From NCBI RefSeq assembly GCF_023333595.1, contig NZ_JAIQZM010000007.1:183763-215762 (forward strand): a stretch of DNA of 32,000 bases. Reading direction: 5' to 3'. Source of the DNA: Argonema galeatum A003/A1. Lineage in GTDB: Bacteria > Cyanobacteriota > Cyanobacteriia > Cyanobacteriales > Aerosakkonemataceae. This document shows positions 1 through 32,000 of this stretch, one piece after another. Both the position numbers and the translations under genes were made by a program. Positions within the stretch are counted from its first letter, which is position 1. Every line of letters starts with the position of its first letter. A model generated the notes under the pieces. That model was not told the DNA's origin and made no database searches. It was given only the letters and a program-made list of their open reading frames with translations.

Positions 1-723
1 GCTGCGGAATTGGCTGAGGCGGCTGAATACGTGCGGAGTCTCCTGCCAGAACCATTGAATGGGCCGATCGCCATCCAAGGAAAGTATATTCCCTCCAGTC
101 GTTTGGGAGGCGATGGCTTCGATTATTTCTGGCTTGATGAGAATTTATTGGCGATTTACCTAATGGATACCGCAGGACATGGCTTGAAAGCTGCCCTCCC
201 CTCCATTTCGGTGATGAATCTGCTGAGGTCGCAAGCGCTTCCCAATCTTAATTACTCTCAACCCAGCCAGGTTTTGAGCGCTTTAAATCGCACTTTCCAG
301 ATGACTTCCCAAAACGATAAATATTTTACCATCTGGTATGGCGTTTATAACCGAGTTACGCGCCAGCTTACTTACGCCAGCGCCGGACATCCCCCAGCAA
401 TCTTGTTATGGGGAACGCCGCAATCAATCCAACACCTGAAAACGCCAGGTATGCCTGTTGGTATGTTCGAGGATGTCGTATTTACCGATCGATTCTGCGA
501 GATCCCGGCGTCCAGTACCCTTTACATTTTCAGTGATGGGATTTACGAAATTCCGCAACCGGACGGGACTATCTGGGGTCTTGATACTTTCATTAATTTT
601 GTGAAAAACTCTAAAAACGCTGGCAAGTGCAATTTAGACCAGATCTTGCAAGAAGTTGAGGCTGCTAACTCTAAAGACGTTTTTGACGATGATGTGTCTA
701 TCCTAGAGATTAAATTTGATTAG
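1..723 (+). CDS. PP2C/SpoIIE-family serine phosphatase (RsbU-like), C-terminal part; the gene enters the window from the left
   Basis: The frame is open from base 1 (track ORF 10..723). Motifs GGDGFDYF, MDTAGHGLKAAL, YASAGHPP and IFSDGIYE are typical of SpoIIE/RsbU PP2C domains. A convergent STAS gene lies next to it. Confidence 0.8.
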   Translation, partial: AAELAEAAEYVRSLLPEPLNGPIAIQGKYIPSSRLGGDGFDYFWLDENLLAIYLMDTAGHGLKAALPSISVMNLLRSQALPNLNYSQPSQVLSALNRTFQMTSQNDKYFTIWYGVYNRVTRQLTYASAGHPPAILLWGTPQSIQHLKTPGMPVGMFEDVVFTDRFCEIPASSTLYIFSDGIYEIPQPDGTIWGLDTFINFVKNSKNAGKCNLDQILQEVEAANSKDVFDDDVSILEIKFD

Positions 724-743
724 CATTGGCTACAAACATATAT

Positions 744-766
744 AGATCTGGGTGAAACCCAGATCT
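744..766. terminator. Hairpin between convergent genes, a likely bidirectional terminator
   Basis: agatctggg-tgaaa-cccagatct forms a perfect 9-bp stem with a 5-nt loop, followed by attt. It lies between the stop codons of the phosphatase (+) and STAS (-) genes. Confidence 0.6.
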
Positions 767-783
767 ATTTCACATACTGTGGA

Positions 784-1110
784 CTAGCTGAGCGAGCCTA
801 TTGCGTTGGCGAATTCATCTCGGTTGGGAAATATTTGAAAGACGCGATCCATGCTAGTGAGCTCAAACAACATTCTGACTTGCTCATTAATCGAGCAAAT
901 AAAAAGCTTACCTCCAGCAGCACGAACTGTTTTCAAACCTAACACTAAAGCGCCCAGTCCAGAACTATCCATAAAGGTTACATCCTGGAAATCTATTAAC
1001 ACAATATTTGTTCCATTTTCCACAATTTCGCCAATTTCCTGGCGAAATTCACTACCTTTTGCACTATCTAAAATTCCAGCGGGTTGAATAACTTTAAAAA
1101 CAGGATTCAT
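784..1110 (-). CDS. STAS-domain anti-sigma-factor antagonist (SpoIIAA/RsbV-like)
   Basis: 108 aa. VLIDFQDVTFMDSSGLGALV carries the conserved phosphorylatable Ser context (DSSG) of anti-anti-sigma factors. Confidence 0.85.
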   Translation of the reverse strand: MNPVFKVIQPAGILDSAKGSEFRQEIGEIVENGTNIVLIDFQDVTFMDSSGLGALVLGLKTVRAAGGKLFICSINEQVRMLFELTSMDRVFQIFPNRDEFANAIGSLS

Positions 1111-1188
1111 AATGCCTAGAAATCAGTTTGTCAAGATTTTTAGCTCAAAAGCATGAGTCAATAGACTTTAGCATAGAGCGGGGCTTTG

Positions 1189-1851
1189 TTACGATCGTCC
1201 AATAGGTTGGATGGGGCTAACTTTGGCGCGATAGAGGAGTCGATCGCCCTGTCGATAGCCAGTGTAGCGTACCTTGATGCGATCGCCTGGTTGCGCCGTG
1301 AGATCCATCAGCTGATGCTGGTGGGGGTCGTAAGGCAACTCTGCTCCCACGGGTGCGATCGCCTCCACCCCCCATTGTTGCACGAGCTGTTCCACAGGTC
1401 GCAACAACGGCAGCAATTTTACAGCCGGTAGCTGAGGATTTTGCCCAGCAGCATAAGCAGCTGTGGGCCACTGGATGAGCCAAGATTCTAAAACCTCCAG
1501 ACTCGACTGCACAAATTCCTGCATCAAAGATTGTCGCTGTTCCTCCATTTGCTCTAGCAAGCGTTTGTACTCCTGCTGTAATGCTGGTGATGTTTCTGGC
1601 GATCCTGTAGTCCAATTTATTTGGCTCTTGCCAAAAGTTGCCAATAACTCGCTCACCGGCACTTGCAAAGCTTGACTGAGTTTGAGGATATTTTCTAAGA
1701 GCATCTGCATCACCTGTCCTCGCCGCAACCGCATTACCTGCCGTTCCGAGACACCTGCCTTGCGACTGAGAGCTTTAAAACTAGAAACACCCGCCAGCTG
1801 CATTAAACGTTGCAGCTGGTGGGTATAGTCTTGAAGCGGAGACTGGTTCAT
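1189..1851 (-). CDS. HTH-domain protein with a GrpE-like C-terminal domain
   Basis: 220-aa ORF. The N-terminal segment FKALSRKAGVSERQVMRLRRGQ looks like an HTH. The C-terminal PYDPHQHQLM...GDRIKVRYTGYRQGDRLLYRAKV resembles the GrpE beta-domain. Overlapping track ORFs on both strands are shorter and of low complexity. Confidence 0.5.
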   Translation of the reverse strand: MNQSPLQDYTHQLQRLMQLAGVSSFKALSRKAGVSERQVMRLRRGQVMQMLLENILKLSQALQVPVSELLATFGKSQINWTTGSPETSPALQQEYKRLLEQMEEQRQSLMQEFVQSSLEVLESWLIQWPTAAYAAGQNPQLPAVKLLPLLRPVEQLVQQWGVEAIAPVGAELPYDPHQHQLMDLTAQPGDRIKVRYTGYRQGDRLLYRAKVSPIQPIGRS

Positions 1852-1910
1852 CAGAGAAATGGGTTGAAACCCCGTCCGAAGAGCGAAGCGGAGGACGGCT
1901 TTACTGAAAT

Positions 1911-2282
1911 CTAGCTAGCAACAATTAATCCAGTTGAACGCCGAATTAACGTCACCTTGCTAGATGCTATCTGCCCTAACCGTTTCCAGTTAGCATCGCT
2001 GACAGATATCTGTTTTTCCGTGTCGCCACTAACGTAGCCAATCCCTTTTGGTGAATTGACCAAATCACCTTTGCGAACACCATGACGAGTTGTAGAACCG
2101 CCATACTTACGCCTGACGCCGCCAATAGAGGGAACCATTAAATGAAGTTGACGACGAGAAATAGGGGGGCGACGAATCACAAAGAATAGTGCAGGGGTAA
2201 CAGCAACGAAACCAAACCAGTTCGCACCACTTTCTGTTGTTTTGTGATAGCGTCTGTACTCAACTTGCGGCAGACGCAGCAA
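1911..2282 (-). CDS. isrB: C-terminal (TID-like) part of the same IsrB-like protein, in a different frame from 2260..3009
   Basis: ISRRQLHLMVPSIGGVRRKYGGSTTRHGVRKGDLVNSPKGIGYVSG resembles the IscB/IsrB C-terminal target-interaction region. It overlaps the upstream ORF by 23 nt in another frame, which implies a single-nt indel near 2260-2285. Confidence 0.65.
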   Translation of the reverse strand: MLRLPQVEYRRYHKTTESGANWFGFVAVTPALFFVIRRPPISRRQLHLMVPSIGGVRRKYGGSTTRHGVRKGDLVNSPKGIGYVSGDTEKQISVSDANWKRLGQIASSKVTLIRRSTGLIVAS

Positions 2283-3009
2283 TTGCTACCCCATCTACAG
2301 CGTGAGTGTTAAACTCAGCCGAAGACTTTTGAGTTTTATTTTTGAATAGCCCCAGATATGCACGGGTTAAAGCAGTTTGATAACCTTCAATTGTGGTAAC
2401 TGGTGCAAGCTTTTCTAACTGACTCAGCATCCAGCGCTGACCTACCATCACGGGGGAGAAACCTTTCCCCGATTTAGCTTTCTTGCGCCCTGATGTCAAA
2501 TCCACATCAGCCCGAACATATTCGTACCTAATTTCTGTGACTGGATAAATTTTGCTCAGTTCGGATACTATCCTGAGTTCGAGTTGACGGTTAGCTCGAA
2601 TTGATGGAGCTAGTTTACTATGACAACGATTGTCAAATCGTTGTTGACGATGAGCGCGTTTTGAGAATGCCACTTTTCGGTTAATCCTTCTCCCTCTACG
2701 TCCCCGCCGCATTAATCGTCGTGCGTCCATTCGTTGGCGCACTGTTTTAAATGGCAGAATCAAATGTGCCGTGTAGAGAGTGAATTTTGCTGATTGGACG
2801 CCAATTCCTGAATAATGCTTACCAGGGTCGATGCCAATTACAATGTCTTGAGTGGCATAGCCTGATGGCTCTACTGTCAATCGCACGTAAAATTGACCGC
2901 CATCCGACCAGCATTTTACAGCTTTGCCGGATTCAATCCATTTTCTTGCTCTGGCAGGGGTCGTGGGCATTAATGGTTGGTTGTCACGTGAAACAACTGG
3001 AATTCGCAT
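2260..3009 (-). CDS. isrB: IsrB-like OMEGA RNA-guided nuclease (HNH-less IscB, RRXRR/PLMP family), N-terminal 249 aa up to RuvC-III
   Basis: PLMP motif (DNQPLMPTTPARARKWI), RuvC-I IGIDPG, arginine-rich bridge helix RRLMRRGRRGRRINRK, RuvC-II EIRYEYV and RuvC-III NTHAVDGVAIA. No CxxC/HNH insert lies between RuvC-II and RuvC-III. The ORF stops a few codons after RuvC-III. Confidence 0.8.
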   Translation of the reverse strand: MRIPVVSRDNQPLMPTTPARARKWIESGKAVKCWSDGGQFYVRLTVEPSGYATQDIVIGIDPGKHYSGIGVQSAKFTLYTAHLILPFKTVRQRMDARRLMRRGRRGRRINRKVAFSKRAHRQQRFDNRCHSKLAPSIRANRQLELRIVSELSKIYPVTEIRYEYVRADVDLTSGRKKAKSGKGFSPVMVGQRWMLSQLEKLAPVTTIEGYQTALTRAYLGLFKNKTQKSSAEFNTHAVDGVAIAASAAS

Positions 3010-3054
3010 GATTTGGTATAACCCAAAATTGTTTGGTTGAGTCGAGGGGGAGTA

Positions 3055-4662
3055 TTACCTCCCGCCCCTCTCAGTTAGAACCGGACGTGCTGTTTTCACC
3101 GCATCCGGCTCCCGACGTTCTTGGCTTGCGCTTTTGCCCATGTGAATGTAATCGTGGCAGCTTTCGTGAATGGCTAGAAGGTTGTTTTTCTTCCAATTGT
3201 TATGGTTTCCATCAATATGATGGAGGTGTACCTTCTCGTTACTAAGCATTTTTAGTCCACAATACCCACATGAATGGTTTTGCTTTTTGAGAGCTTTAGA
3301 GGTTTCACCGTCGTAGAGCTTGCTGTTACGCTCACTCCAGTAGGGAACATCTCCGTCGTAGGGTGATTTTTCCCCTTTGACGTTAATGAATTTGTTTTCG
3401 GAGTAAGGGACTGATGGGAATGCTTTATCCAATAACTTCTTACTGGTTGAGCGATTCTGTTTAGATTCCTTGTTGAATACCCTGTAAGCCCTTGTTTCAA
3501 TGTGATAGAGCGAGTTTCTTGACCCGTCCATCTTGCAGTGGCGGTGGTAATTCCTCCAACCTCTAACTACAGGGGCTAATTTCTCAGCCTTTGTGGTAGC
3601 GCCATAATTCGAGTTGTTGACGATGTGTTTTACTTTCTGACGAAAAGCCTTGTAATTGTCCTCTGAAGGGACGCATCTAAACTTCCCGTTACTTTGCACT
3701 TTGAAGTGCCAGCCGAGGAAATCAAACCCATCTGTCGTAGCGGTTAGCTTGGTTTTCTTTTCACTAATCTTCATCCCCCTTTCCGCTAGAAACTGGCTTA
3801 TCTGCTCAAGTATTGCTACTGCATCGTCTTTGGGCTTTAGAATGAACACCATGTCGTCTGCATATCTGACAGATTGGTGGATGTCCTCTATACCATTGAG
3901 TGCGATGTTAGCTAATAGGGGACTCACCACCCCCCCTTGCGGGGTTCCCTGTTCGGGAAATTCTGGGTTGACTCCTGCTTTAAGGCATCGAAATATTCCG
4001 AGCTTAATACCCGTTGGGGCAATGAGTCGTTCCATTATAGATTTGTGAGCAATCCTGTCGAAGCATTTTTCGATATCGAGTTCTATAACCCGTTTTTCTA
4101 TTCCGTTGCAGTACGAGCGTAGGTTATTGAACAGGTATCTCTGAGCGTCATGTGTCGCCCTACCTGTCCTGAATCCGTAACTCCTAGCGTGGAAGGTTGC
4201 CTCTGCTGCTGGTTCTAGGGCTAGTTTTACAAGGCATTGCCAAGCTCTATCCCCGATAGTAGGCACTTTTAAGAGGCGGGTTGTCCCGTCCTTCTTAGGT
4301 ATGGGTATTTCCCGTAGTCTTTGATGTTTCCAGTTGCTACTTTTGGTTCTAAGTTCTTCACTTAGGTTCAACCTTTCCTCATGATTGAGTGAGGCTTTAC
4401 CATCTATACCTGCCGTTCTTTTTCCAGCGTTTAGCTGTGTTACCTGACGTATTGCCAGCATCCTAGCTGCGGTTGACTTGAGTATCAACCTTTGTAAGGA
4501 CATAGCTTTCCGTTTGTCTCCAACCTGAATCGCTTTGAACACTCGCCTTTGGAGGCGGAATAAATCCTTCTGGAATTTCTTCCAGGGCAGATTCTTCCAA
4601 GTTTCGCTAGCATTTCTGCTGCGTCTAAACATACTCTTCTCCAGTTCGTGTTTTCTGAACAC
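3055..4662 (-). CDS. Group II intron-encoded protein: reverse transcriptase, maturase (X) and HNH endonuclease domains
   Basis: 535-aa ORF. RT motifs GIDGK, TPQGGVVSPLLANIALN and RYADDMVF are present. HNH motifs CGYCG...HLHHIDGNHNNWKKNNLLAIHESCH are present. The C-terminal EPDAVKTARPVLTERGG tail is encoded by domain V/VI RNA. The true start may be the internal Met at 4632. Confidence 0.9.
   Translation of the reverse strand: MFRKHELEKSMFRRSRNASETWKNLPWKKFQKDLFRLQRRVFKAIQVGDKRKAMSLQRLILKSTAARMLAIRQVTQLNAGKRTAGIDGKASLNHEERLNLSEELRTKSSNWKHQRLREIPIPKKDGTTRLLKVPTIGDRAWQCLVKLALEPAAEATFHARSYGFRTGRATHDAQRYLFNNLRSYCNGIEKRVIELDIEKCFDRIAHKSIMERLIAPTGIKLGIFRCLKAGVNPEFPEQGTPQGGVVSPLLANIALNGIEDIHQSVRYADDMVFILKPKDDAVAILEQISQFLAERGMKISEKKTKLTATTDGFDFLGWHFKVQSNGKFRCVPSEDNYKAFRQKVKHIVNNSNYGATTKAEKLAPVVRGWRNYHRHCKMDGSRNSLYHIETRAYRVFNKESKQNRSTSKKLLDKAFPSVPYSENKFINVKGEKSPYDGDVPYWSERNSKLYDGETSKALKKQNHSCGYCGLKMLSNEKVHLHHIDGNHNNWKKNNLLAIHESCHDYIHMGKSASQERREPDAVKTARPVLTERGGR
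3078..3111 (-). ncRNA. Group II intron domain V (catalytic hairpin)
   Basis: GAGCCGGAUGCGGUGAAAACAGCACGUCCGGUUC is 34 nt. The AGC triad sits at positions 2-4, the AC bulge at positions 24-25 and the hairpin is capped by a GAAA tetraloop. Confidence 0.85.
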
Positions 4663-5187
4663 CTTTCAGCAATTACGCTGAATCCTACCCGAATTGTGGG
4701 AATTCCGACGCTCGTCTGTCCTACTTGAGGTTCGACATCCTCTAGACCCACATTCCGTTTTTATTCGTTCCTTCGGTTGATTGTTCGTCCCGTTAGATGT
4801 AGCCAATTCGACCATTGGAAACCCTGGACTCTTACCGCTATTAGACTTAGTATGCGGCGGGTTTTATCTCCAATGAAGTCAGGGTTTTAGTGTTATGTCC
4901 TGCTCGCGAATAGGTCGCTTTTCTAGGCTCGGTTTCATCATAGGGACTCCCCGTTAGCGCCAGTGTTATCTCATAACAGATGTCTGATTGCGCTCTGTTC
5001 CCAGCTTCACTCTCCAAGAATCGAGCTTGGTCGGTGTGGGCAGGTAGGGAGTCATGCCTGAGTCTGGCAGAAGGGGCTTACACCCTTATCAGACCGAGAG
5101 TTCAGCCTTTTGTTGACAGTAACTGCTGTCAGGCTGGAAGTGCTATGTACGGGCTTTCACCGTGATTCACACCTCAACGAATCGCAC

Positions 5188-5375
5188 AAGTCTCTTCGCC
5201 CAACTCAACGCCGGATGTCTTGGCTTTCCCAACGCCTAAACCAATTAGGCTTACAGAGCTCCGAACTAGAGAAGCATTCGGATGTATGTACCAAGTTGAG
5301 TCTCAACGGGCTATTCGCCTCTTACGTTGTCCGAACCAATTCGGACAATCCTCGTCCCTTTAGGGCGAGGTTGGT
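5188..5375 (-). ncRNA. Putative omega-RNA (HEARO-like) 5' portion of the IsrB element, acting as the 5' exon of the intron; the remainder would be 3035..3010
   Basis: This is the non-coding stretch between the dps stop and the intron. It is densely structured: CCTCGCCC-TAAA-GGGACGAGG, TTGTCCGAA-TTGG-TTCGGACAA, GTTGAG-AC-TCAAC, GCCTAA-TTGG-TTTAGGC and a second CGTTGAG copy. Its position upstream of isrB matches where IscB/IsrB omega-RNAs are encoded. No covariance-model search was possible. Confidence 0.4.
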
Positions 5376-5866
5376 GAATCTTCGAGCAAACTTCTTAACA
5401 TCCAAGCATTCTTTTCGTGTATGTGCATCCGCTGAGTCAAGAGATCGGCACTTGGTTCGTCATTCACCCCCTCAACGCTAGGGAAGATAGAGCGAGCGGT
5501 TCGCACTACAGCTTCTTGACCTTCAACCAGTAGGCGGATCATTTCCTGCGCTTTGGGAACGCCTGCTGTCTCTTTTATCGAGCTTAACCTTGCATAATCG
5601 CTGTAAGTTCCAGTCGCCGGAAAGCCCAAAGCTCTGATTCGTTCCGCAATTAGATCCACAGCTAGAGCCAATTCAGTGTACTGCGTCTCGAACATCAAAT
5701 GCAATGTCTGGAACATGGGGCCTGTGACGTTCCAGTGAAAGTTGTGGGTTTTCAGGTAAAGCGTATAGGTGTCCGCTAGCAGGCGAGACAGTCCTTGGGC
5801 AATTTCTTGGCGAGCTTGTTCGTCAATGCCGATGTTTACTGGTATAGCTTTGTCGTGAAGTTGCAT
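5360..5866 (-). CDS. dps: Dps-family DNA-binding ferritin-like protein
   Basis: From the internal Met: MQLHDKAIPVNIGID...LADTYTLYLKTHNFHWNVTGPMFQTLHLMFE...HEKNAWMLRSLLE, the classic Dps signature. The longer track ORF (to 5983) overlaps srxA and was rejected. Confidence 0.85.
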   Translation of the reverse strand: MQLHDKAIPVNIGIDEQARQEIAQGLSRLLADTYTLYLKTHNFHWNVTGPMFQTLHLMFETQYTELALAVDLIAERIRALGFPATGTYSDYARLSSIKETAGVPKAQEMIRLLVEGQEAVVRTARSIFPSVEGVNDEPSADLLTQRMHIHEKNAWMLRSLLEDSPTSP

Positions 5867-5901
5867 ATTTTTGTCCTGATTTAGGAATGAAATTTTTGAT
5901 C

Positions 5902-6186
5902 TCAGGCTAGGTGCATCCGTAAAACCGAGGGGGTCGCCTTGCGGACTCTGCAACGGATGGTTTCTTGGCCCAGTCGCTGGCAAGCCTCAAATCGGTGACA
6001 ACCGGAGAAGCCATAATATTGTCCGTTTACTTCTAGAACGTCGATCGGTTCTTGTTGACCGATCGATCGAATCGATTCCACTAATGCGTCCACTTTTGTA
6101 GGATCGGTCTGTCGAATCAGGGGACGATGAATCTGCCGTAGGGGAATTTCCTGTATTCTAACCATCGGGCGTGTTACTGCTTCCAT
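5902..6186 (-). CDS. srxA: Sulfiredoxin (ParB/Srx fold)
   Basis: 94 aa. IPLRQIHRP...DPTKVDALVESI...GFSGCHRFEA contains the sulfiredoxin active-site GCHR motif. It lies 35 nt upstream of dps. Confidence 0.75.
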   Translation of the reverse strand: MEAVTRPMVRIQEIPLRQIHRPLIRQTDPTKVDALVESIRSIGQQEPIDVLEVNGQYYGFSGCHRFEACQRLGQETIRCRVRKATPSVLRMHLA

Positions 6187-6342
6187 ACCTAAGTCTCTAC
6201 CTTTTAATCATACTCGTTATGACTTCAAGTTGCCCTTTACCAACTTTGAGGCCGATTAACTTCGCGAAAGGCTGACAGCGTTTTACAGACGGCGTTCCCA
6301 AATGATGGAATAAGGGACTAGATAGATAGAAAGCGTAAAGCT

Positions 6343-8034
6343 ATGCTCGATCAAAAAAGATATATCGCGAGGCAGCTGATGCAGAGAACTACTTCTATCC
6401 TCAGAGAGATTGTGATGGTAACTCGGTATCGCGACAGTCGATGGGTGGGTTACTGGTGGCGTACAGCGGTGACCGTGTTTTGTTTGGTAGGACTCACAGC
6501 AGACGTGCGAGCAACGGCTGTGGGTGGGGATGTGGAACTCAAAGTCGGGATTGTGCAGCGATTTGGTGCCACACCGGAGGACGAGCTGACTTTGAAGGCG
6601 ACAGAGGGCAAAGGCTTGACATTGCGGTTCCTAGCTGGAAATATGGAGCCACAAACTGTTTTGGCGAACAGCATCAAGCTGGAAATACAGATGCAACCGC
6701 TAGCAGTGCCAGAAGTGCAAGAGCAAGTTGTCCTCAGTACCAACCCAAACTTCGAGACAGCGGAAGATAGTGCCGAACAGTGGCGTGCAAAAGGGATTGA
6801 AGTCGAGATAGCTCAGCCAAGACGTTGGCAGGTTTGGGCCAAACGGGATATTTACAGTACTCCCTTACTGCGACGGTTGCTGCTTCAGAGTCTGGAAGCC
6901 CAAGGCTTTAAAACGGCTTATTTGGATACGGAAATTAAGAAACAGGAACCAAAGCCGTCTTGGGTGGTCAATGGTTTGCGCTACAACCGCAAAAACCTAG
7001 AGATCGTATCCGAGCGAAATAGGATTCAGGTATATCAGGGTAAAAACGATCGAACCGGGCGGATATTCGTCGGAGTTCTCCGACTCCAGCCTAACGCTTA
7101 CGGCACCTACACCTTAGTCAATCAAGTACCCCTAGAGACATATTTGCGGGGGGTTGTGCCGAATGAAATTGGAGCCAGGGCACCTTATGCGGCTCTAGAA
7201 GCCCAGACGATTTTGGCGCGGACTTACGCCCTGCGGAACTTACGCCGATTTGCGATCGATGGTTACGAACTTTCTGCGGACATTCACTGCCAAGTTTATT
7301 ACGGACTCAGCGGTGCTTTTCCCCAGACGGATAAAGCGATCGCAGCCACGAAAGGCTTAGTGATCGTCTACAACAACGAGTTGATCGATGCAGTTTATTC
7401 TTCCACAACTGGCGGCGTCACCGCCTCCTTCAAAGATATTTGGAACGGTGCAGAGCGGCCTTATCTACGTCCGGTGGTGGATGCGGTGAGCAATATTTGG
7501 GATCTGGGTCGCGACAGTTTGGCAGACGATCAAAACTTACGGAAGTTTATCAACTTGCAGAAAGGCTTCAACGAAGAGGGCAAAAGTTTGTTTCGCTGGC
7601 GCAAAGAAACCAGCCTTCCAGACCTGGCGCTGCAGTTGCAGAAGTATCTCCAGGACAAAAAACATCCGCTGGCCAAGTTTAAAATGGTTCAGCAGATGCA
7701 GGTGGTAGAGCGATCCCCAAGTGGGCGCATCCTTAAAATGGTCGTGCAGACCGATCGGGGTGCGATCGAACTGCACAAAGAAGAAGTTCGCAGCGCCTTT
7801 CTCGCTCCTATCAGCACGCTGTTTTATCTAGATCCCGTCAAAAAAGACAACCAAACTCTATGGGGCTACGCCTTTGTCGGGGGTGGATACGGACACGGCG
7901 TCGGCTTGAGTCAAACGGGTGCCTATCAGTTAGGGAATCTGGGTTGGTCCAGTCAGCAGATTCTGAACTTTTATTATCCCGGCACTCAAATCCAGCCCCT
8001 TAACGATTCCATCAGCTTTTGGCAGGCCCAGTGA
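6343..8034 (+). CDS. SpoIID/LytB-domain protein (lytic transglycosylase / amidase enhancer family)
   Basis: Motifs VVPNEIGARAPYAALEAQTILARTYAL, YSSTTGG and GHGVGLSQTGA are present, with an N-terminal hydrophobic segment. The start is uncertain and may be Met at 6415. Confidence 0.8.
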   Translation: MLDQKRYIARQLMQRTTSILREIVMVTRYRDSRWVGYWWRTAVTVFCLVGLTADVRATAVGGDVELKVGIVQRFGATPEDELTLKATEGKGLTLRFLAGNMEPQTVLANSIKLEIQMQPLAVPEVQEQVVLSTNPNFETAEDSAEQWRAKGIEVEIAQPRRWQVWAKRDIYSTPLLRRLLLQSLEAQGFKTAYLDTEIKKQEPKPSWVVNGLRYNRKNLEIVSERNRIQVYQGKNDRTGRIFVGVLRLQPNAYGTYTLVNQVPLETYLRGVVPNEIGARAPYAALEAQTILARTYALRNLRRFAIDGYELSADIHCQVYYGLSGAFPQTDKAIAATKGLVIVYNNELIDAVYSSTTGGVTASFKDIWNGAERPYLRPVVDAVSNIWDLGRDSLADDQNLRKFINLQKGFNEEGKSLFRWRKETSLPDLALQLQKYLQDKKHPLAKFKMVQQMQVVERSPSGRILKMVVQTDRGAIELHKEEVRSAFLAPISTLFYLDPVKKDNQTLWGYAFVGGGYGHGVGLSQTGAYQLGNLGWSSQQILNFYYPGTQIQPLNDSISFWQAQ

Positions 8035-8043
8035 CCCAGGAGT

Positions 8044-8085
8044 CAGGAACCAGGAGTCGGGCGAAATTCTGCCTCCTGATTCCTG
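8044..8085. terminator. Hairpin between the convergent SpoIID and petF genes
   Basis: caggaaccaggag (8044-8056) pairs with ctcctgattcctg (8073-8085) with one mismatch in a 13-bp stem. Confidence 0.5.
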
Positions 8086-8100
8086 CCAGATCTGGATTCT

Positions 8101-8403
8101 CTAGTACAGTTCTTCTTCTTGGTGAGTGATGATGGTGCAGTCAGATTTGGGGTAAGCTACGCAGGTCAGCACGTACCCAGCTTCGATCTGATCGTCATCC
8201 AGGAAGGACTGGTCACCTTGGTCAACTTCACCTGCGGTGATTTTGCCAGCACAGGTCGAGCAAGCACCAGCGCGACAAGAATAGGGCAGGTCAATTCCTT
8301 GTTCTTCGGCAGCGTCAAGAATATATTCGTCGTCTTTTACGTCAATGGTGGTGTTTAACCCTTCTGCGTCGTTCTGTAACGTCACCTTGTAAGTTGTAGC
8401 CAT
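8101..8403 (-). CDS. petF: Plant-type [2Fe-2S] ferredoxin
   Basis: MATTYKVTL...[17 protein letters not shown]...[22 protein letters not shown] gives the canonical cysteine pattern and length from the Met at 8403. Confidence 0.95.
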
Positions 8404-8721
8404 GAGCAGTCCTCTCAAGTATCACTAAACGGCAATATAAGTTTTCCTTAAGCATTCCTGGCAAGTTATGCTTTGCGCGGGTCTGCTTTGCGGTTTGCTT
8501 CACTTTTTGATACTACGGGAAAAGTAAAGATTTTTGATACTCAATTGGCAGTTTCGGTGAATGGGATTCGTAATTAATTTTCTTAATTTCATCCTAATTG
8601 CTTATACTTATTGCGGAAGGTCACCCGCAGGGACTAAGAATTGGCAGAGTTATGAGTTATGAAGCTCACCAATCTCTAGCAAGAAAGCCCCTAGCCCCTA
8701 GCAAGAAAGCCCCTACACGCG

Positions 8722-9720
8722 ATGAATGCTCCTGCCCATTTTTCTGTCACAATGCCCTTGAAGGTGGGGCTGGTTGGTACGGGTTATGCGGCCAAACTAA
8801 GGGCCGAAACCTTGCAATCGGATTCCCGAAGCCATTTAGTAGCCGTTGCCGGTCATACACCAGAAAAAACGCAGTCGTTCTGTCAAACGTTCCAAGCTGA
8901 AGCTTTCTCGGATTGGCAGCAGCTAGTGGAGCTATCTCATGTGGATCTGGTGATTGTCTCCACTGTTAATAGCGAACATGGCCCGATCGCACGCGCAGCC
9001 CTTGACGCCGGTAAGCACGTTGTGGTTGAATATCCACTTTCTTTGAACCCTACCGAAGCCGAAGAACTGATTGCTTTAGCGCAAAGTAGGGGCAAACTCC
9101 TGCACGTCGAGCATATCGAACTGCTAGGCGGACTGCACCAGGCACTGCGGCAATACTTACCGGAAATTGGCACGGCATTTTATGCCCGCTACAGCACCAT
9201 TAACCCCCAAAAGCCCGCGCCCCGCAAGTGGACTTACAACCCAACACTATTCGGCTTTCCCTTTAGCGGAGCCCTTTCCCGCATCCATCGACTGACGGAT
9301 TTGTTTGGCACAGTAAAGAGCGTTAGCTGCCAAAGTCGATTTTGGGGTAACGAATCGGTATTTTACACCGCCTGTCTTTGCACTGCCCAATTGCGCTTTA
9401 CCAGTGGGTTGGTGGCTGAGGTAACCTATGGCAAAGGGGAAACTTTTTGGCAGGCAGCACGTCCTTTTGAGGTTTATGGAGAGCAAGGCAGCCTTATTTT
9501 TGATGGCGATCGAGGTCAACTGGTGCGGGGCGAGGAAACGACCCCCATCGAGGTGGGCAGTCGCCGTGGTTTATTTGCCAAAGAAACCACTATGGTGTTA
9601 GATCGCTTACTAGAGGGAAAGCCCCTGTATGTGACTCTAGATGCCAGCTTGTATAGCCTCAAAGTGGCTGATGCTGCCCGTCGGTCAGCTGAAACGGGAC
9701 AGACAATTGACATTTTATGA
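8722..9720 (+). CDS. bvdR: Biliverdin reductase-like Gfo/Idh/MocA oxidoreductase
   Basis: Rossmann motif VGLVGTGYAA. GKHVVVEYPLSL...LLHVEHIELLGG...FGFPFSGALSRIHRLTDLFG parallels the conserved blocks of biliverdin reductase A/BvdR. Confidence 0.7.
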   Translation: MNAPAHFSVTMPLKVGLVGTGYAAKLRAETLQSDSRSHLVAVAGHTPEKTQSFCQTFQAEAFSDWQQLVELSHVDLVIVSTVNSEHGPIARAALDAGKHVVVEYPLSLNPTEAEELIALAQSRGKLLHVEHIELLGGLHQALRQYLPEIGTAFYARYSTINPQKPAPRKWTYNPTLFGFPFSGALSRIHRLTDLFGTVKSVSCQSRFWGNESVFYTACLCTAQLRFTSGLVAEVTYGKGETFWQAARPFEVYGEQGSLIFDGDRGQLVRGEETTPIEVGSRRGLFAKETTMVLDRLLEGKPLYVTLDASLYSLKVADAARRSAETGQTIDIL

Positions 9721-9801
9721 CCAAGAAATTATTGGTTTGGTCGCTAGCCGGATTCATCCGTGGGGTCAATCCAAAATCTAAAATCCAAAATCCAAAATCG
9801 A

Positions 9802-11298
9802 ATGACTTTTTTCAAAAAGCTTGTTCCCTCGTTTGGAATGGGGATGGCGAGTGTATTTCTGTTGTCACTAGCTTTGCACTTTTGGGGATTGAGCCGATTC
9901 AACACACTCGTATTTGATGAGATTTATTATGTTAAATATGCCTATAACTACTTAACTCATACTCCTTTATTTGATGCCCATCCGCCTTTGGGCAAATATG
10001 CGATCGCTCTTGGTATATCAATTGGAAATTATTTTCATTTCGGCCAAGATACAGTCAATAACTTGGCGGGTACACAGCTTTCTCCCATTAGTTACCGATG
10101 GCTGAATGCTCTGACAGGCTCGTTGCTGCCCTTAGTTGTGGGGGGAATAGCTTATCAGTTGAGTCGCCGCCCCAGTTATGCTTTGATTGCAGCTTTATTT
10201 ACAACCTGCGATGGCTTATTTCTAGTGGAATCCCGCTACGCTCTGATTAACATTTATCTAGTTTTCTTTGGACTTTTGGGTCAATGGTTTTTTCTGCTAG
10301 CACTCGAACAACAGCGTGGTGGACGCTGGTTTTGTTTAGCTTTATCCGGCATTTGTTTGGGGGCTTCAGTAGGGGTTAAGTGGAATGGACTGGCATTTTT
10401 ATTGGGCATTTATCTGATTTGGATTTGTGCTTGGGTGATGCGATGGGCGCGCTTGTGCAGAGGGGCAGAGTCGCAGAGGGGCAGAGTCGCAGAGGGGCAG
10501 AGTCGCAGAGGGGCAGATAATCAGTCACCGCTGCAAAATTTGACGCGGGTTAATTTATTGGAGATTTTATTTTATTTGGGTGTTATTCCCGCTTTAATCT
10601 ACTACTTAGTTTGGATTCCTCACTTAGAGATAAACACAGAAAGAGGATTTTGGGAATTGCACCAGCAAATCCTGGGATTCCACGAACGAATGCAAAATGG
10701 GCCAAAAGTTCATCCTTACTGCTCCAAGTGGTACAGTTGGCCTTTGATAGTGCGTCCGGTAGTTTATCTTTACGAAACTGCTAGCAATACCACAGAATCT
10801 GTTCCATCTTTGCCGCCTTTGCCTGCGGGTACTGCGAAAGTTATTTACGATGTTCATGCGATGGGAAACCCGGCTTTATGGTGGTTATCTGCGATCGCAA
10901 TTTTGCTATTGGTTGGGGAATTGGTTAAGCGCGTCTGGGTTTGGGTTACAACATCTGGGAATTTAGATAGAAGCGCCGTTTACTTTCCTCAGCAAAAGGA
11001 ATTGTGGTGCGTGCTTTACTTGGTGCTGAACTATGCGGCTAACTTTTTGCCTTGGATCAAGGTGACTCGCTGCACTTTTATCTATTTATATATGGGTGGA
11101 GTTATCTTTGCATTTTTGGCTTTGGCGTGGCTGGTAGAACGCTGGCTCCACAGCCCAAGACCTCGACTGCGGGCAATGGGCGTTACTGCTATCTTTCTGA
11201 TTTTGGTGGCTTTTGTCTTCTGGTTACCAGTCTATTTAGGATTGCCTTTATCGCCGCAAAGTTTCCAAATCAGAATGTGGTTTCCCTCCTGGATTTAA
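9802..11298 (+). CDS. Dolichyl-phosphate-mannose protein mannosyltransferase-like membrane glycosyltransferase (GT39/PMT family)
   Basis: Polytopic membrane protein with FDEIYYVKYA and HPPLGKY motifs. The start is set at Met 9802, because the track start at 9760 lies in AAAATCC heptamer repeats. Confidence 0.75.
   Translation: MTFFKKLVPSFGMGMASVFLLSLALHFWGLSRFNTLVFDEIYYVKYAYNYLTHTPLFDAHPPLGKYAIALGISIGNYFHFGQDTVNNLAGTQLSPISYRWLNALTGSLLPLVVGGIAYQLSRRPSYALIAALFTTCDGLFLVESRYALINIYLVFFGLLGQWFFLLALEQQRGGRWFCLALSGICLGASVGVKWNGLAFLLGIYLIWICAWVMRWARLCRGAESQRGRVAEGQSRRGADNQSPLQNLTRVNLLEILFYLGVIPALIYYLVWIPHLEINTERGFWELHQQILGFHERMQNGPKVHPYCSKWYSWPLIVRPVVYLYETASNTTESVPSLPPLPAGTAKVIYDVHAMGNPALWWLSAIAILLLVGELVKRVWVWVTTSGNLDRSAVYFPQQKELWCVLYLVLNYAANFLPWIKVTRCTFIYLYMGGVIFAFLALAWLVERWLHSPRPRLRAMGVTAIFLILVAFVFWLPVYLGLPLSPQSFQIRMWFPSWI
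10457..10517 (+). repeat. Tandem 16-nt repeat gcagaggggcagagtc, 3 copies plus a partial, in frame inside the glycosyltransferase CDS
   Basis: Direct reading gives 10457-10472, 10473-10488 and 10489-10504 as identical copies, followed by a partial copy. Confidence 0.9.
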
Positions 11299-11300
11299 TG

Positions 11301-11402
11301 TATATAGGACTTACGCACTGTAACGGCAGCACAAGGGTTTCAGCTTCTTTATAAACGCCCAGAATGGCGTAATTTGGTACTCGGTGCGTAAGTCCTAGTA
11401 TA
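11301..11402. mobile_element. MITE-like element of about 100 bp with terminal inverted repeats TAGGACTTACGCAC / GTGCGTAAGTCCTA
   Basis: 14-bp perfect inverted repeats at 11305-11318 and 11384-11397 lie immediately after the PMT stop codon. Confidence 0.55.
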
Positions 11403-11438
11403 GCTAGGGGCTAGAACACTGATTCATTCAGTAATGGT

Positions 11439-11790
11439 AGGGGCGAATCATTCGGGCCGGAAATCTATGGGAAGAGCGAAAGTTTTACAGCCCGCAAGCT
11501 TCGCCCCAACAAGAGCCTGACGACTAAAGTCGCGGCTACACAGACAAAGCCCGCGAAGGCGGGCTAAATAATAGAGCGGATTTGGTATAGCAACCCCCAG
11601 GGCGGTTAGGACATTCTTAATTCCTGAAACCGTTCGGACTTCGGCGCTCGCCGAACGTCTCACGACGAAGCCCTTGATTTAGACCCTTCTTACCCTAGTC
11701 CCTAGTCCCTAGCCCCTAGTCCCTAGCTATATTAGACCGCGCAGGCGGTCTTTGTTCGTATAGCCGCGAATGAGAGTCGTTAGCTGCGTT
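11439..11790. repeat. Cluster of nested palindromic dispersed repeats with an internal heptamer tract CCCTAGT (11694-11733)
   Basis: Pairs seen: GGGGCGAA...TTCGCCCC, gactaaagtcgcggc, agcccgcgaaggcgggct, cgttcggacttcggcgctcgccgaacg and gaccgcgcaggcggtc. Related sequence recurs at 17560-17695 and 19428-19535. Confidence 0.7.
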
Positions 11791-11801
11791 TCTTAGCTAT
11801 A

Positions 11802-13118
11802 TCATCGGCCTAATTTATTGGGAATACCATCGCAACCACCGGGAATAGTGTCTCTGGTTTGGGAACCACCCCAGGCGCAGCAGTAATAGCGCTGTTCTTC
11901 CGATAAGCGCTGAACGCCAGTAAAATCGGCCTTTTCAACCACGGCTCCTGTGTGTACCCCAGTTTGATAGTCGGCCAATACGGTGCGGCTGCGGGGGCTG
12001 GCGGTTTTGGCAGAACCGTAAAATAAGCGGGTTCCTTTGAGATCGACACCGACTAGATTGGCTTCGTACAAAATGGTACGAGAAAGATTGGCGTGTGCCA
12101 AATCGCAGGCTCTGAGATTGGCTCTGACGAGATTGGCGTCGCTGAGTTCGGCCCAACGCAGATCGGTATAGGAAAGGTTTGCTCCAGCTAGCATAACGCC
12201 CAGATCGATGACTCGCACGCCATAATCGCGGTCTTCCTCGTAACCGCCGAAACCATTGAGGATGGCTCGTCCTAAGTGTTGATCGCGCTTGAGGGGGCTG
12301 AGTAATTTGGACTGGGACAAAAATCTGAGGACTTTGGCTTTACCTTGTGCATCGATACTGGTGAGAATAGCGGCTGTGCGTCCTTCTGCAAAGACTCGTT
12401 CTTGAGGCCAATCTTCTAGCATTCCTTCGTCATCTAATGCTAGATCTGAGACGCCCTGGAAGTAAGCATCGATGGTTTGTTGTTGGGTGATGATGTTTTG
12501 CTGAATGGTTAAGTCTTTGGAGATGACGTATTGACGCCAAGCAATATAGACGGCGAGAACGGCGATCATAATTTGCCCTAAAGCGCCAGTCCATTCTGCC
12601 CAGGAACCGAATTCATCCCATTTAATCCGTTCCAGCCAACGACTAATGCCTTGGTAAACACCAATAAATTTGAATAAGCCTAATATGGCGGCTAAAAAGC
12701 CGATGATGCCTAAGAGCTGCGATCGCTCGTGGGGCTGCAAATCATTTAACCAGGATTGTAGGAGGGGCCACATTAGTCGCAGGGATAGGAGTAGGGCGAC
12801 TGTCGATCCGGATATGCCAAGGAAGAAGTTATTGAGGATTATCCCCACGAACATCAGGGCGATCGCGCATACGATAATCCAAGAGGCGGAACGGTATGGG
12901 ACAGCGGTGGTGGCGGCGACATTTTTTTGGATGGCAATTTCCGATTGTGCAAGGCTAGACAGGAACCTTTCTGGTTCTCTGGTCCCCACCGATGCTGAAA
13001 ATTCACCAGTGCGAGGCTGATTTGCAACGCTTCCATTGTCACTACCACCGTCTGGACTCTCAGTAGGCAAATCTGGCTGAGTTGGGCTGGTTTGATGAGA
13101 ATTAGGCTCTTCGGTCAT
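11802..13118 (-). CDS. Membrane protein with a C-terminal pentapeptide-repeat domain
   Basis: 438 aa with a low-complexity N-terminus and several hydrophobic helices. These are followed by ANLSYTDLRWAELSDANLVRANLRACDLAHANLSRTILYEANLVGVDLKG. Confidence 0.75.
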   Translation of the reverse strand: MTEEPNSHQTSPTQPDLPTESPDGGSDNGSVANQPRTGEFSASVGTREPERFLSSLAQSEIAIQKNVAATTAVPYRSASWIIVCAIALMFVGIILNNFFLGISGSTVALLLSLRLMWPLLQSWLNDLQPHERSQLLGIIGFLAAILGLFKFIGVYQGISRWLERIKWDEFGSWAEWTGALGQIMIAVLAVYIAWRQYVISKDLTIQQNIITQQQTIDAYFQGVSDLALDDEGMLEDWPQERVFAEGRTAAILTSIDAQGKAKVLRFLSQSKLLSPLKRDQHLGRAILNGFGGYEEDRDYGVRVIDLGVMLAGANLSYTDLRWAELSDANLVRANLRACDLAHANLSRTILYEANLVGVDLKGTRLFYGSAKTASPRSRTVLADYQTGVHTGAVVEKADFTGVQRLSEEQRYYCCAWGGSQTRDTIPGGCDGIPNKLGR

Positions 13119-13288
13119 CTTTCTTCTAGCTTGTGCAGGCTGGGCGGAATGCCTGTTTACCTACAAAATTTTACCTAACTGTTAGGGTATGGTTTGTGGT
13201 TTGTTGCTGGTTTTGGGTGCGATCGGCGTTGGCGGACTGGATGGCGATCGAGTAAAACTAAAATGACACCATCCCCAATCTCTAACTT

Positions 13289-13705
13289 ATGGCACTTGAA
13301 CTGGCAGCAGCAAAGATCGCAGAAATCGCTTTTGGCAAATTGGTGGAAACTGCGGTTGGTAAAGGTATCGAAGCGGGTTTAGAAAAGCTGAAACCTTTGC
13401 GTGATAAGATTTGGCACAAGCTGACGGGAAATGCAGACGCCGAAGCAGCTTTAGCCGAAGTGCAGCAAAATCCCTTTCCGGCGAATGTGGAACGGGTGGC
13501 GACTTTTCTGGATGTGGCGATGATTGAGGATAAGCCGTTTGCTAATGAGATTCAGACATTGGCGCAACAGATTAATCAGGAAATCGACGCTAGGACTATT
13601 CAAGATAATAGCAAAACTCAGATTAATCGAGATAACGCTACAGGCAACCAAGTGGAGAACGTTAAGGCTGAAAATGTTCATTTTGGGGATGTTCACAACC
13701 ACTGA
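13289..13705 (+). CDS. Helical N-terminal module (138 aa) in the same frame as the downstream STAND ATPase, ended by one TGA
   Basis: ATG at 13289. The sequence is alanine- and leucine-rich helical (MALELAAAKIAEIAFGKLVETAVGKGIEAG...) followed by an N/Q-rich linker. TGA at 13703-13705 is the only stop between 13289 and 16444 in this frame. Confidence 0.6.
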   Translation: MALELAAAKIAEIAFGKLVETAVGKGIEAGLEKLKPLRDKIWHKLTGNADAEAALAEVQQNPFPANVERVATFLDVAMIEDKPFANEIQTLAQQINQEIDARTIQDNSKTQINRDNATGNQVENVKAENVHFGDVHNH

Positions 13706-13774
13706 CCCTCTGGTAGCCCAAATCGCCCATATTCCGTTAACGTTATCGACTCGCCGCCGAGTCTGAAGGATTGG

Positions 13775-16444
13775 GTGGGGCGAAAAGAGGAAGTGGAAGT
13801 ATTGCAAAAATGGTTAGCAAATCCCAATATTAATACGATCGGGATACAAGGTTTGGGAGGAATCGGCAAATCTTCCCTGGCGGCGTATCTCTACAAAAAC
13901 TCTGGCTTTGCAGCTAAATCCTGGGCGGATGTCAGCCAAAAGCCGGATTTTGCCGCATTTGCCGAAAAGACGATACCAGCTTTGGGGGGAAGCATTACCC
14001 AGACTGGCGACACCACCCAACTGATAAACGATTTGCTGAAATGTCTGCGTCAGCAACGGTGTTTGCTGGTAATTGATAATTTGGAAACGCTGCTGAATGA
14101 GGCGCGAGAGTTCCCAGATTCAGCTTACCAGCAATTTTTTAGGCGCTGGTTGCGGCAGGGTGAAACGAGTACCCTGTTGCTGACTACCCAGGAACAGCCT
14201 CACCTGTTGCAAGCAAAAGCGAATTGGTATCTTTTGGCGGGGATGACTCCCAGCGATGGGGTACAGTTGTTGCAAAAGTTAGAGATTCAGGGAACAGTTG
14301 AGGAATTGGCAGCTTTTGCAGCGATTGTGGATGGACACCCCCTGACGTTGCAGCTAGTGGCTGGTTTTTTACGGCAATACTGCCATTCTCGGCTAAGTGG
14401 TGTGGCGGAATTGGAATTACAGCAGTTTGATTTAGTATACCGTCAGGCGGAAGGGTTGCATCGGGATAAGGAGGATGCGCGGTTAGAGTGGATTTTGCAA
14501 CAGCATTTGCAACGTTTGAGTGAGGAACAGCAGAATTTTTTGGTTAATTTGAGTGTTTATCGCCTACCGTTTGATTTTCGGGCGGCGGGGAGGATGTTGG
14601 GAGATCCCCCCAACCCCCCTTGTGAAGGGGGGCTAAGAGAGGGTGGAGATCCCCCCAACCCCCCTTCACAAGGGGGGCTAAGAGAGAACGGAGATCCTCG
14701 TTTTGAAGGGGGGCTAAAAGAAATCAGAAACCCCCCTTGTGAAGGGGGGCTAAGAGAAATCAGAAACCCCCCTTGTGAAGGGGGGCTAGGGGGGATCTCT
14801 TTGGCAATTGTGAAGGCTTTGCGGGAATTATCCAATCGTTCTTTGTTGCTGGAAACTGAAGTTAAAGACTATTACAAATTTCAGCCGTTGGTGCAGGAAT
14901 ATTTGCAAAAGCAAGGAACGGATTTAAGTGCTGCACATGAAAAGGCTATTGATTATTATAAATCGCAGGTTAGACCGCAGCCTTGGGAAACGCTTAAGGA
15001 TGTAAGGGCTTATTTGGAAATTTTTTATCATCTTTGTCAGTTGCAAAGATATGGGGAAGCTTTTTACACTATTCGCGATGATAACGATGTAAACAACTTT
15101 TTAGATTTGCGTGGTTACTATGCTACACAAGTCAGTCTGTATGAGCAGTTAGTTCAGGCGTGGCAACCAAACGAGTCAGAAAAAGTAACCTTCGCGGCAG
15201 CGATTAATAATTTAGGTTTAGCTTATAATGCCGTGTCCAAATACCAGCAAGCAATAGAGTTATTTGACAGACTTCTAGTAATTGCAGTAGACAGCGGCGA
15301 TAGAAAGAATCAAGCTAATGCTTTAGGCAATCTTGGCTTTGCTTATAATAACTTAGGCCAATATAATGAGGCTATAAAATACCTTGAGCAAGCTTTGCAA
15401 ATTGATCGGAAAACTGGTGATATCGGAGGAACAGCAAAGTCTTTAAATCATCTTGGCAATGCTTACGATAATTTGGGAGAATACCAGCAGGCTATTCATT
15501 ACTATCAGCAGTGCCTAAATATTGCAATGGAAATACGTGATCGCAGGGAAGAAGCTAATGCTCTTGGCAATTTAGGATTAGTTTATAAAAATTTAGGGCA
15601 ATATCAGCAGGCTATAGAGTTTATTGAAAAAGCTATAGAAATTGATGAAGAAACTGGTTATCAATTTGGAAAATATCAATCAATCCGAGTTTTAGGTAGT
15701 ATTTATATAGAATTAAAAATTTACACTATAGCTATTATCAAGTATCAGCAATGTCTAGAAATTGAAAGGGAAATTGGCGATCGTCGTGGTGAAGGTAGTT
15801 CCCTTGATGCTTTAGGTAATGCTTACGATTCTCTAGGACAATATCAGGAAGCGATTGGTTTCTATCAGCAACGGCTAGAAATTGCGAGGGAAATTGGCGA
15901 TCGTCGTGGTGAAGGTGGTTCCCTTAATAATTTAGGCAATGCTTACTATTATCTAGGACAATATCAGGAAGCGATTCGTTTCTATCAGCAATGGCTAGAA
16001 ATTGCGAAGGAAATCGGCGATCGTCGTGGTGAAAGTGGTTCCCTTAATAATTTAGGTAATGCTTACTATTATCTAGGACAATATCAGGAAGCGATTCGTT
16101 TCTATCAGCAATGGCTAGAAATTGCGAGGGAAATCGGCGATAAGAGGGGTAAAGCTAATTCTTTTTTAATTTTATCTGCATCATCTAACAAAATTGGCAG
16201 AGTTAAAGAAGGTTATGCAGCAGCATATCAAGCCATTCAGATATTAAAAGAACTTAAGCTACCCCTTGAAGCTATGCCTTATCCCAACTGGATGAAATTG
16301 ATAGCTAAATTTGCCCAACGTGGAAAATGGCAATTAGCTTTATGCTTCATTTTAGGTTTATTCGCTTTCCCATTTGGCTTAGTTTGGATTGTAGGGTTAA
16401 TGCTGTGGCGAGTGGTAAGCGCAAAATTTCGGCGGCGTGGTTGA
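13775..16444 (+). CDS. STAND NTPase: NB-ARC-like P-loop ATPase, TPR array and C-terminal transmembrane helix
   Basis: Walker A GIQGLGGIGKSSLA and Walker B CLLVIDNLE are present. There are at least 10 TPR-like 40-aa repeats (NLGNAY..LGQYQEAI.FYQQ.LEIAREIGDRRGE). The C-terminal hydrophobic segment is WQLALCFILGLFAFPFGLVWIVGLMLW. The track start is a GTG. Confidence 0.85.
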   Translation: MGRKEEVEVLQKWLANPNINTIGIQGLGGIGKSSLAAYLYKNSGFAAKSWADVSQKPDFAAFAEKTIPALGGSITQTGDTTQLINDLLKCLRQQRCLLVIDNLETLLNEAREFPDSAYQQFFRRWLRQGETSTLLLTTQEQPHLLQAKANWYLLAGMTPSDGVQLLQKLEIQGTVEELAAFAAIVDGHPLTLQLVAGFLRQYCHSRLSGVAELELQQFDLVYRQAEGLHRDKEDARLEWILQQHLQRLSEEQQNFLVNLSVYRLPFDFRAAGRMLGDPPNPPCEGGLREGGDPPNPPSQGGLRENGDPRFEGGLKEIRNPPCEGGLREIRNPPCEGGLGGISLAIVKALRELSNRSLLLETEVKDYYKFQPLVQEYLQKQGTDLSAAHEKAIDYYKSQVRPQPWETLKDVRAYLEIFYHLCQLQRYGEAFYTIRDDNDVNNFLDLRGYYATQVSLYEQLVQAWQPNESEKVTFAAAINNLGLAYNAVSKYQQAIELFDRLLVIAVDSGDRKNQANALGNLGFAYNNLGQYNEAIKYLEQALQIDRKTGDIGGTAKSLNHLGNAYDNLGEYQQAIHYYQQCLNIAMEIRDRREEANALGNLGLVYKNLGQYQQAIEFIEKAIEIDEETGYQFGKYQSIRVLGSIYIELKIYTIAIIKYQQCLEIEREIGDRRGEGSSLDALGNAYDSLGQYQEAIGFYQQRLEIAREIGDRRGEGGSLNNLGNAYYYLGQYQEAIRFYQQWLEIAKEIGDRRGESGSLNNLGNAYYYLGQYQEAIRFYQQWLEIAREIGDKRGKANSFLILSASSNKIGRVKEGYAAAYQAIQILKELKLPLEAMPYPNWMKLIAKFAQRGKWQLALCFILGLFAFPFGLVWIVGLMLWRVVSAKFRRRG
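14601..14799. repeat. Block of 5 palindromic mini-repeats (CCCCCCTT-gtg/cac-AAGGGGGG units), bounded by GAGATCCCCCC / GGGGGGATCTC, inside the STAND CDS
   Basis: Direct reading; one unit has the loop triplet inverted (cac versus gtg). The forward frame (GDPPNPPCEGGLRE...) and the antisense frame both stay open, as expected for palindromes. Confidence 0.9.
15771..16130 (+). repeat. Three tandem 120-nt (40-aa TPR) units; units 2 and 3 differ at about 4 of 120 nt
   Basis: Units lie at 15771-15890, 15891-16010 and 16011-16130, aligned by eye. Confidence 0.85.
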
Positions 16445-16629
16445 AATATCTCTTTTCCCAAATCTTGCACCAAAGTCAGAAACCGGGTTTCTTGCAACCA
16501 ACCTTACCTCAAAGCCTAGATATTTCGTTTAGAAACCCGGTTTCTCAGTTAGATTACACTCTTGAAGATGGAGAACCACAACTTTGGTATAATTAAGTAG
16601 TAAAAATCGATTACTTTGCAACGCCTACC

Positions 16630-16803
16630 ATGAAATATCCCTTTTACACAATCTCGCAGCCAGTTGTCGGTAGCGAAGCTAAAAAAATAGCGGATGCTAT
16701 TAAAACAGGTGGTTATATAGCTAACGAAGCAGCTATAGCTACAGCAAAACGAATTGCTGAACGTCGTAAGCTGAGAGAGGAAACTGATGCTACCAAGCGG
16801 TAA
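16630..16803 (+). CDS. Small ORF (57 aa) missing from the track, overlapping the start of the GNAT gene by 17 nt; candidate antitoxin or partner
   Basis: ATG at 16630 gives MKYPFYTISQPVVGSEAKKIADAIKTGGYIANEAAIATAKRIAERRKLREETDATKR, with TAA at 16801-16803. The translational overlap with 16787..17398 suggests an operon. I recognised no family. Confidence 0.4.
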   Translation: MKYPFYTISQPVVGSEAKKIADAIKTGGYIANEAAIATAKRIAERRKLREETDATKR

Positions 16804-17398
16804 GTTTGCTGGTGTTGATTTTTCTCAAGCGAAAGTAGAAAAGCTAACCCCTGACTTGCAAGTTTCAGGTCAGGGGTTTCGCTGTTATCGGGGTGAGTTT
16901 GTCACATACTGGAAACAGGGGCGTATTCAGCGCGAAGTTGATGCTCGAATTAGCCAATGCTGGATTATTAGACATAGTGATGTGCTAGCAGGCTACATAA
17001 CACTTCTAGCTGACAAACTTGAGGTTGACGAACAAATTCTAGAAAGAGAAGGAGTTCAGTACCGAACATTTCCTGCTATTAAGATTGGCTTACTTGCTGC
17101 TGATAGGAGAGCAAAAGGATGTGGTAGTCGTTTGGTGGAATGGGCTTTAGAATACGTGGCGACAGAAGTAGCAAGCGCAGTCGGGGCTAGATTTATGACT
17201 GTTGATGCACTATATGACTCCGATACAAATCCACCCTATGATGCTTCTGGTTTTTATCAAAAATTTGGCTTTCAGTTTGCTAATCCAGAGCGAGTTTTAC
17301 CTCCGCCTGTTCCCTATCGCACGATGTATCTTGACCTCAAGCCTTTGATTGATTTACTGAGCGGACAAGACCTCGAACAGGTGAACATAAATGAATAA
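16787..17398 (+). CDS. GNAT-family N-acetyltransferase, with an architecture resembling TacT/AtaT toxins
   Basis: The acetyl-CoA motif is IGLLAADRRAKGCGSRLVEWAL, followed by GARFMTVDAL...ASGFYQKFGFQF. The N-terminal FRCYRGEFVTYW block resembles the F-x-C region of GNAT toxins. Confidence 0.65.
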   Translation: MLPSGKFAGVDFSQAKVEKLTPDLQVSGQGFRCYRGEFVTYWKQGRIQREVDARISQCWIIRHSDVLAGYITLLADKLEVDEQILEREGVQYRTFPAIKIGLLAADRRAKGCGSRLVEWALEYVATEVASAVGARFMTVDALYDSDTNPPYDASGFYQKFGFQFANPERVLPPPVPYRTMYLDLKPLIDLLSGQDLEQVNINE

Positions 17399-17559
17399 AA
17401 ATTGAAATTGTTTCTTCTAGATTAACTAGGAAAAATTAGGAGAATAAACGATGAACACCCAATTAGTTGAATCCGTATTTCAAGTTATCATGTCTCTCTC
17501 TCCAGAGGAGCGAATTTTACTAGAAGAAAAACTATTAGTAAATTAATTAGCTGTGTTGT

Positions 17560-17695
17560 CCAGACTCGCCCGGAAATCAATTTCCGGGCTAATAGCGAAA
17601 GTCGGTTAAAACCGACTAAAAACCTAGACAAAAATTCAGTCCGTTTTAACGGACTTCCGCTATTAGCCTGCGATTTGAATCGCAGGCGGGCTATG
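17560..17695. mobile_element. MITE-like, highly structured dispersed repeat
   Basis: Hairpins seen: CCCGGAAATCAATTTCCGGG, GTCGGTTAAAACCGAC, GTCCGTTTTAACGGAC and CTGCGATTTGAATCGCAG. A long-range pair GGCTAATAGCG/CGCTATTAGCC is also present. Same style as the 11439-11790 repeats. Confidence 0.55.
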
Positions 17696-17760
17696 AGGGT
17701 TGCCATTAACTCTGTATAATAAAGAATGGAACAAAAAATTAATAATAAGATAACAACCCA

Positions 17761-17964
17761 ATGAAAATCAAAGTCATCATTCACGAAGCAGAAGAAGGCG
17801 GATATTGGGCTGAAGTCCCCTCTATACCTGGTTGCGCTACCCAAGGCGAAACTTTTGAGGAATTGCTGCAAAATTTCTATGAAGCAATTGAAGGTTGTCT
17901 ATCTGTCGATATTGAATCAATTGAGACAACTGATAAAGACAGAATTATGGAGATTGCTATATGA
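17761..17964 (+). CDS. hicB: HicB-family antitoxin (UPF0150)
   Basis: MKIKVIIHEAEEGGYWAEVPSIPGCATQGETFEELLQNFYEAIEGCL is the canonical HicB N-domain. Confidence 0.8.
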   Translation: MKIKVIIHEAEEGGYWAEVPSIPGCATQGETFEELLQNFYEAIEGCLSVDIESIETTDKDRIMEIAI

Positions 17965-18040
17965 ACTCTATGTCTGGCAAACAGTTGGCGAAATTGTTAG
18001 AGAAAAACGGCTGAATATTATTACGAGTTCAAGGCGTTAT
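17961..18040 (+). pseudogene. hicA: Decayed hicA toxin remnant
   Basis: ATGA start/stop overlap with hicB. The reading is MNSMSGKQLAKLLEKNG-TGA-ILLRVQG. The TGA sits where HicA proteins have the conserved Trp (GW) and similarity is lost after RVQG. The region is overlapped by the convergent gene 18056..18244. Confidence 0.55.
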
Positions 18041-18055
18041 CTGTCCACTAAATAT

Positions 18056-18244
18056 TCACGTTGATAATCCAACTTTTCTCCGCACTTCCTCCACCGTTCT
18101 TATTCTACCAGATTTAACATCAGCCAGTCCAGCTTCTACACCTTGTCTAATATAAATTGCATACATTAAGTCATCCCAAGTACAATTTTCCGGTAATTTG
18201 TCAATCAAACGTCGGGCTTCTTCTTTAACGTTTACAGTTTCCAT
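18056..18244 (-). CDS. Small antitoxin-like protein (62 aa), family not assigned
   Basis: From Met 18244: METVNVKEEARRLIDKLPENCTWDDLMYAIYIRQGVEAGLADVKSGRIRTVEEVRRKVGL. The size and pattern are typical of orphan addiction-module components. Confidence 0.45.
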   Translation of the reverse strand: METVNVKEEARRLIDKLPENCTWDDLMYAIYIRQGVEAGLADVKSGRIRTVEEVRRKVGLST

Positions 18245-18364
18245 AAGTATAAACCCAAATAGGGATTTTACTTGCACATTCTAACACAAGTAAGACTAAT
18301 AGGCTATTATTGTAAATATCGATAAGCACCTATATCAAAATATCTCATATAGGAGTTAACAAAA

Positions 18365-18634
18365 ATGCACATCGACTACACAGTTCAAATTTGGAAAGAA
18401 GGATCGCAATTTGTTGCCCACGCGATGCCCTTAGATGTGATGAGTTCTGGGCCAACACTAGAAGCAGCCAGAATTGCCTTAGATGAAGCAGTACATCTTT
18501 TTCTAGTCACCGCCGCCGATATAGGCACTTTAGATGAAATTCTCCAAGAAACAGGCTATAAATTCCAAGATGGAAAGTGGGTAAGTCCTGAATGGGTAGC
18601 AATTGAAAAACATTCTGTCACAATGGGAGTCTGA
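18365..18634 (+). CDS. hicB: HicB-like antitoxin
   Basis: 89 aa: YTVQIWKEGSQFVAHAMPLDVMSSGPTLEAARIALDEAVHLFL. It is followed 2 nt later by a HicA-like ORF. Confidence 0.7.
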   Translation: MHIDYTVQIWKEGSQFVAHAMPLDVMSSGPTLEAARIALDEAVHLFLVTAADIGTLDEILQETGYKFQDGKWVSPEWVAIEKHSVTMGV

Positions 18635-18636
18635 AT

Positions 18637-18834
18637 ATGCCAAGAATTACTCCCATTTCCTGGCAGCGACTAGAAAAAGTATTCCTCACTGCTGGTTTTG
18701 AATTTGCTAGGCAAGAAGGAAGCCATCGTTCCTACACTAAACCTGGTATTTTACGCCCCGTTGTGATTCCTACTTATGATGAAATTTCTGTTTCAATTAT
18801 CAGCACTTTTAACAAATACTTAAACTATCGGTAA
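18637..18834 (+). CDS. hicA: HicA-family mRNA interferase toxin (YcfA-like)
   Basis: WQRLEKVFLTAGFEFARQEGSHRSYTKPGILRPVVIPTYDEI contains the GSH motif. The extreme C-terminus looks atypical. Confidence 0.7.
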   Translation: MPRITPISWQRLEKVFLTAGFEFARQEGSHRSYTKPGILRPVVIPTYDEISVSIISTFNKYLNYR

Positions 18835-18943
18835 TTAAATTGATCGATCGCAGCCGATCGCAATGCCTTTTAACAAGCAATCTATATTAAAATAGCTCTT
18901 ATAGGAATTAACAATATCTTTAACAGAGGTAAAAATAGCAACT

Positions 18944-19405
18944 ATGATTATTAGAGCGATCGCTATGTCATCAACAACCATCAAAGAAATGGGCAAACTT
19001 ATCACCACAGTAACATTTACAAATCTAGGCGACCAATTTTTAGCATCAAGAGGCTTTATGCCACCGGAACAGATCCGCTCTATTACACTAGAAAATGTCT
19101 TAATAGACACAGGTGCAACTCGACTTTGCTTACCCGCTCAAATCATCAATCAATTGGGTTTGACATTCCTAAGAGAAATAGACACCAGGACAGCCGCAGG
19201 ACTCAAAAAAGCTCGTGTTTTCCGAGGAGTTAAAATTGCCTTAGTGGGACGAGAAGGAATATTTGATTGTGTCGAACTTCCAGGCGGCGAACAGCCTTTG
19301 CTAGGCGTAATTCCTTTAGAGGAGTTAGGATTGGAACCCGATTTAAAAAATCAACAGCTTAGGGTGTTACCAATGGAGGGGAACGATACTTATGTTACGG
19401 CTTAG
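18944..19405 (+). CDS. Retropepsin-like (clan AA) aspartic protease
   Basis: VLIDTGATRLCLP carries the DTG active site, and the C-terminal half contains LLGVIPLEELGL. The start is uncertain (18944, 18965 or 18992). Confidence 0.65.
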   Translation: MIIRAIAMSSTTIKEMGKLITTVTFTNLGDQFLASRGFMPPEQIRSITLENVLIDTGATRLCLPAQIINQLGLTFLREIDTRTAAGLKKARVFRGVKIALVGREGIFDCVELPGGEQPLLGVIPLEELGLEPDLKNQQLRVLPMEGNDTYVTA

Positions 19406-19427
19406 AGATTGACGCATTCACTATTAT

Positions 19428-19535
19428 AGCTAGGGGCTAGGCTTCGACGTGACACTTCGGCAAGCTCAGTGCGGAGACGCTCAGCGTTCGACTGAGCGCT
19501 CAAGCCGAAGGCCGAACGGGGCTAGGGAAGAGGAA
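19428..19535. repeat. Palindromic dispersed repeat bounded by direct GGGGCTAGG copies
   Basis: cttcggc...gccgaag and gctcag...ctgagc pairs are present. The element is related to 11630-11670. The flank ctagggaagag also borders the octamer array at 23773. Confidence 0.6.
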
Positions 19536-19559
19536 AAAGGTTACTCCGTAAGGGATGAT

Positions 19560-19760
19560 GAACTAAAGGTAACAGTTTGAGTTGCCCTCATCGCCCTGGC
19601 GGTTGCTATAAATTGTCAAAAACGATTAAGATGCCGATCGCAACTTTGGCAACAGAGGCGATCGCATAGCGTGCTGTAGGCATATCGTGCTACCGTTCGA
19701 TTTTTGCTAACATTCATTAACAAAAACTTCCTGTTTCATCTGGGACTGTCGGCAGCACCC
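19560..19760 (-). ncRNA. Putative TnpB omega-RNA/reRNA, overlapping the 3' end of tnpB and the transposon right end
   Basis: Assigned by position only: TnpB guide RNAs derive from the ORF 3' end plus the right end. The structured stretch GCGATCGCCTCTGTTGCCAAAGTTGCGATCGGC lies here. The exact 3' boundary was not determined. Confidence 0.35.
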
Positions 19761-20877
19761 CATCCACAAGCAGACACGAGAGAACTTCCCGCGTTAATTT
19801 CTCAATGTTGATTGCCGCATTTAAATCTCTATCCAATTCTAAGCCACAATCACATCGATAAACTCGTTCTGATAATGCTAAAACCTCTTTGACTTTGACG
19901 CAGTTTGAACAGGTTTTACTACTTGGCTTAAACCTGCCAATCACTACTAGCTTACTGCCATACAACAGACATTTGTATTCTAACTGGCGACGAAATTCAT
20001 AAAATCCCATATCCCCGATCGATGCAGCTAAACAATGATTCTTCATCATCCCTGACACATTCAAATCCTCAATTCCTACTACCGCGTGGTTTTTGCTTAA
20101 GTAGTTAGTTAGTTTATGTAATGTGTCCAATCGGATATTGGCTATCTTTTGATGCAGTCGCGCTAAGGCTTTGACTGCTTTAAACCTGTTGGCAGAACCT
20201 TTCTGACGACGTGCTACAATGCGTTGGAGTTTGGCTAATTTCTGTTTGGCTTTTTGGTAAGACTTTGCACCAGTAAATATTTCTCCTGTCGATAGGGTAG
20301 CTAGGGTTTTTATTCCTAAGTCTACTCCCACTACATCCCGTTTTTTTGGGGTTGATTGAATTGGCTTTTCTATTTTAAATGAGATATACCATCGGTCGGC
20401 TTTTCTGCTAATGGTGACTGATTTCGGTTTTGTCCCTACTGGTAATCGCTCAAAAGTTTTCAGCTTTCCTAAGATTGGTACTTTGATGCTCTGGTGTTCT
20501 ATGTGGATAGAACCATCTAGAGTAAATGAGTCACAGTGACCTTTTTTCTTGAATTTAGGAAAACCTTTTACACCGTTGAAGAACTGTTTAAATGCTTCTG
20601 ACAAATGCCTTAAGGCATATTGGGGGGCGCATTTACTTACTTCGTAATACCAAGGATTTTGGGTTTTTATTGATGCTACTAGCCATTTATGCAGGTCAAT
20701 GGCTGTGGGAAATTTAATTTGGGATTCTGGATGAGAACGGTTGTGTTCTAAGACGGCAAGACATAAAGCCAAACCTTGATTCCAGGCGTGACGTGCTACG
20801 CCTGCGTGTTTGGCTAGAGATTGCCGCCGCGAAGAATTGATTTTGATTTGAGTTTTAAATCCCAGTAGCATAGCCAA
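19717..20877 (-). CDS. tnpB: TnpB (IS200/IS605-family OrfB) RNA-guided endonuclease, with no adjacent tnpA
   Basis: 386 aa with RuvC motifs VGVDLGIKTLA, VVGIEDLNV and DRDLNAAINI, and a zinc finger CSNC...CDCG. Confidence 0.9.
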   Translation of the reverse strand: MAMLLGFKTQIKINSSRRQSLAKHAGVARHAWNQGLALCLAVLEHNRSHPESQIKFPTAIDLHKWLVASIKTQNPWYYEVSKCAPQYALRHLSEAFKQFFNGVKGFPKFKKKGHCDSFTLDGSIHIEHQSIKVPILGKLKTFERLPVGTKPKSVTISRKADRWYISFKIEKPIQSTPKKRDVVGVDLGIKTLATLSTGEIFTGAKSYQKAKQKLAKLQRIVARRQKGSANRFKAVKALARLHQKIANIRLDTLHKLTNYLSKNHAVVGIEDLNVSGMMKNHCLAASIGDMGFYEFRRQLEYKCLLYGSKLVVIGRFKPSSKTCSNCVKVKEVLALSERVYRCDCGLELDRDLNAAINIEKLTREVLSCLLVDGVLPTVPDETGSFC

Positions 20878-20995
20878 ATTTTACTATGGGTTTGGGCGAG
20901 TGTGGTAAGGCAAGGGAGTAAAAGTGAAGGATTGTGAGTAAATGTTAGTAAAGTGACAACTGTTGATGAACCCTCACGTTAAGCGATCGCACACC

Positions 20996-21868
20996 TCACT
21001 CTTTTGTGGCGTCGTCAATCCTTGCTACTTCCTCAGCAGACAGCTTCACATCAACCGCACGCACCGAGTCCTCAATACTGGAAACCTTGCTAGCACCGGG
21101 AATAGGCACAACACAGGGAGACTTTGCCATTAGCCATGCCAGCACGATATTGTACACCGACACGCTTTTTTCTTTGGCTAATTGTGCGATCGCGCCAATA
21201 TCTTCCAAATTACGAACGCGACTGCTACCACCCAGCGGACTCCAAGGCAAAAACGTCAATCCTTCCTTTTCGCAATATTCCAGCACCCCATCAAACTCAG
21301 GTTGGCGATACCAAGGATTGTACTGATTTTGGACAGAAACAATTCCTACCACATCGCGAGCGCGTTTAATCTGTTCCACCGAGAAATTGGAAACACCCAC
21401 AAAGCGGATTAAACCTTCCTTCACCGCTTCTTTTACAGGTGCTAGGGATTCCTCGATCGTGTATTTTGAGTCAGGTGAATGATACTGCCAGATATCGATC
21501 GGTTTCGAGCCACCAAGAGCCTCAAAGCTTTCTCGGATCGTCTTCCGCAGATGGTCGGGGTTGCCGTTGCGCGTCCACCCACCATTGGGCCGCATCAAAC
21601 CACCCTTAGTAGCGACAATAACGTTACTGACATCCCCTTTGTATTGCACAAGAGCCTTGTGGATAAGTCGTTCGTTGTGGTGCTTGTCCGACTCATTTTT
21701 GCAATAAGAGTCTGCCGTATCAATTAAGGTAACGCCTATATCGAGAGCGCGATGGATAACTTCAATTGACTGCGACTCTCGCGGTCTGCTGCTCAAGGAC
21801 ATCGGCATACCACCCAGACCGATCGCACTAATAGTAACATCCGTTTTACCGAGTCGTTTCATCTCCAT
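20996..21868 (-). CDS. Aldo/keto reductase
   Basis: Motifs GLGGMPMS, LIDTADSY, ATKGG, GVSNFS and IPGASK are typical of the AKR family. Confidence 0.85.
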   Translation of the reverse strand: MEMKRLGKTDVTISAIGLGGMPMSLSSRPRESQSIEVIHRALDIGVTLIDTADSYCKNESDKHHNERLIHKALVQYKGDVSNVIVATKGGLMRPNGGWTRNGNPDHLRKTIRESFEALGGSKPIDIWQYHSPDSKYTIEESLAPVKEAVKEGLIRFVGVSNFSVEQIKRARDVVGIVSVQNQYNPWYRQPEFDGVLEYCEKEGLTFLPWSPLGGSSRVRNLEDIGAIAQLAKEKSVSVYNIVLAWLMAKSPCVVPIPGASKVSSIEDSVRAVDVKLSAEEVARIDDATKE

Positions 21869-22167
21869 CCTCGATCCATCGCTGATACCAATATTTTGGA
21901 TGAATCATCTTCCCACAGATGTATCTCATCGATCGTCTGCATTTCTTGTAGAGACTGCCAACCCGCCTGCCACATAGATTGTTGCTTGAGAGATTTGGCG
22001 TTGATCCAAAACCGGACGCTAGGGTCGCAGGATGCCACCATTTCCGCAAACACCCACTTACCCTCTTTTTTTCGGTTTACCACCTGAAAATGTCTCCAAC
22101 CCCAAGTTTTCTGCTTGGCTGTCCATTTTGAACCCACTAGATAGGGAAACTTTGGCTTTTTCGGCAT
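21859..22167 (-). CDS. Tryptophan-rich small conserved protein (TIGR02450-like)
   Basis: YLVGSKWTAKQKTWGWRHFQVVNRKKEGKWVFAEMVA...WINAKSLKQQSMWQAGW. It overlaps the AKR start by 10 nt. Confidence 0.55.
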   Translation of the reverse strand: MPKKPKFPYLVGSKWTAKQKTWGWRHFQVVNRKKEGKWVFAEMVASCDPSVRFWINAKSLKQQSMWQAGWQSLQEMQTIDEIHLWEDDSSKILVSAMDRGWR

Positions 22168-22360
22168 TTTTTTACTCTAATTTGCTTCAAGATAGTTTGT
22201 GTCTCAACCCGTCAGTAATTTTAGGCAGAGGGATATATATTATCCCAAAAATTGACATTTAATTTTAAATCTAAAATCCAAAATCAATATGACGCCAGCT
22301 GAATTTCTCTATATACTGCTAAGAAACTCAACGGACGTCATATCAAAGGCTATTCAGTTT

Positions 22361-22843
22361 TTAGAACAGACCCAAGGTGATGGATTTATCGATCGGCAGA
22401 GTAGCAGCGATTCCCAGGTAAATAGTAACCAGAGTACCGAACAAAAACACAGTTGTAGCCACCGGACGACGGAAGGGATTCTGAAACTTGTTAACATTTT
22501 CAATAAATGGAACAAGAATCAGACCCAAGGGTACTGAAGCCATCAACAAAACGCCCAGTAATTTATTCGGTACTGTACGCAGGATCTGGAAAACAGGCCA
22601 GAGGTACCATTCTGGCAAAATTTCCAGAGGCGTCGCAAACGGGTTAGCTGGTTCCCCAACCACAGCTGGATCGAGAACAGCCAAACCGATACACAAAGCG
22701 ATCGTCCCCATAATCACAATGGGGAAAACATACAGCAAGTCATTAGGCCAAGCGGGTTCGCCATAATAGTTATGGCCCATACCCTGAGCTAGTTTGGCGC
22801 GTAATTCTGGATCGGTCAGATCCGGTTTTTTGATGATTGACAT
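22361..22843 (-). CDS. petD: Cytochrome b6-f complex subunit IV
   Basis: 160 aa: [24 protein letters not shown]...[17 protein letters not shown]. Confidence 0.95.
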
Positions 22844-22899
22844 AGTGGAAAATGCTCTCCTCTGTTACGTTCTTTAAAACGGCAGTTGCCGAGCCGAGA

Positions 22900-23568
22900 T
22901 TACAATGGGCCCGAAATGCCTTGCTTGCGAATCATCAAGAAGTGCAGCAGCATGAACACAGCGATTAGCCAAGGCAGAACAAAAGTGTGGGCGCTGTAGT
23001 AGCGAGTCAAAGTTGCTTGACCCACACTTGAACCGCCGCGCAACAAGTCAGCTATTAGCGTGCCAACCACAGGAATCGCTTCGGGAACGCCACTAACGAT
23101 TTTCACCGCCCAGTAACCGATTTGATCCCAAGGTAGAGAGTAACCAGTCACGCCAAAGGAAACGGTGATTACAGCCAGGATGACGCCAGTCACCCAAGTC
23201 AGTTCGCGGGGCTTTTTGAAACCGCCCGTTAAGTAGACTCGGAAGGTGTGCAAAACCATCATCAGTACCATCATGCTGGCAGACCAGCGGTGGATAGAAC
23301 GGATGAGCCAGCCAAAGTTAACTTCCGTCATTATGTACTGCACCGAGGCAAAAGCTTCGGTAACAGTTGGCTTGTAGTAGAAAGTCATGGCGAATCCAGT
23401 GGCGAACTGGATTATAAAGCAAACCAGTGTAATCCCGCCCAGGCAATAAAAGATATTGACGTGGGGAGGAACGTACTTGCTGGATACATCCTCAGCAAGC
23501 GCCTGAATCTCTAGGCGTTCCTGAAACCAGTTGTATACTTTTGAGTCCGTTACCTGCTTAGTAAACAT
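22900..23568 (-). CDS. petB: Cytochrome b6
   Basis: From Met 23568: [38 protein letters not shown]...[13 protein letters not shown]. It lies upstream of petD. Confidence 0.95.
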
Positions 23569-23787
23569 GAAGCAAGAGTTCCTAAAAAATTTATTGCTGT
23601 TATTGCGTTTCCCAATCTCCAAAGCAGGGGATGGGGTGGGTGAATCAAAAGCTAACCTTTGTCCGCTTGATTGGATGGTATGCCATGCCCCTTCAGACTA
23701 AAAATTTAGCCCGTATTTAATTGTAGGCAGGTTATTAGCCGAGTTGAACGCTGCAATACAAAATAGGGGATCGGGACTAGGGAAGAG

Positions 23788-24120
23788 GGCAGAGGAGCAG
23801 AGGAGCAGAGGGGCAGAGGGGCAGAGGAGCAGAGGAGCAGAGGGGCAGAGGAGCAGAGGAGCAGAGGAGCAGAGGGGCAGAGGAGCAGAGGGGCAGAGGG
23901 GCAGAGGAGCAGAGGGGCAGAGGGGCAGAGGAGCAGAGGAGCAGAGGAGCAGAGGGGCAGAGGAGCAGAGGGGCCGAGGGGCCGAGGGGCAGAGGAGCAG
24001 AGGAGCAGAGGAGCAGAGGAGCAGAGGGGCAGAGGAGCAGAGGGGCAGAGGAGCAGAGGGGCAGAGGGGCAGAGGAGCAGAGGGGCAGAGGAGCAGAGGG
24101 GCAGAGGAGCAGAGGGGCAG
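23788..24120 (+). repeat. Tandem octamer array (A/G)GCAGAGG, about 41 units
   Basis: Direct reading shows two main unit variants, agcagagg and ggcagagg, in irregular order, plus two adjacent ggccgagg units. 7 of 8 bases on the + strand are purines. Confidence 0.95.
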
Positions 24121-24130
24121 AATCTTCCCT

Positions 24131-24166
24131 CTTCCCTAGTCCCTAGTCCCTAGTCCCTAGCCCCTT
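24131..24166. repeat. Heptamer STRR-like tract CCCTAGT
   Basis: cttccctagtccctagtccctagtccctagcccc; the same heptamer occurs at 11694-11733. Confidence 0.85.
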
Positions 24167-24183
24167 TTTGACTTTTGCCTTTC

Positions 24184-25068
24184 CTAGCGCTTTCTGCTGC
24201 CGAAACCACTGCTACGACTCCTGCCACCGCTGCCAAAACTAGACGATGGATTGCGACTGGGTTGAGATCTGCCAGATTGGCGCAGGGTACTGGAGCCAAA
24301 ACCAGAACCTGTGGGGCGATTGGTAGTAGATGGGCGCGAAGGACTGGTGTAGCTTGGCCGAGAAGAAGGAGAGTTTCTGATATTACCCGTAGTACGTAAA
24401 GTGGATTGTCGATTTCTTACCGCCGGTGGAGGCGTTTGGTAACGAGTTTGGTACTGTCCAACCGCTTGGTTATAGGTGCTGCCATACCCGCCATACCCAG
24501 TCATAACGCTGACTCCAGGCTGATATACTGGCGGCACGTAGTACTGGGGTCTAAATAACAAGCCGCTCACCAAATTCCCCGCTACAGCACCGGCAAAGGG
24601 TGCCCAGAAGCCGCTGCTTTGCTGACGCACGATTACGGTTTGGGGTTGTCCGGTTTGCGGATCTGTCCTAGTTTCGGTGACTGCGTGGATATATTCAATC
24701 TTGAAGTCTTCCTTTAGGTGCAAGGAGGTTTGACCGTTTTCAACCTTCAGATAACTCTTTTTGCCAGCGGATACCTCTTCCGGTGTCAGACTTGCCATCT
24801 GTAAGTCTGTGGTCCGAAAGGTAGAAGGCGTACCGGGTTGGGTGTTGAGCAAAAACAAGCTGTATTCCCCATTGGCATCGTTATAGCTAGCCTGCTGCAC
24901 GGGATACTCCCCTGGATTGATTTTGGTGGGAGCCGATCGCGCCGGACTGTTCTGATTGTATTGTCTGTTTGAGGTAGAATTGCCGCCGCAAGCGACAGTT
25001 GTCCAGCACAAGGTCAGAGCGAGAAAAAGGGTAGTAAATTTACGAAATACGGTTTGGTGACTGGCCAT
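24184..25068 (-). CDS. Putative lipoprotein with a Ser/Arg/Pro/Gly-rich C-terminal tail
   Basis: From Met 25068 the signal peptide and lipobox read FLALTLCWTTVAC-GG. The C-terminal roughly 100 aa are of low complexity. The longer track ORF start was rejected. Confidence 0.6.
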   Translation of the reverse strand: MASHQTVFRKFTTLFLALTLCWTTVACGGNSTSNRQYNQNSPARSAPTKINPGEYPVQQASYNDANGEYSLFLLNTQPGTPSTFRTTDLQMASLTPEEVSAGKKSYLKVENGQTSLHLKEDFKIEYIHAVTETRTDPQTGQPQTVIVRQQSSGFWAPFAGAVAGNLVSGLLFRPQYYVPPVYQPGVSVMTGYGGYGSTYNQAVGQYQTRYQTPPPAVRNRQSTLRTTGNIRNSPSSRPSYTSPSRPSTTNRPTGSGFGSSTLRQSGRSQPSRNPSSSFGSGGRSRSSGFGSRKR

Positions 25069-25275
25069 GATAATTTCACAACAAGCTTGGTTTGGGGTGA
25101 ACCTGCTCACAAGGGTGTAAAGCAGCAATCTATTTCTGCTATACTCAGCACGGCCTGTGACCGAGCTTTTTTTATCCCTGTAGGGGCTTTCGCATTCCGT
25201 CAAAGATCTTTGGGTTCAACTAACAAATTATTCACGGAATGCTTCGCCCATTTATGCCCGTGCGAAGTATACCAG

Positions 25276-25932
25276 TTAGAGAGGGATTAATTCTGGAAAA
25301 TGCTCCAACAGTTGGTCAGAAGTTAATTCATCGCCCAATTGAGCGGGTGACCAGTGAATTTGGATGGCCCGCAAGGTTCCTTTATAGTGTAGGTTAATCA
25401 ATGCTTTCAGACCAGCTTTGAGGGCGCTTAGGTTGGAGAGATCCCCTTCCAATTCGGGAACTTCGCCTTCATAAGCGATCGTAATCATCACGATCAGGTG
25501 ACGAGTCACCGGCAGATACAAAGGTTCGTTTGCTCCTGGTGCGGGGCGTGACAGGTCTGGTTCGCCGCTTAAGTACCGCTGGGCGGAGTCGGTAAATAAA
25601 TTGTTGAATTCGTCACCCGCTTCGCCTTCCTCCGAAAAGACGTTGCCTTCATTGGCGGCAGATTGCCAGTTGGTGTCGTACTGCAATAGGTTTTGGCAGA
25701 TATCCACCAATCCTTCGCCCAAGACTTGCATATTGTCTTCTGGGTCAATTGCCTGCCGTTCTGCATCAATTGCCTGCCGTGCAGCCCGATTGAGGACGCC
25801 CAGGAGTGGGGCAATTTGTTCACCAGCTAGATGGATAAATAGACGACAGACCACAAAACGTTTACGGCCCATCATCTGCCCGAAGCGATCGCGCCATGCG
25901 TTCATCCGTTTACCTCTCAACTCCAGGGCCAT
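25276..25932 (-). CDS. Hypothetical protein resembling the C-terminal region of DUF1517 proteins
   Basis: 218 aa ending LRAIQIHWSPAQLGDELTSDQLLEHFPELIPL. It contains a 21-nt tandem duplication (QAIDAERQAID) at about 25745-25787. The family assignment is from memory only. Confidence 0.45.
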   Translation of the reverse strand: MALELRGKRMNAWRDRFGQMMGRKRFVVCRLFIHLAGEQIAPLLGVLNRAARQAIDAERQAIDPEDNMQVLGEGLVDICQNLLQYDTNWQSAANEGNVFSEEGEAGDEFNNLFTDSAQRYLSGEPDLSRPAPGANEPLYLPVTRHLIVMITIAYEGEVPELEGDLSNLSALKAGLKALINLHYKGTLRAIQIHWSPAQLGDELTSDQLLEHFPELIPL

Positions 25933-25982
25933 TTTACCAACTTTCGTCTTTGCTTATTATAATAATTTTTCAACCAAAAGAC

Positions 25983-27545
25983 TTATTTCTCCAGGGCTGG
26001 AAAGTTTTTGATAAAATCAAAAACTACGCTAGCAGAAGGCGGAGTATATTTCACTGGCTCTATTGAAGTTATTTGGTCGGGATTGGCGAAGCTGGATGGT
26101 TTAACAAAACGTTTCCCAAACTGGGGATGATGATATATATTCAAAGTTTGATCGCTAGAATTAGTTAAAACGATCTGGGTAGGAGATTGAAAAAATTTAG
26201 AATCTTCCTTGATTGCGAAACTACTTTTCAATAACTTGACGGAAAAAATTTTGCTCAATCCTTGAATAAGGGCGTTACTCAACTTCTGTAGGCGATCGGG
26301 TTCTTTGATACTTAAATTGTCCATCTCTTGCGATTGCAGCATCTGCATTAAGATAATGATATTTTTATGAGTAGCTTCACTATCTGTAAAGGGAAGAATA
26401 GCAAGGTAAGCAGTGGAAAATAATTGGTTATCGTTATCTATCACAAATGTGAGCAGAGTGCGGCGACGGCCTACTTTAATGCTGGGTGGTAGGTAGAAAA
26501 CTGACTGTTGCTGAGCGATTTGATGGTAACAGGAAGCTAAGGTAAAATGAGATTCGTGGTCTAAGGGTGCGTCGATAATAATCTGGACGGTAGGTAAAGT
26601 TTGATGAAAAAACTTTCTCGCTTCTTCAGAACTGAGGCGGTAAATCTGGGTCCGATCGCCATCCGGGCTTAAATCTACCCACTCACAAATTAAGCCTTCA
26701 GTTTTCAGACCGAAGCGAGAAACCGCATAAAGTTTTGCCCCAGTTAAAGTAGCTCCCGATAAGTCCGCACCAGTCCAATCAGCCCGGATCAATCTTGCTT
26801 GTGTGAGATCGGCGTGAACCAAGCTGGCATTTAATAAATTGGCATTGCTTAAGTCTGCCCCAATTAAGTTAGCCCCACTCAATTTGGCATCGCTGAGATC
26901 GGCCCATCTCAAATTCGCGCCACTTAAGTCAACCCATCTCAGATTTGCCCCACTCAAATTGGCTCCGCTCAAGTTGGCGCAACTGAGGTTAGCTTGTCTG
27001 AGTTCGGCATCTCTCAGGTTAGCGCCAGTAAGATCGGCTCGACTCAGATCGCTTCCATGCAAATTTGCCCCCTCCAAGTTGGCTGCTGTCAGAGAAGCAC
27101 CCCTGAGATTAGCCCCACTCAGGTTAGCGCGACTGAGGTTAGCTTGTCTAAGTTTTGCTTCTCGGAGATCAGCACTGGTGAGGTTAGCCCCTGTAAGGTT
27201 CGCCCTGCTGAGTTCGGCTCGAATCAGTTCGGCTCTGATTAAGGCTGCTTGGATGAGTTCCGCTCCACCCAGGTCTGCTCGAATCAAGTTAGCCACGTTG
27301 AGAACAGCTCTGTTCAAGTTAGCCTTGGTGAGATTAGCACCGCTCAGTCTGGCGACGTTGAGTTTGGCATGACTTAAGTTTGCTGCATAGAGATTTGCGC
27401 CACTGAGGTTAGCCACACTCAGGTTAGCCCCACTTAAATTAGCACCGCTCAGGTTAAAACCACTCAGGTTAGCCTCGGTCAGGTTGGCAGCAGCAAAGTT
27501 TCTTTCTCCTGCTTCGTATTTAGTTATAAATTCTTCGACTTCCAT
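25983..27545 (-). CDS. Pentapeptide-repeat protein (520 aa) with an unassigned C-terminal domain of about 230 aa, paralogue 1
   Basis: The N-terminal roughly 280 aa are A(N/D)LSx repeats. The C-terminal domain begins LYAVSRFGLKTEGLICEWVDLSPDGDR. Confidence 0.85.
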   Translation of the reverse strand: MEVEEFITKYEAGERNFAAANLTEANLSGFNLSGANLSGANLSVANLSGANLYAANLSHAKLNVARLSGANLTKANLNRAVLNVANLIRADLGGAELIQAALIRAELIRAELSRANLTGANLTSADLREAKLRQANLSRANLSGANLRGASLTAANLEGANLHGSDLSRADLTGANLRDAELRQANLSCANLSGANLSGANLRWVDLSGANLRWADLSDAKLSGANLIGADLSNANLLNASLVHADLTQARLIRADWTGADLSGATLTGAKLYAVSRFGLKTEGLICEWVDLSPDGDRTQIYRLSSEEARKFFHQTLPTVQIIIDAPLDHESHFTLASCYHQIAQQQSVFYLPPSIKVGRRRTLLTFVIDNDNQLFSTAYLAILPFTDSEATHKNIIILMQMLQSQEMDNLSIKEPDRLQKLSNALIQGLSKIFSVKLLKSSFAIKEDSKFFQSPTQIVLTNSSDQTLNIYHHPQFGKRFVKPSSFANPDQITSIEPVKYTPPSASVVFDFIKNFPALEK

Positions 27546-27678
27546 GATTGGCTACCTTATCCATAATCCTGATAGTTCAAACAACATTTAACTTTTAAGT
27601 TGTTGCTGTTATCATAGTTTTTCTCAATTTTGTCCCAGCAAAATGCGATTTTTCCGAAAAGCACTACCCACTCTTCGA

Positions 27679-29226
27679 TCAAGGAAATGTTTTGATAAAA
27701 TCACAGATTACATTCAAAGCAGGCAATGCTAACTTATTGGTATTTACAGCTATTTTAACCGAAGGTTCTATCTTCACTGGCGTAATAATCTTTTTGCCAA
27801 AAGTAGGATGATTATAAAGATTCAAAACTCTGTCGTTGGAATTATTTAAAATTGTTTGAGTTGGAGATTGAAAGAAATTACCCTTTTTTAGATTTTTAGG
27901 GAAATATTTCAAAATCTTACTTTTGTGGAGTTTAGTAATTAAGTGAATTAGGTCGCCACTTATTTGCTGAAGTTGATTTTTTTCTTGAGCGTTCAGAGTT
28001 TCTATATCTTCTTGTTGAACCATTTGGAGCAAAGTCATGATATTTTCCTGAGTGGCAGAGGCATCGTCAAAGGGGGAAATAGCGACATAAGCAGTAGGAA
28101 ATAATTGCTCGTCACTATCAATCCTAAGTGTGATAGTAGTTCTCCGATCGCCCACTTCAATACTGGGTGGGCGATTTAGGCTCGGATATTCTTGAGCGAA
28201 GTGATAATAAGTAGCAGCTAAGGCAAAGTTAGCGTCTTGGTCTAAAGGGGCATCGACGATGATGCGGATCGTAGGTAATGTTTGATGAAAAAACCTTCTT
28301 GCTTCTTCGACGCTCAGACGGTAGATCGCAGAGCGATCGCCATCCGGGCTTAAATCCATCCACTCGCAGGTCATCCCTTCCGTCTTCAGACCGAAGCGGG
28401 AAACAGCATACAGCTTAGCTCCGGTTAAAGTTGCACCCGTTAGATCGGCACCAACCCAATCTGCCCGGATCAAATTGGCTTGGCTTAAATCCGCATGAAC
28501 CAGACTAGCATTTAATAAGTTCGCATTGCTCAAATCCGCCCCACTTAAGTTTGCCCCACTCAACTTTGCCTCGCTCAGGTTAGCCCATTTGAGATTCACT
28601 CCACTCAAATCGGCCCATCTCAGATTCGCCCCACTCAAATCAGCGCCGCTCAGATCGGCTAAACCGAGATTGGTTTGTCTGAGTTCTGCACCTCTGAGGT
28701 CGGCTCCGCTGAGGTCAGCCCGACTCAGATCGCTCCCGTGCAAGTTAGCCTGTTCCAAGCTAGCTTCTGTCAGGCAGGTTCCCCTGAGATTGGCCTCGCT
28801 CAGGTTAGCTCCGCTCAAGTTAGCTAACCTAAGTCTTGCCTCTGCTAAATCGGCTCCTGTCAAGTTAGCTCCGCTCAAGTTAGCTCCGCTGAGTTCGGCC
28901 CGAATCAGTTCGGCTCTGATCAGGGAAGCTTGCACGAGTTCGGCTCCACCCAGGTCAGCGCGAACCAAATTGGCTACGTTAAGGATAGCTCCGTTTAAAT
29001 TGGCATTAGTGAGATTGGCGCCACTGAGCCTAGCAACGTTGAGTTTTGCCTGACTTAGATTGGCTTCGCTCAGGTTAGCGCCGCTGAGGTTTGATATGCT
29101 CAGATTGGCCCCGCTCAAATTGGCCCCGCTCAGGTTAACGCCACTTAAATTGGCCTCGCTGAGGTTAACACCAGTAAAATCTCTGGCTCCTGCTGCGTAT
29201 TTTTTTAGAAATTCTTCTACTTGCAT
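27679..29226 (-). CDS. Pentapeptide-repeat protein with the same C-terminal domain, paralogue 2
   Basis: It is collinear with 25983..27545 over its full length (LYAVSRFGLKTEGMTCEWMDLSPDGDR...). The start is set at Met 29226. Confidence 0.85.
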   Translation of the reverse strand: MQVEEFLKKYAAGARDFTGVNLSEANLSGVNLSGANLSGANLSISNLSGANLSEANLSQAKLNVARLSGANLTNANLNGAILNVANLVRADLGGAELVQASLIRAELIRAELSGANLSGANLTGADLAEARLRLANLSGANLSEANLRGTCLTEASLEQANLHGSDLSRADLSGADLRGAELRQTNLGLADLSGADLSGANLRWADLSGVNLKWANLSEAKLSGANLSGADLSNANLLNASLVHADLSQANLIRADWVGADLTGATLTGAKLYAVSRFGLKTEGMTCEWMDLSPDGDRSAIYRLSVEEARRFFHQTLPTIRIIVDAPLDQDANFALAATYYHFAQEYPSLNRPPSIEVGDRRTTITLRIDSDEQLFPTAYVAISPFDDASATQENIMTLLQMVQQEDIETLNAQEKNQLQQISGDLIHLITKLHKSKILKYFPKNLKKGNFFQSPTQTILNNSNDRVLNLYNHPTFGKKIITPVKIEPSVKIAVNTNKLALPALNVICDFIKTFP

Positions 29227-29529
29227 TAGGCTACCTTGCACACATACGGACTAGATTGATGGAACGGACGGCGCGGGAGTGCCAATACCATTTCACTTTT
29301 AGTTTGCTACATCTGGGAGACAGAAGAGGCTCTTGGAGGCAAGCTGCATGGGCGCAACTAGCAGTCGAAAGCCCCAGACTGCCTCAACAAGAGTTTTGTG
29401 TCCATATTCCAATTGTTAACGCTGATATGCTAAGAGCGCTAACCCTACTGTATAGGTTGGGCTTTATACTTTAACGAGTAAACCCAGTCTCCTAGACTAG
29501 ATAGCAGCGATCGTATCGGTGGACTCTCT

Positions 29530-31374
29530 ATGTCGTTTTATTCTCAAGTCAAACGATTTCTAGTCGGTGAATCGTTACCGACGAGCGCCCATGCAGAAGA
29601 ACGGTTGAGTAAAGCCGCTGCATTGGCTGTTCTTTCCTCTGATGCGCTCTCATCGGTTGCTTACGCCACAGAAGAAATCTTACTGGTTCTGGTAGCCGCC
29701 GGAAGTGCTGCTCTGGGTTGGTCTGTACCAATTTCTGTCGCGATCGTCCTGCTGCTGGGAATCGTCGTTTTTTCCTATAGGCAAACCATCCGAGCTTACC
29801 CTATGGGTGGTGGCTCCTACATCGTTGCCCGCGAGAACCTGGGCCTAATTCCGGGACTCGTGGCAGGTGGTTCGCTGATGATCGACTACATCCTGACGGT
29901 GACAGTGAGCGTTTCTGCTGGAACAGCCGCCTTAACCTCAGCAATTCCAGAATTACAAAAGTGGACAGTACCACTTTGCTTGATTTTTGTTTTCCTGTTG
30001 ATGGTGGCTAATTTGAGGGGGGTACGGGAATCAGGTCAGCTGTTTATGATTCCCACTTATACTTTTGTCATCAGCATTTTTATCCTGATTGGCGTTGGTT
30101 TTTATCAACAGGCTACCGGGCATATACCTGAAAATTACCCCGATCTTCCAGTTAAAGAATCGGTCAGTTTATTTTTCGTTTTGAATGCCTTTTCTAGAGG
30201 TTGTACGGCGCTTACCGGAGTGGAAGCGATATCCGATGGGGTTCTAGCGTTTAAGAAACCTGAGTCTAAAAATGCCCGCACTACATTGCTGTTTATGGGC
30301 GAAATTCTGGGAATTATGTTCCTGGGAATTACTTTGTTAACCAATGCTTACCATATTGTTCCAAAAGTGGGACAAACAGAAACAGTAGTTTCACTGTTGG
30401 GTCGCCAGATTTTGGGGGAAAATAACCCATTTTACTACTTTATCCAAGTTGCCACGCTGTTAATCTTACTTTTAGCTGCCAATACCAGCTTTGCGGACTT
30501 TCCCAGACTTTGTTACTTTTTGGCTCGCGATGGATTTTTGCCCCGACAATTAGCACTATTGGGCGATCGTCTAGTCTATTCCAACGGGGTTATTTTCTTG
30601 AGCGTATGTGCTGGTGTTTTGATCGTTATCTTCGGAGGTCAAGTTAACGCAGTTATTCCCCTGTATGCAGTGGGTGTGTTCACTTCATTTACTCTCTCCC
30701 AAGCTGGGATGGTACGCCGCTGGTTCAAAGAACGAACATCCGGTTGGAGAGCAAGCGCCTTGATGAACGGTATAGGAGCTATTGCTACAACAGTGGTTCT
30801 AGGAGTGATCGTAGCGACAAAATTCCTGGAGGGAGCTTGGTTAGTTGTGGTGGCAATTCCTTTGCTTGTGACCCTATTTATAGCCATTCGCCGTCACTAT
30901 AAATATGTGGCAGAACGTCTGAGTCTTGAGGGAATAGCGCCTCGGAGTCATATTCCTAGACCAAAAACGGATACTGTTACTCACCCAGCAGTGGTTGTGG
31001 TAGGTCAATTGAACCGAGGTACTCTAGAAGCATTAGACTATGCACGGAGCATAGCCGATGAAATTGTGGCGATTAGTGTCGATATCGGTACAACAGATCG
31101 AGAGAAGCTACAAAAACGATGGCAACAACTAGAGGCAGATATTCCTTTAGTAATTCTGGATTCGCCTTATCGATCGGTAATTAGTCCGATTGTCGATTTT
31201 GTAAGCGAGTTTGAAGATCGGCACGCTGGTGTTTTATCGACGGTAATCATTCCGGCTTTTGTAACCCGGAATTGGTGGGAGGGAATTTTGCATAACCAAA
31301 CAGCTGTCTTCTTGAAAGCGAAGTTACGCGCTCGCAAAAGTCGGGTCGTTACTACTGTTAGGTATTACCTTTAA
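29530..31374 (+). CDS. APC-superfamily permease with a cytoplasmic C-terminal domain
   Basis: 614 aa with about 12 hydrophobic helices. N-terminal LSSDALSSVAYATEEIL is typical of APC-family amino acid/cation transporters. Confidence 0.7.
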   Translation: MSFYSQVKRFLVGESLPTSAHAEERLSKAAALAVLSSDALSSVAYATEEILLVLVAAGSAALGWSVPISVAIVLLLGIVVFSYRQTIRAYPMGGGSYIVARENLGLIPGLVAGGSLMIDYILTVTVSVSAGTAALTSAIPELQKWTVPLCLIFVFLLMVANLRGVRESGQLFMIPTYTFVISIFILIGVGFYQQATGHIPENYPDLPVKESVSLFFVLNAFSRGCTALTGVEAISDGVLAFKKPESKNARTTLLFMGEILGIMFLGITLLTNAYHIVPKVGQTETVVSLLGRQILGENNPFYYFIQVATLLILLLAANTSFADFPRLCYFLARDGFLPRQLALLGDRLVYSNGVIFLSVCAGVLIVIFGGQVNAVIPLYAVGVFTSFTLSQAGMVRRWFKERTSGWRASALMNGIGAIATTVVLGVIVATKFLEGAWLVVVAIPLLVTLFIAIRRHYKYVAERLSLEGIAPRSHIPRPKTDTVTHPAVVVVGQLNRGTLEALDYARSIADEIVAISVDIGTTDREKLQKRWQQLEADIPLVILDSPYRSVISPIVDFVSEFEDRHAGVLSTVIIPAFVTRNWWEGILHNQTAVFLKAKLRARKSRVVTTVRYYL

Positions 31375-31385
31375 TCCCAGAAGCG

Positions 31386-32000
31386 ATGAACATTGGTATT
31401 GTCGGACTGGGATTAATTGGTGGTTCGTTAGGGTTAGATTTACGTAGCCTCGGTCACCAAATCTTGGGCGTCAGCCGTCGCTCTAGCACTTGTCAGGAGG
31501 CTCTAGCACGCGGCATTGTGGATGATGCTGGCGTCAATCTCTCAATGCTGGCGGCGGCTGATGTCGTGTTTATTTGCACTCCCTTGGGCGCAATTATTCC
31601 CACGGTTGAGGAACTGATTCCCCACCTTTCGGCTCATACAATTGTGACGGATGTTGGTTCGGTGAAGACGCCAATTGTGAAAGCGGCTGCTGCTATTTGG
31701 CCTAATTTTGTGGGCGGACATCCGATGGCTGGAACCGCAGAAAGCGGTTTGGATGCGGCTATATCCAATTTATTTGCTGGTAATCCTTATGTGCTGACGC
31801 CTGTGGAAACGACGCCTGCAAATGCTGTGAAGGTAGTAGAAGAAATTGTGCGATCGCTCGCCTGCAAATTCTATCTCTGCCGTCCAGAAAACCACGATAA
31901 AGCTGTGGCTTGGATTTCCCATTTGCCAGTAATGGTGAGTGCTGGTTTGATTGACGCTTGTATGCACGAAACTGACCCAAATGTGTTGGAATTAGCACAA
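31386..32000 (+). CDS. tyrA: Prephenate/arogenate dehydrogenase, N-terminal part; the gene runs off the right edge
   Basis: Translated by hand, since it is missing from the track for lack of a stop codon. It reads MNIGIVGLGLIGGSLGLDLRSLGHQILGVSRR... with FVGGHPMAGTAESG. Confidence 0.85.
   Translation, partial: MNIGIVGLGLIGGSLGLDLRSLGHQILGVSRRSSTCQEALARGIVDDAGVNLSMLAAADVVFICTPLGAIIPTVEELIPHLSAHTIVTDVGSVKTPIVKAAAAIWPNFVGGHPMAGTAESGLDAAISNLFAGNPYVLTPVETTPANAVKVVEEIVRSLACKFYLCRPENHDKAVAWISHLPVMVSAGLIDACMHETDPNVLELAQ

Follow-up and report, generated by a model that had tools for sequence, protein, structure and literature searches.

A group II intron nested in the omega-RNA leader of a frameshifted IsrB element of Argonema galeatum

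The IsrB element between dps and an HTH gene

The window, by which we mean the whole 32,000-nt stretch of Argonema galeatum A003/A1 DNA that was analysed (contig NZ_JAIQZM010000007.1, positions 183,763 to 215,762), carries an OMEGA insertion sequence at an ATGA target motif, flanked by dps on one side and an HTH gene on the other; read on the minus strand, a structured RNA leader, a group II intron and isrB, the gene of a predicted RNA-guided DNA nickase, follow one another (Table 1). The first-pass annotation of this arrangement, made from the sequence alone, is borne out almost to the base. Both element ends and the ATGA motif are fixed by the empty site and synteny in Argonema antarcticum, where the site reads ...GCTCGAAGA|ATGAACCAG and the flank formed by the 3' end of dps runs directly into ATGA. 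Homology with other copies of the element begins at TTCACC on the left and stops at ...CTCTG on the right, and the right end is CTG|ATGA in all seven aligned copies; the HTH gene has its native start codon within the motif.

With defined ends, a target-adjacent motif and a presumably flank-derived guide, the element closely resembles known IsrB-omega-RNA elements (ISC1/IscB1 transposons, DtIsrB; PMC9581776, PMC4810608). Like these, it combines an RRXRR/PLMP and RuvC fold that lacks HNH with a HEARO-like RNA directly upstream, which has two pseudoknots and a terminal hairpin with a Shine-Dalgarno sequence; it has no tnpA, and it lies beside an NTGA-type motif (TTGA is the TAM of DtIsrB; PMC9581776) with no target duplication and a guide from the flank. 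It differs in that its leader is broken by a 2.15 kb intron and its nuclease gene is frameshifted. Judged by these sequence features, it is a non-autonomous IS200/IS605-type OMEGA element.

Table 1. Positions of the element, its leader and nuclease gene, and the intron within the window
Feature	Position	Strand	Basis
Whole OMEGA (IsrB) insertion sequence	1852..5378	-	3,527 bp with intron, 1,375 bp without
ATGA target-adjacent motif beside right end	1848..1851	-	7 aligned copies and empty site
Right end with subterminal hairpin CCGTCC...GGACGG (1872..1898)	1852..1910	-	conserved, 7 copies
isrB C-terminal part, +1 frame	1911..2282	-	extra base ~2268
isrB N-terminal part, 249 codons to premature stop	2260..3009	-	Pfam PF14239
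3' exon part of leader: CAAAC linker and terminal hairpin	3010..3035	-	leader conservation, profile
Terminal SL7-like hairpin UUUGG-GUUAUA-CCAAA with Shine-Dalgarno-like GGG	3012..3027	-	conservation
Group II intron, 2,152 nt, GUGCG to CUCAAC	3036..5187	-	RF00029, end-to-end homology, EBS/IBS
Intron domains V and VI	3036..3113	-	RF00029, 54.2 bits
Intron-encoded protein (IEP), 525 aa: reverse transcriptase, maturase, HNH-like tail	3055..4632	-	Pfam
EBS1 AAGUCU	4843..4848	-	pairs with IBS1 AGACUU
EBS2 UUCGC	4906..4910	-	pairs with IBS2 GCGAA
IBS2 GCGAA (5195..5199) and IBS1 AGACUU (5188..5193)	5188..5199	-	complementary to EBS2/EBS1
Omega-RNA scaffold (5' exon), helices P1-P7 and both pseudoknots	5188..5378	-	HEARO match, family profile, covariation
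Pseudoknot 2, 3' strand AGAGA	5191..5195	-	pairs with hairpin loop UCUCU 5268..5272
Pseudoknot 1, 3' strand UGGGC	5198..5202	-	pairs with GCCCG 5307..5311
Presumed guide-encoding flank (dps 3' end), just 5' of scaffold	5379..5398	-	OMEGA model

The N-terminal isrB ORF matches the Pfam RRXRR family (PF14239, E=6.5e-49); the NCBIfam model guided_IscB reaches 102 bits against a cut-off of 175, and does so on the N-terminal half only. Joining the two isrB ORFs gives a product that shares 92% identity along its whole length with an RRXRR protein of 365 aa from Argonema antarcticum, and IsrB homologues of 364-365 aa carry PF14239 only, without HNH. The gene thus encodes an RRXRR/PLMP and split RuvC protein with no HNH insert, as the annotation had it, though the annotation did not mention that the two ORFs differ in frame. 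One surplus base near 2268 (gcc-ttt-gtt to gccgcaagtt), absent from all intact homologues (n=6 in the alignment), shifts the frame by +1 and brings in a stop after codon 249, so that no full-length IsrB can come from this copy. Apart from this 1-nt insertion, the gene differs from the A. antarcticum copy by 86 substitutions distributed 18:13:55 over the codon positions, a pattern which argues that the decay of isrB is recent; the frameshift could instead be a sequencing error.

The omega-RNA leader and its interruption

Positions 1-211 of the Rfam HEARO model (RF02033) align to 5378..5184, which spans the scaffold, with 38.6 bits (E=1.5e-5 in a 4.7-kb scan), below the gathering score of 83; IsrB-type leaders share this architecture and lie below the cut-off, the intron-less A. 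antarcticum copy scoring 69 bits, while the IscB-type copy in locus L002 scores 112.5 bits. Comparison of 31 IsrB leaders, whose proteins are 51-92% identical, gave 62 pairs including the two pseudoknots, 91.9% of them paired and 46 with compensatory changes; none of 500 shuffles reached this level, and slid controls were at most 49% paired. In pseudoknot 1 (helices 5/6), the four pairs of helix 5 are 89.5% paired and three of them covary, while the fifth pair, G-U in the window, shows one-sided variation only. Pseudoknot 2 (helix 10) is 100% paired, with two covarying pairs (CG 20, UA 10, GC 1; UA 27, CG 4).

Immediately 5' of the ORF, and on its strand, there is thus a structured omega-RNA, which the intron splits in the genome. 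The leader had been described as a non-coding, hairpin-rich stretch from 5188 to about 5375; the structure is supported by both HEARO and the family profile (163 bits), but the leader, which starts at 5378, shares sequence with the dps stop codon and is thus not entirely non-coding. A duplicated CGTTGAG/CTCAAC motif in it had been considered suited to alternative or pseudoknot pairing. The helix between CUCAAC and the distal GUUGAG does covary, whereas the proximal (A/G)UUGAGAC stays constant as the helix varies.

The family profile was built from 29 intron-less IsrB leaders, with the window and its closest relative left out. On genomic DNA it scores 163.3 bits and ends exactly at GACTT, the 5' splice site, with the 3' exon adding 8.6 bits; on the sequence spliced in silico it scores 188.0 bits and runs unbroken across the junction to the AUG. 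This places the intron inside the leader unit, as proposed, at a point 3 nt past the 3' strand of the covariation-supported pseudoknot 2, so that only the last ~26 nt of the leader are cut off. The exon junction had also been predicted correctly: the intron-less A. antarcticum copy reads GGGCGAAGAGACT-CAAACATTTTTGGG, where the window carries one T more, and the window junction GACUU|CAAAC is one base longer than that of most homologues (GACUUAAAC or GACUCAAAC). The predicted ligated exons read ...GAGACUU-CAAACAAU... In line with an interrupted unit, the leader is contiguous with the ORF in the A. antarcticum copy and in all of ~40 matched metagenome IsrB loci, none of which has an intron in the leader.

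How far the guide RNA would depend on splicing is a separate matter. The 5' exon contains every Rfam HEARO helix, all helices that covary and both pseudoknots, and 163 of the 188 profile bits (87%) fall in it; given the complete HEARO alignment and this share of the score, it may by itself be a usable omega-RNA. The HEARO match is formally complete on one side of the intron, the outcome that the first-pass annotation had itself named as refuting its claim that a functional omega-RNA forms only after splicing. That claim was overstated and is not supported. A less likely reading is that the 5' exon already makes up a functionally complete omega-RNA and that the intron interrupts the translation-initiation region of isrB only, in which case IsrB synthesis, not guide-RNA function, would depend on splicing. 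In DtIsrB, removal of SL8 is without effect, and truncation of SL7/8 lowers nicking but does not abolish it (PMC9581776); the conserved 3' motif here has a Shine-Dalgarno-like GGR at normal spacing to the AUG, and might serve translation only.

Against a complete 5' exon stands the conservation of what the intron cuts off, which in the 31 leaders extends beyond the insertion point up to the AUG. The terminal hairpin starts 8 nt past the junction and is separated from the AUG by 2 nt; its G-UUAU-C core is invariant, and it can be folded in 31/31 leaders with compensatory stem variants (AGA/UCU, GGG/CCC), down to 51% protein identity. With only 3-5 pairs, and with helix 13 75% paired and helix 14 showing one-sided variation, its covariation is modest. 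The omega-RNA of IsrB reaches the start codon, and the solved complex has its terminal hairpin SL7, which holds the Shine-Dalgarno sequence, in contact with the PLMP domain (PMC9581776); RF02033, moreover, is reported to be without downstream structural elements (PMC10055086).

The intron and its relatives

Rfam Intron_gpII (RF00029) matches domains V and VI (3113..3036, minus strand) above its gathering score of 40, and the intron has the 5' GUGYG, the 3' AY and the bulged A of group II introns. Because it aligns over positions 1-2152 with relatives at unrelated insertion sites, its boundaries are exact, and both lie where they had been placed. The IBS2-N-IBS1 spacing is kept in these relatives, EBS and IBS covary locus by locus, and a C stands at +1. 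The IEP is full length, lies in domain IV, reads through domains V and VI and has the Pfam domains RVT_N, RVT_1 and GIIM; end-to-end identity with many cyanobacterial IEPs is 91-92%. TIGR04416 gives 283 bits against a cut-off of 300, and the Pfam HNH match is weak (E=0.0035, 17.9 bits, below the cut-off of 21.4), with a Cys/His motif visible in the translation. To all appearance the intron is intact.

In cyanobacteria, group II introns are known to proliferate and diverge in their exon-binding sites, for instance in Thermosynechococcus and Trichodesmium. Nothing essential sets the window intron apart from such a swarm, of which it seems an ordinary member: here, too, there are many close copies at unrelated sites, each with an EBS1/EBS2 that fits its own exon, and tandem or nested copies occur.

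At this particular site, IBS1 and IBS2 share six nucleotides with the 3' strands of both pseudoknots, and scaffold folding should for this reason compete with the exon-intron pairing needed for splicing. Related introns were also found in three further HEARO/omega-RNA genes (loci L002/L003, L051 and L156), as independent insertions, two of them adjoining an intact iscB or isrB. Together with the antagonism between intron and omega-RNA known from IStrons (PMC10690162), these observations would fit an evolved regulatory coupling in which splicing acts as a gate on guide-RNA production or shapes it: the 5' exon might leave the first splicing step as mature omega-RNA, or splicing might be repressed when the scaffold folds and IsrB binds, by analogy with TnpB/omega-RNA in IStrons. 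We nonetheless consider such a coupling unlikely. The four insertions lie at four different positions with no site in common; among 66 genome loci of the intron clade with a readable flank, one lies in a HEARO and none adjoins iscB or isrB; the matched metagenome IsrB leaders (~40 loci) are uninterrupted; and bacterial group II introns are often found inside other mobile elements (PMC4810608). With isrB frameshifted, the suggested link between nuclease activity and splicing cannot be made by the window copy alone, and an adaptive coupling of the two is unproven.

IStrons, which combine a group I intron with an IS200/IS605/IS607 element encoding TnpB (PMC10690162, PMC4227781), resemble the window in having a self-splicing intron and an OMEGA guide RNA on one transcript, whose structures are expected to compete. 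In an IStron the intron ends are the transposon ends, and splicing excises the whole element and destroys the guide RNA; in the window the guide-RNA gene houses an autonomous group II retroelement, whose splicing would restore the guide RNA. The locus is not an IStron, since its intron is group II and keeps clear of the element ends, by 191 nt on the left and 1,184 nt on the right. Comparable, too, are the group II introns nested in IS605 transposons of Anabaena cylindrica PCC 7122 as well as Nostoc sp. PCC 7107 (PMC4810608, Fig. S9), again RT-encoding introns, there with an HNH domain and here with an HNH-like tail, inside IS200/IS605-family elements of filamentous cyanobacteria. Those were described as IS605 insertions without reference to a guide RNA, while the present insertion is mapped to a defined position within the omega-RNA/leader. 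The novelty first claimed for the locus concerned omega-RNA specifically: introns in cyanobacterial IS605 elements are already on record, but a group II intron nested in an omega-RNA gene looks unreported, and nothing in the literature searched contradicts this.

That the arrangement is an assembly chimera, a repeated intron misjoined into a repeated insertion sequence, is highly improbable: both are multi-copy in cyanobacteria, many of the related contigs consist of a collapsed repeat (1.3-2.2 kb), and the window proteins are absent from the exact-match collection, which leaves no second assembly to compare, but EBS1 and EBS2 are specifically complementary to the flanking omega-RNA with family-typical spacing and a C at +1, and the two junctions share one point of the leader, with no loss or duplication except one T.

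Nested elements and their proposed history

We consider it probable that the locus represents two selfish elements, one inside the other, with reconstitution of the interrupted unit by splicing. The 1,375-bp omega-RNA and isrB element came first, inserting between dps and the HTH gene, immediately 5' of ATGA, in a close relative of Argonema antarcticum; its RNA would take the guide from the dps 3' end. Later a mobile group II intron entered the element, presumably by retrohoming, its EBS2 pairing with GCGAA and its EBS1 with AGACUU, both in the single-stranded 3' stretch of the omega-RNA. The 5' exon of the primary transcript would then carry the guide and the whole folded scaffold, with the terminal hairpin and isrB 2.15 kb away, and splicing alone would rebuild a contiguous omega-RNA/isrB mRNA. 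At best, the RNA of the window copy could work with IsrB produced at another place in the genome.

Since isrB is frameshifted and yields no full-length IsrB, a tolerated parasitic insertion is the most likely account of the intron. We thus suggest that the arrangement in the window is probably a parasite on a parasite and not an evolved switch. Such nesting of introns in omega-RNA genes recurs in other cyanobacteria.

The isrB gene and the intron upstream of it

Read 5' to 3' on the minus strand, the region starts with the end of dps and continues through a structured leader and a group II intron; a further 26 nt lead to isrB. The isrB product matches Pfam RRXRR with E=6.5e-49 and, when its two ORFs are joined, shares 92% identity across its whole length with a 365-aa RRXRR protein from the close relative Argonema antarcticum; homologues of 364-365 aa, without an HNH domain, number in the thousands in cyanobacteria. 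The two ORFs (2260..3009 and 1911..2282) lie in different frames owing to one extra base near 2268, which is absent from all intact homologues. Programmed frameshifting was rejected, since the site has no slippery run and the intact homologues simply lack the extra base; the window's copy of isrB is already broken. Frameshift aside, the 86 substitutions relative to the A. antarcticum copy are distributed 18:13:55 over codon positions 1:2:3, and the gene was thus under purifying selection until recently.

At the Rfam gathering thresholds, the intron is the sole match, through its domains V/VI at 3113..3036 (54.2 bits against a gathering score of 40). Its ORF carries RVT_N, RVT_1 and GIIM domains and a weak HNH match, and scores 283 bits on the family model TIGR04416, for which the cut-off is 300 bits; many intron proteins of cyanobacteria share 91-92% identity with the intron-encoded protein (IEP) across its full length. 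The IEP reading frame (3055..3113, minus strand) crosses domain V and stops within domain VI, so that RNA structure and coding sequence overlap at the 3' end of the intron.

The intron (5187..3036, 2,152 nt) aligns from first to last base with relatives at unrelated sites, one of which, in comparison locus L007, lies within a polyketide synthase gene. The loops of the exon-binding sites EBS1 and EBS2 vary among these relatives, each fitting the 5' exon of its own locus, the IBS2-N-IBS1 spacing of the intron-binding sites is constant, and the first exon base past the intron is usually C. Because of the end-to-end alignment and the locus-matched EBS/IBS pairings, the intron boundaries are exact, and the intron arrived here by retrohoming; the same evidence disfavours the view that the arrangement is an assembly chimera.

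Features of the window element (minus strand) and of intron-split omega-RNA genes at comparison loci
Feature	Position	Details
Whole element, window	5378..1852	3,527 bp; 1,375 bp without the intron
Pseudoknot 1	5311..5307 with 5202..5198	GCCCG with UGGGC
Pseudoknot 2	5272..5268 with 5195..5191	loop UCUCU with AGAGA; 100% paired, two covarying positions
EBS2	4910..4906	UUCGC; pairs with GCGAA
EBS1	4848..4843	AAGUCU; pairs with AGACUU
Predicted ligated exon junction		...GGGCGAAGAGACUU joined to CAAACAAUUUUGGG
Presumed guide-matching target		AAGUUUGCUCGAAGA, then ATGA
Closest relative of the window intron	L002 2969..5200 (same in L003-L006)	splits apical part of first HEARO hairpin
L002 exons		5' exon GUCAACGACCCACCACUAAUCGGAGUACCGA; 3' exon CUAUAGUGGGGGCUUGCAG
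Scytonema sp. PMC 1070.18	L051 2884..5422	orphan HEARO, no iscB downstream, split in small hairpin
Dolichospermum sp. DET69 plasmid CP070234.1	L156 2492..6856	two identical 2,182-nt introns in tandem

Position of the intron within the omega-RNA leader

The HEARO model (RF02033) emerges only in E-value mode, where the whole model aligns to 5378..5184 (38.6 bits, E=1.5e-5), its last four positions coinciding by chance with GUGC of the intron. By itself, such a complete match on one side of the intron is what the first-pass annotation had named as refuting its reading, but elements further downstream are reportedly missing from RF02033 (PMC10055086). The RNA of the solved IsrB complex extends to the start codon; the Shine-Dalgarno sequence lies in its terminal hairpin SL7, which is in contact with the PLMP domain, and truncation of SL7/8 lowers nicking (PMC9581776).

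The comparison set comprised 62 IsrB loci from metagenomes. The leaders matched, at about 40 of these loci, all run into their ORFs without a break, and none contains an intron. An alignment of 31 leaders, whose proteins are 51-92% identical, supports a 62-pair structure that is 91.9% paired, with compensatory changes at 46 pairs; none of 500 shuffles reached these values, and slid controls were at most 49% paired. The structure includes two pseudoknots. The alternative pairing of both GUUGAG copies with CUCAAC proposed in the first-pass annotation did not hold up, as the distal pairing alone covaries. Conservation runs past the insertion point, through a GACUU(A/C)AAAC linker and a short variable spacer to an invariant G-UUAU-C core, which lies within a 3-5-bp hairpin just before the AUG. 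The stem of this terminal hairpin varies (UUGG/CCAA, GGA/UCC, AGA/UCU and GGG/CCC are among the variants), and its covariation support (helices 13 and 14) is modest.

A profile HMM was trained on 29 leaders, among them neither the window nor its closest relative. On the in-silico spliced sequence it scores 188.0 bits and runs uninterrupted to the AUG. On the genomic sequence, the 5' side scores 163.3 bits and the match ends exactly at GACTT, the 5' splice site, and the 3' exon matches the last part of the model with 8.6 bits. Since the profile stops at the 5' splice site and crosses the spliced junction, the intron lies inside the conserved leader, which bears out the placement made in the first-pass annotation. 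The accompanying interpretation stands only in part: the scaffold is complete but for the terminal hairpin, and the 5' exon may be a usable omega-RNA even before splicing. The intron lies 3 nt past the 3' strand of pseudoknot 2, the hairpin begins 8 nt past the junction, and nothing but the gene and this hairpin, which carries the ribosome-binding GGR, is cut off. Promoter-like and terminator-like sites were found at about the numbers expected (5 vs 5.2 and 6 vs 4.7, respectively).

IBS2 (5199..5195) and IBS1 (5193..5188) overlap 6 of the 10 nucleotides in the 3' strands of pseudoknots 1 and 2. On an unspliced transcript, these bases can take part in the omega-RNA fold or in pairing with the intron, not in both. 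We infer from this overlap in the sequence that scaffold folding and splicing would compete.

Ends of the element and its target site

The window's Dps shares 96% identity with its A. antarcticum counterpart, and that genome has the same gene order without the element; there, dps overlaps the next gene, coding for an HTH protein, by ATGA. This empty site aligns with the window as GCTCGAAGA / element / ATGAACCAG. Insertion replaced the last dps codon, changing the end of the protein from ...LLEE* to ...LLEDSPTSP* (5360..5378, 1848..1851) with five residues added, and separated dps from the HTH gene, undoing the ATGA overlap that coupled them. At their right end, all aligned copies read CTG, then ATGA. 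The target-adjacent motif of DtIsrB is TTGA (PMC9581776), and ISC elements are reported to insert beside a 4-bp site without duplicating it (PMC4810608); the CTG-ATGA ends fit both an NTGA-type motif and insertion of the ISC style. The guide portion of the RNA would presumably be copied from the 3' end of dps.

In A. antarcticum, a different OMEGA element, encoding a 428-aa IscB, is found just downstream of the HTH gene (L159 3937..5223); the window has no OMEGA element at that position, and the same neighbourhood was hit by different elements in two close relatives. Elsewhere in the window, a 386-aa TnpB gene (19717..20877, minus strand; OrfB_IS605, Cas12f1-like TNB and HTH_OrfB_IS605 domains) marks a second, unrelated OMEGA-type element, and two adjacent 520-aa pentapeptide-repeat proteins (25983..27545 and 27679..29241, minus strand) are apparently a tandem pair.

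Introns in other omega-RNA genes

Exact look-ups of the truncated IsrB and of the IEP returned no second copy of the window insertion. Matches in Halotia branconii and on an Anabaena cylindrica PCC 7122 plasmid, reaching a few bases into the 5' exon, were dropped, as no RRXRR gene lies nearby. Three further independent cases of an intron within a HEARO or omega-RNA gene were found, namely L002/L003, L051 and L156. Together with the window, the four insertions occupy four different positions, and the numbers are too small for a claim of enrichment.

The closest relative of the IEP (92% identity) occurs on 25 contigs; the six listed places represent several metagenome samples, and on at least two of the contigs (L002, L003) its intron lies upstream of an intact 425-aa IscB. 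The HEARO at L002 scores 112.5 bits and, once spliced, the sequence gives the expected P1 and hairpins. L002 is a cleaner case than the window of a guide RNA that needs splicing. The L002 intron also carries an insertion of ~110 nt between domains V and VI (5057..5165), with four TGTTCCC heptamer repeats. In L051, HEARO matches are found on both sides of a related group II intron. In the Dolichospermum plasmid (L156), a single C separates the two introns, which both interrupt the terminal hairpin in its loop (...AAGGAUUA / C / CUCUCUUUAUG), and 8 nt lie between the end of the second and the AUG. The isrB that follows is intact, its 371-aa product being 56% identical to that of the window; EBS2 and EBS1 fit their own exon. 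The tandem could be real or an assembly artefact of this metagenome-derived plasmid.

A tblastn search with IsrB and IscB covering 80 genome loci with IEP relatives (73-92% identity), L001-L007 and the window found iscB or isrB neighbours only at L001, at L002/L003 and in the window; L001 and L002/L003 were query sources in this search, and none of the 80 genome loci adjoins either gene. Using nhmmer, one of the 66 genome loci with a readable exon flank (L051) proved to lie in a HEARO, and about 307 kb of flanks held no omega-RNA beyond it. An intron lineage specialised on OMEGA leaders was rejected on these counts; taken together, the introns of this clade show no tie to OMEGA elements.

Several comparison loci show other rearrangements. 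In L150, L151 and L152 (e.g. L150 2758..3093) and in L125 (3001..3786), omega-RNA leaders run straight into the last ~30 isrB codons or into an isrB with an internal deletion; such loci resemble deletion derivatives in which the guide RNA and the two ends have been retained. Several domain V matches each in L010 (3380..3457, 5020..5087, 7295..7374) and L012 (2598..2675, 4186..4263) indicate that group II introns lie in tandem or nested in Microcoleus genomes.

The window locus is most likely a parasite that has itself been parasitised: a mobile intron landed in the single-stranded 3' segment of the omega-RNA gene, and splicing would be needed to rebuild a contiguous leader and to translate isrB. 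A broader reading of the loci, in which OMEGA guide-RNA genes are recurrent, favoured landing sites for cyanobacterial group II introns, we consider unlikely. Under it, natural splicing-gated guide RNAs would be created, and the EBS would compete with omega-RNA pseudoknots or hairpins, so that splicing and folding would regulate each other; the 5' exon might be released as a trimmed omega-RNA by the first splicing step, and these elements might be good substrates for reverse splicing because IS200/IS605 transposition passes through single-stranded DNA. The mutual regulation would be a group II counterpart of the conflict in group I IStrons, to our knowledge the only intron/OMEGA guide-RNA interplay described. 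In IStrons, where the antagonism of intron and guide RNA is established (PMC10690162), splicing destroys the guide RNA, whereas in the window and the three loci splicing would be needed to rebuild the product of the guide-RNA gene. A 2016 study noted group II introns with genes for RT-HNH proteins within IS605 transposons of Anabaena and Nostoc (PMC4810608); our full-text searches turned up no omega-RNA gene of IscB or IsrB described as holding a group II intron. Given this earlier nesting, the IStron antagonism and the lack of an omega-RNA report, we therefore view these loci as nested mobile elements, not as a new class.

The L002 and Dolichospermum loci are better suited than the window for testing questions of folding and splicing, because their nucleases are intact and the intron splits the scaffold in the former and the terminal hairpin in the latter. 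Cas9 and Cas12 descend from the OMEGA nucleases IscB, IsrB and TnpB, and intron-split omega-RNA loci bear on the production and control of the guide RNAs of these nucleases. If the split RNAs fail to splice, they would show one mobile element silencing another; if they do splice, they would be natural guide RNAs with ribozyme-dependent assembly, and would offer a direct route to testing the competition between omega-RNA folding and splicing.
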